This document shows, piece by piece, positions 1 through 64,000 of a DNA stretch of 64,000 nt. A program made the position numbers and the translations under genes. Each line of letters begins with the position of its first letter. Positions within the stretch are counted from its first letter, which is position 1. Below the pieces are notes generated by a model, which had not been told where the DNA came from, did not search any database, and worked only from the letters and a program-made list of their open reading frames with translations. The DNA is from an uncultured delta proteobacterium (GTDB lineage: Bacteria; Myxococcota_A; Polyangia; Polyangiales; Polyangiaceae): positions 128,001 through 192,000 of the forward strand of contig CAVQUB010000008.1 in the NCBI GenBank assembly GCA_963716725.1, in the 5' to 3' direction.

Positions 1-525
1 GGCGAGCTGGAGTCCCAAGCGAAAGCGGAAGGTCCACCAGTGCTTCAGTCGCACCAACTTGTCGAAATCCGTCGCCGAGATCCCGGCCGGACGCTCCTCG
101 ATGCCGCTGGTCGCGATGGCTTCTACCACTCGGTGTCGCACCGGCTGGTACAGCGCATAAGCCGCGGTCAGCACCGCGACGTTCGCGGCAATGACCTGGA
201 CGGCGAACCATGGCGACGCACGCCGCGCGAACAAGGCCTTGCCGCTCACTGCGACCAGAAGCACGCCCAAAATGACCTGCGCGATCCCGACTGGGAGAGC
301 GATCTTCGCGATGGAGAGCACGCCGTCCACGTAGGCGCGGGAGAGCAGCCCCTGCAGCGCGTCTCCACGCAGCGAGCTGAACGCCGACGAGAAGGGGTTT
401 CGTACGATCTCGATGGAGGCGAAGCCTTCGGCCGCGGCCGTCATGCCCGATAGCCACAGCGTGACCAGGGCAATGACCAGGTAGACCGGCCGTTTCGGCG
501 CGCTGTCGTCGTTCGGGTCCGCCAC
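1..525 (-). CDS. Hypothetical membrane protein, runs off the window start
   Basis: Manual minus-strand translation from GTG at 525: VADPNDDSAPKRPVYLVIALVTLWLSG...LPVGIAQVILGVLLVAV; hydrophobic segments. Confidence 0.55.
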   Translation of the reverse strand, partial: MADPNDDSAPKRPVYLVIALVTLWLSGMTAAAEGFASIEIVRNPFSSAFSSLRGDALQGLLSRAYVDGVLSIAKIALPVGIAQVILGVLLVAVSGKALFARRASPWFAVQVIAANVAVLTAAYALYQPVRHRVVEAIATSGIEERPAGISATDFDKLVRLKHWWTFRFRLGLQLA

Positions 526-581
526 GTCGTGCTCGCAGAAATTCCGGTAGCACGCCTCGGCCGGTGCGGCGAGGCGCCGAG

Positions 582-1422
582 TCAGAGCATGCCGGAGCGG
601 CGGGCGGCCTCCTCGATGCCGCCGCCCGTCGATGAATCCGCGTCGAGGGTGTCGGTCGCCGCGGCCTTCACCTCGTCGGGCGCCTGCCCCATCGCGAAGC
701 TGCGCCCGGCGCTCTCGAGCATCGAGATGTCGTTGACCCAGTCCCCGACTGCCACCGTCTCTTCGACGAGACGCCGTAGTGCTCAGCGATGCGACCCAGC
801 GCGGTGGCCTTGCTCACGCCCGCGGCTCGCACGACCATGCCCCAGTCGGCGTCGAGCTCACGGCGCGCGATCGAGAAGAACCCGATCTGCATGTGGTCCC
901 CCACCCGCTCGAAGATGCGGGAGCGGCCCCGCGGATCTGCTCCTCGTCCCCCAAGGAAACCAGTGCGGCCACCGAGCTCTCGTCGCTGAAACTGCGCGGA
1001 TCGAGCACGCGCGGGAGGCGCACGGCCGGCTTGCGACCAGAGACCGACGAACGGCAGGAAGTCGTCGCCGCGCTCGTCGTGAAGGATCGAGTCCTGGGCG
1101 AACAGGAAGGTGATCGGATCGAACTCCTCGATCGCCTCGAGTAGCGGCTCTGCCGCGTGGGCCGCGATGGGATGCGTCGCCAACGAGCTGTCGTCGCTAC
1201 TGTCCACGACTTGGCTGCCATCGAGGCAACCGACGGCCCCAGCGACGCCCACACTTCGGGCGATCTCCCGGTTCCTGAGTACATGCGGCCGGTACAGATC
1301 GACACGTGCAAGCCACGGCGCCGAAGCTCGGCGAGGGCTCGCAGGTCCGACTCGTGCACCTGGCCGCTCGAGTCGAGCAGCGTGCCGTCGAGATCAGTGA
1401 CGAGCAGCTTGAAGCGGGTCAG
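582..1422 (-). pseudogene. Cof-type HAD hydrolase, several frameshifts (probably sequencing indels)
   Basis: Motifs LVTDLDGTLL, ICTGR, GVSKATAL and VAVGDWVNDISML...FAMG are spread over different frames; start approximate. Confidence 0.8.
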
Positions 1423-1682
1423 CTGGCCGTCACCGGATAGACGGAGACCTTCTTCTTGGTCTTGGTCGCGTACTCGTACGCAACCACTCCGTCGACCAGT
1501 GAGTACAGCGTGTAGTCGCGACCCACGCCGACGTTCTTGCCGGGAGCGATGGTCTGGCCGACCTGTCGCACCAGGATGCCGCCCGCGCGGATTGCCTCGC
1601 CGCCGTAGACTTTCACGCCGCGATGCTGGGCGTTGGAGCCGCGACCGTTACGAGTGGAACCGCCACCTTTTTTGTGTGCCAT
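1419..1682 (-). CDS. rpmA: 50S ribosomal protein L27
   Basis: [14 protein letters not shown]...GVK..GG...ILVRQ; follows rplU. Confidence 0.98.
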
Positions 1683-1691
1683 CGTTCAGCC

Positions 1692-2003
1692 TCAGCCTTG
1701 AATGCCAGTGATCTTCACCGCCGTGAGCTCCTGACGGTGGCCCATCTTGCGGCGGTACTTCTTGCGGCGCTTGAACTTGAAGATCGTGATCTTCTCGCCA
1801 CGGCCTTGCTCGACGATCTCGCCACTGACTTTGACGTCGGGGAGATAGGGCTTGCCCACCTTGAGGGTGTCGCCCGTGAGCATGAGCACCTCGGTGAATT
1901 CCACCTTGGTGCCGGGATCGCCCGCGAGCAGTTCCACCACGACGGTGTCGCCCTGAGCCACACGATACTGTTTTCCGCCGGTGCGGATGACTGCGGTTGC
2001 CAT
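1692..2003 (-). CDS. rplU: 50S ribosomal protein L21
   Basis: AVIRTGGKQYRV...FKFKRRKKYRRKMGHRQ; start set to ATG at 2003. Confidence 0.98.
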   Translation of the reverse strand: MATAVIRTGGKQYRVAQGDTVVVELLAGDPGTKVEFTEVLMLTGDTLKVGKPYLPDVKVSGEIVEQGRGEKITIFKFKRRKKYRRKMGHRQELTAVKITGIQG

Positions 2004-2175
2004 CGGAAGGGCGCGGAACCTAGCCCGCAGCCCCAGTCTGCGCAAGACATGAGCGGATTATCAGGGGCCGGCCAGCAGGCCGAGTTCTGCTTGCACCGTT
2101 TGCGTAGTGGAACTATACAACGCCTAGCGGAAGCCGGTACGCCCCCCATGGGCTCGGCACCCAGGAGGAATCGCG

Positions 2176-3393
2176 ATGATTTCGTTCGAGCCCACCGAGG
2201 ATCAGAAGCTCATCACCGGCACGGTCTCCGATTTCGCGAGGACCGCTCTCATGCCGAGGGCCCGCGAGTTCGAAAAAGCGCAAGCCGTTGGGGACGAGGC
2301 GCGCCGCGCCGTGCACGAGCTGGGGCTCAGTCTCGCCGCCGTTCCCGAGGCGCTGGGCGGCCAGGGTCTCGGGCTGCTCACGGCCGTCATGATCAACGAA
2401 GAGCTCGCCTACGGGGATCCCGCCGCTCCCTTCGGTCTGCCGGGCTTCGGCTCTTATCTGATCGCGGTCCAAGAGCTCGGCTCCGACGACCAGGCCAAAG
2501 CGCTGCTCGCGCCCTTCGCAGATCCGGCCGCCCATGACCTGTTCGGAGCAGTGGCGTGGAGCGAGCGCAAGCCGAACCGCGAACGCGCCGGCTTCCTCAC
2601 CACAGCCAAGCAGGTCAGCGGGGGTTGGGAGCTCACGGGCGCCAAGGCCTTCGTCGGCAACGCGGATCTCGCGGAGTCGATGATCGTGTTCGCGCAGGTC
2701 GATGCGAGCGCTGGCTGGGCCGGCCTCGGCGCGTTCGTGGTCAAGAAGGCCAACCCCGGACTGCGAATTTCCGGTCGGCACAAGACCCTCGGCCTCGAGT
2801 GCGGGCACTTCGGAGAGATCGCGCTCGAGTGCCGCCAAGGTCCCCGACGCCGATCGCTTGCAGGGGCGTGGCGACTTCATCGCAGCGACCATGCGCTTCT
2901 TCGCGAAGTACGCGCTGACCGTCGCCGCCCGGCAGGTGGGCCTGTCGCGCGTCGCCTTCGACGTGACGCGCGAGTACTGCGACATCCGCAAGGCCTTCGG
3001 CAAACCGATCGGCCACTTCCAGGCCGTCGCCTTCACGCTCGCCGATCGTCACATGGACGTCGAGAGCGCCGCGGGAGCTCGTGCGACGCGCCGCGTGGGC
3101 CTGGGACAGCGGGAAAGCGCGACGCCCAGTGCTTGCTCGCCACGGCGCAGGCCGTGGCCCACGCGCATGAGGTCGCGATGCGCTGCGCGGACGACGCCGT
3201 GCAGCTGCACGGCGGCGCCGGCTTCATGCGCGACGTGATCGTCGAGAAGCTGATGCGCGACGCGAAGCAGATGGCCTTTGCGGGCGCAACGGCCGAGCAG
3301 ATGGATCAGCTCGCCGCGGCCGTTGAGCTGGGCGATCCCCCTCGATCCCGCCTGGTCCTGCCCACGCCCGAGACCCAGGCCGTCCTCACCTGA
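2176..3393 (+). CDS. Acyl-CoA dehydrogenase (internal compensating frameshifts at about 2830 and 3075)
   Basis: EELAYGD, LTGAKAFV, RKAFGKPIGHFQAVAF (other frame), AVQLHGGAGFMRD..VEKLMRDAK; AGGAGG RBS. Confidence 0.88.
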   Translation: MISFEPTEDQKLITGTVSDFARTALMPRAREFEKAQAVGDEARRAVHELGLSLAAVPEALGGQGLGLLTAVMINEELAYGDPAAPFGLPGFGSYLIAVQELGSDDQAKALLAPFADPAAHDLFGAVAWSERKPNRERAGFLTTAKQVSGGWELTGAKAFVGNADLAESMIVFAQVDASAGWAGLGAFVVKKANPGLRISGRHKTLGLECGHFGEIALECRQGPRRRSLAGAWRLHRSDHALLREVRADRRRPAGGPVARRLRRDARVLRHPQGLRQTDRPLPGRRLHARRSSHGRRERRGSSCDAPRGPGTAGKRDAQCLLATAQAVAHAHEVAMRCADDAVQLHGGAGFMRDVIVEKLMRDAKQMAFAGATAEQMDQLAAAVELGDPPRSRLVLPTPETQAVLT

Positions 3394-3415
3394 GAGCACG
3401 GAAGGAGAACCCCAG

Positions 3416-4642
3416 ATGATCGAATTCGAGCTCAACACCCAGCAGCGCATGCTCAAAGAAGCGCTCCACGGACATGGGCAAGAACGTGATCCGCCCCCAG
3501 AGCTTGGGGTGGGATCGCGACAAGACCATCGACCGTGGCTTCTTGCGCAACTTCTACCTGATGAGCCAGTCGCTCCGGGGCGACAGCAACCCCGCTCGAA
3601 GACTTCAACGAGGGCCCGAAGAACCGCGATCCGAACAAGCCCGTGCAGACCAATCGCACCGCCGCCATCGGCGCCGAGGAGCTGGCCTGGGCGGATGCGA
3701 GCATCATGCTCAGCTTGCCGGGCCCGGGCCTCGGCGGTCCGCCGGTGCGCGCGACCGGCACGCCCGAGCAGAAGGAGCGCTTCTTCGCGATCTTCCGCGA
3801 CATGGGCGACGACCTGCGCTGGGGCGCCTACGGCTGACCGAGCCCGGCGCCGGCAGCGACGTCGCGGCGCATCCGCACCAGCTGCCGCAAGGACGGCGAC
3901 GACTACGTCCTGAACGGGCGCAAGTGCTACATCACGAACGGCGCGCGCGCGCGTCTGGGACGTGATCTTCGCGACGGTCGATCCCGCGCTGGGACGCGCC
4001 GGCCATCGCGCCTTCGTGGTCGAGAAGGGCACGCCCGGGTTCTTCGTCGGCAAGATCGAGGAGAAGATGGGCCTGCGCGCCAACGAGACCGCGGAGCTGG
4101 TGCTCGAGGACTGCCGCGTGCCCGCCGAGAACCTGCTGGGCGGCGAGGAGAAGTACCAGACCAAGGAGGGCTTCATGACCGCCATGAAGACCTTCGACAA
4201 CACGCGCCCGCTCGTCGCCGCCATGGCCTGCGGCATCGGTCGCGCCGCCTACGAATACGCGCCGCGACTTCGTCAAGGACAACTACGTGCTGTCGGCGTC
4301 CCGTCCCGCGCTACGCGGCCATCGCCGAGCGGCTCGCGCGGGTCGGCCGTCAGCTCGAGGCGGCGCGCTTGCTCACCTGGAAGGCCGTCTGGATGGCCGA
4401 TCACCAGCATCCCCAACGCCAAGGAGGCGAGCATGACGCAAGGCGCTCGCCGGCCAGGCGGCCATCGGGCCTGCATCGACGCCATCGAAATCTGCGGCGC
4501 CCACGGCACCCTGACCGAGGACCACGCGCTGCTCGAGAAGTGGTTCCGCGACATCAAGGTCTACGACATCTTCGAGGGCACCGGGCAGATCCAGCGCATC
4601 GTGATCAGCAAGCGCTTGCTCACCGACTTGAAGGCGTTCTGA
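3416..4642 (+). pseudogene. Second acyl-CoA dehydrogenase, multiple frameshifts (probably sequencing indels)
   Basis: Fragments EELAWAD, LTEPGAGSD, KMGLRANETAELVLEDCRVP, LEKWFRDIKVYDIFEGTGQIQR in different frames. Confidence 0.85.
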
Positions 4643-4660
4643 TCTATTCTGCTCACCCCC

Positions 4661-5146
4661 GTGCGCACCCTCGCGGACATCCACTGGCCCAGCTGGCGAG
4701 CCAAGGATCTGGCAACGCTCTTGTTCGTCGTGCGCGATGATCAGGTGCTCCTGATCCGCAAGAAGCGCGGCCTCGGGGCCGGAAAGATCAACGGCCCCGG
4801 CGGGCGCCTGCAGGCCGGCGAGACCCCGCTCCAAGCTGCGGTGCGCGAGGTGATCGAGGAGGTCTGCGTGACGCCCCACGACATCCGCTCCTGCGGCGAG
4901 CTCAAGTTTCAGTTCGTGGACGGCTATTCCATCCACGTGCACGTTTTCAGCGCCGGGGGCTGCACCGGTGAGGTCCGCGAGACCGACGAGGCGATCCCGA
5001 TTTGGACCCCACTCGGGCAGATCCCTTACGACGAGATGTGGGCCGACGATCGCATCTGGCTGCCGCACATGTTCGCGGGGCGGCGCTTCGACGGGCGCTT
5101 CGTCTTCGACGGCGATGCGATGCTCGACCACGCCCTCGACGTGTGA
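4661..5146 (+). CDS. NUDIX hydrolase, 8-oxo-dGTPase (MTH1-like)
   Basis: [34 protein letters not shown]udix box; [15 protein letters not shown]. Confidence 0.9.
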
Positions 5147-5326
5147 CTCATGGCGAGGGCCTTGCCCGCAGCCCCAACGGGTGAAGGGGCAAGCAACGGG
5201 TGGGCTCCAGCAACGATGGAAATGCTCGCGCCCACATCATCGCACCCAATTTGCGCTGCCACGCACCACGCGCCCACATCGAACCGATTTCGTGGCAAAC
5301 TCGGGACGTCGAATAGGGAGGGTGGC

Positions 5327-8272
<2,946 letters not shown>

Positions 8273-8276
<4 letters not shown>

Positions 8277-9235
8277 GACTGTTCGCGTTGCTGCCACTCG
8301 CGCTGATCGCGGCCTGCGGCGGGCAGACCGCGGAGGACGGCCCGCGGTCCCCGTGGCCCGAGAGCGGCTGCCCGCCCAGCCACGAGCTGCGCGGCGGCCG
8401 CTGCACGATGCGCGAGATCCACGTGCCGGGTGGAGGCTTCCTGATGGGAAGAGGCTTCTGTCCGAAGTCGGGATCCAGAATGCCTCCACCAGACCTCGAG
8501 TGCCTGCTCGCTGACGAGCCGCACTGGGTCGAGGTCGCTCCATTCTGGGTGGATGCAACGCTGTACACGTGGACTGACTACACGCACAGCTACAAGGAAG
8601 GTGGGTTGGGCTTGCCCCACGACGACGACGCGCGCTGCCCGAGTCGCGAGATCCAATGCGCCGCGCCGCTGGCGTACGCCCCTGTGGGCGGCAGCGGTTG
8701 GGGGCTGCCCGGGAACCCCCCCGGCAATCTGTCGAGCAACGATTCGGCCTGCGACCCGCACGGAAAGCGGGCGATCCGCGAGGCCGAGTGGGAGTGGCTG
8801 GCCACTTGGGGCGGCACCCGGACGTATCCCTGGGGGGAGGCGGAGCCGACCTGCGAGCGCGGGCAGATTTCATCGGACTGCGAGCTGGTCAACCCGATCG
8901 AGTGGGACATGGGCCAGGACGTTCCCATCTCGAAGGTGGCCTCCCACCTGCCCACCCCAGAGGGCGTGTACGATCTCACGGGCGGTGGCGGAGAGTCGGT
9001 GATGCCTTCGCCCGACTCGGTCTACACGGACGGATATCCGAACCCGGTTCAGAAGCCGTCTGAATGCCCATCAGGACAGGACTACTGCGGCATGGGTTGG
9101 GTGACGGGGCATCGTGGAGGTTCGGTCGATCTGCCTCCGCGCCGCTTCGAAGGCGCATTCCGTGGTACGAGTCGGGACGGGAGTCCCGGCGCGCCACCCG
9201 AAGGCATCCGCTGCGTTCGACCCGCGCTCCAATGA
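8273..9235 (+). CDS. FGE-sulfatase (SUMF1) domain lipoprotein
   Basis: Lipobox LIAAC; VPGGGFLMG, DEPHWVEVAPFWVD, EAEWEW..GG.RTYPWG, TPEGVYDLTG, GIRCVR; GTGA overlap with upstream gene. Confidence 0.85.
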
Positions 9236-9403
9236 GAAACCCGACCTGGTGGTTTGGCTGGACGCGCTTGAGCGCCGTGGCGGTGCCCATCCCGCCGCCG
9301 ATGCATGACGGGTGCCCCCCCCCGTGATGCCAGAATCGAACAGCTCAGCTTCTCAACCCTTGCCTCTTCTGAGCACCGCACGCCGAATTTCGCGAGTCGT
9401 AGC

Positions 9404-9937
9404 TCAGAGCACCACCTCCTCGCAGCGGAAGAACTCGAAGCTGGTGCAGACGCAGCCCGGCTCGCCTCCCACGCATTTGCAGTCGGTGCCGCAGCTGCAG
9501 TCCACGCCCGCGTAGTTCGGCGCGCAGTCACCGCGATCGACGCACGCGGCCTCGTCCCCGAGCTCGCCGCAGGTCTCGGCCGCGGCCGGCATGCAGGTTT
9601 TCGACGCCGCGTCGCAGTTGAAGCCCGAGATGCAGTCGGCCTCCTTCGCGCAGCTCGAGGCCTGCGTGCACTGGCCCGAGCCCAAGAGGCAGTACTTGCC
9701 GGCGCCGCAGTCCGCGTGGGCCTTGCAGGCGCCCACTCCGGTCGCTCCGCCCGCACCGCCGGTCGCGCCGCCCGTTCCGCCCGTGGCGGCGGTGGACTTC
9801 TTGCCACCGGTCCCGTGCCCGGGGGCGCAGTCGGAGTCTTCGTCGTCGAAGACCCCGTCACCGTTGTCGTTCGCCTCGATGTAACAACCCGAGAGCAGCA
9901 AAGTCCCCAAGAACCCCAACGCGATCAACCTCGACAT
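9404..9937 (-). CDS. Cys-rich lipoprotein
   Basis: MSRLIALGFLGTLLLSGC lipobox; Gly/Thr linker; CxxxxDCxxGxxC repeats; AGGAGG RBS. Confidence 0.8.
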   Translation of the reverse strand: MSRLIALGFLGTLLLSGCYIEANDNGDGVFDDEDSDCAPGHGTGGKKSTAATGGTGGATGGAGGATGVGACKAHADCGAGKYCLLGSGQCTQASSCAKEADCISGFNCDAASKTCMPAAAETCGELGDEAACVDRGDCAPNYAGVDCSCGTDCKCVGGEPGCVCTSFEFFRCEEVVL

Positions 9938-10072
9938 GACTTCCTCCTGTTCGAAGGAGGCATCAGCAACGGTCGTGCCGATCAATCGAGTCGTGGACTT
10001 AGCGCTGCGTTCGCCTCGCTTCGGTAGGCCGCGGGCCGCCGCGTGGCGGGGCGCCGCCGTCCATCACGCGAG

Positions 10073-10123
10073 CTTCCAGTTGTCGTCCATGACTGCGCGG
10101 CGACGGTCCGTGATGTCGGAGCG
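10073..10123. repeat. Degenerate direct copy (46/51 nt) of sulfatase segment 11009-11059
   Basis: Manual alignment, 5 mismatches; minus strand reads RSDITDRRRAVMDDNWK vs RCDIMDRRRAVIDDNWK. Confidence 0.9.
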
Positions 10124-10197
10124 AGCGCGCGCCTGGTCAGGGCCTGGCGCCGCGGGAGCGCCTTGCGCGCTGGCCGTCGCACGGGCACGCTTCTCCC

Positions 10198-10758
10198 GTG
10201 GCCGATCCCGCCCAGCGCCGCGCGACCTACGAGGACCTCCTCGCGGTCGATCCGAAGCTCGTCGCGGAGCTCCTCCACGGCGTCCTGCACACGAACCCGC
10301 GCCCAGCGCCGCGACACGCCGCTGCGGCGTCGGTGTTGGGCGAGGAGCTCGGTCCCCCGTTCCGCCGAGGGCGTGGCGGCCCCGGCGGATGGATCATCAT
10401 CGACGAGCCCGAGCTGCACCTCGGGCCCGACGTCGTCGTCCCCGACCTCGCCGGCTGGCGCCGCTCGACCATGGCCGAGCTGCCCGACACCGCGTACTTC
10501 GCCCTGCGTCCCGACTGGGCCTGCGAGGTGCTGTCGGCTTCCACCGAGGCGGTCGATCGAGCCGAGAAGGTGCCCCTCTTTGCGCGCGAGGGCGTCGCGC
10601 ACGTCTGGTTGGTCGATCCCATCCAGCGCACGCTCGAGGTGCTGCGCCTCGACGGGGAGTCGTATCGCGTGCTCGGCACCTGGCGCGACGCTGCGCGCCC
10701 CCGCGCCGAGCCCTTCGACGCCATCGAGCTCGAGCTCGGCCTGCTCTGGCAGGCGTGA
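10198..10758 (+). CDS. Uma2 family (DUF820) PD-(D/E)xK endonuclease
   Basis: ATYEDL, GGWII.DEPELHL, VVVPDLAGWRR, PDWACEVLS.ST, KVPLFAREGV.HVWLVDP. Confidence 0.92.
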   Translation: MADPAQRRATYEDLLAVDPKLVAELLHGVLHTNPRPAPRHAAAASVLGEELGPPFRRGRGGPGGWIIIDEPELHLGPDVVVPDLAGWRRSTMAELPDTAYFALRPDWACEVLSASTEAVDRAEKVPLFAREGVAHVWLVDPIQRTLEVLRLDGESYRVLGTWRDAARPRAEPFDAIELELGLLWQA

Positions 10759-10804
10759 GCCTCGTATCAGCGACGGCTGCCTCTCCCTCGCGAGCCGCCG
10801 TCCA

Positions 10805-12157
10805 TCACCAGCGCTGGCCCGCGGGCGCGCCTTTGAGCGGTGTCAGGCCCGGGATCGGGAGGTTCGGGATAGCCGCCGAGAGCCGATCGTAGAGCTCCTT
10901 CATGGCGGTGAAGCGCTCCGGATCCGTCTTGGAGAGATCGTTCTCTTCCTTCGGATCCTTGACGACGTCGAAGAGCAGCCACTCCACGCCGTCGCCCATC
11001 TCGATGATCTTCCAGTTGTCGTCGATGACGGCGCGGCGGCGGTCCATGATGTCGCAGCGTGTGAGCTCGGCCACGACCGGTCGAAGCTCGGGCTGCGCGC
11101 CGAGCACCTCTGGCAACAGGCTCTTGCCGCGGTACGGCGGATCGTGCGGCACGCCCATCAAATCCGCGAAGGTGGGCGCGAGATCGATGTGGCCGCGCGG
11201 CAGCTCGATGCGGCGCGGCTCCGCGCCGGGCACGTGAATGATCAGCGGCACGCGCACCAGGCTCTCCCACACGTCGTAGGCGTGGCGGAAGCGTCCGCGT
11301 TCACCGAAGCCCTCGCCGTGATCCGCCGAGATCACGATGGCGGTGTCCTTGCCCCAGGGCTGCTTCTGCACCCAGTCCACCAGATCGCCGACCCACTTGT
11401 CGGTGTAGTGGACCTCGTTGTCGTAGAGCGCGCGGATGTCGAGGCCCCAGTCGGGGTGGTCCTTGTGTTGGAAGTACGTGTAGTGCGGATCGAGGAAGTG
11501 GTAGTACGCGAAGAAGCGCTTGCCGTTCTCTTGGCTCACGTTCTTCGGTACCGACAGCATGCTCTTGGCGAGCTTGTTCAGTGCCTCGCTGGTGACGTTC
11601 TCGACGCCTTTGACGTCCAGCTCGGTGCCGGGCAACAGGCGGTAGTCGTCGAAGCCCTGGTTCAGGCCCATCACGGGCTTGAAATAGCCGTGGCCGTGCC
11701 CTGACAGCGTGCGGTGCCCACGCTTTTGGGCGCGCTCGCCGAAGAAGAGGTTGTCGGGTCCCCACAGCGTGAAGAAGAACCCGTCGCGCTGCATCTCGCT
11801 GGGGTACTTGCCCACCAGCGCGGGCGCGACGCTGTTCGCGGTGTAGCTCGAGATCGAGTAGCCGCGGGGGTAGAGCGTGCTCTTCTTGGCGAAGGCGTCG
11901 AGCCACGGCGCGATGGGTCGCTCGTAGCCGGTCCAGGGCATGTCCCAGCGCAGGCTGTCGATCAGGATGAACAGCACGTTGAAGGGCGGGCGCACCTTGG
12001 GCGCCGCAACCTCCGGCACGAGCTTTGGTCCCACGGCGGCGCTCGGCGGCGGCCCCGGCGGGGCGACCTCGAGCCCGGTCTCGTGGGGCGGCGTGCTCGC
12101 GCCTTTGGAGCAGCCGACGAGGGCAGCGAGCAGGGTCAAGCTGGCGAGGCGGCGCAC
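10805..12157 (-). CDS. Sulfatase/alkaline phosphatase superfamily lipoprotein
   Basis: Lipobox LVGC; NVLFILIDSLRWD, HFLDPH, YDNEV, ISADHGEGFGE, RVPLII, IDLAPT, DPKEENDL. Confidence 0.9.
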   Translation of the reverse strand: MRRLASLTLLAALVGCSKGASTPPHETGLEVAPPGPPPSAAVGPKLVPEVAAPKVRPPFNVLFILIDSLRWDMPWTGYERPIAPWLDAFAKKSTLYPRGYSISSYTANSVAPALVGKYPSEMQRDGFFFTLWGPDNLFFGERAQKRGHRTLSGHGHGYFKPVMGLNQGFDDYRLLPGTELDVKGVENVTSEALNKLAKSMLSVPKNVSQENGKRFFAYYHFLDPHYTYFQHKDHPDWGLDIRALYDNEVHYTDKWVGDLVDWVQKQPWGKDTAIVISADHGEGFGERGRFRHAYDVWESLVRVPLIIHVPGAEPRRIELPRGHIDLAPTFADLMGVPHDPPYRGKSLLPEVLGAQPELRPVVAELTRCDIMDRRRAVIDDNWKIIEMGDGVEWLLFDVVKDPKEENDLSKTDPERFTAMKELYDRLSAAIPNLPIPGLTPLKGAPAGQRW

Positions 12158-12207
12158 GGGAGGGGAATTGTGACCCGGCCCGCGCGCGGGGCGCCAGGTT
12201 TTGGGGG

Positions 12208-12921
12208 TCAGACGCGGCTCGCGAGTGTCGCGCGCTCGATCCCCGCCTTGGCTTCGCCTGCTTCTTTCAAGAAGTCGAAGGTGCGCTTGATGATCTCAGA
12301 TGCCCCCTGCTCCTCGTCGCGCAGGTCGTCCATCCGCCGCTTGGTCTCCGCGCCCCGGTGACTCGCCTCCGTGCTGGCGATCTCCGCGCGCTTGCCCGCG
12401 GCGTTGGCGCTAGCGGCCCAGAGTTCCGTGCCGCCTTCAGCGCCCGTACCCGCTCCCCTGAAGGCCATGGCCAGTCCGTTGGCGCGATCCGCGGACGTCT
12501 GAGCGATCTCCTGCGCTCGGTTCGCGGCTTCTTTCGCTGCCTTCTCGGTCGCGTCGTTCGCGGCCTTCCCGGCGGCGTCGGCTCGCGCGGACGCTCCGGC
12601 GCTTCCAATCGTCACGGCTCCCGCCGCGACCTGCAGCCCGCCCGAGGCGATCTTGCCGTAGGCAGCCCGTGTGGCTGCCTCGAGCACATGCTTGGCCTGC
12701 TCGCGCAGCTTCGCGACCTGCTGACCCTCGAAAGACCGCAGTCGGTCCTCTTCCGAGTGGCGCATTTCGCGCGCGTTCGCGCGTTTGTCGTGACCATGCT
12801 TCAGCATCATTGCCGCGACTTGCGCGTTCACGTCTCCGCCGAGTTCGGCGGCCAGAGCCGCCTCCGACTGCCAGATCATCATGCTGCTCGAACCCGAGTT
12901 GTTCACACCGTTGGTCGACAT
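12208..12921 (-). CDS. Putative T3SS minor translocator (SctB/YopD/SseD-like)
   Basis: Ala-rich coiled-coil protein with one central hydrophobic stretch (IASGGLQVAAGAVTIGSAG); directly downstream of the SctE-like gene; mainly a context call. Confidence 0.55.
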   Translation of the reverse strand: MSTNGVNNSGSSSMMIWQSEAALAAELGGDVNAQVAAMMLKHGHDKRANAREMRHSEEDRLRSFEGQQVAKLREQAKHVLEAATRAAYGKIASGGLQVAAGAVTIGSAGASARADAAGKAANDATEKAAKEAANRAQEIAQTSADRANGLAMAFRGAGTGAEGGTELWAASANAAGKRAEIASTEASHRGAETKRRMDDLRDEEQGASEIIKRTFDFLKEAGEAKAGIERATLASRV

Positions 12922-12949
12922 TTGGCTTGTTCCCTTCGAACTTGGTTGT

Positions 12950-14044
12950 TCATGCGCGCAGGATTAGGGCGTCGAAGGTGGCGGCCTGGATTTGGACGAC
13001 ACCGTTCGAAAGCGTTCGGCTGCGGTTCTGGTTTTCTCCGTGATCTGCCATGTCGACGAGCAGCTCATCGATCATGCGTTGGTAGGCGTGCATTCGGTTC
13101 AAGGTCTCTTGCAGGTTCGCGGCGTGCCGGAGCTCAGCCGCTTCCTGCTTGCCCGCATCGAGCATCTTGATGCCCTCGTTGATGTCGGCAGCGCCCTTCA
13201 AGATGCTTGCGCCCCCGGTGAGATAGCCAATCGCCGAATCTCCGCCAGCCGCTCCCGTAAGGGCCGTGGCCGCCAGGTTCATGCCCAGACGCACCCAGGG
13301 AGCTGCATCCTTCCCGCAGACTTCCTCCGCCAAATTCCATTTGCGATCGGCTTCGCACAGCATGATTGCTGCGACCGCCAGCACCGCGAGGGTGCCGCCG
13401 CTCCCAACCGCCGCCGCGATCGCGCCGGCCTTGGCCAGTAGGCCCACGACTTCCATGAAATCGGGGTTCTCGAGGCAGTTGTCCTTGAAGCTCTCGAAGA
13501 GCTCTTTCGCCTGCGATTTGGCCTCCGCCCAAGCCGCCTCGGCATCGGGGCCCTCGCTCGCGAGCGCGATGGCGAACTTCGCGTTGAACGCGGCGAGATC
13601 GGCCGAGAATGCCATCGCACCCTTGGTGAAGCCTTCGATCTTCTTCTCCAGGGACGGACTCATGGTCACGGTGGCCACCAGCTTGCCGACGACGCTGCCG
13701 ACGACGCTGCCGACCGACCCGGCGATCTTTCCGAGAAGCCCCTTTTTCTTTTTCTTCTTCTTCGCCTGCTGGGCCCGTCGGATCCCATCGGCGATCATCT
13801 TGAGGTACTTGTCGAGCTGTCCCTGCAGCTTCGTTCCAGCGCTGCGGAGCTGGAGCTCCGTGTGGCGGGTCGAGGTCTGGTTGATGCGCTCGAGGATCGC
13901 CATCATCTCCCCCAACGGGTCGGAGGGGTTCAAGGCATCGAGCGTCGGCGGCGGCAGGCCACCCGTTGGCCCCACCCCCGGCGCTGCCGTGGGGAACGGG
14001 GGGGTCGGCGTGGTGGCGCGAACGCCTGAGATGACGAGACTCAT
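12950..14044 (-). CDS. Putative T3SS major translocator (SctE/YopB/SseC-like)
   Basis: Pro-rich N-terminus, coiled coil, AKKKKKKKGLLGKI, hydrophobic GAIAAAVGSGGTLAVLAVAAIML, C-terminal coiled coil; ATGA overlap with chaperone. Confidence 0.7.
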   Translation of the reverse strand: MSLVISGVRATTPTPPFPTAAPGVGPTGGLPPPTLDALNPSDPLGEMMAILERINQTSTRHTELQLRSAGTKLQGQLDKYLKMIADGIRRAQQAKKKKKKKGLLGKIAGSVGSVVGSVVGKLVATVTMSPSLEKKIEGFTKGAMAFSADLAAFNAKFAIALASEGPDAEAAWAEAKSQAKELFESFKDNCLENPDFMEVVGLLAKAGAIAAAVGSGGTLAVLAVAAIMLCEADRKWNLAEEVCGKDAAPWVRLGMNLAATALTGAAGGDSAIGYLTGGASILKGAADINEGIKMLDAGKQEAAELRHAANLQETLNRMHAYQRMIDELLVDMADHGENQNRSRTLSNGVVQIQAATFDALILRA

Positions 14045-14442
14045 GATGCGTTCCTTTCGGCGGCGATCGCACTCAGCAGGACGGCGTCGTCCGCCAGGGA
14101 CTCGGCTTCGTCCAGCTCTTCGTCGACCTCCACGGAGTGCCCAAGGTGTCGGAGAGCCCGGGCGCGCCCGAGGTGACACCACCCTGATTCCGGCACCAGG
14201 GCACTCCCAATCAGGTAGCGCGCCGCCGCCATCGGCCAGTCTTCGCTACGCTCGCGGCTCACACCGAGCCCGATCCAAGCGCGCTCGTCGCCGGGTGCGA
14301 GCAACGCGAGCAATCCGAAGAAGCGCTCAGCAGATCTGGGGTCGTCGTTCTCGAGGGCTTCGTAGGCGCTTGCGTAGACGCGCTCTGCGAGGATCGACAG
14401 CGAAACCGGCGAACGTAGCGTGATCGGCAGTCCGGCGTGCAT
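14041..14442 (-). CDS. TPR class II translocator chaperone (SycD/LcrH-like)
   Basis: 133 aa acidic TPR protein: VYASAYEAL...AERFFGLLALLAPGDERAWIGLGVSRE...AAARY. Confidence 0.75.
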   Translation of the reverse strand: MHAGLPITLRSPVSLSILAERVYASAYEALENDDPRSAERFFGLLALLAPGDERAWIGLGVSRERSEDWPMAAARYLIGSALVPESGWCHLGRARALRHLGHSVEVDEELDEAESLADDAVLLSAIAAERNAS

Positions 14443-14445
14443 GGC

Positions 14446-15045
14446 TCACCTCCCGACGTTTGCGGCGATGGCGTCGGTGCCCTTGTTCAGGGCGGAGATG
14501 AGGTTCGTCGAGAGCTGGATCGCGGTCTGGCGTGCCGACATGGTCGACTGCAAGCCGATCATCTCGAGCTGGGCGCTCGACTCGAGCTGCTTCATCATGT
14601 TGCCGACGTACTCTCTCGAGGCTCCAACCTCGGCGGTGTAGTGGAGGCCGTCGGCGATGAACATGATCTGGCCCTTTTCGCTCAGGTCCTTCTCCAGTTG
14701 CGCGCCCAGCTTCGGGTCGTACGATTTGACCTCCTCAATCGCCGCCTTGATGTTCTTCTCGTAGTCGGCGTCGTCCTTGCCGACCTCGTGTTTCGTTCCC
14801 ACGAGCTTCTTGTTCCCTTTGTCGTCGTCCAACTTGTCCAGCTCGTTCTGGATCTTCATCAGGGCCTTGCGGACACCCTCGATGTTCTTCTGCTTCTGAA
14901 ACACACCGTTGATCTGGTCGTCGAGGCTCGAGAGGCGCGCCGAGAGGTACATCATCATTCCCTCAGCGGTGAGCGCGTTGGGGTTGGCTGACTCGAGCAG
15001 GCTGGGAGCAGTCGTGGTGGGCATGGCTGGGTTGATCTGGGGCAT
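14446..15045 (-). CDS. Putative T3SS filament/tip protein (Bsp22/EspA-like)
   Basis: C-terminus AQLEMIGLQSTMSARQTAIQLSTNLISALNKGTDAIAANV; N-terminal coiled coil RLSSLDDQI. Confidence 0.65.
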   Translation of the reverse strand: MPQINPAMPTTTAPSLLESANPNALTAEGMMMYLSARLSSLDDQINGVFQKQKNIEGVRKALMKIQNELDKLDDDKGNKKLVGTKHEVGKDDADYEKNIKAAIEEVKSYDPKLGAQLEKDLSEKGQIMFIADGLHYTAEVGASREYVGNMMKQLESSAQLEMIGLQSTMSARQTAIQLSTNLISALNKGTDAIAANVGR

Positions 15046-15073
15046 TGGGTCTTCTCCTATTGGTTGATGTGGT

Positions 15074-15298
15074 TCAGGCGCGGATTGCGCCGAGTGGCTG
15101 GGGGTTGCTCGCGGAGTGCCGAGGGAGGCAGGCTGCTTCGAGGTCGTCGAGGAGACCCGGGTCGGCGCAGACCAGTGTTCCGACGTCGAGCTCCGCGAAG
15201 GCGGCGCGCACTTGGGACCAGGTTTGGTTTTGTTCGGCCAGGGTCGCCGCGCATTCGTCGAGGGTGTTCTGGATCTCGCGAGTGAAGTCGTCCGTCAT
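15074..15298 (-). CDS. Small acidic hypothetical protein (74 aa), first gene of the translocon-like cassette
   Basis: MTDDFTREIQNTLDEC...; GGAG RBS; 28 nt gap to next gene. Confidence 0.6.
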   Translation of the reverse strand: MTDDFTREIQNTLDECAATLAEQNQTWSQVRAAFAELDVGTLVCADPGLLDDLEAACLPRHSASNPQPLGAIRA

Positions 15299-15402
15299 TG
15301 GTTTCTCCGTTCGGCACTCCCTCGGCCCGCCCACCGCCCCAGTTGCGCCGTTTTTCTCCGACTCGCCCTCCGCCTCCCTTTCCGGCTATGCTTGCCCTTC
15401 CG

Positions 15403-15888
15403 ATGCGTCGCCCGACCCTCGCCTGGGCCCTCGCCTTTGCCCTCGTCGCTGCTGGTGGCGTTGCCCTGACCGGCAGCGACGTGGAGGCGCAGCCCAAGAA
15501 GGGCCAGAAGGTCAAGAAGGTCTGGAAGAACGGCAAGCTGGTGCCGGCGGAAGAACCGCCGGACGAGGCCGCCGCCAAGGACGAGCCCAAGCTCGGCGCC
15601 AAAGACGCCAAGGAACCCAAGGCCGAGGGGGCCAAGGAGTCCAAGACGGGTGGCGACAAGCCGAAGACCACGACGGGGGCGCCGTCCGTGCTCGAGACCA
15701 AGAGCGAGGGTGACGGCGGCGTGAAGACCTACAAGTTCGGACCGGTCGAGGTCGAGGGACGCCTCAAGTCGCCTCAGGTCGTCTACTTCATGCGCCGTGT
15801 CCGCGCCGAGTTCGCGGCCGGCGCCCTCGGGCACCGCTCGTTCATGCGGGAGCTCAGTGATACCCGTCGAAGCCCTGCCGTGAAGTGA
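15403..15888 (+). CDS. Secreted GltF/CglF-like gliding-motility protein
   Basis: Signal peptide, Lys-rich linker, C-terminal YKFGPVEVEGRLKSPQVVYFMRR...F...RSFMREL; upstream of GltG-like gene. Confidence 0.6.
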   Translation: MRRPTLAWALAFALVAAGGVALTGSDVEAQPKKGQKVKKVWKNGKLVPAEEPPDEAAAKDEPKLGAKDAKEPKAEGAKESKTGGDKPKTTTGAPSVLETKSEGDGGVKTYKFGPVEVEGRLKSPQVVYFMRRVRAEFAAGALGHRSFMRELSDTRRSPAVK

Positions 15889-15891
15889 GAG

Positions 15892-17307
15892 TTGACGATG
15901 GCCCTACCTGTTGCGCTTCCGATCGTCCTTCGTACCGCCGCCGTCTGGGGCACCACCGTGATCGCCATGCGTCAGCTCGGAGGCGGTGAGTCCTTCGCCT
16001 TCGGTGACTTCAAAGAAGCGTCACTGCCCAAGCCCGACGGCAGCCCGATGCCCGACGTGCCCGTGCGCGCGGTGGGGACGGGCTGGGAACTCGACGCGCG
16101 GGGCGCGACCGGAGGCGTGGTCTTTCTGCGCGGTCGTCAAGAGAACGCCGCCGACCTTGGTCGTGGCGGCGCCCCGGTTCCGATCGTCGCTGGCGACTTC
16201 GGAGTCGTTCAATACGGCCCGACCTTCAGCGTCTTCTTCCAGTTTGCCAACGTACCGCCGCCGATTCGTGATCGGATACGCGCGGAATGGGGGCTGATCT
16301 TCGCCTTCATCTTCTCGCTGGTGGCGATCTGCGGCGGGCTCGCCATGGTCTGGGCCATCACCACACCTCCGGCCATTCCGAAGCCCCTCGAGCTGACCAG
16401 CGCGGCAGAGCTCGCGGTTCAGTTCAACTTGAAAGACGAGCCCGTCGAGCCCGAGAAGACCACCGGCAAAGATCAAGACTCGGACAAGGGTCAAGGCATC
16501 AAGGATCCCGGCGCCAAAGACAAGAAGGACATGGGCGGCGGCAAGAAGATCAAGGGCGCGGAAGGTCAGCTGGGCAAGCAAGGCCTGGCCGACAAGACCG
16601 AGCTGAAGGGCGAGATCCGCAACGGCCTTGGTGGCATGTCCGAGGTGCTCAACAGCGAGGTGGGTGACGAGGTGCGCAAGACCCTCGGCACCATCAGCTC
16701 CGTCGCCGACGCGCTCGGCGGGTTGCGCTCGGACAACATCGTGCTCGGTCGGGGCACGGGCACCGGCTTGAAGGGTTCGGGAGCGGGTGGCGGCGGTGAC
16801 GGCGAAGGCGTGCCCTTCGGTTCGGGAACGCTCGACACGGGTTGGGGTCCTGGCAAGGGTGGTGGCTTCGGATCGGGCAGCGGCGGACCAGGAGGCCGGG
16901 GTCTGGGAGGCTACGGCAAGGGCGGTAAGGGCGGCGGCGACGGCTCGGGTTCTGGCTCGGGCTCGGGACCGGGTGAAAAGAAGGTCGAAGGCAAGGACGT
17001 GCCGAAGCCGGGACAGGGGCTGACGCCGGCTCAGATCTCCCGCGTGGTGATGTCGCGCTACGGCGCGTTCCGCGCCTGTTACGAGTCCGCGGCGTCGTCG
17101 AACCCCAACATGCAAGGCAGCGTCGGCATCTCGTGGAGCATCTCCGCCGGCGGTTCGGTCGCGGGCGCGAGCGTCGGCGGCTCGTCGCTGGGCAATCCCC
17201 GCGTCGAGGGCTGCATCGTGCGTCAGTTCAGCCGGTTGAGCTTCCCCTCCGCGGACAAGCCCACGAACGCTAGCTGGACGTTCAGCTTCAAACCCAGCAA
17301 GAAGTGA
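15892..17307 (+). CDS. AgmX/PglI C-terminal (TonB-C-like) domain protein, GltG-like
   Basis: Cytoplasmic N domain, one TM helix, Gly-rich linker, ISRVV...FRACYE...NP.MQG.V...SSLGNPRVEGCI...FP. Confidence 0.85.
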   Translation: MTMALPVALPIVLRTAAVWGTTVIAMRQLGGGESFAFGDFKEASLPKPDGSPMPDVPVRAVGTGWELDARGATGGVVFLRGRQENAADLGRGGAPVPIVAGDFGVVQYGPTFSVFFQFANVPPPIRDRIRAEWGLIFAFIFSLVAICGGLAMVWAITTPPAIPKPLELTSAAELAVQFNLKDEPVEPEKTTGKDQDSDKGQGIKDPGAKDKKDMGGGKKIKGAEGQLGKQGLADKTELKGEIRNGLGGMSEVLNSEVGDEVRKTLGTISSVADALGGLRSDNIVLGRGTGTGLKGSGAGGGGDGEGVPFGSGTLDTGWGPGKGGGFGSGSGGPGGRGLGGYGKGGKGGGDGSGSGSGSGPGEKKVEGKDVPKPGQGLTPAQISRVVMSRYGAFRACYESAASSNPNMQGSVGISWSISAGGSVAGASVGGSSLGNPRVEGCIVRQFSRLSFPSADKPTNASWTFSFKPSKK

Positions 17308-17395
17308 GACGGTGCATCCGGCGTCGGGCGCGAGTTTGAGCGCTGGCACGCGCGTGGCATACTTCGAGACCAAGCTCTTCATAGGGGTCCGAAAA

Positions 17396-18322
17396 ATGCC
17401 GAAAACATCGCTCCTCGTGTCCCGTGCTCTGGGGTCACTCGCCCCCGGCCGTTGGGGGTCCTTGCCCTCGCGTGTTGCTCTCGCTGGCGTGGTGGCCCTC
17501 TTCGCCGTCGGCTGCGGTGAAGAAGAAGAACGCCGCACGCTCGAGCCCATCCAGCTCGGCATGACCAAGGGCATGGCCGCCATCTACGAGGGCGACGAGA
17601 TGAGCCTCTTCGAGGTGAAGAAGGCCGTCGCCTTCCCGATCCGAGCTCCCTCCGCCGGCGAGCAGGCCGCCCTCAACGGCAGCCCCGTCGCACCGTATCC
17701 GAGCAAGCCCTGGCTGCTGAGCAGCGACCTCAAGGTGCAGGTGAGCTGGACGCTGACGAACCTGGATGAAGAGACCCACAACGTCGAGCTGCTCATCGAT
17801 CCGTGGAACGAGTTCGGGCGCTACTGGCCGGGCATCGCCGTGACCGACGTTGAACGGAACGACCAGATGCCGAACCTCTCCGGGATCGACATCTTGATGG
17901 AGGTGCCGGGAACGAAGAGCGGTCGCCCCTCGCGAAAGCACGGGCTCTTCACCACCGAAGACATGAAAGAGCTCGGGATCGACTTCGCGACTGCGATGAA
18001 CATCCTGCTCAACGCCCCGCCACCGGATCCGACCATCGAGGCGGAAGACAACCCCACGGTGGGGCTGATCAACCACGCCTTCGCCGTCGAGAACCGGTCG
18101 TACAAGGATCTGTACATCAAGCAGTACATCCCCCAGACCATCGCGGGGCTCACCGGTTTCGACATCGGTCTTCGGACCTACGAAGAGGCCAACGTCGCCA
18201 TCGAGATCTTGGTCGAGGTGGTCGACACGGGCAGCGGCAAGGTGGTTCAGCGGGACGAGAAAGACCCAGTGATGCCCGAGCCCACGACCTTCGTCACGGC
18301 GGGCAACGGCCCCGGCTACTGA
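17396..18322 (+). CDS. Hypothetical lipoprotein
   Basis: Lipobox FAVGC; acidic globular sequence, high GC3; start uncertain. Confidence 0.7.
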   Translation: MPKTSLLVSRALGSLAPGRWGSLPSRVALAGVVALFAVGCGEEEERRTLEPIQLGMTKGMAAIYEGDEMSLFEVKKAVAFPIRAPSAGEQAALNGSPVAPYPSKPWLLSSDLKVQVSWTLTNLDEETHNVELLIDPWNEFGRYWPGIAVTDVERNDQMPNLSGIDILMEVPGTKSGRPSRKHGLFTTEDMKELGIDFATAMNILLNAPPPDPTIEAEDNPTVGLINHAFAVENRSYKDLYIKQYIPQTIAGLTGFDIGLRTYEEANVAIEILVEVVDTGSGKVVQRDEKDPVMPEPTTFVTAGNGPGY

Positions 18323-18377
18323 GGCTACTGAGCACCTCCAAAGGCTCGTTTGACACGCGGAGATGCCGTGACCGAGC

Positions 18378-20027
18378 GTGAGTTCGGTGACTGAACGATT
18401 CGACCTTGGCGCGGCCCTGCCCGCCCTGACCCGCGCCTTCGAGGCGATCGGGGCCCCGCTCGTCGTGCACGGGGACGATGGCTTTTCCGTCCAGTTCGAC
18501 GAGGAGCCCCCGGTCTCGATCTCGCGTGACGGCACCGGAGGTCACGTAGAGGCGCTGGTCGAGGCCATTCCGGAGCCCGTCTTCATCGTCGGGCTGAACG
18601 GGATCTCCTACGGCAACCCGGCGGCCGTTCGGCTCTTTGGCTACGCGCGGATCGAAGAGGCATTGGGCCAGGACCCACGGAGCATCACCCACCCCGGCGA
18701 CGTGCCCGAGCTCGAGCAACGAGTCGTCGCGATGCTGACGCATCGTCGCACCTTGCCGCCCTTCGAGTACCGGGTCTTCCGTCGGGACGGCAGCTTGATC
18801 ACCATCGAGGTCAGCTCCATCCCCGTCGACTACCAAGGGGCGCCATCGATCCTCAGCTTTGCCCGCGACGTCACCGAACGCAAGCGCACGGAGGCAGCGC
18901 TGCTGCAGGCCGACCGGCTCGCCGTGCTGGGGTTTCTCGCGGGTGGGCTCGCGCACGCGATGAACAACCCGCTGTCGTACGTGCTGCTCAACCTGGACGA
19001 AGTGGAGCGCTCACTGGTGCGGGGGCTGCCCACCGACCCGGAGCGCGAACGTGTGCTTCAGCGACTCCGCGAGGCGTATCAAGGCGCGCAGCGCATCGCG
19101 GAGGTCGTGCGCCGCATGCGAGCCTTGTCGCGGGTCGACGACGACAAGCGGAGCCCCGTCGACGTCCGCGGAGTGCTCGAGTCAGCCCTCAATCTGATGG
19201 GCAACGAGCTTCGCCACCGTGGCGAGTTCACAGTCGAGCTTGGTGAAGCGCCGCCCGTCTTGGCCAGTCGCAGCCGACTGGAGCAGGTGTTCCTGAACTT
19301 GCTTGCGCACGCCTCACAGTCGCTGCCCGAGAGCGGCGAGGGCAGAATCCTGCTGACGATGACGGGCGACGCGGCCCGGGTCGTGGTCGAAGTGCTCGAG
19401 CACACCGATGCGGTCGACCCCGGGGAGATATCAAGGATGCTCGAGCCCTTTCCCACGCCACGGGAAGGCATGCGCAGGATGTTGAGCCTGCCGCTGTGCC
19501 GCAGCATCGTCGAGGGGCTCGGTGGAGAAATGAGCGTGGCGGACCAGGCCGGCGGGTTGCGGGTGCGCCTCGTCCTCCCTACCGCAGGCGCTCGCACCAG
19601 CCCAGGTGCCCCGCTCTCGACGAGTCGGGTCGTCGGACCCTCGAAGCCAGCCCCGGTGCGGATCTTGGTCGTCGACTCAGACGTGACGGTCGGACCGGCG
19701 CTGCGTCTCATTCTGCAACCCGAACACTCCATCACCTGCATTCGCGACGCGAAGGAGGCCGTCGAGGCGCTGCTCGCGGGTGAGCACTACGACGCGGTGC
19801 TTTGTGACGCGAACTCATGCTCCGAAGCAGGGAGCTTCCTCGACGAAATCGAGACCCAACGTCCCGAGCTTCTCCCTCGCATCGCGCTCATGGTTGGTGG
19901 CGAGCCCACCGACGAGCAGCGACGACTGCTGGCGCGAGTGCTACGTCGAGTCATCGGCAGGCCCTTCGACCGCGACAAAGTGCGCGCGCTCGTGAACGAG
20001 CTTCGGAGCGAGCCGGAAGCTCACTGA
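18378..20027 (+). CDS. PAS-domain hybrid histidine kinase, degenerate ATPase and receiver motifs
   Basis: PAS/PAC (RDVTERKR), H-box AHAMNNPL, LEQVFLNLL, C-terminal receiver ILVVD...YDAVLCD. Confidence 0.88.
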   Translation: MSSVTERFDLGAALPALTRAFEAIGAPLVVHGDDGFSVQFDEEPPVSISRDGTGGHVEALVEAIPEPVFIVGLNGISYGNPAAVRLFGYARIEEALGQDPRSITHPGDVPELEQRVVAMLTHRRTLPPFEYRVFRRDGSLITIEVSSIPVDYQGAPSILSFARDVTERKRTEAALLQADRLAVLGFLAGGLAHAMNNPLSYVLLNLDEVERSLVRGLPTDPERERVLQRLREAYQGAQRIAEVVRRMRALSRVDDDKRSPVDVRGVLESALNLMGNELRHRGEFTVELGEAPPVLASRSRLEQVFLNLLAHASQSLPESGEGRILLTMTGDAARVVVEVLEHTDAVDPGEISRMLEPFPTPREGMRRMLSLPLCRSIVEGLGGEMSVADQAGGLRVRLVLPTAGARTSPGAPLSTSRVVGPSKPAPVRILVVDSDVTVGPALRLILQPEHSITCIRDAKEAVEALLAGEHYDAVLCDANSCSEAGSFLDEIETQRPELLPRIALMVGGEPTDEQRRLLARVLRRVIGRPFDRDKVRALVNELRSEPEAH

Positions 20028-21004
20028 TCCGGCGATGCCGGCTCCATCAGGAGCGAGAGCAAGGCCCGCTGGAGCTTCGACGGATCGAAGCCGATCCGAA
20101 GGCGCACCGCGGCCGAATCGACGTCGACCTTTGACTCGCTGACCGGATCGATGGCCAGGGCTGCTCGGGCTTTGGTCGCCATCTGGTCGGTCCACTTGCC
20201 GAGCTCGGAGCAAGCAGCCGGCGTCGGGCACGAGAGCAGCAAGCTCGCGCGTGGCTGAGGATCGAGGTCGATGCGAAGCGCGCCGGCACGCACCGCTCCC
20301 AGCGGGGCTTCGCTGGCCTCGTCCTGGGGCACCCACCGCGTGAGCCAGCCGGGGCGCGTGATGAAGGTCAGACTGATGGCGCCGTGTCCCGCCACGGCTT
20401 CGCGCAGCGCCGCGTGCGCCTCGTCCCCGAGCAGCGTCGGACCGCGGCCGTCCGCCGCGTCGAGCATGGCGCGGAAGTAGGCGCCTTCGCCCACCATCAC
20501 GGGTCCTCCGCTGCGCACCGCGACCTCGGCACCGTCGCGCGATCGATCGCGAACCGACGCAAAGTCACCGATTCGACTCAGGGCCGGGGTCCCTCCACGC
20601 CTTGTGATCACCTTCGCCACACAGCCGATGATGCGGTCCGCGTCGAAGTCCCCGGTTGCGACGATGCCGAGTTCGGGCTCGGCGCCTGACTCGGGCATCG
20701 CGATGGCGAGCTCTCGAATCTGCTCGGTGGGATCGAATCCACAGATCTCGCCGAGGCTGCCCAGCCCCGACAGTTCACGCCCGCCGCCGGTCAGCGCGGC
20801 GCCGAGTGCGCTCTTCCTCACCTGAGTCAGATCGATGCGCGCGAGCACTTGGGCGCCAGGCGGCAGCGCCGAGAGCGCGGGCGCGAGCCGCGTGGGCCGG
20901 CCTTCGACCTCCGCCCTGCGCGGGGTCTGGGGCCGCGTGAAGAGCCACGCGGCCGCGAGGACCGAGCCCAGCAGGATCCAGCGCTCAGGGCCCGCTGAGC
21001 TCAT
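20021..21004 (-). CDS. Hypothetical membrane-anchored protein
   Basis: 327 aa ORF, N-terminal hydrophobic helix WILLGSVLAAAWLF. Confidence 0.7.
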   Translation of the reverse strand: MSSAGPERWILLGSVLAAAWLFTRPQTPRRAEVEGRPTRLAPALSALPPGAQVLARIDLTQVRKSALGAALTGGGRELSGLGSLGEICGFDPTEQIRELAIAMPESGAEPELGIVATGDFDADRIIGCVAKVITRRGGTPALSRIGDFASVRDRSRDGAEVAVRSGGPVMVGEGAYFRAMLDAADGRGPTLLGDEAHAALREAVAGHGAISLTFITRPGWLTRWVPQDEASEAPLGAVRAGALRIDLDPQPRASLLLSCPTPAACSELGKWTDQMATKARAALAIDPVSESKVDVDSAAVRLRIGFDPSKLQRALLSLLMEPASPDQ

Positions 21005-21026
21005 GCCTCACTCGCTCGAGGCGAGC

Positions 21027-21329
21027 CTACTCCCGCGCGTCGTCGTGGCGGCGCCCGCCGTCGTGGCGGCGCCCCTCGGGCCGCGGCGGGAATACGCGGC
21101 GGTCCAGCGGCGCGCGGCGACCGACCAGCGACCGGCGCCCGTCGGGCTCTGGAAAGACCTGCTGCAGTCCATCGACGTCGCCTGCGCCAGAGCGGCGCAG
21201 CTGATCCGAGTGCTGTGCGCAGAGCGCCACGATCCGATCGCCGATCAGCACACGTCGCACGCGCGTCGTATCGGGCGCGGGGGTCGAGGTCTTCGCCATG
21301 TTCGCACAGACTTCGCAGGGGCGTTGCAT
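21027..21329 (-). CDS. Small hypothetical protein with CxxC...CxxH and Arg-rich tail
   Basis: CEVC, LCAQH, RRSLVGRRAPLDRRVFPPRPEGRR. Confidence 0.6.
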   Translation of the reverse strand: MQRPCEVCANMAKTSTPAPDTTRVRRVLIGDRIVALCAQHSDQLRRSGAGDVDGLQQVFPEPDGRRSLVGRRAPLDRRVFPPRPEGRRHDGGRRHDDARE

Positions 21330-21572
21330 CGCGCCGACGCTGACTCGGACTCGGGCCCGAGGCCAAGTTTCTGCGCCGCCGCTTATCGAAGCCTGGGCTC
21401 AAGAGCTGTCGAAAATTCGACAGCTCTTTCACTTTGTCATCGGGGAGGCACGCGCCTCCCCGCCCCACCGAAGTGAATTCGTTGGGGCCCCACCCCACGC
21501 GACGCGCTTCGCGATACCCGACGGGGTGGGCCGGCTCCGCCGGCTTGCGCTCCGCCATTCTTCGACAGACCT

Positions 21573-22514
21573 TCAGCTGGAGTGGCATCGCGCTTCGACC
21601 CACGCGACCACGTCCTCTTCGACGGGTCGGCCCACGAAGCGCGAGAGTTGCTGAATGCCCGTCGGGCTGGTGACGTTCACCTCGATCAGCTTCTCGCCGA
21701 TCAGGTCTAGCCCCACGAACCAGAGCCCGTGAGCGCGCAGGCGCACGCCGACGTCGCGCACGAGTCGGTCTTCGATCGGCGTGAGTTCGGTGGGGCGAGC
21801 GTCACCGCCGACGTGGATGTTCGCGCGGAAGTCGTCGGCCCGCGGGACGCGCAAGATCGCGCCCAGGGGCTCGCCGTCCAGGACGAGCACGCGTTTGTCA
21901 CCCGAGACGACGTCGGGGAGGAATTCCTGCACCAGCGCGAGGTCCCGTCCTTCGCGCGTCAACAGGTCGGCCAACGCCCGCGCGTTCCGATCGCCGGTGC
22001 TCAGCGTCACGACGCCGGCACCGCCGGCGCCATCGAGGGGCTTGAGCACCGCGTGATCGCCGACGGACCTGACGAATTCGAGGATGCGAAGCGGATCCGA
22101 CGTCACCAGCGAACGCGGCATGTATTCGCTAAAGTGAAATGCAAACAGCTTCTCGTTGGCGTCCCGCAGGCCACGCGGATCGTTGACCACCAAGGTCCTG
22201 TCTTTGATCAGGTCGAGCTGCTGCGTGAGGTGGGCGTAGGCGGGATCGAAGGGCGGGTCCTTGCGGATGAACACCGCGTCGAGATCCGCGAGGCCGACCA
22301 CGTCGGGACTGCCCAGCTCGACATGAGGCGCCTGATCGGAGACCCGAATCGGGCGCGCGAGCGCGCGAACATCGGCGCCGTAGTTCATCAGCTGAGAGGG
22401 CTCGGCGTGCAGGCAATGGTGCCCGCGAGCCTGGGCGGCGCGCATGAAGGCAAAGCTCGTGTCCTTGTCGGGCAGCATGCCCAGAGCGGGATCCATCACG
22501 AACAAGAAGCGCAC
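21573..22514 (-). CDS. gshB: Glutathione synthetase
   Basis: FVMDP..KDTS, RKDPPFD, RDANEKL, LKPLDG.GG, GDKR, FRANIHVGG, EVNVTSPTG; start set to GTG 22514. Confidence 0.96.
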   Translation of the reverse strand: MRFLFVMDPALGMLPDKDTSFAFMRAAQARGHHCLHAEPSQLMNYGADVRALARPIRVSDQAPHVELGSPDVVGLADLDAVFIRKDPPFDPAYAHLTQQLDLIKDRTLVVNDPRGLRDANEKLFAFHFSEYMPRSLVTSDPLRILEFVRSVGDHAVLKPLDGAGGAGVVTLSTGDRNARALADLLTREGRDLALVQEFLPDVVSGDKRVLVLDGEPLGAILRVPRADDFRANIHVGGDARPTELTPIEDRLVRDVGVRLRAHGLWFVGLDLIGEKLIEVNVTSPTGIQQLSRFVGRPVEEDVVAWVEARCHSS

Positions 22515-22569
22515 GTCGTTTCGTCCCTTTGCAGATTGGCGGGACGAGCGTATCAGACCAGGAGTGATC

Positions 22570-24228
22570 GTGCGTCGCAGGCTTTCGGCGGGCCCGCTCT
22601 CGATGGCAGTGCTCTCGTGGGTGGCGCTCGCGCTGCTCGCCCCCGGTGCGCCAGCCCAGGGCGCGGCGCGCGCGGCGGCAGCCACTGAGAACGAGCTCGC
22701 GACCCGGGAGGCGTTGGCGCAGATGCGGGCCGGGGGCAACGCGGTGGATGCCGCGATCACGGCAACCCTGGTGGCTGGAGTCGCGAGCCCGACCTCGAGT
22801 GGCATTGGAGGTGGCGGCTTTGCACTGGTGTGGATCGCCGCCGACCAGAAGGTGACGACGCTGGACTTCCGGGAAGTGGCTCCGGCGGGCGTCGATGAAA
22901 GGGCCCTCGAGCAGCGGCCGCTCGCGCCGGAGCACCGCGGCAAGCTCACGGGCGTGCCCGGCGAGGTCGCGGGACTCTTCGAGCTTCACCGACGCCACGG
23001 CAAGCGTTCGTGGAGAGAGGTGGTCGAACCCGCCGTGCGGGTGGCGCAGAGTGGCTTCGCCGTGAACGCACACCTCGCGAGCACCTTGTCGAACTCGGCG
23101 AAGACTCTCCGCGCCGACGGCGGAATCGGCGCGCTGTTCTACCCCGGCGGGAAGCCGGCGGCGGTGGGGCGGTTGATCAAGAATACGAAGCTCGCGGGCG
23201 CGCTGGCGAAGATCGCGGCGGAGGGCGCGCCGGGGTTCTATCAGGGCACGACGGCCACCGACGTGATCGCGGCCGCGCGCGCCCACGGAGGCGCGCTCAC
23301 GCAAGCGGACTTCGACGGCTACCGGATCGCCGAGCGCACGGCCATCAAGGTCAGCTGGGAAGGGCACGACGTCTACACCATGCCGCCGCCCTCGGCGGGA
23401 GGGCTGATGCTGGCGCAGACCTTGCGGCTGTTCTCCAAGGCCGAGCTGGCGAAACACCGTTGGAACAGCGGCGTCTATCAGCATGTGTTGGCCGAGAGCA
23501 TGCGCGGTTCCCTCGCCGATCGTGCTCGCTTCGTCGGCGATCCGAAGGTGCAGAGTGTCGACGTCGAGAAGCTGATCTCGAAAGAACGCATGGCAGCACG
23601 CAAGAAGACCATTGCGCTCGATCGCACCCACGCTGTCGGGCGCTTTGGCCTCGAGGAGCACGGCACCCACCACCTGGTGACCGCCGACTCGAAGGGGAAC
23701 GTAGTGACCTTGACCACGACCGTGAACCGCGCGTTTGGCACCAAGCTCACCGGAACCCACAGCGGCGTGGTCTTGAACGACGAGCTCGACGACTTCAGCA
23801 AGCAGTCCGACGTCGCCTCGCTCGGGCTGAAAGAGAGCCCGAACCGCCCGCGCCCCGGCGTTCGGCCTGTCTCGAGCATGACGCCGACGCTGGTGGTCAA
23901 GGATGGCGCGGTCGTGCTCGCCCTCGGTGGCTCGGGTGGCACGACCATCGCCACCAACGTCACCCAGCTCTTGCTCGGGCGCTTGGTCTTCGGAAAGTCG
24001 CCGGCGGAGCTGGTGAAGGCGCCGCGCTTCTACGTGCCCACCCAGGGCGCGAGCATCCTGCTCGAGCAGGGCGCGAGCCCCAGCCTGATTGAGGATCTGA
24101 AGTGGCGTGGCGAGGTGGTCGGCAGCATGAAGTTCACCTCGAGCGGCGTGCAGATGATCGCCATCGACAAGGGACGCAAGCTGCCTGCCTCGGATCCGCG
24201 CAAGCACGGCAGCGCCAAGGCCGAGTGA
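22570..24228 (+). CDS. ggt: Gamma-glutamyltransferase
   Basis: GGNAVDAA, SGIGGGGF, DFREVAP, GVPGEV, EHGTHH (catalytic Thr), LNDELDDFS, SSMTPT, GGSGG, SDPRK. Confidence 0.95.
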   Translation: MRRRLSAGPLSMAVLSWVALALLAPGAPAQGAARAAAATENELATREALAQMRAGGNAVDAAITATLVAGVASPTSSGIGGGGFALVWIAADQKVTTLDFREVAPAGVDERALEQRPLAPEHRGKLTGVPGEVAGLFELHRRHGKRSWREVVEPAVRVAQSGFAVNAHLASTLSNSAKTLRADGGIGALFYPGGKPAAVGRLIKNTKLAGALAKIAAEGAPGFYQGTTATDVIAAARAHGGALTQADFDGYRIAERTAIKVSWEGHDVYTMPPPSAGGLMLAQTLRLFSKAELAKHRWNSGVYQHVLAESMRGSLADRARFVGDPKVQSVDVEKLISKERMAARKKTIALDRTHAVGRFGLEEHGTHHLVTADSKGNVVTLTTTVNRAFGTKLTGTHSGVVLNDELDDFSKQSDVASLGLKESPNRPRPGVRPVSSMTPTLVVKDGAVVLALGGSGGTTIATNVTQLLLGRLVFGKSPAELVKAPRFYVPTQGASILLEQGASPSLIEDLKWRGEVVGSMKFTSSGVQMIAIDKGRKLPASDPRKHGSAKAE

Positions 24229-24252
24229 GGCCCGGGCGGCCGGCGCAGCGCT

Positions 24253-25104
24253 TCAGTGGATCGAGGCGACGAGCTCGGCGCTCTCGCGGTCGTCGAGATC
24301 AGTGGCCACCGCGTGACCGACGCCACGCCTCTCGACCGCCGCGATGCTGTAGCCACGCCGCGTGCCGACGTAGACCGGCGTGTTGCGCACGACACGAGGC
24401 TCGAGGGTCGCACGAAGGGGGAACTGCGCGGCGTTGTACACGTAGAGCGTGACGCGATGGCCGTCGTAGGAGTAGCGCAGCGACGCCGCACGCTGGTTGA
24501 GCTGCCGAACCGGCACGACGCTGGCTCCCTCCAAGCGCAGTCCGTACTGCTGAAGGCTCGGAATACGCACGGGCACACCGACCTCGGGTTCGAATTTCTT
24601 GATCAACGAAGGCTCGACCACGCCGGGTTCTCGCGACTGTGCGTGCTGCGTGACGAAGTCGTCGACCATCTGGTCGAGCGAGGCAGTGACGCCCGGAGCA
24701 CTGATGGCCATGTTGGCGGCGATGTGGCTATCTCCCGGCGCGCTCTTGCCCTGCTGCTCGAGCGCGCCCCAGACCAGGGTGGCGCCAGCCGCGGCGGCGA
24801 CCGGGACGATGAAGCGCCAGGCGAGCGGCCGTCCGCGCTCGCGCTCGCGCTCACGCTTGTTTTGTCGCTCGCGCTCGGCAGCGAGCGCCCGCACAACGCG
24901 CTCGCCGAACTCGTCCGACGGCGCGACCTCCGCGCGCACGGAGCGCTGCAAGCTCAGCTTGAGCGCGCGGCTGAGCTCGACGGACTCTCGGCAGCACTCG
25001 CAGTCTGCGAGGTGCGTCTCGACTTCCACGACCTTGTCGGTGGGCAGCTCACCGTCCGTGAAGGGCTCGAGCAGTGCGCCGGAGCGGCGACAAGGAGCGC
25101 TCAT
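24253..25104 (-). CDS. Zinc-binding anti-sigma factor (zf-HC2) with TM helix
   Basis: DGEL...HLADCECC (HxxxCxxC); ATGA overlap with sigma gene. Confidence 0.88.
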
Positions 25105-25748
25105 CGCGCCACCTTCTTGGCGCGATACTCGGCCAGGTTCGTGGGAGATCCCACGACCGGTTCCGGGCTCACGATGCCCATGTCGAGTGCGTGTTCGTAC
25201 AGGCGGCTCTTGAGCATGCGGCGACCACGATGCAAGCGCGACATGACGGTTCCAATGGGGCACCCCATGATATCGGCAATCTCGCGATACGACATCTCTT
25301 CCACGTCGGCTAGAACAACTGCGAGCCGGAACTCTTCCGGCAGCTCTTCGAGCGCCTGTCGGATCTCGGCTTCGAGCACGGGGCGCAGCGCCGCTGATTC
25401 CGGGTCGCGCATGGCGGACATGGTCGCCGCGCTCACCCATCCGTCCGCGAGGGGATCCGCATCCGGACCTTCGAAAACGGCCTTCTCGAGGCTGCCGCGC
25501 CGGTAGCGGTTGATGAAGGTGTTGGTCAGGATGCGCAGGAGCCAGGCGCGCATGTTGGTTCCCGTTTGGAACTGCTCACGGGCGCGCATCGCCTTGACCA
25601 GGGTGTCTTGCACCAGGTCCTCCGCTTCGGTCGGGTTGCGCGTCATGCGCGTCGCGACCGCCAACAGCGGGCCGAGGTGCTGAACCGCGTCACGCTCGAA
25701 CTCGGCGATCGGCGCGGGTTTCTTGGGAGCCGAAGAAAAGAGCTTCAC
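25101..25748 (-). CDS. ECF sigma-70 factor (SigH/SigR-like)
   Basis: [52 protein letters not shown]. Confidence 0.95.
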
Positions 25749-25781
25749 GGGTTGTGCCTTTGAACCGGCACAACATGGGGT

Positions 25782-26372
25782 CTATTCCTTGCGCCCGCTC
25801 GCGCCGCCGACGCGTTTCTCGAGCTCGTCCAGCCGTTCGTTCAGGCGTTTGACCTCGTTCTGGAGATCCCTGAACACGGAAAAGTTGGGCAATACCGCCC
25901 GGATGCGCTCGTCGATGGTGTGCTGCCACTGCTCGAGGGTCGCGCGCAGTCCCTTGTTGTGATCTTTTTCGGTCACGTCTTCCTCTGGCTCTGGCTCTGG
26001 TTCTGGCCCTGGCGGGGACTCGCTCTGGGGGGCGCCGGGTTCTTTGGGGATCAGACGCCCGATGGGGCCTTCGCGGAGCGAGGAGAGCAGCTTCTCGCCG
26101 CGGTGGCGGATCAGCGCCTTCAAGGTGGCGAGGGGGATGCCTCGCGGCTTGGCCTTCAGCTCCTCCGAGATGATCAGCGCCAAGGTGACGTCGGTCTTGT
26201 CCTCTTTCGTCGCGTTGTCGATGATCTGGACGTCTTCGCCCGCGCGAACGAGGTCGGCGATCTGGAGCAGCGTGACGTACCGACTGTCCTTCGTGTCGTA
26301 GAGCTTCCGGTTGGAGTATCGCTTGATGACGCGCCGATCCGCCGAAACTCCGTCTTCCGTCTCTTCGGTCAT
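25782..26372 (-). CDS. PHA synthesis regulator (PhaR-type) DNA-binding domain protein
   Basis: VIKRYSNRKLYDT..SRYVTL...GEDVQIIDN.TKED.T...L. Confidence 0.9.
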   Translation of the reverse strand: MTEETEDGVSADRRVIKRYSNRKLYDTKDSRYVTLLQIADLVRAGEDVQIIDNATKEDKTDVTLALIISEELKAKPRGIPLATLKALIRHRGEKLLSSLREGPIGRLIPKEPGAPQSESPPGPEPEPEPEEDVTEKDHNKGLRATLEQWQHTIDERIRAVLPNFSVFRDLQNEVKRLNERLDELEKRVGGASGRKE

Positions 26373-26420
26373 CTGCTCCGAATAGAAGCAAAAATGCCGC
26401 AGAGCGTCAAGTCTTTGAAA

Positions 26421-26963
26421 TCAGAGGCTGGCGTGTTCGCGCGCGGAGTCGAGCTCGGCCTGGCAGAGCTCGCAGACGGTGTCCAGGAAGTCACGGAAGC
26501 TGGAGCGGCGCAGGCCGATCTCGTTGATCCACGCGATGACCTCCATTTCGCCACGCGAATCGACGTAAGCGGGGTTGAAGACGAAGAGGGTGGTCGCCGC
26601 CAGGTCGATTCCAAAGGGGATGAGGACTCGTGGCTTGGTGCGGCTCGGCGGACCGTAGTCCGGAACCGGGGTCTCGGCGGCTTCGAAGGTCGCCCGCGCG
26701 GCATCGACGTGGTTGCGCTCTCCAAGGCTCTGCGTGCCGAGCAGCGTCGCGCCGTCGTAGAAGCGTGGCCACCCGTCGTGCAGCATCAGGAACTCGCGGT
26801 AGCTCGGCGGCAGCGACCGCCCGAGTCGCTTCTCGGCGGCGATGATCTCGGCCGCGGACGCGCCGGCGTTCGGCTTCAGGCCGAAGTCGCGGTACGGCGT
26901 TATCCTCGAGATCTCGCGTTGAACTCGCTGAATGTCCCGGAGCAAGATGCGAAAGTCGGCCAT
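26421..26963 (-). CDS. SMI1/KNR4 (SUKH) family protein
   Basis: GASAAEIIAAEKRLGRSLPPSYREFL..HDGW...IPFG...GEMEV...SFRDFL; start set to ATG 26963. Confidence 0.88.
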   Translation of the reverse strand: MADFRILLRDIQRVQREISRITPYRDFGLKPNAGASAAEIIAAEKRLGRSLPPSYREFLMLHDGWPRFYDGATLLGTQSLGERNHVDAARATFEAAETPVPDYGPPSRTKPRVLIPFGIDLAATTLFVFNPAYVDSRGEMEVIAWINEIGLRRSSFRDFLDTVCELCQAELDSAREHASL

Positions 26964-27035
26964 GGTTCCCTCGAAGGCGCCGAAGCTACGCGGCAGGCCG
27001 CACGTGGGCCCAGAAACTGACCTAAGCTCGGCTGC

Positions 27036-27818
27036 GTGAGTATCGAGGCGCAGGAGGTCAGCGCTGGGTACGGGCGCGACCCTGTGCTGTCGCGGCTCTC
27101 GATAGCCGCGGCGCCCGGCGAGCTCGTTGCCGTGCTTGGGCCCAACGGCGCGGGCAAATCGACGCTGGTGCGGGTGCTCGCGGGCATGCTGAACCCCGAT
27201 CAGGGGCGGGTCTCGCTCTGCGGCCGCGAGATGCGGGACATGACCCGCGCCGACATCGCCAAGGAACTCGCGGTCGTGCCTCAGGAGAGCGACGTCGCCT
27301 TCGGGTTCACGGTTCGTGAGGTGGTGATGATGGGCCGCGCCCCGCATCAATCGGGACTCTTGCGCCCGAGCTCCCAAGACGCGGACGCAGTGCATAGCGC
27401 CCTCGCGCGCTGCGACCTGCACACGCTCGGGAGCCGCGCCGTCGCCGAGCTCTCGGGCGGCGAACGCCGTCGAGTCACCATCGCGCGCGCTCTTGCCCAA
27501 GAGGCGAAAGTGCTCTTGCTCGACGAGCCCGCCGCTCACCTCGACGCGCGCCACGCGGTCAGCGTCGGGGATTTGATCCGCGAAGAAGTGGATGGTCGAG
27601 CCGTCGCCTGCGTCGCCGTGATGCACGACTTGGCGGCGGCGGCCCGCTGGGCCGATCGCATCGTGTTGCTGGCCGCGGGCCAGGTCCGCGCCGACGGCCC
27701 TCCAGATCAGGTCCTCTCGGCCGAACTGCTCGAATCGGTGTTCCAGATCCCGATCCGCGTCGCGAACGACGCGCAGACGCAGCTGCCCTACGTCGTGACC
27801 GGGCGCTTATCGAAGTAG
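27036..27818 (+). CDS. ABC transporter ATP-binding protein (siderophore/heme/cobalamin type)
   Basis: GPNGAGKST, VVMMGRAPH, LSGGE, ARALAQE..LLLDEP, VMHDL. Confidence 0.93.
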   Translation: MSIEAQEVSAGYGRDPVLSRLSIAAAPGELVAVLGPNGAGKSTLVRVLAGMLNPDQGRVSLCGREMRDMTRADIAKELAVVPQESDVAFGFTVREVVMMGRAPHQSGLLRPSSQDADAVHSALARCDLHTLGSRAVAELSGGERRRVTIARALAQEAKVLLLDEPAAHLDARHAVSVGDLIREEVDGRAVACVAVMHDLAAAARWADRIVLLAAGQVRADGPPDQVLSAELLESVFQIPIRVANDAQTQLPYVVTGRLSK

Positions 27819-27860
27819 CGTTTTTCGCCTATCCCATTGGCCTCTGATAAGGCACGAGGC

Positions 27861-29738
27861 ATGCGCCGGGTCTTGCCCCTCGTGGTCGCTCCGACCGCGC
27901 TCGTATTCTGGGGATGCACCCTGGAGCCGGCCCCGGCCCTGGTCTCGGCCATGGATGTGTCCCCGCGGGATGCCGAGGTCGGCGACCGGATCGAGGTGAT
28001 CGGCTCCGGATTTCCCGAAGGCAAGCCCGCCACGGTGAGCTTCCGGGGTGATCTGCACCGCCCCGGGCAAGAGCCGCTGCGGCGAGTCGAGATCGTGGTG
28101 CCGGCAGTCAGTACCTCCGCCAACCGGGTCTCGCTCTTCCTCAGCGAGGCGTTGCAGCGCGAGCTGTGCGGGCGTGGGCAGAGCGCTGACCACACCACCT
28201 TTCGCGGTGACGTGACGGTGGCGTTCGCCGCACGCGCGGCCGGCGCGCCGCCGATCACCGGCATCGTGCCAAACGTGGTGATCGACGTGCACGGACCCGC
28301 GGTGCCCACCGAACTCTCGCAAGCGAGGGAAGCCGAGTCGAAGCGAGCACTCGACTTCATTGGCGTGCAGATCGACACGAAGGCGAATGTGCCGCCCTTC
28401 GCCGTCACGGCGGTGCTGCCCGGGAGCCGAGGTGAGCGCGCTGGCATCTTGCCCTCCGACGTGATCGTCGCGGTCGACGGCGTGAGCGTGCGCTCAGCGA
28501 GTGACTTCACCTTTGCGTCGGACACCAGTTCGACCTTCGTGCTGGCCCGCGGTCGGCTCAAGGAGCCCATCGAGCGTCCCGTGGACATTCAGGGGTTTCG
28601 CGAGCGAGCCCCCAAAGAACTCGCGGTAAGCGGCGTGTTGATCGGCTGCGTCGTGATGTTGTTTGCGCTGTGGCTCGCGCCCGTCGCGCGCATGCTGGGC
28701 TGGATCGAGCGCCGAGTAGCGGTGCGGCTGCGCGAGCGCGTGGCCGCCAAGAAGACCCTCGGGAGTCGGCCCGTTCGGCTGTGGACCGCGGTTCAAGCCT
28801 CCATCGCCGACGACATCGCTCCGCGGGGCGAGCCCTTCTTCGTCAGGCTCCTGCCCTACGTGCTCTTCCTCGCGACCAGCGCAGCCGCCACCACCATCGC
28901 CTTCGGCAGGCCGCTGGTGTCGGTGGATCTCGATCTCGTGCTGGTGACCGGGGCCAGCACCATCACGCTGGTGCTGGTGGCGCTCATGAACGCCGGTTGG
29001 CAGTCCAAAGGGCATTGGTCCATTCGCTCGGGCCTGAAGGGAGCCCTGGCGACGTTGGCGATGCAGCTGCCGATGGTGGCTTCCTTCGCCGCCGTCGTGC
29101 TCACGACGGGCAGCGTGCGGCTGGCCGAGATCGTGCGCGGACAGGGCACCACGCCCTGGAGCTGGAACGCATTCCGAAACCCCGCCCTGTTCTTCGCCTT
29201 CGGCCTGATCTTGTTCGCGTCCTTCCCAGAAGCGCGTCGCCCGCTGGCGCGGCTGCCCGAAGCCGATCTCGATGAACCGGGTTCTCGTGGCGGGCTGATG
29301 TTCTACGTCGAGTGGGGTCACCTCCTGGTCGTGAGCACTATCGTCACGATGCTCTTCCTGGGCGGGTGGAAGCTGCCGCTGGCGCCCGCCGCTCCGGGCA
29401 GCATCCTGCTACCCGCGCTCGGGGCGCTGCTTCTGCAGCTCAAGTGCTGGGGAGTGGTCGGGCTGGTGGTCGCCTTGCGTTGGGCGTTGCCGCGGGTGCA
29501 CACCGACCAGATGCTGGGCGTGCTCTTTCGCTACGTCGTGCCGGGCACCCTCCTGGTGCTGGCCGGTAGCGCCGGGTGGGCGTCGTGGCGCGAGACTCCA
29601 GCCTGGCGGGCGGTGGAGCCGGTGCTGGGATACGTCCTCTTCGGTCTGGTGGTGGGAGCGGCCCTGAAGTTCGTTCGCGCAGTTCAGGGCCACGTTCGCG
29701 CCACGGGTGCGCCCATGCACGTCAATCCGTGGCTGTGA
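27861..29738 (+). CDS. NuoH-like membrane protein fused to N-terminal IPT/TIG-like and PDZ-like domains
   Basis: Signal ending FWGC; VSPRDAEVGDRIEVIGSGF; AVLPGSRGERAGILPSDVIVAVDG; WIERRV, AGWQS..WS...L, LPEA, TMLFLGGW, RWALPRV..DQ. Confidence 0.85.
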   Translation: MRRVLPLVVAPTALVFWGCTLEPAPALVSAMDVSPRDAEVGDRIEVIGSGFPEGKPATVSFRGDLHRPGQEPLRRVEIVVPAVSTSANRVSLFLSEALQRELCGRGQSADHTTFRGDVTVAFAARAAGAPPITGIVPNVVIDVHGPAVPTELSQAREAESKRALDFIGVQIDTKANVPPFAVTAVLPGSRGERAGILPSDVIVAVDGVSVRSASDFTFASDTSSTFVLARGRLKEPIERPVDIQGFRERAPKELAVSGVLIGCVVMLFALWLAPVARMLGWIERRVAVRLRERVAAKKTLGSRPVRLWTAVQASIADDIAPRGEPFFVRLLPYVLFLATSAAATTIAFGRPLVSVDLDLVLVTGASTITLVLVALMNAGWQSKGHWSIRSGLKGALATLAMQLPMVASFAAVVLTTGSVRLAEIVRGQGTTPWSWNAFRNPALFFAFGLILFASFPEARRPLARLPEADLDEPGSRGGLMFYVEWGHLLVVSTIVTMLFLGGWKLPLAPAAPGSILLPALGALLLQLKCWGVVGLVVALRWALPRVHTDQMLGVLFRYVVPGTLLVLAGSAGWASWRETPAWRAVEPVLGYVLFGLVVGAALKFVRAVQGHVRATGAPMHVNPWL

Positions 29739-29796
29739 GTGTTTGGTAGCGCGGATGAAAATGCTCTAGCGTGCCCCGCGGCTGCGCGCCGCCCCA

Positions 29797-32079
29797 ATGC
29801 CCGAGTACTCCGGCTCGCTCCAATCGTTCGAGCTCGCGCTCGCCCTGTGGCTAGCGCCGCTCTTGCCTCTCGTCGCGGCGGTCTACGCCGGCGTCGGCGG
29901 TTTTGTGGGCGGAGGCGACGACCGCGGCTTGGCCAAGAGCTTCCAGCCCCGCGTCGTAACGCTGGTGGCCGCCATCGCCGCGCTGGGTCTGGTGGCGTTC
30001 CAGCTGGCCGTCTTGCTCGGGCTGCCCGCCGACCAACGTCAGCTCGTCTCCCACGCATGGGGCATGCAGCGCATCGGATCGTTCGACACGAGCTTCACCT
30101 TCTCCTGCGATGCGACCACCATCGGTCCTGCGGTCGTGATCAGCTTGGCGGCGATCGCGGGTCTGCTCCTGCTGCGCGACCCGCAGCGCGAGCGTGCAGA
30201 GTCCGCGGGCATCGGCCTCAGCCTCGCCGGTGGGCTCTTCGTATTGCTGGGAGATGATCTGATCCTGATCCTCGCGGGCTCGCTCTTGTGCGGCCTCGGT
30301 GCTCTCTTGCTCGCCGCAGGCGAATCAGCGCGCCGAGCCGCTCGCGGATTCGTCCTCGCACGCACGGGCGACGCAGCGCTCCTGTGCGCCATCATTGCGC
30401 TGACCTGGGGGCTCGCGGGGAGCTGGACCGGCGACGGGGACTACGTGCCCGACTTCCGCGCCAGGCTGGTGTCCGTGCAGGTGGGCGACGCGCCACCGCC
30501 GCCCGAGAAGGAGCGCGGCATGGCGGTTCGCGACGCCTACGGGTCGATCACCATGGGCGCGCTGCCGGGCGCCTCCGTCGTGCTCGGCGGCGCCGAGCTC
30601 TGTTCGAAAGATGCGGACGCCAAGCGCGGTGGCGTGGGGACCAGCGTTCGGCCCTGCCAGGAAGTCGCGCGGGCGCCCTTCGCGCGGCTGCCCATCCCCG
30701 TCGCGTTGCACGACATCGAGGTCAGGACCGGTCCGGGCACGCACGACCTCGAAGTCGAAAAGACCCGCGTGGGCGCCAACGTCGAGACGATGATCGTGGT
30801 GGCGGGCGCGACCACGGTGGTGCGTGAGATCCGCGACCAACTGGCGCTTCGTGACGGCAGCGGCACGCACCCCCTGCGAGTCATGCTCACGAAGCGCAAG
30901 ATCGCCGGGCAGCCGCTGCTCGGCTTCGTGGCTGCGCTGCTCGCGATCTTCGTGCTGCTCCGAGGGTTGAGCGCTGCCTTTGCGGTGAGTCAGCGCGCAT
31001 CTGCCGGGAGCAGCGCCTCCTCCCTCGCCGCGCTCGGGGGCGGGATCGAGCTCTGGATCGCCGCGGGGCTGCTGATGCGCCTCGACTTCTTGTTCTCGTT
31101 CGTGCCCGGCACCGCCAGCGCGATCGCCGCCGCGAGCGCCCTCGCCGCGCTGATCGCCGCCGCTCAGGCCGCGCATGGCTTCGACGCGCGACGCACCCTG
31201 GCGTTGGTGGTCGTGGCCAACGCGGCGCTGTCCACGGCTTCGTTCCTGCTCGGCGCACACGCCGCGGCCGTCGTCGGGCTGGTCACGACGGCGCTCGGGC
31301 TGCTCGGCATGGTGCTCTCCGTGGGCAGCGAATCGAGTGATCTGCGCCAACTGGTCGGCGGCGCCAAGGCGCGACAGCGCGCGATCTTCCTGTCGGCGCT
31401 CACCTTGACCGGCGCGCCCCTGCCGCTGGTGGGCGTGTTTTGGGCCCGCGACGGCCTGCTCGCCGCGGCGGCCTCCGCCGGGACCTGGCTGGGCTACCTC
31501 ACGCTGCTGCTCGCTGCCCTCGCGGGCGGTAGCCTCGCGTTCGCAACCTGGCGACTCCACTACCTGCTCACGACCGGGAAGTCGTCGGCCGAGTCTGCGG
31601 TCCACCCACGGCTCGAGTCCGCGGCGCTCGGCCTCGCCGCAGTGGGGCTCGCGGTCGGCGCCATCGCGCACGCGCACGCGGTGACTGGCGACTCAGTGCC
31701 GAGCTTGCTCGAAACGTGGCTCGCTTCCACCGCGGCCGTGGACTTCCATGGGGTCCCCTTGGAGCGAAGTGTGCGCCTGGCGATCACTGCGGTGGCCTTC
31801 GTTCCCGGCCTGATCGGGTTCGGAATGGCGCGCGCGAAGTACGGCGAAGCGCGGGCAAAGGACTGGGCCAAGCGCGAGGAGGAGCGACCCTTGTTCGACC
31901 GCCTGTCGGAGCCCCGAGATCGCTTCGATGCAGCCCTCACCCGTCCGGCTCTGGCCGTTGCCACGGTGGTGCAGCGCTTCGACGAGGCACTCGAGCTGTT
32001 GAGCGTTGGACCGAGCGAGTCCGACCGCGACCCCGCGCCCGTCTCGATGACCAAGAAGAAGCAAGGGGCGAAAGAGTGA
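29797..32079 (+). CDS. Degenerate NuoL/MrpA-like protein with a large soluble insertion
   Basis: LAPLLPL, A..GFVLARTGD, WGL.GSW then ~150 aa insert, DARRTLA, DLRQL.G, LTGAPLP..GVFWARD. Confidence 0.8.
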   Translation: MPEYSGSLQSFELALALWLAPLLPLVAAVYAGVGGFVGGGDDRGLAKSFQPRVVTLVAAIAALGLVAFQLAVLLGLPADQRQLVSHAWGMQRIGSFDTSFTFSCDATTIGPAVVISLAAIAGLLLLRDPQRERAESAGIGLSLAGGLFVLLGDDLILILAGSLLCGLGALLLAAGESARRAARGFVLARTGDAALLCAIIALTWGLAGSWTGDGDYVPDFRARLVSVQVGDAPPPPEKERGMAVRDAYGSITMGALPGASVVLGGAELCSKDADAKRGGVGTSVRPCQEVARAPFARLPIPVALHDIEVRTGPGTHDLEVEKTRVGANVETMIVVAGATTVVREIRDQLALRDGSGTHPLRVMLTKRKIAGQPLLGFVAALLAIFVLLRGLSAAFAVSQRASAGSSASSLAALGGGIELWIAAGLLMRLDFLFSFVPGTASAIAAASALAALIAAAQAAHGFDARRTLALVVVANAALSTASFLLGAHAAAVVGLVTTALGLLGMVLSVGSESSDLRQLVGGAKARQRAIFLSALTLTGAPLPLVGVFWARDGLLAAAASAGTWLGYLTLLLAALAGGSLAFATWRLHYLLTTGKSSAESAVHPRLESAALGLAAVGLAVGAIAHAHAVTGDSVPSLLETWLASTAAVDFHGVPLERSVRLAITAVAFVPGLIGFGMARAKYGEARAKDWAKREEERPLFDRLSEPRDRFDAALTRPALAVATVVQRFDEALELLSVGPSESDRDPAPVSMTKKKQGAKE

Positions 32080-34073
32080 AGCGTCTCGTCTTTGCGCTCT
32101 GCTGCTTTGTGCTGGCGATCACGGCTCGATCTGGCTCTGCGGCAGCTGCGCCGATCGAGGTGCGGGCGAAGACCGGAGGCTTGCCCATCGAGCTCTTGCC
32201 CCAAGGCGGTAGCTACGGTGCTCGACTGGTGGTCGAAAATCGCAGCGCTGCTCCCACCAAGGTGCAGGTCGTGCTGCGCGAGGGCGGCGAGACCGACCCG
32301 CGGCTGCCTCTGGGCATGCGCGCCCGCTTCGTCGACGGCGACACCGGCGTGCTGATCCAACCCGGGCAACAGCGCGAGATCGAGGTCGAGCTCTCGCCCG
32401 CGCGCGGGCGGCGCTTTCATGAAGTGTACGGGCACGTGGTGGTGACGGCCGAGGACGAACCGGACATTGCGGCCGGTTTCCACGTGGCGCTGCCGGGATC
32501 CGAGTCGATCTTCACCGGGCGTCACTTGTCGCTGGTGTGGCTCGTGCCGCTGCTCGGCGCGCTGCTCGTGCTCGGGCTCCGCGGCCGCGAACCGAAGCCG
32601 GGCGTGGCGAGGATCGTCTGGATCGGCGCCAGCGCGATCCAGCTCGGATTGATGGTGTGGGCCGCCTCCCGCTTCGACGTGCTTCACACACGATTCGCTG
32701 GTGGGGATGGTCTGCAGTTCGTCGAGCGCATGACGCTTTGGCGCGGGCTCGGCATCGAGTACGCCCTCGGTGTCGATGGCGCCACCCTGGCGCTCGCGCT
32801 CAGCGTGGCATTGATCGGCTTGTTGTCGGCCGCGCTCGCCGAAGACGGCCACGCCGCCCGCTTTGGAGCGTTTGGCCTGTTGATCGTCGCGAGCGTCAGC
32901 GGGGCGATCCTGGCCCTCGATTTGGCGCTGATGCTGGCGTTTTGGCTGGTCGCTCTGATTGGCGCGGTGCTCGCGCTCGCATCCTGGGCGGGGGATCGGG
33001 GTCTGGCTCGCGGATCGGCCATCGTGCTCGGATTGGGCTTCGCGCTCGTCGCCTTCGCGGTCTGGCAGATCTCTGGGACCGCGACCTCGGCCTACCTGAT
33101 CGACGGCGCGCCAGCCGCGCGCGTATTCTCGCTGGTCGAGCTGGCACACGGAGGCTTCGTGCCGCGGAGCCCGACGCTGCTCGGTGCGCAGCCGATCAAG
33201 GTCGTGACCTGTTGCCTCGTGGTCGGCAGCGCGCTCACGCTCGGCGCGGGACCCTTCGGCGGCTTTCTCTCTGCAACCGCGTCGCGCGCGCCGACATCGC
33301 TCGTGCTCTTGCTCGGCGGCGGAGTGACCCTCCTGGGCGCGCACGCGCTGGTCCGGGTCGGCTTCACCGCCCTCCCGAGCGGATCGGCCTGGGCCGCGAT
33401 GGGGGTGGCGGGCTTTGGCGTCGCGTGCACGCTGTACGCGTCGTTGGTGGCCCTCGTCACCAACGATCCGCGCCGCTTCGTCGCGCTGGCGCTCTCGGCC
33501 TCTGCAGGCGCCATTCTCGTGGGCGCCGCATCGCTGACCGCCGCGGGTCTCCAGGGTGCACTGCTGATCACGATCTGCCGCGGGCTCGTGCTCGCGCTCT
33601 GTCTCGGCGTGCTGACGATGGGCGCTAACGTCACCGGGTCCATTGCGCGCAGCTCGCCGATGCTCGCCGGCCTCGGCGTGGTGGCGTGGGTCGCCGCGGC
33701 GCTCGGACCCGGCACGCTCGCGTTCGCCGGCGTCGCGTCCACCATCTTTGGCGCGCTGCCGACGCTGCGCGGGCTCGCGCTGGCGGAGGCTCTAGCGCTG
33801 ACGGTGCTCGCGGTGGCCGCGCTTCGCAGCTACCGCCGCGCGTTCCTCGCCGGCGCCGAGCCGTCCATCGAGGCCCCGGCGCCGCCCGAGCGCGAGATGT
33901 CCGTGGTGCTCACGGCGGCCATGCTGCTGCTGGTGCTCGGGCTCTGGCCCCGGCCCTTACTTCGGCTGATGGACTCGAGCTGCCTCGATCACGCCCAACG
34001 CGTGAGTCCGCCCGGCGCCCTCGAGATCGTGCGGCTGTCGCCAGGCAGCGAGCGCGTCGCGTCCGGGCTCTGA
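32076..34073 (+). CDS. Degenerate NuoM-like protein with N-terminal signal peptide and beta-rich domain
   Basis: VPLLGA, LQFVER..W..LGIEYALGVDG, ALDL...FW, RAPT, DPRRFVA, GPGT..F.G, LGLWP.PLL; GTGA overlap with upstream gene. Confidence 0.82.
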   Translation: MKRLVFALCCFVLAITARSGSAAAAPIEVRAKTGGLPIELLPQGGSYGARLVVENRSAAPTKVQVVLREGGETDPRLPLGMRARFVDGDTGVLIQPGQQREIEVELSPARGRRFHEVYGHVVVTAEDEPDIAAGFHVALPGSESIFTGRHLSLVWLVPLLGALLVLGLRGREPKPGVARIVWIGASAIQLGLMVWAASRFDVLHTRFAGGDGLQFVERMTLWRGLGIEYALGVDGATLALALSVALIGLLSAALAEDGHAARFGAFGLLIVASVSGAILALDLALMLAFWLVALIGAVLALASWAGDRGLARGSAIVLGLGFALVAFAVWQISGTATSAYLIDGAPAARVFSLVELAHGGFVPRSPTLLGAQPIKVVTCCLVVGSALTLGAGPFGGFLSATASRAPTSLVLLLGGGVTLLGAHALVRVGFTALPSGSAWAAMGVAGFGVACTLYASLVALVTNDPRRFVALALSASAGAILVGAASLTAAGLQGALLITICRGLVLALCLGVLTMGANVTGSIARSSPMLAGLGVVAWVAAALGPGTLAFAGVASTIFGALPTLRGLALAEALALTVLAVAALRSYRRAFLAGAEPSIEAPAPPEREMSVVLTAAMLLLVLGLWPRPLLRLMDSSCLDHAQRVSPPGALEIVRLSPGSERVASGL

Positions 34074-34081
34074 CTGGACCG

Positions 34082-34915
34082 TCAACGCCCCGCGGCCTCG
34101 AACTCCGCGCGCAGGCGCTTCTCTTCTTGCCCGAGGCGACCGATGACTTCCATGGTTCGATCGGCCGCGGTCTTGTAGACGCGCACCGACCCGGGACGCG
34201 CGTACAGGTCGGAAAAATCGATGGGCGCGCCAAAGACCACCAACACCGGGTTGCCCGTGCGGTCGTAGTTGCCGATGACTTGACGCGGAAAATCGTTGAT
34301 CAGGCCGTTGACGAAGACCGGAATCACCGGGACCTGGGCGGCGTGGATCACCTTGCCGACGCCGGGTTGGGCTCGCAGGAAGGTATAAGGATCGTCGTCG
34401 AGCTTGCGCGTGCCTTCGGGGTGGAGTCCGGCGAAGACGCCTCCCCGGCGCAGGAGCCACACCAACTCGTCCAGGCTGGTGACGTTCAGCGCCTGCTGCT
34501 TCTTGTCGCGGAAGATCGGCGGGTACATCGCGAAGAAGCTCATCACGCCGTTCACGAAGAGCCCGGCCGGCGAGTCGTAGAAGAAGCCGGACCGGACCGG
34601 GAACACGATGCGGTGCTCGAGGCCGCGCCGCACCAGGTCGCCGGTCACCAAATACAGATCGAAGAAGCTCCGGTGGTTCGAGACCAAGATGAAGCTCTGC
34701 GCCTGGTCGAGGGGCGGCAAGCGCTCGAGGCCGTGCACGTGCCGCAGGTGCTTGGTGAAGTGGTGGATCCAGGTCGAGCCGAGGTGATGTTGGCACCAGC
34801 GGATCGCGCGCTCGGTGCGGCCGGGCTCGAAAGTCCGCCGCACGAAGCGGATCTGCGCGCGCTCGAGCCGGCTCAGCCGATCACCGGCGACGCGGAGCAG
34901 GTCAGGGCGATCCAT
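34082..34915 (-). CDS. Lysophospholipid acyltransferase (PlsC family)
   Basis: SNHRSFFD (HX4D), HPEGTR, VPVIPVFV, VVFGAPI. Confidence 0.9.
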   Translation of the reverse strand: MDRPDLLRVAGDRLSRLERAQIRFVRRTFEPGRTERAIRWCQHHLGSTWIHHFTKHLRHVHGLERLPPLDQAQSFILVSNHRSFFDLYLVTGDLVRRGLEHRIVFPVRSGFFYDSPAGLFVNGVMSFFAMYPPIFRDKKQQALNVTSLDELVWLLRRGGVFAGLHPEGTRKLDDDPYTFLRAQPGVGKVIHAAQVPVIPVFVNGLINDFPRQVIGNYDRTGNPVLVVFGAPIDFSDLYARPGSVRVYKTAADRTMEVIGRLGQEEKRLRAEFEAAGR

Positions 34916-34916
34916 C

Positions 34917-35732
34917 TCAGGACGGCAGCGGCTCGGGCGTGCGGTCGAACACGATGTCCACGTAGCCCGGCGGCGGGACGAAGTCGCGCACGGCTTCGAT
35001 GATCTGCTGGGTGACCTCTTCGAAGTCGATGCTGCGGGACTTGGGGCGCAGGCTGAGGGTCAGATGCGGCTCGAGGTCGCGATCGGCGTTGAAGGTGGAG
35101 ATCACCTCGTAGCGCTCGATGCTGCCCAGATCGGCGAGGCAGTTCTCGACCGCGTCGAGAAATTCCTTCGGGGGCGCCTGGTCGGTCTCGGCGATCAACG
35201 TCTTCTCGAAGTCCTGCATCGGGATGTCGCGCACGTAGCCGACCAAGGGCAATGCGCGCCCCTGGGCCATGCTGGCGACCTCGTGCCGTTGAAGCATCAG
35301 CTCGGTGTCGTGGCTCGCGTTGACGATCAGCGCCATCACGTTCTCTTCGTCGATGATTTGCAGGGCCAGGTCCAGGGCGATCTTGGCCGGCAACGAGCAG
35401 TACTCGAGGGCGCCGTCGTCCGTCTGCCAGCCGATCTGCTCGGCCATGGGCTCCAGGATGTCAGGACGGGTGAACATCGCGCAGAAGAGCTGCCCGCCTT
35501 CGTCTTCGAGCAGGTGGGGCGCCAGGGTCAGATCGTCATTGAGCTGCATTTGCTCGCCCAGGGGCGCGCCCGGCACTCGCTTGGCCAAGGGCACGTAGAG
35601 CTCTCCGAGTTCCATGCGCTGCACGAGCTCGGCCACGTCGCGCCTGAGCCCCCGACGCGCATTCTGCACCCAGTGGGTGAGATCCGAGGGATCGAGAACG
35701 TCTCCTCCGCTGCCGTTGTCTCCTGTCGACAT
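34917..35732 (-). CDS. SseB-family (enhanced serine sensitivity) protein
   Basis: Acidic two-domain protein: LYVP, AMFT, LIVN.., C-terminal PHL..L...YVDIVF. Confidence 0.55.
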   Translation of the reverse strand: MSTGDNGSGGDVLDPSDLTHWVQNARRGLRRDVAELVQRMELGELYVPLAKRVPGAPLGEQMQLNDDLTLAPHLLEDEGGQLFCAMFTRPDILEPMAEQIGWQTDDGALEYCSLPAKIALDLALQIIDEENVMALIVNASHDTELMLQRHEVASMAQGRALPLVGYVRDIPMQDFEKTLIAETDQAPPKEFLDAVENCLADLGSIERYEVISTFNADRDLEPHLTLSLRPKSRSIDFEEVTQQIIEAVRDFVPPPGYVDIVFDRTPEPLPS

Positions 35733-35803
35733 GGGTCGGCGCGATTATCATGCAATTGCCGTCGACGCACGCGCCCCATTCTGGCAAAAAAGGACAAACT
35801 GCG

Positions 35804-36760
35804 ATGAGCGCCGAGCGACGCAAGCTGTATCCAGCGTTGGAAGCGAATCAAACCGGGCGCTTGCGCGTCTCGGACGTGCACGAAATCTACTGGGAAGAGA
35901 GCGGAAACCCCCAGGGCAGGCCGGTGGTCTTCGTACACGGCGGACCTGGCGCCGGGACCGAGGCCAGCCACCGCCGCTTCTTCGACCCCGCGCGCTATCG
36001 CATCGTGCTCTTCGATCAGCGCGGCTCGGGCAAGAGCACGCCCCACGCCTGCCTGGAAGACAATACGACCTGGCACTTGGTCGCGGACATGGAGACGCTC
36101 AGACAGCACCTTGGCATCGAACGCTGGCAGGTGTTCGGCGGGTCCTGGGGCTCGACGCTCGCGCTCGCCTACGCCCAGAAGCACCCCGAGCAGGTCACGG
36201 AGCTGGTGCTGCGCGGCATCTTCCTGCTGCGGCGCTGGGAGCTCGAGTGGTTCTATCAAGAAGGCGCAAGCCGGCTCTTCCCCGACGCCTGGGAGAAGTA
36301 CCTGGCGCCTATCCCCGAGGAGGAACGCGCCAACCTGATCGACGCTTACCATCGCCGGCTGACCAGTGACGACTCGAGGGTGCGCCAAGAAGCGGCGCGC
36401 GCCTGGAGCGTGTGGGAAGCGACCACCAGCTTTCTCCACGCGAACCTCGAGCACATGTCGCACGCCGCGGACGACGACTTTAGCCTCGCGTTCAGCCGCA
36501 TCGAGTGCCACTACTTCGTCAACGGCGGTTTCTTCGAGAGCGCGTCCCAGCTGCTCGATGGCGCGAGCAAGATCCGCCATCTGCCCACCACCATCGTGCA
36601 GGGCCGCTACGACGTGGTCTGTCCCGCCCAGACCGCCTGGGATCTGAAGCGTGTCTTGCCGAGCGCGGATTTGCGGATCGTGCCGGACGCCGGCCACAGC
36701 GCCTTCGAGCCTGGCATCGTGCACGAGCTGGTCACCGCGACCGACGCCTACGCGGGCTAA
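35804..36760 (+). CDS. pip: Proline iminopeptidase
   Basis: HGGPG, FDQRG.GKS, FGGSWGSTL, LRGIF, QGRYDVVCP, DAGHS. Confidence 0.96.
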   Translation: MSAERRKLYPALEANQTGRLRVSDVHEIYWEESGNPQGRPVVFVHGGPGAGTEASHRRFFDPARYRIVLFDQRGSGKSTPHACLEDNTTWHLVADMETLRQHLGIERWQVFGGSWGSTLALAYAQKHPEQVTELVLRGIFLLRRWELEWFYQEGASRLFPDAWEKYLAPIPEEERANLIDAYHRRLTSDDSRVRQEAARAWSVWEATTSFLHANLEHMSHAADDDFSLAFSRIECHYFVNGGFFESASQLLDGASKIRHLPTTIVQGRYDVVCPAQTAWDLKRVLPSADLRIVPDAGHSAFEPGIVHELVTATDAYAG

Positions 36761-36831
36761 ACGCCAATGATTCCGGCGGCTTTCCGGGCCGCGCTGCAAC
36801 GCGGGCCGCGGGGGTTATGCTCTGTGCCGCC

Positions 36832-38256
36832 ATGGCCATCGCGACCCCTACCGATTTCGCATCCCCACCTCCCAAGACCGCCTCCAAGACGGACATCGTC
36901 GAAACGGTCGACAAGCTCCGCGCCACCTTCGAGTCCGGGGTGACGCGCCCCGCCGAGTGGCGCGTCACTCAGCTCCGACAGCTGTACCGAATGATCGAGG
37001 ACGAGGAGTCCAAGATCCTGAGCGCGCTGAGCAGCGATCTCGGCAAGTGCGCCGCCGAGGGCTTCATCGGCGAGACCAACATGGTGATGGGCGAGGTCAA
37101 GCTCCTCTTGTCGAACGTGCGCCGCTGGATGCGCCCGCGCACGGTGAGCGCGCCGCTGACCGTGCAGCCCGCGAGGGCCAAAATTCACCCCGAGCCGTTG
37201 GGCGTCGCGCTGATCATCTCTCCCTGGAACTACCCCTTCCAGCTCGCGATAGCTCCGCTGGCCGGGGCCATCTCGGCGGGCAACTGCGCGGCGGTGAAGC
37301 CCAGCGAGGTCGCGCCGGCGACCAGCGCGGTGATCGCCGAGCTGTGCCGGAAGTACCTCGATCAGAGCGCGGTCGCCGTCATCGAGGGCGGCGTGCCCGA
37401 GACCACCGCGCTGCTCGAGCAGCGCTTCGATCACATCTTCTACACGGGCAATGGCACGGTCGGACGCATCGTGATGCAAGCCGCGGCCAAGCACCTGACC
37501 CCGGTCGTGCTCGAGCTGGGCGGCAAGAGCCCCTGCATCATCGACCGCGACGTGAACCTCGAGGTCGCGGCGCGGCGCATCGCCTGGGGCAAGTTCTTCA
37601 ACGCGGGACAGACCTGCGTCGCACCCGACTACCTGTTGGTGCACGAGGCCGTGAAGAAGCCGTTCTTGGACAAGCTGGCTGAGGTCATCCGCGAGTTCTA
37701 CGGCGACGACCCCCAGAAGAGCCCGGACTACACCCGCATCGTCAACGCGCGTCACCACAAGCGACTGTGTGCGCTGCTCGACAGCGGCAAGGTGTTCGTT
37801 GGCGGCCAGACCGACGTGAATGATCGCTACATTGCGCCCACCGTGCTCACCGACGTGAGCCCAGACAGCGCGGCCATGCAGGACGAGATCTTCGGACCCA
37901 TCTTGCCGGTGCTCACCATTTCGAGCCTCGACGAAGCCGTGCGCTTCGTGAACGATCGCGACAAGCCGCTGGCTTTGTACGTGTTTTCGAACGACGCGGA
38001 TCGCGCCCAGACCGTCATCGACGGCACCAGCTCCGGCGGTGGTTGCGTCAACGACTGCGTGATGCACCTGGCTCCCCACGAATTGCCCTTCGGTGGCGTC
38101 GGACCCAGCGGCATGGGCGCCTACCACGGCAAGGCGAGCTTCGAGTGTTTCACCCACATGAAGGGTGTCTTGCACAAACCCTTCTATCTCGACGCACCGC
38201 TGCGCTACCCGCCCTACACCGACGACAAGATGAAGTGGGTGAAGCGACTTTCGTGA
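36832..38256 (+). CDS. Aldehyde dehydrogenase (ALDH3-like)
   Basis: PWNYP, KPSE, LELGGKSP, NAGQTCVAPDY, EIFGPILP, PFGGVGPSGMG. Confidence 0.96.
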   Translation: MAIATPTDFASPPPKTASKTDIVETVDKLRATFESGVTRPAEWRVTQLRQLYRMIEDEESKILSALSSDLGKCAAEGFIGETNMVMGEVKLLLSNVRRWMRPRTVSAPLTVQPARAKIHPEPLGVALIISPWNYPFQLAIAPLAGAISAGNCAAVKPSEVAPATSAVIAELCRKYLDQSAVAVIEGGVPETTALLEQRFDHIFYTGNGTVGRIVMQAAAKHLTPVVLELGGKSPCIIDRDVNLEVAARRIAWGKFFNAGQTCVAPDYLLVHEAVKKPFLDKLAEVIREFYGDDPQKSPDYTRIVNARHHKRLCALLDSGKVFVGGQTDVNDRYIAPTVLTDVSPDSAAMQDEIFGPILPVLTISSLDEAVRFVNDRDKPLALYVFSNDADRAQTVIDGTSSGGGCVNDCVMHLAPHELPFGGVGPSGMGAYHGKASFECFTHMKGVLHKPFYLDAPLRYPPYTDDKMKWVKRLS

Positions 38257-38888
38257 ACTACCCGCCGCCGCCCTGGGAGACCTACGGCTTCGGTGTGATG
38301 TGTCCGTACCTGGTCCGGGTGAGTGATCTGAGCCTGCCGCCGGGCTTCGAGCCGGTCGCCATTGCGGGTCGCACCTTGGGCATGTTCGGCTACATCGAGT
38401 ATCGGCCGCCGTCGCCGCTGGTTTACGGCGAGCTGCTCTGGATGCCCGCGACGGTCCGGGTTCGTCGCAGCGACGGGCGCAGGGTGAGGGGCCATTTCGT
38501 GTCGCGCATGTACGTCGACCACGAGGACTCGCTCGCGGCGGGGCGCGAGCTCTGGCACCTGCCCAAGTCGCTGGCGCGCTTCGATCGGCGTGAGCGCGGC
38601 GTCGACGTCGAGGCCGAAGACGGCACGCGGCTGTCCTTCGACTTCGACGGCGTCGGTCCAGCGCTGCACCTGAGGAGCCGCGTCTCGACCCTGCAACCCA
38701 CGGGCAACGGCGTGGTCAAATTCTCCGCTGGTTTCTCTGGGATCATGCGTCCCGCCCGCACCCGCGTCACGCGATTCGAAAGTCCACACCCGGGCTGGGC
38801 TGCGTTCGAGAGCGCACGGCGCGCGCTGGGACTCGGGGTCTGGCTCGAGCGCTTCGAGAGCACGATGCTGGCGCCCGAAGACCTCTGA
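38253..38888 (+). CDS. Acetoacetate decarboxylase family protein
   Basis: YPPPPW, Y.EL, MYVD..SLAAGRELWHLPK. Confidence 0.8.
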   Translation: MNYPPPPWETYGFGVMCPYLVRVSDLSLPPGFEPVAIAGRTLGMFGYIEYRPPSPLVYGELLWMPATVRVRRSDGRRVRGHFVSRMYVDHEDSLAAGRELWHLPKSLARFDRRERGVDVEAEDGTRLSFDFDGVGPALHLRSRVSTLQPTGNGVVKFSAGFSGIMRPARTRVTRFESPHPGWAAFESARRALGLGVWLERFESTMLAPEDL

Positions 38889-38930
38889 TCAGTCGACGTG
38901 TCGGGCTCCGACGACTAACCTTCCCCTCCA

Positions 38931-41900
38931 ATGTCCGAACGCCCCTCTCTCGCCAGCGTCGTCGCGGGCATCAAAGAGGCGTTCAGCGCGCGCAAGCGCC
39001 GGGCCTGGATGGGACGGACGCGCGCCCATGTCGAGCTGCGCGAGCTGAGCGGAGACGAGCTCGAGCGCTTCGCGACGCTGCTGCGCGAGGCAGCGGCGCG
39101 CATGGCGCAGGTCAAATGGGTCGAGGTCAATCCGCATCTGCGTCGGGCGGTGATCGAGATCGAGCGCGGCGCCTACGAGCTCGAAGATCTGATCGAGCTG
39201 GTCGAAGCGGCGGAGCGGAGCGCCGCCGTCGACAAAGCGTCGTTCTCGGAGACGGCGGCAGACCACCCCGCCGACGCCGAGCCGCTGCATCAGCTCGGGC
39301 TCGGTGCTGCCCTCGACATGGTCGGTTTCGGGTTGGGCACGGTGCTCCGACTGTCGCCGCTACCGAAGTCAGGCGTCGCCGCCTCGGTGGCGGCCGCGGC
39401 TGCCGTGGTGCGCGCGGTGCCTCGCCTGCGCCAGGGCCTCGACCAAGCGCTGGGCACCCAGCGTGCCGAGATCACTTTGAGCAGCGTCATCTCCCTGGCG
39501 CAGGGCGCGGCGCAGCGGCCGGTGGCGTCCCTGGTGGATCTCGTCCACAAGGCAGCGCTCTTGCGCGAGGCGCGGACCCGGCAGGACACCTGGGAGGCCC
39601 GTGAAGCCGAGCTGTGCTCCGCGCCCTTCGAGCACGACCTTGGACGCGCGCGCATCGATCCGCGCCCCGTGCCCCTGCCGCGGGGTCCCATCGAGGAGTA
39701 CGCGGACCGAGCGTGGGTCGTCTCGCTCGGTGGCTTTGCCGTCAGCTTTCTCACCACGCGAAGCGTGCAACACGCAGTGGCCGCGCTCTTCGGCGCACTG
39801 CCAAAGCCGGCGCGCATGGGCCGTGACGTCTTTGCGGCTGAGCTCGGCCGCGCGCTCGCGGCGCGACGCGTGCTGGTGAACGATCCCGACGTGCTCCGGC
39901 GTCTCGATCGCATCGACTGCCTGGTGATCCAAGGCGATCTGGTCGCGCGCGACCGTTATGAGGTCACCGACGTCGTCACGGTTGAAGGTGTGTCGCGCCG
40001 CGAGACCCGCAGCCGCGCCCTCGAGCTCTTCGAGCCGGAGCATCCGGTGAGCGTGATCCGGCGCGGAAACCTGGTGCTCGGCCCTTTCACGCGACTCGGT
40101 GCGAGCCTGCCGCCGGCCCTCGAAGAGCGGGCGACGGAGTGGTCGCGTCGCGGGGAGCTGTGCCTCGCCCTCGCGCGCGACGGTCGAGTCGAGGGGCTCG
40201 TCGCGCTGTCGATGATCCCGCAGACCGGCATCGAAGAGCTGATCACCGCCGCGCACGAGGCGCAGATGAGGGTGGTGATCGCGTCGAACGATGAGTCGGT
40301 GCTCGAGGGACTCAATGTCGACGACGCCATCCCCTTTGGAGACGGCTTGCCGAGCGGGATCCGGCGTCTGCAGCGCGAGGGCCGCAGCGTGATGTTGGTC
40401 GCGACGGGGCGCGCCAGCGGTGTCGGCGCCGCGGACTGCGCCATCGGGCTGGTTCGGGCCGGCGAGCCGCCGCCCTGGGGCGCTCACCTGGTCTCGAGCG
40501 ACGATCTGTCCGACGTGCGCTTCGTGCTCCACGCCTGCGAGGCCGCCAAGAAGGTCGCGAAGCAGAGCGTCAACGTCGCGCTCGGCGCGGCCGCCGTCGG
40601 AACTCTGGTGTCGGCGGGCGGCGTCGTGAGCATGACGACGAGCCGAGTCTTCACTGTCGTCAACACGGCCTCGCTGATCGCCATGGGCAACGGGATCCGA
40701 AACAGCGCGGCGCTCGAGCGTCGCGCCCTGCCGCCGCCCCGGGATCGCACGCCTTGGCACGCTCTCGACGCGCACGGCGTGATGGCCAAGCTCGGGACCA
40801 GTGAGACGGGGCTGTCGAAGAGCGAAGCGCAGGCGCGCAAGCGCCCCGCCGTCGGCGACAAACCCGCGCTGCTCGAGCTCTCCGAGGCCGTGACCGACGA
40901 GCTCTTCAATCCCCTGGCGCCGCTGCTCGCGGCCGGGGCCGGGCTCTCGGCGGTGGTGGGATCCGTCGCGGACGCCGGCATGGTCGGCGGCGTGGTGGTG
41001 CTCAACGCCGTGGTCGGCGGCGTCCAGCGCTTCCGCACGGAGCGCGCCATACGGAGACTTGCCACCGACACGACGCGCCGGGCACGGGTGCGACGCTCGG
41101 GTGAAGTCGTGACCATTGACGGCAGTGATCTCGTGCGCGGCGACGTGGTCCTGCTCGAGCCCGGTGACGTGGTCCCTGCGGACTGCCGCATGGTCGGCAC
41201 CGAGAGCGTCGAGGTGGACGCTTCGAGCCTCACTGGTGAGTCCCTTCCCGTGAAGAAGAACCCGGCCTCGGCCTACGATCCCGAGATCGCCGACCGCGCG
41301 AGCATGCTCTACGAGGGCACCAGCATCGCCGCCGGCCGCGCGACCGCGGTGGTGGTCGCGACCGGAGACGAGACCGAGGCGCGGCGCGGCTCGAACACCT
41401 CGCGGCGGGACATCGCCACCAGCGGGGTCGAGGTCCGCCTGCGTTCGCTGATCAATCTCACGGGTCCCGTCGCGCTGGGCGCCGGTGCCGCGCTGATCAC
41501 GGTCGGTGCTCTGCGTGGGCGCGGGTTGAAAGAGGTGGTCAGCTCGGGCGTGAGCTTGGCTGTGGCGTCGGTGCCCGAGGGGCTGCCGCTCCTGGCCACG
41601 GCGGCGCAGCTCGCCGCCGCCGAGCGGCTCAGCAAACGCGGCGCGCTGGTGCGCAACGCTCGCAACATCGAGGCGCTCGGACGCGTCGATGTGCTCTGCG
41701 TCGACAAGACCGGCACGCTCACCGAAGGACGCATCGACCTTCGCCGCGTCTCGGATGGAGTCAGCGACGCGGCGACAGAGGAACTCACTTCGCGGGAGCT
41801 CGTGGTCCTGGCCGCCGCGCTGCGCGCCAGCCCCGAGCTCGACAACGCGGCGTCCTTCGACCCGCTCGACGGAGCGTTGCACCGAGCCGCGGGGCAGCAG

Positions 41901-43346
41901 GGCATCGGGGTCGAACACGGAGCCGTAGGATGGCGGCGCGTCGCCGAGTTGCCCTTCGAGGCGGGTCGCGGCTACCAGTCGGTCACGGGCGAGACGCCCC
42001 ACGAGCGTTTCTTGAGCGTGAAGGGCGCGCCCGAGGTGGTGTTGCCGTCGTGCACCAAGCGACTGCACGACGGGACCCGGGCGCCGCTCGACGAGGTCAC
42101 CCTGGGCCAGCTCGCCGAGCGCGCCTCGGAGCTCGCGCGGCGCGGCCTGCGGGTGCTCGCCGTTGCCGGGCGCAGTGTCGCCGAAGAAGACCGCCTCGAT
42201 CCGACCCGGCTCGTCGGGCTCTGCTTCGTCGGCCTGATCGCCTTCAGCGATCCCGTTCGCCGTTCGGCGCGCGCCGCCCTCGACCAGCTGCGCGTCGCCG
42301 GGGTCGAGACGGTGATGATCACCGGCGACCATCCCAGCACGGCAGAGACCGTCGCCCGCGAGCTCGATCTGCTCTCTGGCAAGCGCACCATGACCGGGAA
42401 GGAGCTGGCGGAGCTGTCGGAGGAGCAGCTCGACGCTCGCATCAGCAGCATCAGCGTCTTTGCGCGGCTCACGCCCTCACAGAAGGTGCGCATCGTTCGC
42501 GCACTGCAGCGCGCCGGCCACTGCGTCGCCATGGTGGGCGACGGCTCCAACGACGCCCCGGCGATCCGCCTTGCGAACGTTGGCATTGCCATGGGCGAGC
42601 GCAGCACCAGCGCCGCCCGCGGTGCGGCTGACGTCGTGATCACCGACGAGCGCATCGAGACCATCGTCGACGCCATCGTCGAGGGCCGCGCGATGTGGGC
42701 CAGCGTGCGCGACGCGGTGTCGATTTTGATCGGCGGAAATCTCGGGGAAATCGGCTTCTCTGTCGCGGCGGGCTTGGTTGACGGGCGCTCTCCGCTCAAC
42801 GCGCGTCAGCTCTTGCTGGTCAACATGCTGACCGACGTCGCGCCGGCCATGGCCATCGCCTTGCGCCCACCGTCGGCGGCGACGCTCGCGTCCCTCGCCA
42901 GCGAAGGACCGGACGCGTCGCTTGGCGATGCGCTGACCCGCGACATCGTCTCGCGCGCCATCGTGACAACGGCGGGCGCTGGCGCGGCCTTCCTGGTGGG
43001 GCGGTTCACCGGCACGAGAGAGCGCGCCACGACCGTCGGGTTGCTCGCGCTGGTCGGCACTCAGCTCGGACAGACCATCACCTCGGGCGGGTACAGCCGA
43101 CCGGTGCTGCTCACCAGTGTGCTGTCGTCCGCGGCGCTGGCGGCGGTGGTGCAGACCCCGGGCCTGAGTCATTTTTTCGGCTGCCGCCCCCTGGGTCCGC
43201 TGGGTTGGGCTACCGCCATCGGCGCGTCGGCCCTGGCCACGGGGGCCGCGGTTCAATATCCGCAAGTGATCGAGAAGGTTGCGCAGCGCTTGAAGTTGGT
43301 CGACGTGCTGCCGCAGCGTGACCGAGATCGCTTGCCGGCCCCCTGA
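38931..43346 (+). CDS. Large P-type ATPase, CtpH/CtpI-like
   Basis: 1471 aa; SLTGES, VPEGLP, DKTGTLT, KGAPE, MITGDH, GDGSNDAP; long degenerate N-terminal half. Confidence 0.93.
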   Translation: MSERPSLASVVAGIKEAFSARKRRAWMGRTRAHVELRELSGDELERFATLLREAAARMAQVKWVEVNPHLRRAVIEIERGAYELEDLIELVEAAERSAAVDKASFSETAADHPADAEPLHQLGLGAALDMVGFGLGTVLRLSPLPKSGVAASVAAAAAVVRAVPRLRQGLDQALGTQRAEITLSSVISLAQGAAQRPVASLVDLVHKAALLREARTRQDTWEAREAELCSAPFEHDLGRARIDPRPVPLPRGPIEEYADRAWVVSLGGFAVSFLTTRSVQHAVAALFGALPKPARMGRDVFAAELGRALAARRVLVNDPDVLRRLDRIDCLVIQGDLVARDRYEVTDVVTVEGVSRRETRSRALELFEPEHPVSVIRRGNLVLGPFTRLGASLPPALEERATEWSRRGELCLALARDGRVEGLVALSMIPQTGIEELITAAHEAQMRVVIASNDESVLEGLNVDDAIPFGDGLPSGIRRLQREGRSVMLVATGRASGVGAADCAIGLVRAGEPPPWGAHLVSSDDLSDVRFVLHACEAAKKVAKQSVNVALGAAAVGTLVSAGGVVSMTTSRVFTVVNTASLIAMGNGIRNSAALERRALPPPRDRTPWHALDAHGVMAKLGTSETGLSKSEAQARKRPAVGDKPALLELSEAVTDELFNPLAPLLAAGAGLSAVVGSVADAGMVGGVVVLNAVVGGVQRFRTERAIRRLATDTTRRARVRRSGEVVTIDGSDLVRGDVVLLEPGDVVPADCRMVGTESVEVDASSLTGESLPVKKNPASAYDPEIADRASMLYEGTSIAAGRATAVVVATGDETEARRGSNTSRRDIATSGVEVRLRSLINLTGPVALGAGAALITVGALRGRGLKEVVSSGVSLAVASVPEGLPLLATAAQLAAAERLSKRGALVRNARNIEALGRVDVLCVDKTGTLTEGRIDLRRVSDGVSDAATEELTSRELVVLAAALRASPELDNAASFDPLDGALHRAAGQQGIGVEHGAVGWRRVAELPFEAGRGYQSVTGETPHERFLSVKGAPEVVLPSCTKRLHDGTRAPLDEVTLGQLAERASELARRGLRVLAVAGRSVAEEDRLDPTRLVGLCFVGLIAFSDPVRRSARAALDQLRVAGVETVMITGDHPSTAETVARELDLLSGKRTMTGKELAELSEEQLDARISSISVFARLTPSQKVRIVRALQRAGHCVAMVGDGSNDAPAIRLANVGIAMGERSTSAARGAADVVITDERIETIVDAIVEGRAMWASVRDAVSILIGGNLGEIGFSVAAGLVDGRSPLNARQLLLVNMLTDVAPAMAIALRPPSAATLASLASEGPDASLGDALTRDIVSRAIVTTAGAGAAFLVGRFTGTRERATTVGLLALVGTQLGQTITSGGYSRPVLLTSVLSSAALAAVVQTPGLSHFFGCRPLGPLGWATAIGASALATGAAVQYPQVIEKVAQRLKLVDVLPQRDRDRLPAP

Positions 43347-43408
43347 GCCCGCTTCGATAACTCGCGCAGAACTTGGCCGAAGACTCCCGCGCTTGGCATT
43401 TCCAGCGC

Positions 43409-44131
43409 ATGCGAAGCAATTTTTCGATCCTGTTCATGCTCCCGCTCGTGGCCGCCGCCTGCGGAAACGCGGGCGTCCCCCACCCGAGCACGCTCGACAT
43501 CGCCGAGGCCAAGCCGGCCAAGAAGACCATTCGTGCGGATGACGACATGCCCTTCATCGAAGAGCTCCCGAGCGCTGACGAGACGGTCGCCTCGGCGCCG
43601 TCGCAGTTCGCGGGCAAGCTGGTGGGCGATCGCACGGTGCATCGATTCAGCGGATCGTTCAGCAAGACCAGCCTCATCTTGAGCCAGGAGGTCACGGCGC
43701 GAGGCGGCAGCCTGGTAGTCGTCGACTACACGCTCGAAGAGGGCGCGAGCGCGACCAGGCTGCGCGTGACCCACGACATTGGCACTGAACGAGTGTTGCG
43801 AGTCCGGGAGATCCGCGGCAAGCGCGAGCTGCCGTCGAGCGTGGGCGCCTTCGACAAGCTCATGGCGCGCACGAGCTTTGCGCCCGACGACAACGAGGCT
43901 GAAATTGCCAAGCAAAAGAGCACCTGCCTGGTGGGCGACCAGCAGCTCGACTGCGAGAAGACCGACTACCGAGTGAAGATCGGCGATCAAACCGCGACCT
44001 TCAGCATCGCGCGCAGCAGCGACGGTCGCGACGTATCGGGCGAGATCAGCGATGCGAGCGGCAAGATCATCTACAAGAGCGAATTGATAGAGTCGCGGAG
44101 CGGCTTGCCGGCCAACGTGGCCAGCAGGTGA
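43409..44131 (+). CDS. Hypothetical lipoprotein
   Basis: Lipobox VAAAC; beta-rich globular domain. Confidence 0.7.
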   Translation: MRSNFSILFMLPLVAAACGNAGVPHPSTLDIAEAKPAKKTIRADDDMPFIEELPSADETVASAPSQFAGKLVGDRTVHRFSGSFSKTSLILSQEVTARGGSLVVVDYTLEEGASATRLRVTHDIGTERVLRVREIRGKRELPSSVGAFDKLMARTSFAPDDNEAEIAKQKSTCLVGDQQLDCEKTDYRVKIGDQTATFSIARSSDGRDVSGEISDASGKIIYKSELIESRSGLPANVASR

Positions 44132-44306
44132 CAAACAGGTGACAGCGCCGCCCGGATAGTTGAGGGAGATTCACGCGCCCCGTAGTATTCCGGGCTCTGT
44201 CAGGGGGTGGTTCGCCGATGCCCGGGTTCGCGAAGCTGTCACTCGAAGCGTTGATCGAGAGCACCGCGCTCGCGGCGGCCGTGCGCCAAGTCCAGGGGGG
44301 ACAACG

Positions 44307-44675
44307 GTGACGGGCGGGCGGCCCGAGCGACCGCCGAGCGTGCTGGTCGTCGACGACAGCGAGCCGCTGCGTCGGCTCATGGTTCGGGCCCTCACCGCCG
44401 CGGGCTTCACCGTGATCGAGGCCGGTGACGGCGAGTCGGCGCTCCGTCTCGCGGGCGATGACACGCTGGTTGCGGTCGTCACGGATGTCGGGCTGCCGGG
44501 AATGAGTGGGCTCGAGCTCGCGGCGAAGTTGACGGAGATCAATCCCGAGTTGCGCGTGCTCTGCACTTCGGGTCTGGACACGCCGGACGCGCCGGGAGAG
44601 TTCCTCGTCAAACCCTTCGCTCCCTCGGTGCTCGTGCAGCGCGTTCGTGCGATGCTCGGCCGCGATGGCACGTGA
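44307..44675 (+). CDS. Single-domain response regulator
   Basis: VLVVDD, VTDVGLPGMSG, TSG, KPF. Confidence 0.9.
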   Translation: MTGGRPERPPSVLVVDDSEPLRRLMVRALTAAGFTVIEAGDGESALRLAGDDTLVAVVTDVGLPGMSGLELAAKLTEINPELRVLCTSGLDTPDAPGEFLVKPFAPSVLVQRVRAMLGRDGT

Positions 44676-46446
44676 GTACCGGCCGCTGATCGTTGCCCTG
44701 GTGCTGACGGCGCTGGTCTTCGTCGTCGATCTGCTGGTTCCCAACGGCTACGCGCTGAGCGCGGTGTATCCGGCCACGCTGTTCGTCCTCTTGCCGTCGC
44801 GGGTGGCGTGGCACGTTTGGGCTCATGCGGCGCTCTGCAGCGCGCTGGCCGTGGCCGGGATGTTCCTGGGTCCGGCTGGCGCGTCCCAGCAAGTGGTCGC
44901 CGTCAATCGAATCATCTCTCTGGCCGCAATTTGGCTCTTCGCGCTGCTCCTCTCGCAACACCTGCGCTCCGGCCTCGCACGCGAGCACGCCCAACGTTTG
45001 TTCGAGCGCACCCTCGACGCGGCGCCGGATTGCATGCTCGTGCTCGATGCCGAGGAACGGATCGTCTACTCGAACAGCGCCGCCGCGTCCTTGTTCGGGA
45101 TCCCGACCGGCGAGCTGGGGGGGCGCCGCTGGGAGAGTCTGGTCAGCGCGCCGCTCCAAGGCCAGCCCACGTTTCGGCGAGCGCGGAGGAGTGGCGGGAG
45201 CGAGCGCGTTGTCGAGTGTCACGTGAGCAGCGCCAACCATGGCGAGACCCCCCTCCGCATTCTCGTCGTGCGCGACGTCACCGAGCGGCAGCTGTACGAG
45301 GAGCGCCTACGCTCGAACCAGCGCATGGAAGCCATCGGCAAGCTGGCGGGCGGCATCGCTCACGACTTCAACAACGTCCTCGCGGCCATCATCGGGCACG
45401 CGGAGTTCGCGAAGGACGCGATCCCGGCCGATTCGCCCGCGGCCGAGGATCTCGCCGAGGTCCGCGTGTCGGCCGATCGCGCCGCGGCGCTGACCGCCCA
45501 GCTTCTGGCCTTCTCGCGCCGCCAAGTCATCGAGCCCATCCGGGTGGATCTCAACGAGGTGGTCCGTCAGATCGACCGCATGCTCGGGCGCCTGCTGGGG
45601 GCAGACATCGAAATTCAGCCGATGTTGACCGCCGCGCCCTGGGCCGTGGAGGTCGATCCGAGTCAGATCGAGCAGGTGCTGCTGAACCTGGCGGTCAACG
45701 CCCGCGACGCCATGCCCAAGGGCGGCAAGCTCACGCTCGAGACCCAGAACGTCACCCTCGGCGAAGACTACGCGCGGGAGCACCCCGAGGTCGAAGCTGG
45801 GGACTACGTGTTGCTCGCGGTCAGCGACACCGGCATGGGCATGACCGAGGACGTTCGCGTCCGGGTCTTCGAGCCCTTCTTCACGACCAAGCCCGTCGGC
45901 CAGGGCACCGGGCTCGGGCTCGCGACGGTGTACGGCATCGTCAAACAGGCGCGTGGCCACATCTGGATCTACAGCGAGCCCGGGCGCGGCACGACGTTCA
46001 AGATCTATCTGCCGCGCACGGAAGGCGCGGCGCAGGCTTTGCCGGTCAGGCGCCCTTCGCAGCGGCCCGCGGGCGGCAACGAGCGGATCTTGGTCGTCGA
46101 AGACGAGGCGGCGGTGCGGCGGATCATGGTGCGCGCGCTGAACGCCGCCGGCTACACGGTGATCGAAGCCAGCAACGGCGCGGACGCGCTGATCAAGCTC
46201 GAATCAGCCGACGGAAAACTCGACTTGCTGGTGACGGACGTGGTCATGCCGCAGATGGGCGGCCGCGAGCTGGCGACGAAGCTCACCAGCACACGCTCCG
46301 GGCTGCGCGTGCTGTTCCTGAGTGGCTACACCGAGAACGCCATCGTTCACCACGGCGTGCTCGACGCCGGGCTCGTGTTCTTGCAAAAGCCGTTCACGCC
46401 CGAAGAACTCGTGCGCCGCGTGCGCGACGTGCTCGACGCCAGCTGA
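44665..46446 (+). CDS. Membrane PAS hybrid histidine kinase (CckA-like architecture)
   Basis: TM helices; AHDFNN, NLAVNARDAMP, DTGMG, FFTTK..GTGLGL; receiver LVTDVVMP...KPF. Confidence 0.95.
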   Translation: MAREYRPLIVALVLTALVFVVDLLVPNGYALSAVYPATLFVLLPSRVAWHVWAHAALCSALAVAGMFLGPAGASQQVVAVNRIISLAAIWLFALLLSQHLRSGLAREHAQRLFERTLDAAPDCMLVLDAEERIVYSNSAAASLFGIPTGELGGRRWESLVSAPLQGQPTFRRARRSGGSERVVECHVSSANHGETPLRILVVRDVTERQLYEERLRSNQRMEAIGKLAGGIAHDFNNVLAAIIGHAEFAKDAIPADSPAAEDLAEVRVSADRAAALTAQLLAFSRRQVIEPIRVDLNEVVRQIDRMLGRLLGADIEIQPMLTAAPWAVEVDPSQIEQVLLNLAVNARDAMPKGGKLTLETQNVTLGEDYAREHPEVEAGDYVLLAVSDTGMGMTEDVRVRVFEPFFTTKPVGQGTGLGLATVYGIVKQARGHIWIYSEPGRGTTFKIYLPRTEGAAQALPVRRPSQRPAGGNERILVVEDEAAVRRIMVRALNAAGYTVIEASNGADALIKLESADGKLDLLVTDVVMPQMGGRELATKLTSTRSGLRVLFLSGYTENAIVHHGVLDAGLVFLQKPFTPEELVRRVRDVLDAS

Positions 46447-46498
46447 CCCCGCGCCCGGGCCCTTGACCTCGGTCGGCGGCGCGCCCAAGTTCTACCCA

Positions 46499-46515
46499 CC
46501 CCACCCGGGGTGGGG
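46499..46515. promoter_or_regulatory. Probable CsoR operator palindrome CCCCACCC-G-GGGTGGGG
   Basis: Perfect 8-bp inverted repeat just upstream of the copZ RBS; TTGACC at 46463 could be a -35. Confidence 0.6.
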
Positions 46516-46527
46516 CCAAAGGAGCCG

Positions 46528-46731
46528 ATGATCAAGCTGAAAGTTACGGGCATGACCTGTGGGCACTGCGAGGCAGCCGTGAAGAAGGCGCTCGGCCAGG
46601 TGCCGGGAGTCGAGCGCGTCGTGAGCGTGGATCGCACGCGACAAGAGGCGGTGGTCGACGGGCAGCCGGAGGTCGGGGCGCTCGTGCTCGCCATCCAAGA
46701 AGAGGGCTACCAGGCCGAGGTCTCGGCGTGA
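46528..46731 (+). CDS. copZ: Copper chaperone
   Basis: GMTCGHC HMA motif, 67 aa. Confidence 0.92.
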   Translation: MIKLKVTGMTCGHCEAAVKKALGQVPGVERVVSVDRTRQEAVVDGQPEVGALVLAIQEEGYQAEVSA

Positions 46732-47018
46732 AGAGCTGCGCGCACGGGCTGCGCCTCGACGACGCGACGCGCGCTCAGGCACGCAAGCGGCTCTTGTCCG
46801 TTCGCGGCCACGTCGAGGGCGTGATGCGCATGCTGGACGACGAGTCGGTCTACTGCGTCGACGCGCTCAAGCAGATCAAGGCCATCAACGGCGCGCTGGA
46901 GAAGGTTGGCTCGCTGATCTTGCAGAGCCACCTGCGCGACCATGTGGTGACTGCGGCCGAGCGCGGTGACGTCGACGTGATCGTGGGCGAGTTGATGGAG
47001 GTGATGAAGTACCGATGA
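46728..47018 (+). CDS. csoR: Copper-sensing repressor, CsoR family
   Basis: [14 protein letters not shown]...YC.D.LKQ...HLRDHV; between copZ and copA. Confidence 0.88.
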
Positions 47019-49240
47019 CTCGCACGCTCGAGGTCGGCGTCCAGGGCATGACCTGCGCGTCTTGCGTGGGGCGGGTGGAGCGTGCGCTGAAGAAGCAGCC
47101 CGGAGTGACGGCGGCCAGCGTGAACCTCGCCACGGAGCGGGCGAGCATCGAGTACGCGCCCGAGTCGACGAGCCCGGACCGACTCGAGGCGGCCATCGTC
47201 GACGCTGGATATACGCCGGTGGACTTGGGGCCCGGGCCGGACGCGCTCGCCGAAGCAAAGGAGCGGGAGCAGGCCGAGCTGAGGCGAGAGGTCGTGATCG
47301 GAGCGGCGCTGTCGGTGCCACTGATGGTCGTGGCCATGGTGCCCATGCTGGTCAGCGCGATTCACGAGGCGCTCCCGCATCAGGTCTGGGGTTTGATCCA
47401 GCTTGGATTGGCCGCGCCGGTTCAGTTCTGGGTGGGCCGGCGCTTCTACCGCCAGGCCTGGTCCGAGCTCGTTCACAAGAGCCCGGGCATGAACACGCTG
47501 GTCATGCTGGGCTCGTCGTCGGCCTTCGGCTACTCGCTGCTCGCCCTGGTGGCGCCGTCCATATTTCCGGCGGGCACTGCCCATCTGTACTTCGAGGCGG
47601 CGGCCGTGATCATCACCCTGGTGCTCTTCGGCAAGCTGCTCGAAGCGCGGGCCAAGGGCCGGACCTCTGCCGCCATCACCAAGCTGATGCAGTTGCAGGT
47701 CAAGACCGCTCGAGTGCTACGTGGCGATGACATCGTCGAGGTGCCCATCGAGCGAGTGACTCCGGATGACCATGTGCAGGTGCGACCTGGTGAGCGCGTG
47801 CCGACGGACGGTGTCGTGATCGAGGGCCAGAGCTGGGTCGACGAGAGCATGCTGACCGGTGAGCCAGTGCCGGCCGACAAGAGGGTGGGCGCCGAGGTCG
47901 TCGGAGGCACGGTCAATCAGAACGGCACCTTCGTGTTCCGCGCGAGCCGAGTCGGCAGCCACACGGTGCTCGCGCAGATCATTCGGATGGTCGAGGAGGC
48001 CCAGGCGTCGAAGCCGCCCATCCAAGCCACTGCGGATCGCATCGCCGCTGTCTTCGTGCCGGTGGTGCTCGGCGCGGCGTTGACCACCTTCGCGCTCTGG
48101 ATGCTGGTCGGTCCCCAGCCGCGGCTCTCCCACGCTTTTGTTGCGGCCGTGAGCGTGCTGGTGATCGCGTGCCCCTGCGCCATGGGTCTGGCCACTCCCA
48201 CGGCGATCATGGTGGGCACCGGGCGGGGCGCGGAGCTCGGCATCTTGTTTCGGCAAGGCGCCGCCCTCGAGACCTTGGCTCACGCCGACACCGTGCTGCT
48301 CGACAAGACCGGCACCGTCACCAAAGGGCGCCCCGAGTTGACGGATCTGGAGGTCTTCGGCATGTCGGAGGAGGAGGTGCTGGCGCTGATCGCGGCGGTC
48401 GAGGACTCGAGCGAGCATCCGATCGCGCGGGCCGTGGTCGAGGCGGCGCGAGCTCGCGGCGTGGCCTTCGTGCGCGCCACCGGGGTGACGGCGGAAGCCG
48501 GGTTTGGCGTACAGGCGCGGGTCGACGGGCGACTGGTGCAGATTGGAGCGGATCGCTACATGGCGCGCCTGGGCGTCGACCTCGCGGCCGGGCGTGAGCG
48601 AGCCGAAGAGTTCGCTCGCGATGCCAAGACGCCGATCTTTGCAGCGGTCGACGGCGCTCTCGCCGCGCTGTGTGCGGTCGCAGATCCGCCAAAGGACGAG
48701 AGCGCGCAGGCCATCCGCGAGCTTCGCGGACTGTCGCTCGAGGTCGCGATGCTGACCGGCGATCATCGGAGCACCGCCGAGGCGGTGGCGCGGCGCGTGG
48801 GGATCGAACGCGTGGTGGCTGAAGTATTGCCCGCCGACAAAGCGGCGGAGGTGGCGCGGTTGCAAGGCGAGGGCCGCCGCGTGGTGTTCGTGGGCGACGG
48901 CATCAATGACGCACCGGCTTTGGCGCGCGCGGACGTGGGCATCGCCATCGGGACCGGCACCGACATCGCCATCGAGGCCGGGGACGTGATCCTGATGAGC
49001 GGCGAGCTGGCCGGGGTGGCGCGGGCGATCCGGCTTTCGAAGCGAACGCTGGGCACCATCCGACGCAACTTCTTCTGGGCCTACGCCTACAACGTCGCGC
49101 TGATCCCCGTTGCGGCCGGCGCGCTCTACCCGGTGTTTGGGCTGCTCCTGAACCCAATGTTCGCGGCGCTGGCCATGAGCCTCTCGAGCGTGTTCGTGGT
49201 CACGAACAGCCTACGTCTCAGGAAGTTCGCGGACTCGTGA
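47015..49240 (+). CDS. copA: Copper-translocating P1B ATPase
   Basis: [45 protein letters not shown]. Confidence 0.96.
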
Positions 49241-49253
49241 TATCCTCGGCGAA

Positions 49254-50066
49254 ATGAAGCGCTTCTTGATCGGGCTGTCGCTGGCCCTCTCGACGACGTC
49301 GGCGTTCGCACAAGGGCAAGACCCGGGCAGCAGCGGCACGCTGCCACCGGTGGATCCACCGCCCGCCGCCAGCGGCGATCCGCCGCCCGGCGATCCGCCG
49401 CCCGCCGCGCCGCCGCCCGCCGCGCCGCCGCCCGCGCCTGCGCCGCCGCCCGGGGCCGCGCCGCCGCCCGGTTCGTATCCACCGGGCGCGTATCCGCCCG
49501 GTTCGTATCCGCCCGGCGCGTATCCGCCCGGGGCCGCTCCCGCCGGCCCGTACCCGCCCGGCGCCTATCGACCACCACCACCACCGCCCGAGCGAGTGCG
49601 CAATGTCTCGCTCACGCTCTCTCCGCTGCACCTGCTCTTACCCATCGTCGAGCTGACGGCCGAGGTGCGACTCGTCAATCACTTCTCGGCCGCGGTCCTC
49701 GGTGGCTACGGGTCGGTCTCGACCGACACCGAGAAGTTCGCCGCCTACGAGCTCGGCGCGCAGTTGCTCGCCCACCCGATGCAGCCATTTCACGGCCTCC
49801 AGCTCGGCGTCGAGCTGCTCTACCTGAAGATCGACGCAGACGATCTTCAAGACGGCAAGGTCCGCGGCAGCGGCACCGGTCTCGCGGTGGGACCGCTGGT
49901 GGGTTACAAACTGCTGACCAGCGGCGGTTTCACCTTCGTGGCTCAGGGCGGCGTGCAGTACCTGGCCGTCAAGGCGGAGGCGAGTGACAACGCGGGCAAC
50001 TCGGCCGAGGCCGACGACAACGATTTCATCCCGCTGCTCAACTTGAACCTCGGATACTCGTTCTGA
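49254..50066 (+). CDS. Outer-membrane beta-barrel protein with Pro-rich N-terminal linker
   Basis: Signal peptide AFA; YPPG repeats; amphipathic strands; C-terminal LNLGYSF. Confidence 0.75.
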   Translation: MKRFLIGLSLALSTTSAFAQGQDPGSSGTLPPVDPPPAASGDPPPGDPPPAAPPPAAPPPAPAPPPGAAPPPGSYPPGAYPPGSYPPGAYPPGAAPAGPYPPGAYRPPPPPPERVRNVSLTLSPLHLLLPIVELTAEVRLVNHFSAAVLGGYGSVSTDTEKFAAYELGAQLLAHPMQPFHGLQLGVELLYLKIDADDLQDGKVRGSGTGLAVGPLVGYKLLTSGGFTFVAQGGVQYLAVKAEASDNAGNSAEADDNDFIPLLNLNLGYSF

Positions 50067-50131
50067 GCATCAGCCGCCGAGCGGGCCGAGCGGCAGCGAG
50101 CATCTGTCGCGGGGCCTCCTCCGCGGCGACG

Positions 50132-51667
50132 TCACTTGCCGTCCCAGGGATCGGCGTCGTCGGTCTGAAGTCCGGTCCCCTTTGCGCCACCAGCGCTCGG
50201 TGCCGCCTTGGGTGCGAGGCTGCCCTTGAGGGTGCCCTTCGCCGGCTTTGTGGGGTCCCCCTTTGCGCTGGTCGGGCCGAGATCGATGACTGCGGGCGGC
50301 GGCGAGGTGACATCGAACTCGAAGGTGCGTGTCTCGTGTCCGGGAGCGGAGACGCGCAGAGTGTGGCGTTTGGCGTCGGCTCTGAAGGTGCTCGACAAGG
50401 CGCCGCTGCCGACGGCGCGTCCGTCGAGCTCAATCAGCGCCCCGGTTGGAGTCACTTTCAAGTCCACCGTGTAAGTGCTGCTGCTGGCGCCGACGCCCAC
50501 CACCACCTCGCCTTCGTCGTGGGACGCGCTGCTGTTCTTCGTATGCGAGACGAGCTGGGATGCGCCGAACGAAAGGCCGAGCCCCAACAGCAAGGCGGCG
50601 GCGCTCGATAGCGACCACCAGGCCAGACCGAGCGGTCGCGCCGGGGGTACGCCCCCGGTCGAGAGGGCGCTGGCGCTCCGGCCGAGGGTCCCGCCGGTCT
50701 CCTCGAAGGGTGCCCGCGGCAGGTCCGGCACCGTCACTTCTTGAGTGCTCGGGGCGGACATCGCGCCGAAGCGAGCCTCCCAAATGGTGCGCGCACGGGG
50801 GCTGGCGAAGGGCAAGAGCGCGCGACCCAACGCGCCGACGCTCGGGAAGCGCTCGCCCTTCTGGCTGGCCATGGCACGCAGCACGATTCGTTCGAAGTCC
50901 GCGGGCAGGCCTGGCCGGTGCACGTGAGGAGGCTCGAAGTCCCCCTGGGCGATGGCGTACATCAGTCCCATGAAGCTGCCGGCCTTGCGAGCGAAGGGAC
51001 GGGCGCCCGTCGAGCCTTCGTACAAGATGACCCCGAGCGAGTACTGATCGGCCCGTGTGTCGAGGTTGCGATCGCCGCGGGCGACTTCCGGCGACACGTA
51101 GTGTGGTGATCCCAAGAACGTCGACTCCGTGGTCAAATCCGAAGGGGCGGGGTCCTGCACGATCTTGGAGATGCCGAAGTCGAGCACCTTCGGGGTCACG
51201 TCGTCGCTCCAGCCCTTCGCCAAGAAGATGTTGGCGGGCTTGAGATCCCGGTGAATGATTCCTTGCACGTGGGCCGCGTCCACCGCCGCGAGCACCGGCA
51301 GCATCAGGTCCACCAGGCGCGACAGATCGAGGGCCCCTTCTCGGCGGAAGTAGGCCTGCAGCGACTCGCCGTCGAGGTACTCCATCACCAAGCAAGGCAG
51401 TCCGTCGATCATGCCGACGTCCGTCACGTCCACGATATGAGGGTGCCGGATGCGTGCGGCGAGCTGACCTTCGCGCAGGAAGCGGGTCACGACCGCGTCG
51501 TTCTCGGCGTGGGCGCGTCGCAAAGTCTTGATCGCGACACGCTTGCCGAGTCCGGTGTGAACGGCCTCGTACACCTCGCCCATTCCCCCGGCGCCGATGC
51601 GCCGCTTGATGGAGTACTGGCCGACGGTGGTCCCGCCCGGCAGATCGGGGGTCTCTGAGGGTTTCAT
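50132..51667 (-). CDS. Ser/Thr protein kinase with TM helix and PEGA-like domain
   Basis: GAGGMGEV, VAIK, HRDLKPAN, DFG, SPE; start set to ATG 51667. Confidence 0.95.
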   Translation of the reverse strand: MKPSETPDLPGGTTVGQYSIKRRIGAGGMGEVYEAVHTGLGKRVAIKTLRRAHAENDAVVTRFLREGQLAARIRHPHIVDVTDVGMIDGLPCLVMEYLDGESLQAYFRREGALDLSRLVDLMLPVLAAVDAAHVQGIIHRDLKPANIFLAKGWSDDVTPKVLDFGISKIVQDPAPSDLTTESTFLGSPHYVSPEVARGDRNLDTRADQYSLGVILYEGSTGARPFARKAGSFMGLMYAIAQGDFEPPHVHRPGLPADFERIVLRAMASQKGERFPSVGALGRALLPFASPRARTIWEARFGAMSAPSTQEVTVPDLPRAPFEETGGTLGRSASALSTGGVPPARPLGLAWWSLSSAAALLLGLGLSFGASQLVSHTKNSSASHDEGEVVVGVGASSSTYTVDLKVTPTGALIELDGRAVGSGALSSTFRADAKRHTLRVSAPGHETRTFEFDVTSPPPAVIDLGPTSAKGDPTKPAKGTLKGSLAPKAAPSAGGAKGTGLQTDDADPWDGK

Positions 51668-51841
51668 GCTCGGTCGAGGCGAGGCAGTGTAACAGCGCCG
51701 CCGACGGCGAGGCGGAGTCCTTGGTGGTCGTGATAGCGTCCGAGAGATGTTTCCCATCGTCGTGCCGGGCGTCAGCCCCGATCCCGCGGCCTACGACGGG
51801 CAGTTCGTTCAGATCGATGTCGTGTCGATCCAAGCCAAGTG

Positions 51842-52993
51842 ATGCTCTCGAGGCGAAGCGCCTTCCCGCGCGACCCAAACGCCCTGGCGAAGGCCGCCGA
51901 TCGCGCCCGAGCCTGCGGCGCTCCGCTGATCGATCTCACGGTTACCAATCCGACGTCGGCGGGGCTGCCCTACGAGGGCGAGAGGATCCGCGCAGCCTTC
52001 GCCAGCGAGCGCGCGCTGAGCTACGAGCCTGCGCCATTCGGGATCGATTCTGCGCGCGATGCCGTCTGCGTCGAACTGGCGCGGGACGGGATTGACGTCT
52101 CGCGCGATCGGGTCGTGCTCACCGCGAGCACTAGCGAGGCATACTCCTTCGCGTTTCAGCTGCTCTGTGACCCGGGGGACGCGGTGCTGGTTCCGGCCCC
52201 GAGCTACCCGCTGCTCGAGCATCTGGCTGCGCTCTCGGGCGTGCGCCTGGTTCCCTATCCGCTCGCCTACGACGGAGCCTGGCACATCGATGCCGACGCG
52301 CTGCAAAAGGCGCGCTGCGCCGACGCGCGCGCCGTGGTCGTCGTCAGCCCGAACAACCCGACGGGCTCGTTCTTGAAGCGAAACGAGCTCGAGCTAATCG
52401 CAGACCTCGGCCTGCCGATCATCAGCGACGAGGTCTTTGCCCGCTATCCGTTGACCGAGGACGAGACGCGAATCACGACGGCGCTCGAAACCAGCCGCGT
52501 CTTGGTCCTCGCTCTTGGCGGACTGTCCAAGCTGGCCGCGTTGCCGCAGCTCAAGCTCGGCTGGATGTTGATCGGCGGCCCTCCTGCGCTGGCGGCAGAA
52601 GCTCTCGGGCGACTGGAGCTGATCGCCGACACCTTTCTTTCCGTCGGCGCTCCCGTGCAACACGCGCTCCCAGAGATCTTCGACGCCTCCCGCTCCACGG
52701 TGGACGCGATCCGGTCGAGAGTTCGTGACGGTCTGGCTGTTGTGTCGGCCGAGCTCCGAGCGAGTCCGGCGAGCGTCTTGCACGTCGAAGGCGGCTGGGT
52801 TTCGGTGCTGAGGCTGCCTCGAACCAAGAGTGAGGAGGCGTGGGTCACCGGCCTCGTGGAGCGCGAAGGCGTTCTGGCGCAGCCGGGGTGGTTCTTCGAT
52901 TTTCCCGACGAACCCTACCTGGTCGTGAGTCTGCTGACGCCACCGGCCAATCTCGCGGAGGGCCTCCGGCGTCTTGCGCGCCATCTCGGGTGA
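51842..52993 (+). CDS. PLP-dependent aminotransferase class I/II
   Basis: PSYP, SPNNPTG, ISDEVF, GLSK...PQLKLGW. Confidence 0.92.
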   Translation: MLSRRSAFPRDPNALAKAADRARACGAPLIDLTVTNPTSAGLPYEGERIRAAFASERALSYEPAPFGIDSARDAVCVELARDGIDVSRDRVVLTASTSEAYSFAFQLLCDPGDAVLVPAPSYPLLEHLAALSGVRLVPYPLAYDGAWHIDADALQKARCADARAVVVVSPNNPTGSFLKRNELELIADLGLPIISDEVFARYPLTEDETRITTALETSRVLVLALGGLSKLAALPQLKLGWMLIGGPPALAAEALGRLELIADTFLSVGAPVQHALPEIFDASRSTVDAIRSRVRDGLAVVSAELRASPASVLHVEGGWVSVLRLPRTKSEEAWVTGLVEREGVLAQPGWFFDFPDEPYLVVSLLTPPANLAEGLRRLARHLG

Positions 52994-53107
52994 CACTGCA
53001 CGCACGCCCCCCCATTGCCTTCGATGCTTCGGTTGGTCATCCTGCCCGCGGCCCGGAACTTGCTCGGATTCCGGCCCGCACGGGGTCGCCGTGCGCAGGA
53101 GGACACT

Positions 53108-55075
53108 TTGATTCGTCGCCGATCGCTTGGGTTCGTGCTCATGGGCAGCGGTATTCTCGTCGCTTGCGGGGCGCGCGACGCCATGGACAGCCCGTGCCCG
53201 ATGGGCTTCGCTGACGAAGACGGACAGTGCATCCCGATCACGGGTGGCACAGGCGGCAAAGGTGGCACAGGTGGCACCGGCGGCGTCGGCGGGACTGGGG
53301 GCTTCGGCGGCGGCGGCTTCGGCGGCGGGGGCTTCGGGGGTTTCGGCGGCGGGGGCTTCGGCGGGACCGGCGGCTTCGGGGGTTTCGGCGGCACGGGCGG
53401 TGGAGGGATGGGTGGCACCGGAGGGTTCACCGGCGACTGCTGCTCGCCGCAGCCTTGGCCTGGCTGTAGCGATCCGTTCATCACGAAATGCGTTTGCGCG
53501 GCGGATCCCTTCTGCTGCAACAACCAGTGGGACGGCGCCTGCGCGAATGAAGTGACCTCACTGGGCTGCGGCAACTGCGGCACCGGAGGCACCGGAGGCA
53601 TGGGCGGCTTCGGAGGCATGGGCGGCTTCGGAGGCATGGGCGGTTTCGGAGGCATGGGCGGTTTCGGAGGCATGGGTGGCTTCGGAGGCATGGGTGGCTT
53701 CGGAGGCATGGGTGGCTTCGGAGGCATGGGTGGCTTCGGTGGCACCGGCGGCTTCGGAGGCATGGGTGGCTTCGGTGGCACCGGCGGCTTCGGAGGCACC
53801 GGCGGCTTCGGAGGCATCGGTGGCATCGGAGGCATCGGTGGCATCGGTGGCATCGGTGGCTTCGGTGGCACCGGCGGCACCGGCGGCACCGGCGGCACCG
53901 GCGGCACCGGCGGCACCGGCGGCGGTTGCTCGGTCGGCGACTGCGACAACGACGGCTATAGCGTCGCCGACGGCGACTGCTGCGATCAGCCCGGCGGATG
54001 CAGCACCACACCCGAGCTCGTGAACCCAGGCGCCATCGAGTACATCGGCAACGCAGTGGACGACGACTGCGACGGGTTCTTCGACGAGATCGATCCGCCC
54101 TGTGACAACGCGGTCACCAATTCGGGAACCGGCGATCCGCTCGACTACGCCAAGGCCTTGGATCTCTGCCAGTTCACCACGGAGACGGTGCCCACCAAGA
54201 AGGACCTCAAGTGGGGCGTCATCAGCGGCAAGCTGACTCGCGCCAACGGAACCGGCGCCCCGGCGGTCCAGAGCCGATCGATCCGCTCCAAGTTTGGATC
54301 GGCGCTGTTCCCGTTGAAAGGGCAGAAGATGGCCCTCTTGTCTTCCGGTGCCGCGGCCGCGCCCGGGGACGCCAATCCGTCCCATCAGGCCTTCCAGTCG
54401 GGTGTGGACACGGGAACGACCAGTCCGTTCCCTGCCGATTGGTTCGCGGCAAACGGCAATACGCTACCGAATGCGCCCGGCTGTCCCGCCGTGGGTCAGG
54501 GTGGCGGCCAGGCGTTCAATCCGGTGATGCTCACGCTGCGGGTGCGGGTGCCGACCAACGCCAAGTCCTTCAGCTTCAACTCGTTCTTCTTCTCAGCGGA
54601 GTTCCCCGAGTTCGTTTGCACGAACTTCAACGACTTCTTCGTCGCTCTGGTCGATGCTCCCGTCACCACGAATCCGAAGGACAAGAACCTCGCCGTCTAC
54701 ATCGCGCCGGACTTCAAGCGCTACCCGATCGGTGTGAACCTGTCGCATTCGACCAACCTGTTCGCGGTCTGCGACGCCGGCGTGACCGGTTGCTCGGGCG
54801 GAGTGCCCGGCACCGCCAAGTGCCTGATGGGCCCCGCGCTCTTGGCGGGCACCGGCTTCGACACCAACACGGGTGGCTGCGGCACGCCGCCAAACGACAG
54901 CAAGCTGCTCGGTGGCGGCACCGGCTGGCTCACCACCGCGGGCAACGTCGCCTCGGGTCAGGTCATGGAGCTGCGCGTCGCGATCTGGGACACCGGCGAC
55001 GGCATCTACGACTCGCTCGTGCTGCTCGACAACTGGCTCTGGAACCTCAGCCCGGCATCACCGGGCACCCGCTGA
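53108..55075 (+). CDS. Surface lipoprotein: Gly-rich repeats, Cys-rich module, MopE-like motif, choice-of-anchor L-like domain
   Basis: Lipobox LVAC; DNDGY..DC...NPGAIE...DDDCDG..DE; FFSAEFPEFVC..FNDFF, IWD.GD.IYDS; TTG start with AGGAGG RBS. Confidence 0.85.
   Translation: MIRRRSLGFVLMGSGILVACGARDAMDSPCPMGFADEDGQCIPITGGTGGKGGTGGTGGVGGTGGFGGGGFGGGGFGGFGGGGFGGTGGFGGFGGTGGGGMGGTGGFTGDCCSPQPWPGCSDPFITKCVCAADPFCCNNQWDGACANEVTSLGCGNCGTGGTGGMGGFGGMGGFGGMGGFGGMGGFGGMGGFGGMGGFGGMGGFGGMGGFGGTGGFGGMGGFGGTGGFGGTGGFGGIGGIGGIGGIGGIGGFGGTGGTGGTGGTGGTGGTGGGCSVGDCDNDGYSVADGDCCDQPGGCSTTPELVNPGAIEYIGNAVDDDCDGFFDEIDPPCDNAVTNSGTGDPLDYAKALDLCQFTTETVPTKKDLKWGVISGKLTRANGTGAPAVQSRSIRSKFGSALFPLKGQKMALLSSGAAAAPGDANPSHQAFQSGVDTGTTSPFPADWFAANGNTLPNAPGCPAVGQGGGQAFNPVMLTLRVRVPTNAKSFSFNSFFFSAEFPEFVCTNFNDFFVALVDAPVTTNPKDKNLAVYIAPDFKRYPIGVNLSHSTNLFAVCDAGVTGCSGGVPGTAKCLMGPALLAGTGFDTNTGGCGTPPNDSKLLGGGTGWLTTAGNVASGQVMELRVAIWDTGDGIYDSLVLLDNWLWNLSPASPGTR
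53594..53921 (+). repeat. Coding tandem repeat of 18-nt (GGMGGF/GGTGGF) and 9-nt (GGI/GGT) units
   Basis: ggaggcatgggcggcttc-type units, about eight consecutive copies then variants. Confidence 0.95.
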
Positions 55076-55076
55076 C

Positions 55077-55886
55077 TCAGCTGTGACGCTGGCGTCGCGC
55101 GGCCAAGAGGCCGAGGCCCAGGAGGCCTAGGGCGAGTCCGCCCGCGGGCTCGTTCCGGGTATTCGCGAGACGGCATCCGCAGCCGCCGGGCTTCTCCTTC
55201 ACTTCACCGGGCTTCTCCGGCGTGGGCTCGTCGACGGGATCCGCTACCGGCTCTTTCGCGGCGGGCTCTTCCTTCTTCTCTTCTCCGCCCTCGCCGCCGC
55301 CGCCCGCGGCTTCCTTCTCCTCGGCGGCCTTCTTCGCGGCTTCCTTCTCCTTCTTGGATTTGGGATCCGCAAAGACCATCGCACGACGGTCGATGATCTC
55401 GTTCTCGCCTTCGAACTTCAGCGTGGTGGGTGCGCCGATGAGCTGACCGTTGCGAGAGTCGCGTACCGACACCTTGTACTCCCCTGCTTCGAAGCCGTGG
55501 GCGCGGGTGAGCTTGAAGCTGAACTTGGTGCCTTTCTCGATCTTGCCGCTGCCCGGGTCCATGAACCCGACCTCGACGCCCTCGATGATGTCCTGTTGCC
55601 CGACGAGGGGCACGCGTCGCTCGACCAGCTTGTCTCCGTCCACCATGGCGCGCTCGAAGTACGCGACGGGTGAGAACTCGAACTTGACTGGGATGTGGGC
55701 GACGTCGGGAGCTCGGTTCAAGAAGATCTTGATCTCGAGCTTCCACGACTTGCTATCGGTCTCCGTGACCGTGGTCTTGGTCCATTGCACTCGACCGGCG
55801 GCGAGGGCGATACTCGCGAACATCAGCAGCGCGATCAACAGCGCGGAGCTCGTGACGAGCCGCACCCAGGAATTCCGCGTCGACAT
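55077..55886 (-). CDS. Secreted protein with MYXO-CTERM sorting signal
   Basis: Signal peptide ALA; GGCGCR...LALGLLGLGLLAARRQR. Confidence 0.85.
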   Translation of the reverse strand: MSTRNSWVRLVTSSALLIALLMFASIALAAGRVQWTKTTVTETDSKSWKLEIKIFLNRAPDVAHIPVKFEFSPVAYFERAMVDGDKLVERRVPLVGQQDIIEGVEVGFMDPGSGKIEKGTKFSFKLTRAHGFEAGEYKVSVRDSRNGQLIGAPTTLKFEGENEIIDRRAMVFADPKSKKEKEAAKKAAEEKEAAGGGGEGGEEKKEEPAAKEPVADPVDEPTPEKPGEVKEKPGGCGCRLANTRNEPAGGLALGLLGLGLLAARRQRHS

Positions 55887-55938
55887 CTGGCAACCTCCGA
55901 CCGAAAGCTAGCGCGAATTCAGGAAATCCAGAAACGCG

Positions 55939-56532
55939 ATGAGCCCCTCCCAGGTCACCAGCCGGCTGATTTGCGCGGCACCGCGGGCGGCAGTGCTCTT
56001 CGCGATGGCCTGCGCGCCGAGCGCGCCGACGACGCTGCCCCACGCTTCAGTGCCGAGTCGCGGCGAAGGCTCCTTGCCCGCCGCTCCGCCGCCGCCGCTG
56101 GTGGCGCCCCCGAGCGAGCAGCATTCTTGCAGCGATGCCCTCGGCAGCGAGCTCGCCAAGATCAGCTGCGACCGGAGACGCTTCGTCGTGGCCCACCCCA
56201 TCGAGCTTCACCCCGATCGAGCAGCGCCGCTGCCGCCCACACGAGAGGTGCTCCAGCGCGTGGGTGAGATCATGCAAGAGGCCGGCGACGTTCTCTTGGT
56301 CCGCGTCGAGGTCGCGTCGGGCTCCGATCCGGGGCGCGATCCCGCGCGTCGGCGCGCCGCTCTGGCGAGTGCGCAGCGGCGCGCCGACGCGCTACTCCAG
56401 TATTTGTGGAGAAAGCGCGGTGTCTCGGCCGAGCGCCTCGAGGCGGTCGCCTACGAATACGATCCGCGCCGCGAGGCAGAAGGATCGGCGTTCCCGGTCG
56501 TCCTTCGCATCGTGCAGCGCGCGAGCCGATGA
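55939..56532 (+). CDS. OmpA-like domain lipoprotein (divergent)
   Basis: FAMAC lipobox; VL..VGEI...VRVE...AQRRADAL..YL...GVSAERLEAVAY. Confidence 0.7.
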   Translation: MSPSQVTSRLICAAPRAAVLFAMACAPSAPTTLPHASVPSRGEGSLPAAPPPPLVAPPSEQHSCSDALGSELAKISCDRRRFVVAHPIELHPDRAAPLPPTREVLQRVGEIMQEAGDVLLVRVEVASGSDPGRDPARRRAALASAQRRADALLQYLWRKRGVSAERLEAVAYEYDPRREAEGSAFPVVLRIVQRASR

Positions 56533-56574
56533 GGCGTTCCTTTCTCGGGGAAGCCAGCGTACGCTTCCGCTTCG

Positions 56575-57414
56575 ATGAGTCGGAGGGTCGCCATCACGCT
56601 CGGCTCGTGGGTGTTTCTGGCTGCGGCAACTGCCCAGGCGGAGCTTCCACGGGACTACTTCTTGGACGCGCCGGCTGCCGGCACGTTCTCCATGTCGGAC
56701 GTGTACAACGTCGGCGCGCAGCAAAGCATCGAGAACCGCGCGCACCTCGAAGAGGGCATGAGCATGCTGACGACCCGGCTCTCGGGCATCGCCAGCTACC
56801 CCTACGCCGACGGCAGCATCAACCTCGACGCGCGCGTGTTTCTGTTCACGCTGGGGGCCAGCGCAGGCTACCGGCAGGTGTACCGCAACCACAGCTTCGC
56901 CCCCGGCGAAGACTCGAGCCGGGACGCGCGCAACGACCGTGAGTCGGACAAGGACTTCGACGCGCAGGGCTTTGCCTACGGCGAAGGGCGCCTCCGTTTC
57001 GTCGTCCCGCTGGATCCTTTCTTCTTGATCAGCACCAATACGGCGCGATTCGAAGACATGGACGACAACTCGCTCGACTGGATGCACGCCAACATGCACG
57101 ACGGCGGGACCCTGTTCAAGAGCGAGGCCACGCTCTTCTATCGCCATCGAAGTCTCGGAGGCATCGGCCCCTATGCGCGGGTGATGAACCTGCCCCGCAC
57201 ACGCGATGACGGAAGTCACGGGCGCGACACCGAACTCCACTACGGCATGGTGTTCGGCACCCGCCCGGGCCTCGTGACTCCGCGCGGGGGCAACGCCGAT
57301 CTGCTTCTGGTGCAGCTGGTGTTCAAGTTTGGCGACGAGGACTTCGGTCTGCACCCGTACCGCTTGCCGGTCTATCCGCTGGCGGTGTACCGGGCCGTGT
57401 TCCGGCTCTTCTGA
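56575..57414 (+). CDS. Putative outer-membrane beta-barrel protein
   Basis: Signal peptide AQA; alternating strands; ends YRAVFRLF. Confidence 0.65.
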   Translation: MSRRVAITLGSWVFLAAATAQAELPRDYFLDAPAAGTFSMSDVYNVGAQQSIENRAHLEEGMSMLTTRLSGIASYPYADGSINLDARVFLFTLGASAGYRQVYRNHSFAPGEDSSRDARNDRESDKDFDAQGFAYGEGRLRFVVPLDPFFLISTNTARFEDMDDNSLDWMHANMHDGGTLFKSEATLFYRHRSLGGIGPYARVMNLPRTRDDGSHGRDTELHYGMVFGTRPGLVTPRGGNADLLLVQLVFKFGDEDFGLHPYRLPVYPLAVYRAVFRLF

Positions 57415-58432
57415 GCTCGATGGCCCACGCGACCGCCAGGCTGGAGGCGGTCAGGATTGCGACGACGACCCAGGTGCGAGCGGGCGTCGAGGGCGAGAGG
57501 CCCGAGAGCTCCGCGACGCCGAGCAGGCCTAGGTGGGCGACGTACGCCGCCAGCGCGTGGCGGCCCAAGAGCAAGCAGGGCGCGATGACGCGGCTTCCGG
57601 CGAGCCGGCGCCCGACCACCAGCCACGCTCCGAGCGAGAGCGTCAGCGGCAAGATCAGCCCCAGCGTGCCGACGGCCGAGTGATTCCAGAATCGGACCGG
57701 TGCTCGGGCGGTGTTGCTGCCGAGATCGAAGAGGGCGAGTTGGCCGCCATGGACGCGATACATGGACGCACGCTCGGTGATCCAACTCGAATCGATCGCC
57801 AACACGCCGACGAAAAGCCCAGCGCTGACGGCGCTGATGACGCCGAGCCCGCGACCGCCGCTGCGCCGCCAGACTCGCCATATCAGCGAACCGATCAAGG
57901 TGAACACGACAATGGGAAAGGCGCCGCCGGGCCCTGCGTTGAGTCCCGGCACGGTGGTGCCGCTGTGGTCGAGCCACGCAGTGATGGACCACACCGCGGC
58001 GCCCGCGAGGCAGAGCGCCAGGTCGGGTGAAGGACTCGCCAGAGCTAGCGAACCCACCGCAATGGCCAAAGCGATCGCTGAGAGGATCCCCGGTGACGCG
58101 ATCAGATCTGGAAGCTCGGGGCCGTATTGCGGCACGAACAGCGCCACGGCGAGCAGATACAAACCCAGGGCGCGCCAGAGCACCTTCCCCGCGACGCTCA
58201 CGCCGGCCTTCTCATGGGCCAATGCGAGGGAGACGCCGGCGATGAACAAGAAGGACGCGGCGATGTACGGCTCGGTCCACATGAAGAAGCGCAGCGATCG
58301 CTCCACGATCGAGGGCTCCGCCCTCGGTTGGAGCCGCTTGGTGTGGACGATGAACATCATCACGACCACGAAGGCGCGATAAAGGTCGAGCCCGGGCTCG
58401 CTTCGCTGGGTCGTGGGGCTCGCTTGGGTCAC
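57323..58432 (-). CDS. Multi-pass membrane acyltransferase-like protein (DUF1624/HGSNAT-like)
   Basis: GLDLYRAF.VVMMFIVH, FLFIAGVSL, GILSAIA, LGRHALAAYVAH. Confidence 0.8.
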   Translation of the reverse strand: MTQASPTTQRSEPGLDLYRAFVVVMMFIVHTKRLQPRAEPSIVERSLRFFMWTEPYIAASFLFIAGVSLALAHEKAGVSVAGKVLWRALGLYLLAVALFVPQYGPELPDLIASPGILSAIALAIAVGSLALASPSPDLALCLAGAAVWSITAWLDHSGTTVPGLNAGPGGAFPIVVFTLIGSLIWRVWRRSGGRGLGVISAVSAGLFVGVLAIDSSWITERASMYRVHGGQLALFDLGSNTARAPVRFWNHSAVGTLGLILPLTLSLGAWLVVGRRLAGSRVIAPCLLLGRHALAAYVAHLGLLGVAELSGLSPSTPARTWVVVAILTASSLAVAWAIELRRAGTRPGTPPADRPASGTGADRSPRRQT

Positions 58433-58479
58433 GTTCCGGGGTACAATCCCTCCCGGAGGCACGCATGGGAAGCCGGGTG

Positions 58480-60072
58480 ATGCAGAGCACATGGCTCTTG
58501 GCCGCGGTCCTCCTCGGCAGCGCGTGCAGCTCGAGCAGCGACGACGTGGCGGGTGGCGGTGGGAATGTTGCCGGAGGCAGCGGCGGCAAGGGCGGTACCG
58601 GAGTCTCTGGTGGCGGGTGGGGCGGCTCCACGGCTGGCTCGGGCAGCGGCGGTAGCTCCAGCGGCGGCACCGGCGGTCTGGCTCCGCTGCCCTGTGACGA
58701 GCGTTTCAAGGTCGTGGATCCAGCGACCGTGGGCGTGCCATTCGATGTGTCGGTCAGCGACGCTTCGCCACACGCCTATGTCGATCTCGAAGTCGCGGGT
58801 CCGGGCTCGCCCTCGAGCGCGTGGGGTGGAGTGGCCGGGAGCAAGCCGTGGACCTGGACCTGGAAGGTCAGCGGACACGGCGCCGGCGTGCTCGACCTCA
58901 GCTTCAAGAAGGACAAGAACAACAACGCGGGCACCACCGTCGCAACCTGCCAGATCCACTCCGTCGGTTCCGGTGGAACCACCGGCGGTGGCGGATCGAC
59001 CGGCGGCGGCGGAAGCGGCGGGACGACGGGGACCGGCGGCACCAGCAGCGGGCCGCCCCCCGCCAACCGCTACGGCATGGGCCTCGTCAACCATGGAGAC
59101 GCCACCGATGTCGATCTCACCTCGAAGCTGGCCGGTCCGGGCGGGTGGTTCTTGGTGATCTTCGCGGACATCACGCCGAACCGCACCAGCGCCGACGCGA
59201 GTTGGAAGTCCAGCATCCAGCAGGCTTACGCCAAGGACTTGATCCCCGTGATTCGCATGGCGCCGCCCTGGGGCGATCGAAAAGTGCGCAACATGGGCGA
59301 GAGCCCGACCTCCTACAAGAAGCTCGCGCAGGCCTACAAGGCCGTGATCCAAGATCTGCCCAAGCGCAGCGATTGGCCCCTCTACGTGCAAATCCACAAC
59401 GAGCCGAACCTCTGCTACGAGTGGGAGTGCGACTCGTCCGCGGGCACGCTCAGCGACAAAACCATCGCCAGCGAGTACGCCCACATGATGCGCGACGTCG
59501 CCGACGCGCTGCACTCAATCGGCGATCCGAGGATCAAGGTCTTGAACGGTGCGCTGGCACCTGGCGGCGTCGCGTGGTGCCAGTGCGGCACCAGCAACTT
59601 CGCCCCCGGCACCCTCGCGTCCACATTCTTGACCCAGATGAACCAGGCGGTGCCGGGCGTGTTCGACAAGATCGACGCCTTTGCCACCCATTCGTATCCG
59701 GCCAAAGGCGAGGGCTGGGGGTTCTTCGTCGCGTACTCCGAGGCGATGACGGGTCTGAAGTACTTCGAGAAGGAGCTCGCGGCCATCAACAAGCCGAACA
59801 TGAAGGTGCTGATCACCGAGACGGGCTGGCCAACCACTTGGGAGGGCGGGATCAACTGGAGCCGCGATCAGGTGGCGGGCTTCACCGTCGATGCGGTGAA
59901 GAACGTCTGGACGACTCATCCGAACGTCCTCGGCATCACGCCCTTCATCCTCCGCGACGGGGGGAACTGGGACAAGTTCGCGTGGACGAAGCCTGACGGC
60001 GCTCCGTATCCTGTCTACACCAAGGTGCGCGCGCACCGCTGCGCGCAGGCCGGGGCCAAGAACTGCAACTAG
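58480..60072 (+). CDS. Lipoprotein with clan GH-A glycoside hydrolase domain
   Basis: Lipobox GSAC; Gly/Ser linkers; QIHNEPN (acid/base), ATHSYP, ITETGW (nucleophile). Confidence 0.85.
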   Translation: MQSTWLLAAVLLGSACSSSSDDVAGGGGNVAGGSGGKGGTGVSGGGWGGSTAGSGSGGSSSGGTGGLAPLPCDERFKVVDPATVGVPFDVSVSDASPHAYVDLEVAGPGSPSSAWGGVAGSKPWTWTWKVSGHGAGVLDLSFKKDKNNNAGTTVATCQIHSVGSGGTTGGGGSTGGGGSGGTTGTGGTSSGPPPANRYGMGLVNHGDATDVDLTSKLAGPGGWFLVIFADITPNRTSADASWKSSIQQAYAKDLIPVIRMAPPWGDRKVRNMGESPTSYKKLAQAYKAVIQDLPKRSDWPLYVQIHNEPNLCYEWECDSSAGTLSDKTIASEYAHMMRDVADALHSIGDPRIKVLNGALAPGGVAWCQCGTSNFAPGTLASTFLTQMNQAVPGVFDKIDAFATHSYPAKGEGWGFFVAYSEAMTGLKYFEKELAAINKPNMKVLITETGWPTTWEGGINWSRDQVAGFTVDAVKNVWTTHPNVLGITPFILRDGGNWDKFAWTKPDGAPYPVYTKVRAHRCAQAGAKNCN

Positions 60073-60383
60073 TCTTCCGGGGACGGCGACGGGATGGTGT
60101 CGTGATTGGCGTCGTCGGCCGGACCGTTCCGGTCGACGGACTGCGGCGCTGGCGGCGCTGGCAGCGTCGCGCCCTCCCCGCCGGGCACCTCGTGCTCGGG
60201 CTGAGTCGGGATCTGATCTTGGTCGACGAAGGGAGCCCAGGTCAGCGAGGGCAGGCGCGGTGCCTTCGGGACCGACACGGGATCGATCTGCTCGATCCGG
60301 CGGGTGCCGCTCCGCCGGCGCGCAGCTGTGGAGTCGACGGCCGCGTCGTCCTTCGGTCCTTGCTTCTTGTGCGCTGACGTCAT
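60069..60383 (-). CDS. Small hypothetical protein
   Basis: 104 aa ORF filling the intergenic gap, disordered composition. Confidence 0.45.
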   Translation of the reverse strand: MTSAHKKQGPKDDAAVDSTAARRRSGTRRIEQIDPVSVPKAPRLPSLTWAPFVDQDQIPTQPEHEVPGGEGATLPAPPAPQSVDRNGPADDANHDTIPSPSPED

Positions 60384-60497
60384 GGTCCCACCCCCAACTC
60401 AGGGCCGGGAGTCTATTCCCCTGGCGGCAGATTGCACGCACCTTCGGGATCCCCTGGAAAAGTGGACTGGTTTGCCTGCCGGGCGCATGATTCGGGC

Positions 60498-61907
60498 ATG
60501 CGGATCACCAGGGCGGCGGTGGTGTTTTCGGCGGCGGGTTACGTGCTGTCGGGCTGCGGTGCCCGGACCGGCGACGATCTCTTCGGGGACGCTACCGGCG
60601 GCGTCGGTGCCAGCGGCGGCGTCGGTGCCAGCGGCGGGTTTGGCGGCGGTGGGTTCGGAGGCGGCGGGTTCGGTGGCACGCCCTTCGGAGGCGGCGGGTT
60701 TGGCGGCGGTGGGTTCGGCGGAACGCCCTTCGGAGGCGGCGGATTCGGTGGCGGCGGGTTCGGCGGCACGCCCTTCGGCGGCGGCGGATTCGGCGGCGGC
60801 GGATTCGGTGGCGGTGGGTTCGGCGGCGGCGGGTTCGGCGGCACCTCCGGCGACTGCTGCGTGCAGCACGCATTTCCGGGCTGCTCCAATCAGTACGTCG
60901 CGGCCTGCGTGTGCAAGCAAGATCCCTATTGTTGCCAAGAGCAGTGGGACGGCGTGTGCGTGGATGAGGTCGACTCCCTGGGCTGTGGCAACTGCGGTTC
61001 CGGCGGATTCGGTGGCACTCCTTTCGGTGGCGGCGGATTCGGTGGCACTCCTTTCGGTGGCGGCGGATTCGGTGGCACTCCTTTCGGTGGCGGCGGATTC
61101 GGCGGCACGCCCTTCGGTGGCGGTGGCACGGGCGGCGGACCCAATTGCGGCGGCGTGCCCTGTCCTTCGAAGCAGGTCCCCAACACTCCGATCACCTTGC
61201 CGGGCTGCTGCCCTCCCACTCCGCCCTACGCGTGCGGCCTCGATACGTCGCCGATCTCCCAGTACGTGCCGCTGCCGAACGCGTGCATGCAGAAGAACCA
61301 ACCGGGCAAGATCGATCCCTCTTGCCCGCAGCAGCCAACGCCGGTGGGACAGCTGCAAGGGTGCTGCAAGCCGAGCGGCATCTGCGGAACTTGGTTCGGC
61401 GCCATCGACCTGGGCTGTGTCGAGACCTGGCAGTACGGCGGTCCGCCGCCCGTGAAGTGCGGCGGTGGCAGCGGTGGTGCCGGTGGCGCCGGCGGTGCCG
61501 GCGGCTTCGGCGGCTTCGGCGGCTTCGGCGGCTTCGGCGGCTCCGGTGGCAGCGCCGGTTTCACGGGCGATTGTTGCGCTACTCAGCAGGGCCCTGGGTG
61601 CGGCGATCCGAGCGTGTGGCAGTGCGTGTGCCCGAAAGACTCGTACTGTTGCACCAGCAACTGGGACAGCATCTGCGTGGAAGAGGTCACCAGCCTGGGC
61701 TGCGGCAAGTGCGGCAGCGGAGGGTCGGGAGGTGTCGCTGGTGGTGGCGGGACGGCCGGGGTCGGCGGCGCGCCGCTCTGTAATCCGTCGTTCTGTCCCA
61801 AGCCGGGACCCCTGCAGCCCTGCTGCGTCTCGTCGAACGGACCTTGCGGAGTTGTCACGCCCAATGGCTGTCTGCCGTACTCGTTTGGCGGAGCCGGCGG
61901 GCAGTGA
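60498..61907 (+). CDS. Cys/Gly-rich lipoprotein
   Basis: Lipobox LSGC; GGGGF/GGTPF repeats separating Cys-rich modules. Confidence 0.85.
   Translation: MRITRAAVVFSAAGYVLSGCGARTGDDLFGDATGGVGASGGVGASGGFGGGGFGGGGFGGTPFGGGGFGGGGFGGTPFGGGGFGGGGFGGTPFGGGGFGGGGFGGGGFGGGGFGGTSGDCCVQHAFPGCSNQYVAACVCKQDPYCCQEQWDGVCVDEVDSLGCGNCGSGGFGGTPFGGGGFGGTPFGGGGFGGTPFGGGGFGGTPFGGGGTGGGPNCGGVPCPSKQVPNTPITLPGCCPPTPPYACGLDTSPISQYVPLPNACMQKNQPGKIDPSCPQQPTPVGQLQGCCKPSGICGTWFGAIDLGCVETWQYGGPPPVKCGGGSGGAGGAGGAGGFGGFGGFGGFGGSGGSAGFTGDCCATQQGPGCGDPSVWQCVCPKDSYCCTSNWDSICVEEVTSLGCGKCGSGGSGGVAGGGGTAGVGGAPLCNPSFCPKPGPLQPCCVSSNGPCGVVTPNGCLPYSFGGAGGQ
61001..61120 (+). repeat. 30-nt coding tandem repeat, 3 exact copies plus 1 variant
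   Basis: cggcggattcggtggcactcctttcggtgg at 61001, 61031, 61061; variant at 61091. Confidence 0.95.
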
Positions 61908-61910
61908 ACT

Positions 61911-62345
61911 TCAGTGGGTGACTGCCGGTCGCGGCGTGTGCTCGACGATCGACACCGGCCAGGCGGCGGGGTCACGTTGCCACTCGCCGCTGCCGTCCTC
62001 GCGCAGATCGACTCGGAGCTCGTAGTTGCCGACCACCGGCGGCACCGGCAGTCCGAGCGAACGCGTGCGAAAGCGCGGTGTCGCCGATTTGAACTCGAAT
62101 GGCTCGGTGTAAGACTCGAGCGCGACGTCACTCACCATGGCGAGGCGCACGTGAAACGTCCGTTGGATCTCCTTCGGCGCGATCAAGAAGTAGGCGTGGA
62201 GCTCGAGCGGCAAGAATCCGCCGGGTGGCTGCGGTGCGTTCGGAGGGATGTTCAGCTGCTCGACGAGATTGAACAGCGTGACGTTGTTCGAGTGCTGGTC
62301 CAGTGAAGAACCGCTCGAGACGGCGAGCAAGTAACAGCGGGGCAC
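61911..62345 (-). CDS. Hypothetical beta-sandwich protein
   Basis: 3' part of ORF 61911-62870: YLLAV..SSLDQ.SNNVTLFNLVE...G.YELRV; start set to GTG 62345. Confidence 0.65.
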   Translation of the reverse strand: MPRCYLLAVSSGSSLDQHSNNVTLFNLVEQLNIPPNAPQPPGGFLPLELHAYFLIAPKEIQRTFHVRLAMVSDVALESYTEPFEFKSATPRFRTRSLGLPVPPVVGNYELRVDLREDGSGEWQRDPAAWPVSIVEHTPRPAVTH

Positions 62346-62347
62346 GC

Positions 62348-63082
62348 TCAGCGCCGTAGTAGCGTCGCGAGCCAGCGTCGAGTGGTCTCGCCTTCGAGGC
62401 TCAGGATCGAGTCGAAGAGCGGGATGCGCTCGGGGCACACCTCGACGCAAACCCGCGCCTTGCCGCACTTCGCCACGCCGCCGGCGTTCATGCTGGCGTC
62501 GAGGCGGGCGGGCTTTCGGGGTCCACCCGCCGAGAGCTCGTTGGCGAGCCGCGCCTCGTTGAGCGCAGCGGCACCCACGAAGCGCTTGCCGGAGGTCTCG
62601 GGGCAGGCCTCGAAGCAGGCCCCGCAATTCGTGCAGCGATCGATCTCCGACAATGCGAAGGTCGTGAGAGGCGCCGCGGCCGGGGGCTCGTCGAGCCAGG
62701 CGCCGAGCCGCTGCCCGGCGTCGCGCAGGGGGCTGCGGTCGACGATCAAATCGCGGATCAGGGGGAACTTCGACATCGGTGCGAGCACGATGGGGCCGCG
62801 CTTCGGTCGCACGCTCTCGACCGAAGTGCGGCACGCGACGGCTGCGTGCGCGTTCACCAAGATCGTGCATGCGCTACAGCGAGCCGCCCGACACGCAGAC
62901 TCGAAGGCGACCGGCGCGACCTGGTGTCCCTCGGTGGTCACAGGGTCGTCGGCGATAGCGTGCAGCAGAGTCGCGACGCTGTCTCCGCTTCGAATCTCGA
63001 CCGAGAAGTCTTCGAAGCGTCGGCTCTCGAGCGCACCGGGCGAGTCCTGACGCTGCACGCGGACCACGACTCTCTGGCTCAC
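62348..63082 (-). CDS. Succinate dehydrogenase/fumarate reductase Fe-S subunit-like
   Basis: CRAARCSAC...AC, FPLIRDLIVDRS, CTNCGACFEACP, CGKARVCVEVCP. Confidence 0.9.
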   Translation of the reverse strand: MSQRVVVRVQRQDSPGALESRRFEDFSVEIRSGDSVATLLHAIADDPVTTEGHQVAPVAFESACRAARCSACTILVNAHAAVACRTSVESVRPKRGPIVLAPMSKFPLIRDLIVDRSPLRDAGQRLGAWLDEPPAAAPLTTFALSEIDRCTNCGACFEACPETSGKRFVGAAALNEARLANELSAGGPRKPARLDASMNAGGVAKCGKARVCVEVCPERIPLFDSILSLEGETTRRWLATLLRR

Positions 63083-64000
63083 GTGCCCTCCTTTTCCGCG
63101 ATGCGCCGTGCGAGCACCAGCGCAGCCTCGAAATCCCACCAGGCACGGAGCTCGGTATTGGCGGCGCGCGAGCGGTCGCGCAGGTGAACCTTCGCGGCCC
63201 GCTCTTCGATGTCGTCCAGAGTGCCCTTCAGCTCACCTCGAGCCACCACTGTTCTGAGGCGCTGACTCGCGGCATGAAGGGCATCGCCCTGGTCGTTGCG
63301 GGACAGCAGCGACGCCAGCGCGGTCTCGGCGCGCTTCCGGGCCGCCTTCGAACTCTTGTGCAGATCCTTCTCCCGGGAGCCGTCGCGGTAGCCTCCGATG
63401 GCGTCGGCCACGCGGGTCGAACCGTGAAGCGCGGCGAGCAGCGGCGTGCCCGGGAGCGTTCCGGCGCCGAAGTAGGCGCCGATCACCCCGCCCACGGCGT
63501 AGAGCCCCGGGACGGCGGTCGCGTGGTCCGTCGAGACCTCGAGCCCGCCCAGGGTGCGATCCGGCGCGGCCATCACCACGATGGGCTCCGAATAGGGATC
63601 GGCGCCTGCGGCCTGCGCGTAGGCCTCGAGGGCGGAGCCCGCGGCGCGGCGCAGCGGCGCGCGGTCGAGCCGGGTGAGGTCGAAGAGGCCCGCGTCGAGG
63701 TCGGCGTTCATGCTTTCGAGTCGACGCGGCAGTCGGCGCACGAAGCCGGCGGCTCGGTAGCAGAGCGGATGCACGCTCACGCTTCCTGGCGCCACCACGC
63801 TCGCGCCACGTCGCAACGCGAGCCCCGTGACTCCGCCGAGGCCGCCCGGCGCGAGCGTATCGTGCATGAAGAGCCCGGTGTGACCGCCGCTCGCCAGGCA
63901 GACGCCGTTGGCTTCGAAGCTGCGGAGCTCACCGGTCGCGAAGCACTGCGCGACCACGCCGCAGGCACTTCCGTCGTCGTCGAGGACGAGATCGACCACG
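63079..64000 (-). CDS. Degenerate SdhA/FrdA flavoprotein-like protein, 5' end outside window
   Basis: DLV...CGVVA...TGE...VCLASGG, HP, LGGL.V...T.VPGLYAVG; GTGA overlap with Fe-S subunit. Confidence 0.8.
   Translation of the reverse strand, partial: VVDLVLDDDGSACGVVAQCFATGELRSFEANGVCLASGGHTGLFMHDTLAPGGLGGVTGLALRRGASVVAPGSVSVHPLCYRAAGFVRRLPRRLESMNADLDAGLFDLTRLDRAPLRRAAGSALEAYAQAAGADPYSEPIVVMAAPDRTLGGLEVSTDHATAVPGLYAVGGVIGAYFGAGTLPGTPLLAALHGSTRVADAIGGYRDGSREKDLHKSSKAARKRAETALASLLSRNDQGDALHAASQRLRTVVARGELKGTLDDIEERAAKVHLRDRSRAANTELRAWWDFEAALVLARRIAEKEGT

Follow-up and report, generated by a model that had tools for sequence, protein, structure and literature searches.

In the Salmonella SPI-2 island, the genes for the translocon and its chaperones are arranged in the order sseA-sseB-sscA-sseC-sseD, and both this island and the EPEC system (EspA/EspD/EspB with CesAB/CesD) follow a common scheme of chaperone, filament-type protein, class II chaperone, SctE and SctB. 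The five-gene cassette described here, which lies in a 64,000-nt stretch of Polyangiaceae DNA (the window), shares this order; the SPI-2 and EPEC systems, however, are clustered pathogenicity islands with a needle and a secretin, unlike the system to which the cassette would belong. A further parallel is offered by the Bordetella bsc locus, described as encoding the self-polymerising tip filament Bsp22, the chaperone Btc22, BcrH1, BopD, BopB and BcrH2, and thus combining in one block, as the cassette would, a tip-filament-type protein with its private small chaperone, two pore proteins and a chaperone of class II (PMC7498569). This likeness is one of description, its sole link in sequence being a Btc22-family match upstream of a proteobacterial homologue (L039, see below), and Bordetella differs from the genome studied here in possessing the needle BscF and a clustered apparatus.

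[quoted passage not shown] The "needleless" T3SS* of Myxococcus xanthus, called needle-less also in a first-pass annotation of the window, and the "Myxo" NF-T3SS class of Abby and Rocha are reported to have no recognisable secretin or SctF, as is the case here, and neither tip nor translocator genes (PMC12075869, PMC3459982), whereas our locus has a tip-position gene and genes homologous to those of translocators. Those systems are clustered (mxan_2434-2464) and described as confined to the Cystobacterineae, whereas the core genes reported here are dispersed. The M. xanthus genes were once annotated as relics (PMC3459982), and according to a 2026 preprint T3SS occurs chiefly within the class Myxococcia. 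Distribution of core and translocator genes over several loci, as found here, is described for the Chlamydiales (PMC3459982).

Gene content and conservation of the cassette

The first-pass annotation had called five minus-strand genes, and all of them are present, with the positions and lengths of that call (Table 1). Following transcription from p74 to p237, the intergenic gaps measure 28, 3, -4 and 28 nt; the annotation had given five values (28, 0, 3, -4 and 28) for four junctions, so that its "0" is spurious while the remaining four stand. The gene next after p237, 50 nt away, encodes a sulfatase. All five frames are intact, each begins with an ATG preceded by a purine-rich ribosome-binding stretch, their GC3 ranges from 0.77 to 0.89, and their order recurs in related genomes: these are real genes, not chance open reading frames (ORFs). 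The sequence features from which the cassette had been recognized are likewise in place, including the p199 C-terminus QLEMIGLQSTMSARQTAIQLSTNLI...IAANV, the p364 string KKKGLLGKI (a lysine run followed by GLLGKI) ahead of a Gly/Ala hydrophobic stretch, the acidity of p74 and the alanine richness of p237 (23% Ala). None of the five N-termini contains a hydrophobic core (Kyte-Doolittle maximum at most 1.39, 10-residue windows over the first 30 residues), in agreement with the earlier statement that no Sec signal is present.

Table 1. Genes of the cassette, minus strand, positions 12208-15298 of the window.
Gene	Position	Strand	Product
p74	15074..15298	-	First gene; 74 aa, pI 4.09, small acidic protein; predicted p199 chaperone
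p199 (P0002)	14446..15045	-	199 aa; SctA-position protein; putative secreted axial (tip/filament) subunit
p133 (P0003)	14041..14442	-	133 aa; divergent SycD/LcrH-type (class II) TPR chaperone
p364 (P0004)	12950..14044	-	364 aa; SctE-like, putative major translocator
p237 (P0005)	12208..12921	-	Last gene; 237 aa, Ala-rich; SctB-like, putative minor translocator

The closest homologues of the cassette proteins belong to Polyangiaceae or Myxococcales MAGs, as anticipated by the description of the genome as myxobacterium-like. The host is a soil and wastewater myxobacterium. When the window proteins were searched with tblastn against the 17 closest loci (L008-L024), p364 was recovered in 17, p133 in 15 and p237 in 14, and p199, p133, p364 and p237 were found all together in 13. 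Synteny is retained across related genomes, the cassette gene order being present in 35 of the 89 sampled genera of Polyangiaceae (the family being named here after record titles); in a 301-genome sample of the phylum, p199 was found only in the taxonomic order of the host. The cassette had been described as unlinked from sct export genes, and it is indeed stand-alone, with no such gene in the window or on the whole 424-kb contig. The fetched flanks of the 31 myxobacterial-type loci (L008-L038) likewise gave zero matches to six core queries.

Homology of p133, p364 and p237 to class II chaperones and translocators

Profile searches bear out the reading of the TPR protein as SycD/LcrH-like. P0003 matches NCBIfam TIGR02552 (LcrH_SycD) with an E-value of 3.6e-11 and 42.9 bits, under the curated cut-off of 104.8, and p133 and its 22 relatives all match this model at E <= 0.001 (23/23, best 5e-19), none being reported over the cut-off. 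The SctY model is also matched by 11 of these 23 proteins, and TPR_14 is detected in p133 with an E-value of 0.017. As expected of a class II chaperone, p133 is small and consists of TPRs throughout, and its gene directly precedes those of the putative hydrophobic translocators, its stop codon overlapping the p364 start by 4 nt; this adjacency is kept in related loci.

P0002, P0004 and P0005 present no significant Pfam or NCBIfam match, and their assignments draw on family profiles. A hydropathy scan of p364 locates hydrophobic segments at residues 102-132 (Kyte-Doolittle maximum 1.50) and 195-234 (maximum 2.06), the two central segments that characterize SctE. Pfam SseC (PF04888) matches 4 of 14 p364 family members (best 4.3e-5) and is carried as a precomputed annotation by two p364 relatives; P0004 itself gives no match to it at E <= 0.1. 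Aligned with hhalign to SctE-position proteins, the p364 family (A2) scores 96.0% (E 4.5e-9, 172 columns) over a region that contains the K-rich/GxxGKI motif, against 12.8% in a cross-control with the SctB set. The SctE-position references are themselves weakly annotated, with one PRK15362 match at 3e-5, and the structure model of p364 is unusable (pLDDT 42.5). For the p237 family (A3), the profile used for comparison (A4) comprises four proteobacterial proteins, three of which were scanned and all three pass the curated SctB model NF038055; the comparison yields 97.5% (E 6.3e-12, 156 columns), and the cross-control with the SctE set 1.8%. P0005 alone has no match at E <= 1 to the NCBIfam SctB (NF038055) or SseD models. 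No 19-residue window of p237 reaches a Kyte-Doolittle value of 1.3, so there is no strongly hydrophobic segment, and it is a mildly hydrophobic Gly/Ala stretch at about residues 89-112 that hhalign aligns to the SctB hydrophobic region. With clean swapped controls, these alignments argue for the SctE-like and SctB-like identities first suggested by the lysine-rich motif before the hydrophobic domain and by gene order.

p199 as an SctA-position protein

The p199 family is large, with 1210 clusters at 50% identity (E <= 0.001), and its C-terminal block, a needle-like helix, is invariant in the family alignment (A1) and near-invariant over 140 cluster representatives. Comparison of A1 with SctA-position proteins of proteobacterial T3SS clusters by hhalign gives 98.2% (E 4.9e-14, 161 columns), and the p199 gene precedes a class II chaperone and translocators, as its homologues do in true T3SS clusters. 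By profile comparison, the homology of p199 to the SctA-position protein of those clusters extends over its full length. As to the more specific proposal that its C-terminus resembles Bsp22 and EspA, no direct similarity was recovered: P0002 has no match to EspA (PF03433) or LcrV, neither appears among the families listed for 34 and 140 p199 relatives, and in Atlas neighbour clusters both are minority labels only (EspA with a 12% share on 5 of 30). The Pfam needle model PF09392 has no match in P0002, which at 199 aa compares with about 80 aa for a needle, and its matches in relatives are weak (2/34 and 3/140, E 4e-4 or weaker).

The AF2 model of p199 (pLDDT 63.4, moderate) contains helices at residues 27-70 and 137-197, and its VIA matches are headed by flagellin/FlgL-type axial proteins (Z 10-11), the Shigella rod/needle entry 6rwy_L following at 9.3; the caution line for long-helix proteins is about 13, and all p199 matches (Z about 11 at best) fall under it. 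Foldseek returned nothing at E <= 0.001 for this model, the best row being XaxB, a subunit of a binary alpha-pore-forming toxin, with a weak E-value of 0.087, and none of the profiles of alignments A1, A2 and A8 retrieved a solved structure at E < 0.01. The similarity to T3SS translocators that the first-pass annotation had put forward for checking was recovered with SctE-position and SctB profiles.

The p199-type C-terminal helix also occurs outside any T3SS context, at the end of proteins of about 140-160 aa with apparent Sec signals and of Bradyrhizobium peptides of 60 aa that have a leader of the double-glycine type, so that the motif alone is not diagnostic of type III export. This distribution, the XaxB row and the finding that the cassette adjoins sct genes in none of the 31 myxobacterial-type loci would all fit a module of pore-forming or surface-helix proteins released otherwise than by type III secretion, for example by lysis, in vesicles or through another secretion system, with the TPR protein acting only as a holding chaperone and the translocator likeness reflecting shared ancestry rather than shared export. 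We regard such a route as unlikely, given that the gene order is identical to that of true T3SS clusters, that every p133 family member matches specifically a class II T3SS chaperone model, and that the five proteins are without N-terminal hydrophobic signals.

p74 and its predicted complex with p199

In 24 related loci, the p199 homologue is immediately preceded by a small ORF of the p74 family, and 23 of these ORFs make up the family alignment (A6). No Pfam or NCBIfam family was matched by p74, and profile comparison with Btc22-like ORFs indicates no homology (probability 0.8%); p74 represents a new family of small acidic proteins. The predicted p74-p199 complex obtains a score of 0.72, the best of three controls scoring 0.00, and places p74 residues 3-57 on p199 residues 24-63 and 155-187, that is, on both long helices. 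At least 72% of contacts are common to the runs, with partner pLDDT of at least 71. Of 157 solved complexes, 116 attain a mark of 0.72, as do 2 of 215 mismatched pairs, counts that hold here only roughly because our own alignments were used for this pair. On the strength of this model, we propose that p74 may be a dedicated chaperone that clamps the p199 helices.

Proteobacterial clusters with the same gene order

The order of the cassette is found in a Methylothermaceae MAG (L039), a Rhodospirillales MAG (L043) and Terasakiella pusilla DSM 6293 (L046), each of which encodes a small ORF, a p199-like protein of about 180 aa that shares the C-terminal helix, a SycD/LcrH chaperone, an SctE-position protein and SctB. 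Three cassette proteins, p199, p364 and p237, are homologous at profile level to modules of this type, and the NCBIfam SseD and SscA/SscB models match the proteobacterial intermediates. There are nonetheless clear differences. The proteobacterial module is set among sctN, Q, R, T, J, D and V, whereas the cassette lies away from sct genes; the proteobacterial chaperone and SctB pass curated cut-offs that P0003 and P0005 do not; and the small ORF upstream of the p199-like gene is unrelated to p74, that of L039 being Btc22-like (E 4.2e-5). Its ORF list and a YscG match make it probable that L039 encodes a needle separately, next to a YscG-type chaperone.

A dispersed non-flagellar export apparatus

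Taken as a whole, profile comparison shows four of the five proteins (p199, p133, p364 and p237) to be homologues of tip-position proteins, chaperones and translocators of T3SSs, which upholds the central claim of a filament/translocon-type cassette. The five genes probably constitute one operon for a tip or filament, its chaperones and a pore that serves a T3SS encoded elsewhere. Non-flagellar type III genes are indeed present in carrier genomes, the first-pass annotation having named their absence as what would speak against its reading. The host harbors a second, non-flagellar set comprising SctJ, N, Q, R, S, T and U, distributed as seven separate loci on six contigs with one gene per locus, where Chlamydia has about four loci of several genes each. 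The host assembly, 84% complete, yielded no second SctV; both same-genus genomes possess one, and the 19.6-kb region around it in one of them (G033) has no counterpart in the host assembly. In relatives, the second FHIPEP protein (SctV) is encoded far from SctN, and on a single contig of G050 SctV, SctJ, SctN and the cassette are 0.7-2.6 Mb apart. Since each sct gene has a place of its own on the Polyangiaceae chromosome, the cassette would probably be a further scattered component of one and the same system.

Among 121 Polyangiaceae genomes, p199 was detected in 47 and SctJ in 77, with SctJ present in 46 of the 47 p199 carriers versus 31 of the 74 other genomes, although these counts overstate independence because genomes of one family are kin. 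The association of the operon with the dispersed sct set argues against export by a route other than a T3SS. The host genome also contains a complete flagellar cluster (C13:233950-250498), which, together with the flagellin and FlgL matches of the p199 model, might suggest that the cassette proteins are substrates of the flagellar export gate. This appears very improbable: of the 47 cassette carriers, just 21 gave a match to flagellar FliG, the 26 in which it was not found including G111, a same-genus genome that is 97% complete; in G005 the cassette is accompanied by only the non-flagellar type of FHIPEP; and the neighbours of p199 are an injectisome-type chaperone and translocators.

The SctF needle model has no match at E <= 1 in the host genome, and none of its three secretin-domain genes exceeds the TIGR02516 cut-off for SctC (best 123.8 versus 238.45 bits). 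Both results would suit a non-T3SS route and, with the dispersal of the sct set and the former annotation of the M. xanthus genes (PMC3459982), could also suggest a relic of an ancestral injectisome whose products are no longer secreted or are now cell-internal. Such decay is improbable in view of the five intact frames with RBS-ATG starts, the retention of operon order across genera, the size of the p199 family and its near-invariant C-terminal block. In addition, contigs from two metatranscriptome runs of one study cover positions 14235-14656 and 14703-15112, which comprise p199 together with the junctions that join it to p133 and p74; this hints weakly at expression and is no proof of transcription.

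Proposed role of the cassette

Under the operon model, p199 would be an axial tip or filament subunit, presumably polymerising, whose two polymerising helices would be covered by p74 in the cytoplasm, while p133 would keep the hydrophobic translocators p364 and p237 soluble. The cassette proteins would be exported by the dispersed T3SS, after which p364 and p237 may insert into the target membrane as a pore; the target could be a protist, another eukaryote or bacterial prey. If functional, the operon would bring contact-dependent injection to an abundant soil and wastewater lineage, provide a natural test case for a T3SS without known needle or secretin, and imply that cluster-based detection tools miss whole systems with scattered genes. 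It is a more tentative possibility, less likely than not, that Polyangiales operate a working dispersed T3SS with no recognisable SctF or dedicated secretin, exporting a p199 filament and a p364/p237 pore to breach other cells, be they protists or bacterial prey. Were this true, the cassette would give the Myxococcota their first tip-and-translocon set, tip and translocator proteins would be older than, or independent of, the acquisition of needle and secretin, and the proposed order of events in injectisome evolution would have to be revised. The analysis also defines two previously unannotated protein families, p199-like and p74-like.

Organization of the cassette and its surroundings

[quoted passage not shown] The first-pass annotation, made from the sequence alone, had described such a minus-strand cassette at 12208-15298; its ORFs, the sequence strings it quoted, the acidity of p74 and the alanine-rich character of p237 all held, and its list of gaps contained one number too many, the intergenic distances being 28, 3, -4 and 28 nt. 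All five ORFs begin with ATG preceded by a purine-rich ribosome-binding stretch, their GC3 (0.77-0.89) is like that of adjoining genes, and a sulfatase gene lies 50 nt beyond p237. Hydropathy analysis detected no hydrophobic signal-like core in any of the five N-termini, and informal inspection by eye gave no clear case in them of PxLxxP, a type of chaperone-binding motif. A consensus scan of 11900-16000 for a sigma-70-like promoter or a minus-strand terminator returned neither, which is uninformative for this organism. Large ORFs without a Pfam family flank the cassette, among them a 471-aa Gly-rich protein divergent from it and another of 928 aa; an unsystematic look at related loci revealed no tie between these ORFs and the cassette.

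Coordinates of the cassette, its flanking ORFs, and the non-flagellar sct genes and flagellar cluster of the same genome (window positions where no contig is named)
Feature	Position	Strand	Description
p74	15074-15298	-	ORF, acidic, pI 4.09
p199	14446-15045	-	ORF
p133	14041-14442	-	ORF
p364	12950-14044	-	ORF
p237	12208-12921	-	ORF, 23% alanine
Flanking ORF	5490-8276	+	no Pfam family
Flanking ORF	15892-17307	+	no Pfam family
Flanking ORF	17312-18322	+	no Pfam family
SctN	C9:190974-192548		
SctR	C13:468862-469605		with FliO-like gene
SctJ	C14:70890-71681		
SctQ	C7:135736-136233		
SctU	C6:80132-81115		
SctT	C6:29300-29941		
SctS	C33:55383-55595		
Flagellar cluster	C13:233950-250498		complete; loci L001, L003

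Near-identical DNA occurs in metagenomes from biofilter, wastewater, groundwater and sediment (8 studies). Two metatranscriptome runs from one wastewater study yielded contigs that cover p199 and extend across its junctions with p133 and p74, at 14309-14656 and 14703-15037 in run X19 and at 14235-14476 and 14893-15112 in run X20. In the same study a DNA run covered the whole 6.6-kb stretch, and no contig from the RNA libraries covers p364 or p237, a lack that proves nothing. These contigs, which cannot rank expression and come from libraries that can contain DNA, hint weakly at co-transcription of p199 with the adjacent genes.

The cassette is conserved and habitually stand-alone

No protein of the cassette is a curated-threshold member of any family. 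Pfam returned nothing significant for the five, and the only real NCBIfam match was sub-threshold: p133 matched the SycD/LcrH model for class II chaperones at E 3.6e-11, scoring 42.9 bits where the curated cut-off is 104.8. Searches of PDB sequences with profiles of the p199 and p364 families (alignments A1 and A2) and of a proteobacterial p199-like set (A8) gave nothing meaningful, and the AlphaFold model of p364, whose two hydrophobic segments span residues 102-132 and 195-234, had a pLDDT of 42.5, too low for use in a fold search. The argument must therefore run through relatives. The SycD/LcrH model matched all 23 of 23 p133 relatives, and Pfam SseC matched 4 of 14 p364 relatives (best 4.3e-5). 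In an indexed protein collection, p364 had 15 relatives, of which two bear an SseC label assigned beforehand, and p199 had 45, the named ones stemming from Polyangiaceae or Myxococcales MAGs and some bearing the precomputed needle-domain label PF09392. Across 34 aligned p199-like proteins a C-terminal block, LESSAQLEMIxLQSxMSARQTAIQLSTNLISAL...IAANIGR, is almost invariant.

Scanning species-representative genomes for the p199 family identified 43 loci. In the 17 closest (L008-L024), tblastn with the window proteins placed p364 downstream of p199 in every case, p133 in 15 and p237 in 14, all four genes being present in 13 of the 17; the farther myxobacterial-type loci keep at minimum the p199-p133 pair. 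In 24 loci the ORF immediately upstream of p199 is small, acidic and of the p74 type. Queries with FlhA, SctN, SctR, SctJ, SctQ and FliR matched nothing in any of the 31 loci L008-L038, flanks of up to 10 kb included. Since the order p74-p199-p133-p364-p237 recurs in related loci and none of these six queries matches in L008-L038, the unit is a conserved five-gene cassette that habitually stands alone. The p199-like gene is tandemly duplicated in several loci, among them L042 (204 and 179 aa), L043 (221 and 182 aa), L046 (179 and 268 aa) and the myxobacterial L027 (two copies), the paralogues differing in the insert that separates two conserved helices.

Counterparts in proteobacterial T3SS clusters

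The C-terminal part of p199 also matches four loci in Proteobacteria (L039, L042, L043, L046), three of which, from a Methylothermaceae MAG (L039), a Rhodospirillales MAG (L043) and Terasakiella pusilla (L046), also hold SctN, SctQ, SctR, SctT, SctJ or SctV. The order in these three is a small ORF (in L039 with a Btc22-family chaperone match, E 4.2e-5), a p199-like protein of ~180 aa with the same C-terminal helix as p199, a SycD/LcrH chaperone, an SctE-position protein of 365-496 aa and SctB, the chaperone and SctB scoring above curated cut-offs. Gene order matches that of the window cassette, which stands alone whereas the proteobacterial blocks sit with sct core genes.

Profile-profile comparison aligned the p199 family (A1) with the tip-position set (probability 98.2%, E 4.9e-14, 161 columns), the p364 family (A2) with the SctE-position set (96.0%, E 4.5e-9, 172 columns) and the p237 family (A3) with the SctB set (97.5%, E 6.3e-12, 156 columns). 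Alanine-rich, helical composition does not explain the p364 and p237 matches, since the swapped controls were low (p237 against the SctE-position set, 1.8%; p364 against the SctB set, 12.8%). The Lys-rich/GxxGKI motif pointed out in p364 by the first-pass annotation falls inside the alignment with SctE-position proteins. The SycD/LcrH and SseC matches among p133 and p364 relatives and the two hydrophobic segments of p364 agree with these alignments. The first-pass annotation had likened the gene order to that of Salmonella SPI-2 (sseA-sseB-sscA-sseC-sseD), and SPI-2 and the LEE are possible further counterparts. Among published systems, the closest in function is the Bordetella block of Bsp22, Btc22, BcrH1, BopD and BopB (PMC7498569, Table 2 and text).

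A dispersed secretion apparatus in the same genome

The genome containing the window (7.89 Mb in 35 contigs, 84% complete, 3.9% contaminated) has one FHIPEP gene, the flagellar FlhA, located in a full flagellar cluster on contig C13. This cluster comprises FlhF, FlhA, FlhB, FliR/Q/P/O/N/M/L, FlgE, FlgD and FliJ/I/H/G/F; myxobacteria are usually described as non-flagellated. A second, non-flagellar sct set is present and scattered, with SctN, R, J, Q, U, T and S each at its own locus amid unrelated genes. The first-pass annotation had called the cassette unlinked from export genes and had expected carriers to possess an export apparatus; this genome does hold the seven non-flagellar genes, and all of them lie off the window contig (C8). 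The cassette stands apart from a type III apparatus that is itself scattered singly over the genome, a layout that T3SS detectors relying on gene clusters would overlook.

A second, non-flagellar SctV (export gate) was not found in this 84% complete assembly and is present in 9 of 9 relatives (G001-G005, G033, G050, G060, G071 and G111, with fragments in G001; G003 and G033 are apparently the same genome). In G033, of the same genus as the window's genome, SctV lies in a 19.6-kb region that has no counterpart at all in the assembly, which fits loss of SctV to the unassembled part of the genome. Relatives show comparable scatter, with SctV, SctJ and SctN 0.2-2.6 Mb apart, and it is plain in nearly closed ones; one contig of G050 carries p199 (1.30 Mb), SctV (3.07 Mb), SctJ (3.77 Mb) and SctN (5.67 Mb). 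In the relatives other than G001, the second SctV matches the FHIPEP model in two pieces (~1-402 and ~455-656), ~50 model positions apart within one open frame of 664-1299 aa, which points to a modified linker and, in some of the genomes, to a long extension. In the window's genome the needle model for SctF (PF09392) had no match at E <= 1, no secretin (SctC) scored above cut-off among three secretin-domain genes, and a profile of the p199 C-terminus run over all six-frame ORFs for a needle-like paralogue recovered p199 alone.

Among 121 genomes of the window's own family, p199 occurs in 47 (35 of 89 genera), SctJ in 77 (query, the window genome's own SctJ; E <= 1e-15) and flagellar FliG in 50. 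SctJ accompanies p199 in 46 of 47 carriers, the exception (G122) being 91% complete, and is found in 31 of the 74 genomes without p199, whereas only 21 of the 47 carriers have FliG. All carriers encountered were MAGs. The cassette's distribution therefore falls inside that of the non-flagellar system and does not follow that of the flagellum; as the sampled genomes are kin, this co-occurrence amounts to a pattern rather than a statistical test. In a phylum sample of 301 genomes, p199 was present in 17, all of the window's own order, with no match in the other 59 families sampled.

Taken with these unlinked sct genes, the profile matches, the SycD/LcrH model and the synteny support the earlier reading of the unit as a T3SS tip/translocon cassette. 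Abby & Rocha 2012 (PMC3459982) describe the 'Myxo' non-flagellar T3SS as clustered, confined to Cystobacterineae and without secretin, SctF, tip protein or translocon; they caution that homologues of the tip and translocon may have escaped detection, and suggest that the translocon may postdate the secretin. The M. xanthus T3SS* cluster (mxan_2434-2464) is likewise given without secretin, needle or translocon in the relevant part of PMC12075869. Full-text searches of an open-access collection found no report of a translocon or a dispersed T3SS in Myxococcota or Polyangiaceae. The parts of the cassette are recognisable, whereas the literature found does not describe its lineage, the dispersal of the system, the apparent lack of both needle and secretin, or the families of p74 and p199, the latter unannotated.

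p74, p199 and the p199-type helix

No family was detectable for p74, and its identity as a Btc22 homologue was ruled out by hhalign against Btc22-like ORFs (probability 0.8%; unrelated control, A7 against A10, 0.2%). Complex prediction supports binding of p74 to p199, with a score of 0.72 (best of 3 controls, 0.00), at least 72% of contacts common to runs and a partner pLDDT of at least 71; 116 of 157 solved complexes attain this score mark, as do 2 of 215 mismatched pairs, counts that apply approximately here because own alignments were used. Residues 3-57 of p74 are predicted to lie along p199 helices 24-63 and 155-187. The small chaperones that bind EspA or needle subunits shield polymerising helices likewise, so the pass may partly mirror likeness to solved complexes.

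The p199 family is large and unannotated (at 50% identity, 1210 clusters with E <= 0.001 and 112 with E <= 1e-30), and a language-model Atlas places p199 among unnamed clusters, where 5 of 30 neighbours carry EspA on 12% of members and one carries 12% LcrV. The needle model PF09392 matched 2 of 34 and 3 of 140 family members. The EspA likeness put forward in the first-pass annotation was not borne out by Pfam, which listed no EspA match for the 34 family members or for p199 and 139 further representatives (140 proteins). The AlphaFold model of p199 (pLDDT 63.4) has long helices at 27-70 and 137-197 with an insert between them. Foldseek of this model against the PDB, a check proposed earlier, yielded no match at E <= 0.001, with IpaD fragments and XaxB confined to the weak rows. 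A Foldseek-independent structure search ranked flagellins and FlgL-type junction proteins first (Z 10-11) and aligned a Shigella rod/needle entry (6rwy_L; Z 9.3, rmsd 1.9, 72 of 73 residues), Z below ~13 being common for long-helix proteins. None of the 14 loci from a pattern-based scan with A8 was a Bordetella record. Curated models barely match p199; we do not assign it to the EspA, LcrV or SctF family and read it as a putative T3SS substrate of the axial, self-associating kind that occupies the SctA (tip/filament) position.

The C-terminal helix of p199 also ends other proteins, in the form E-[LM]-[DE]-M-I-x-L-Q-S-x-M-S-x-R-Q...N-[IM]-G-[KR]. It occurs with apparent N-terminal Sec signals in L028, L031, L034, L035, L037, L040, L041 and L044, on proteins of ~140-160 aa (393 aa for L044, as the ORF was called) from Gamma-, Zeta-, Alpha- and Desulfo-type MAGs, and on 60-aa Bradyrhizobium peptides with a double-glycine-type leader (ELDRVCGG; L045, L049). 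Both sets match PF09392 weakly (E 5e-4 to 0.07), and outside the cassette the segment resembles a needle-like helix borne by proteins that take other export routes.
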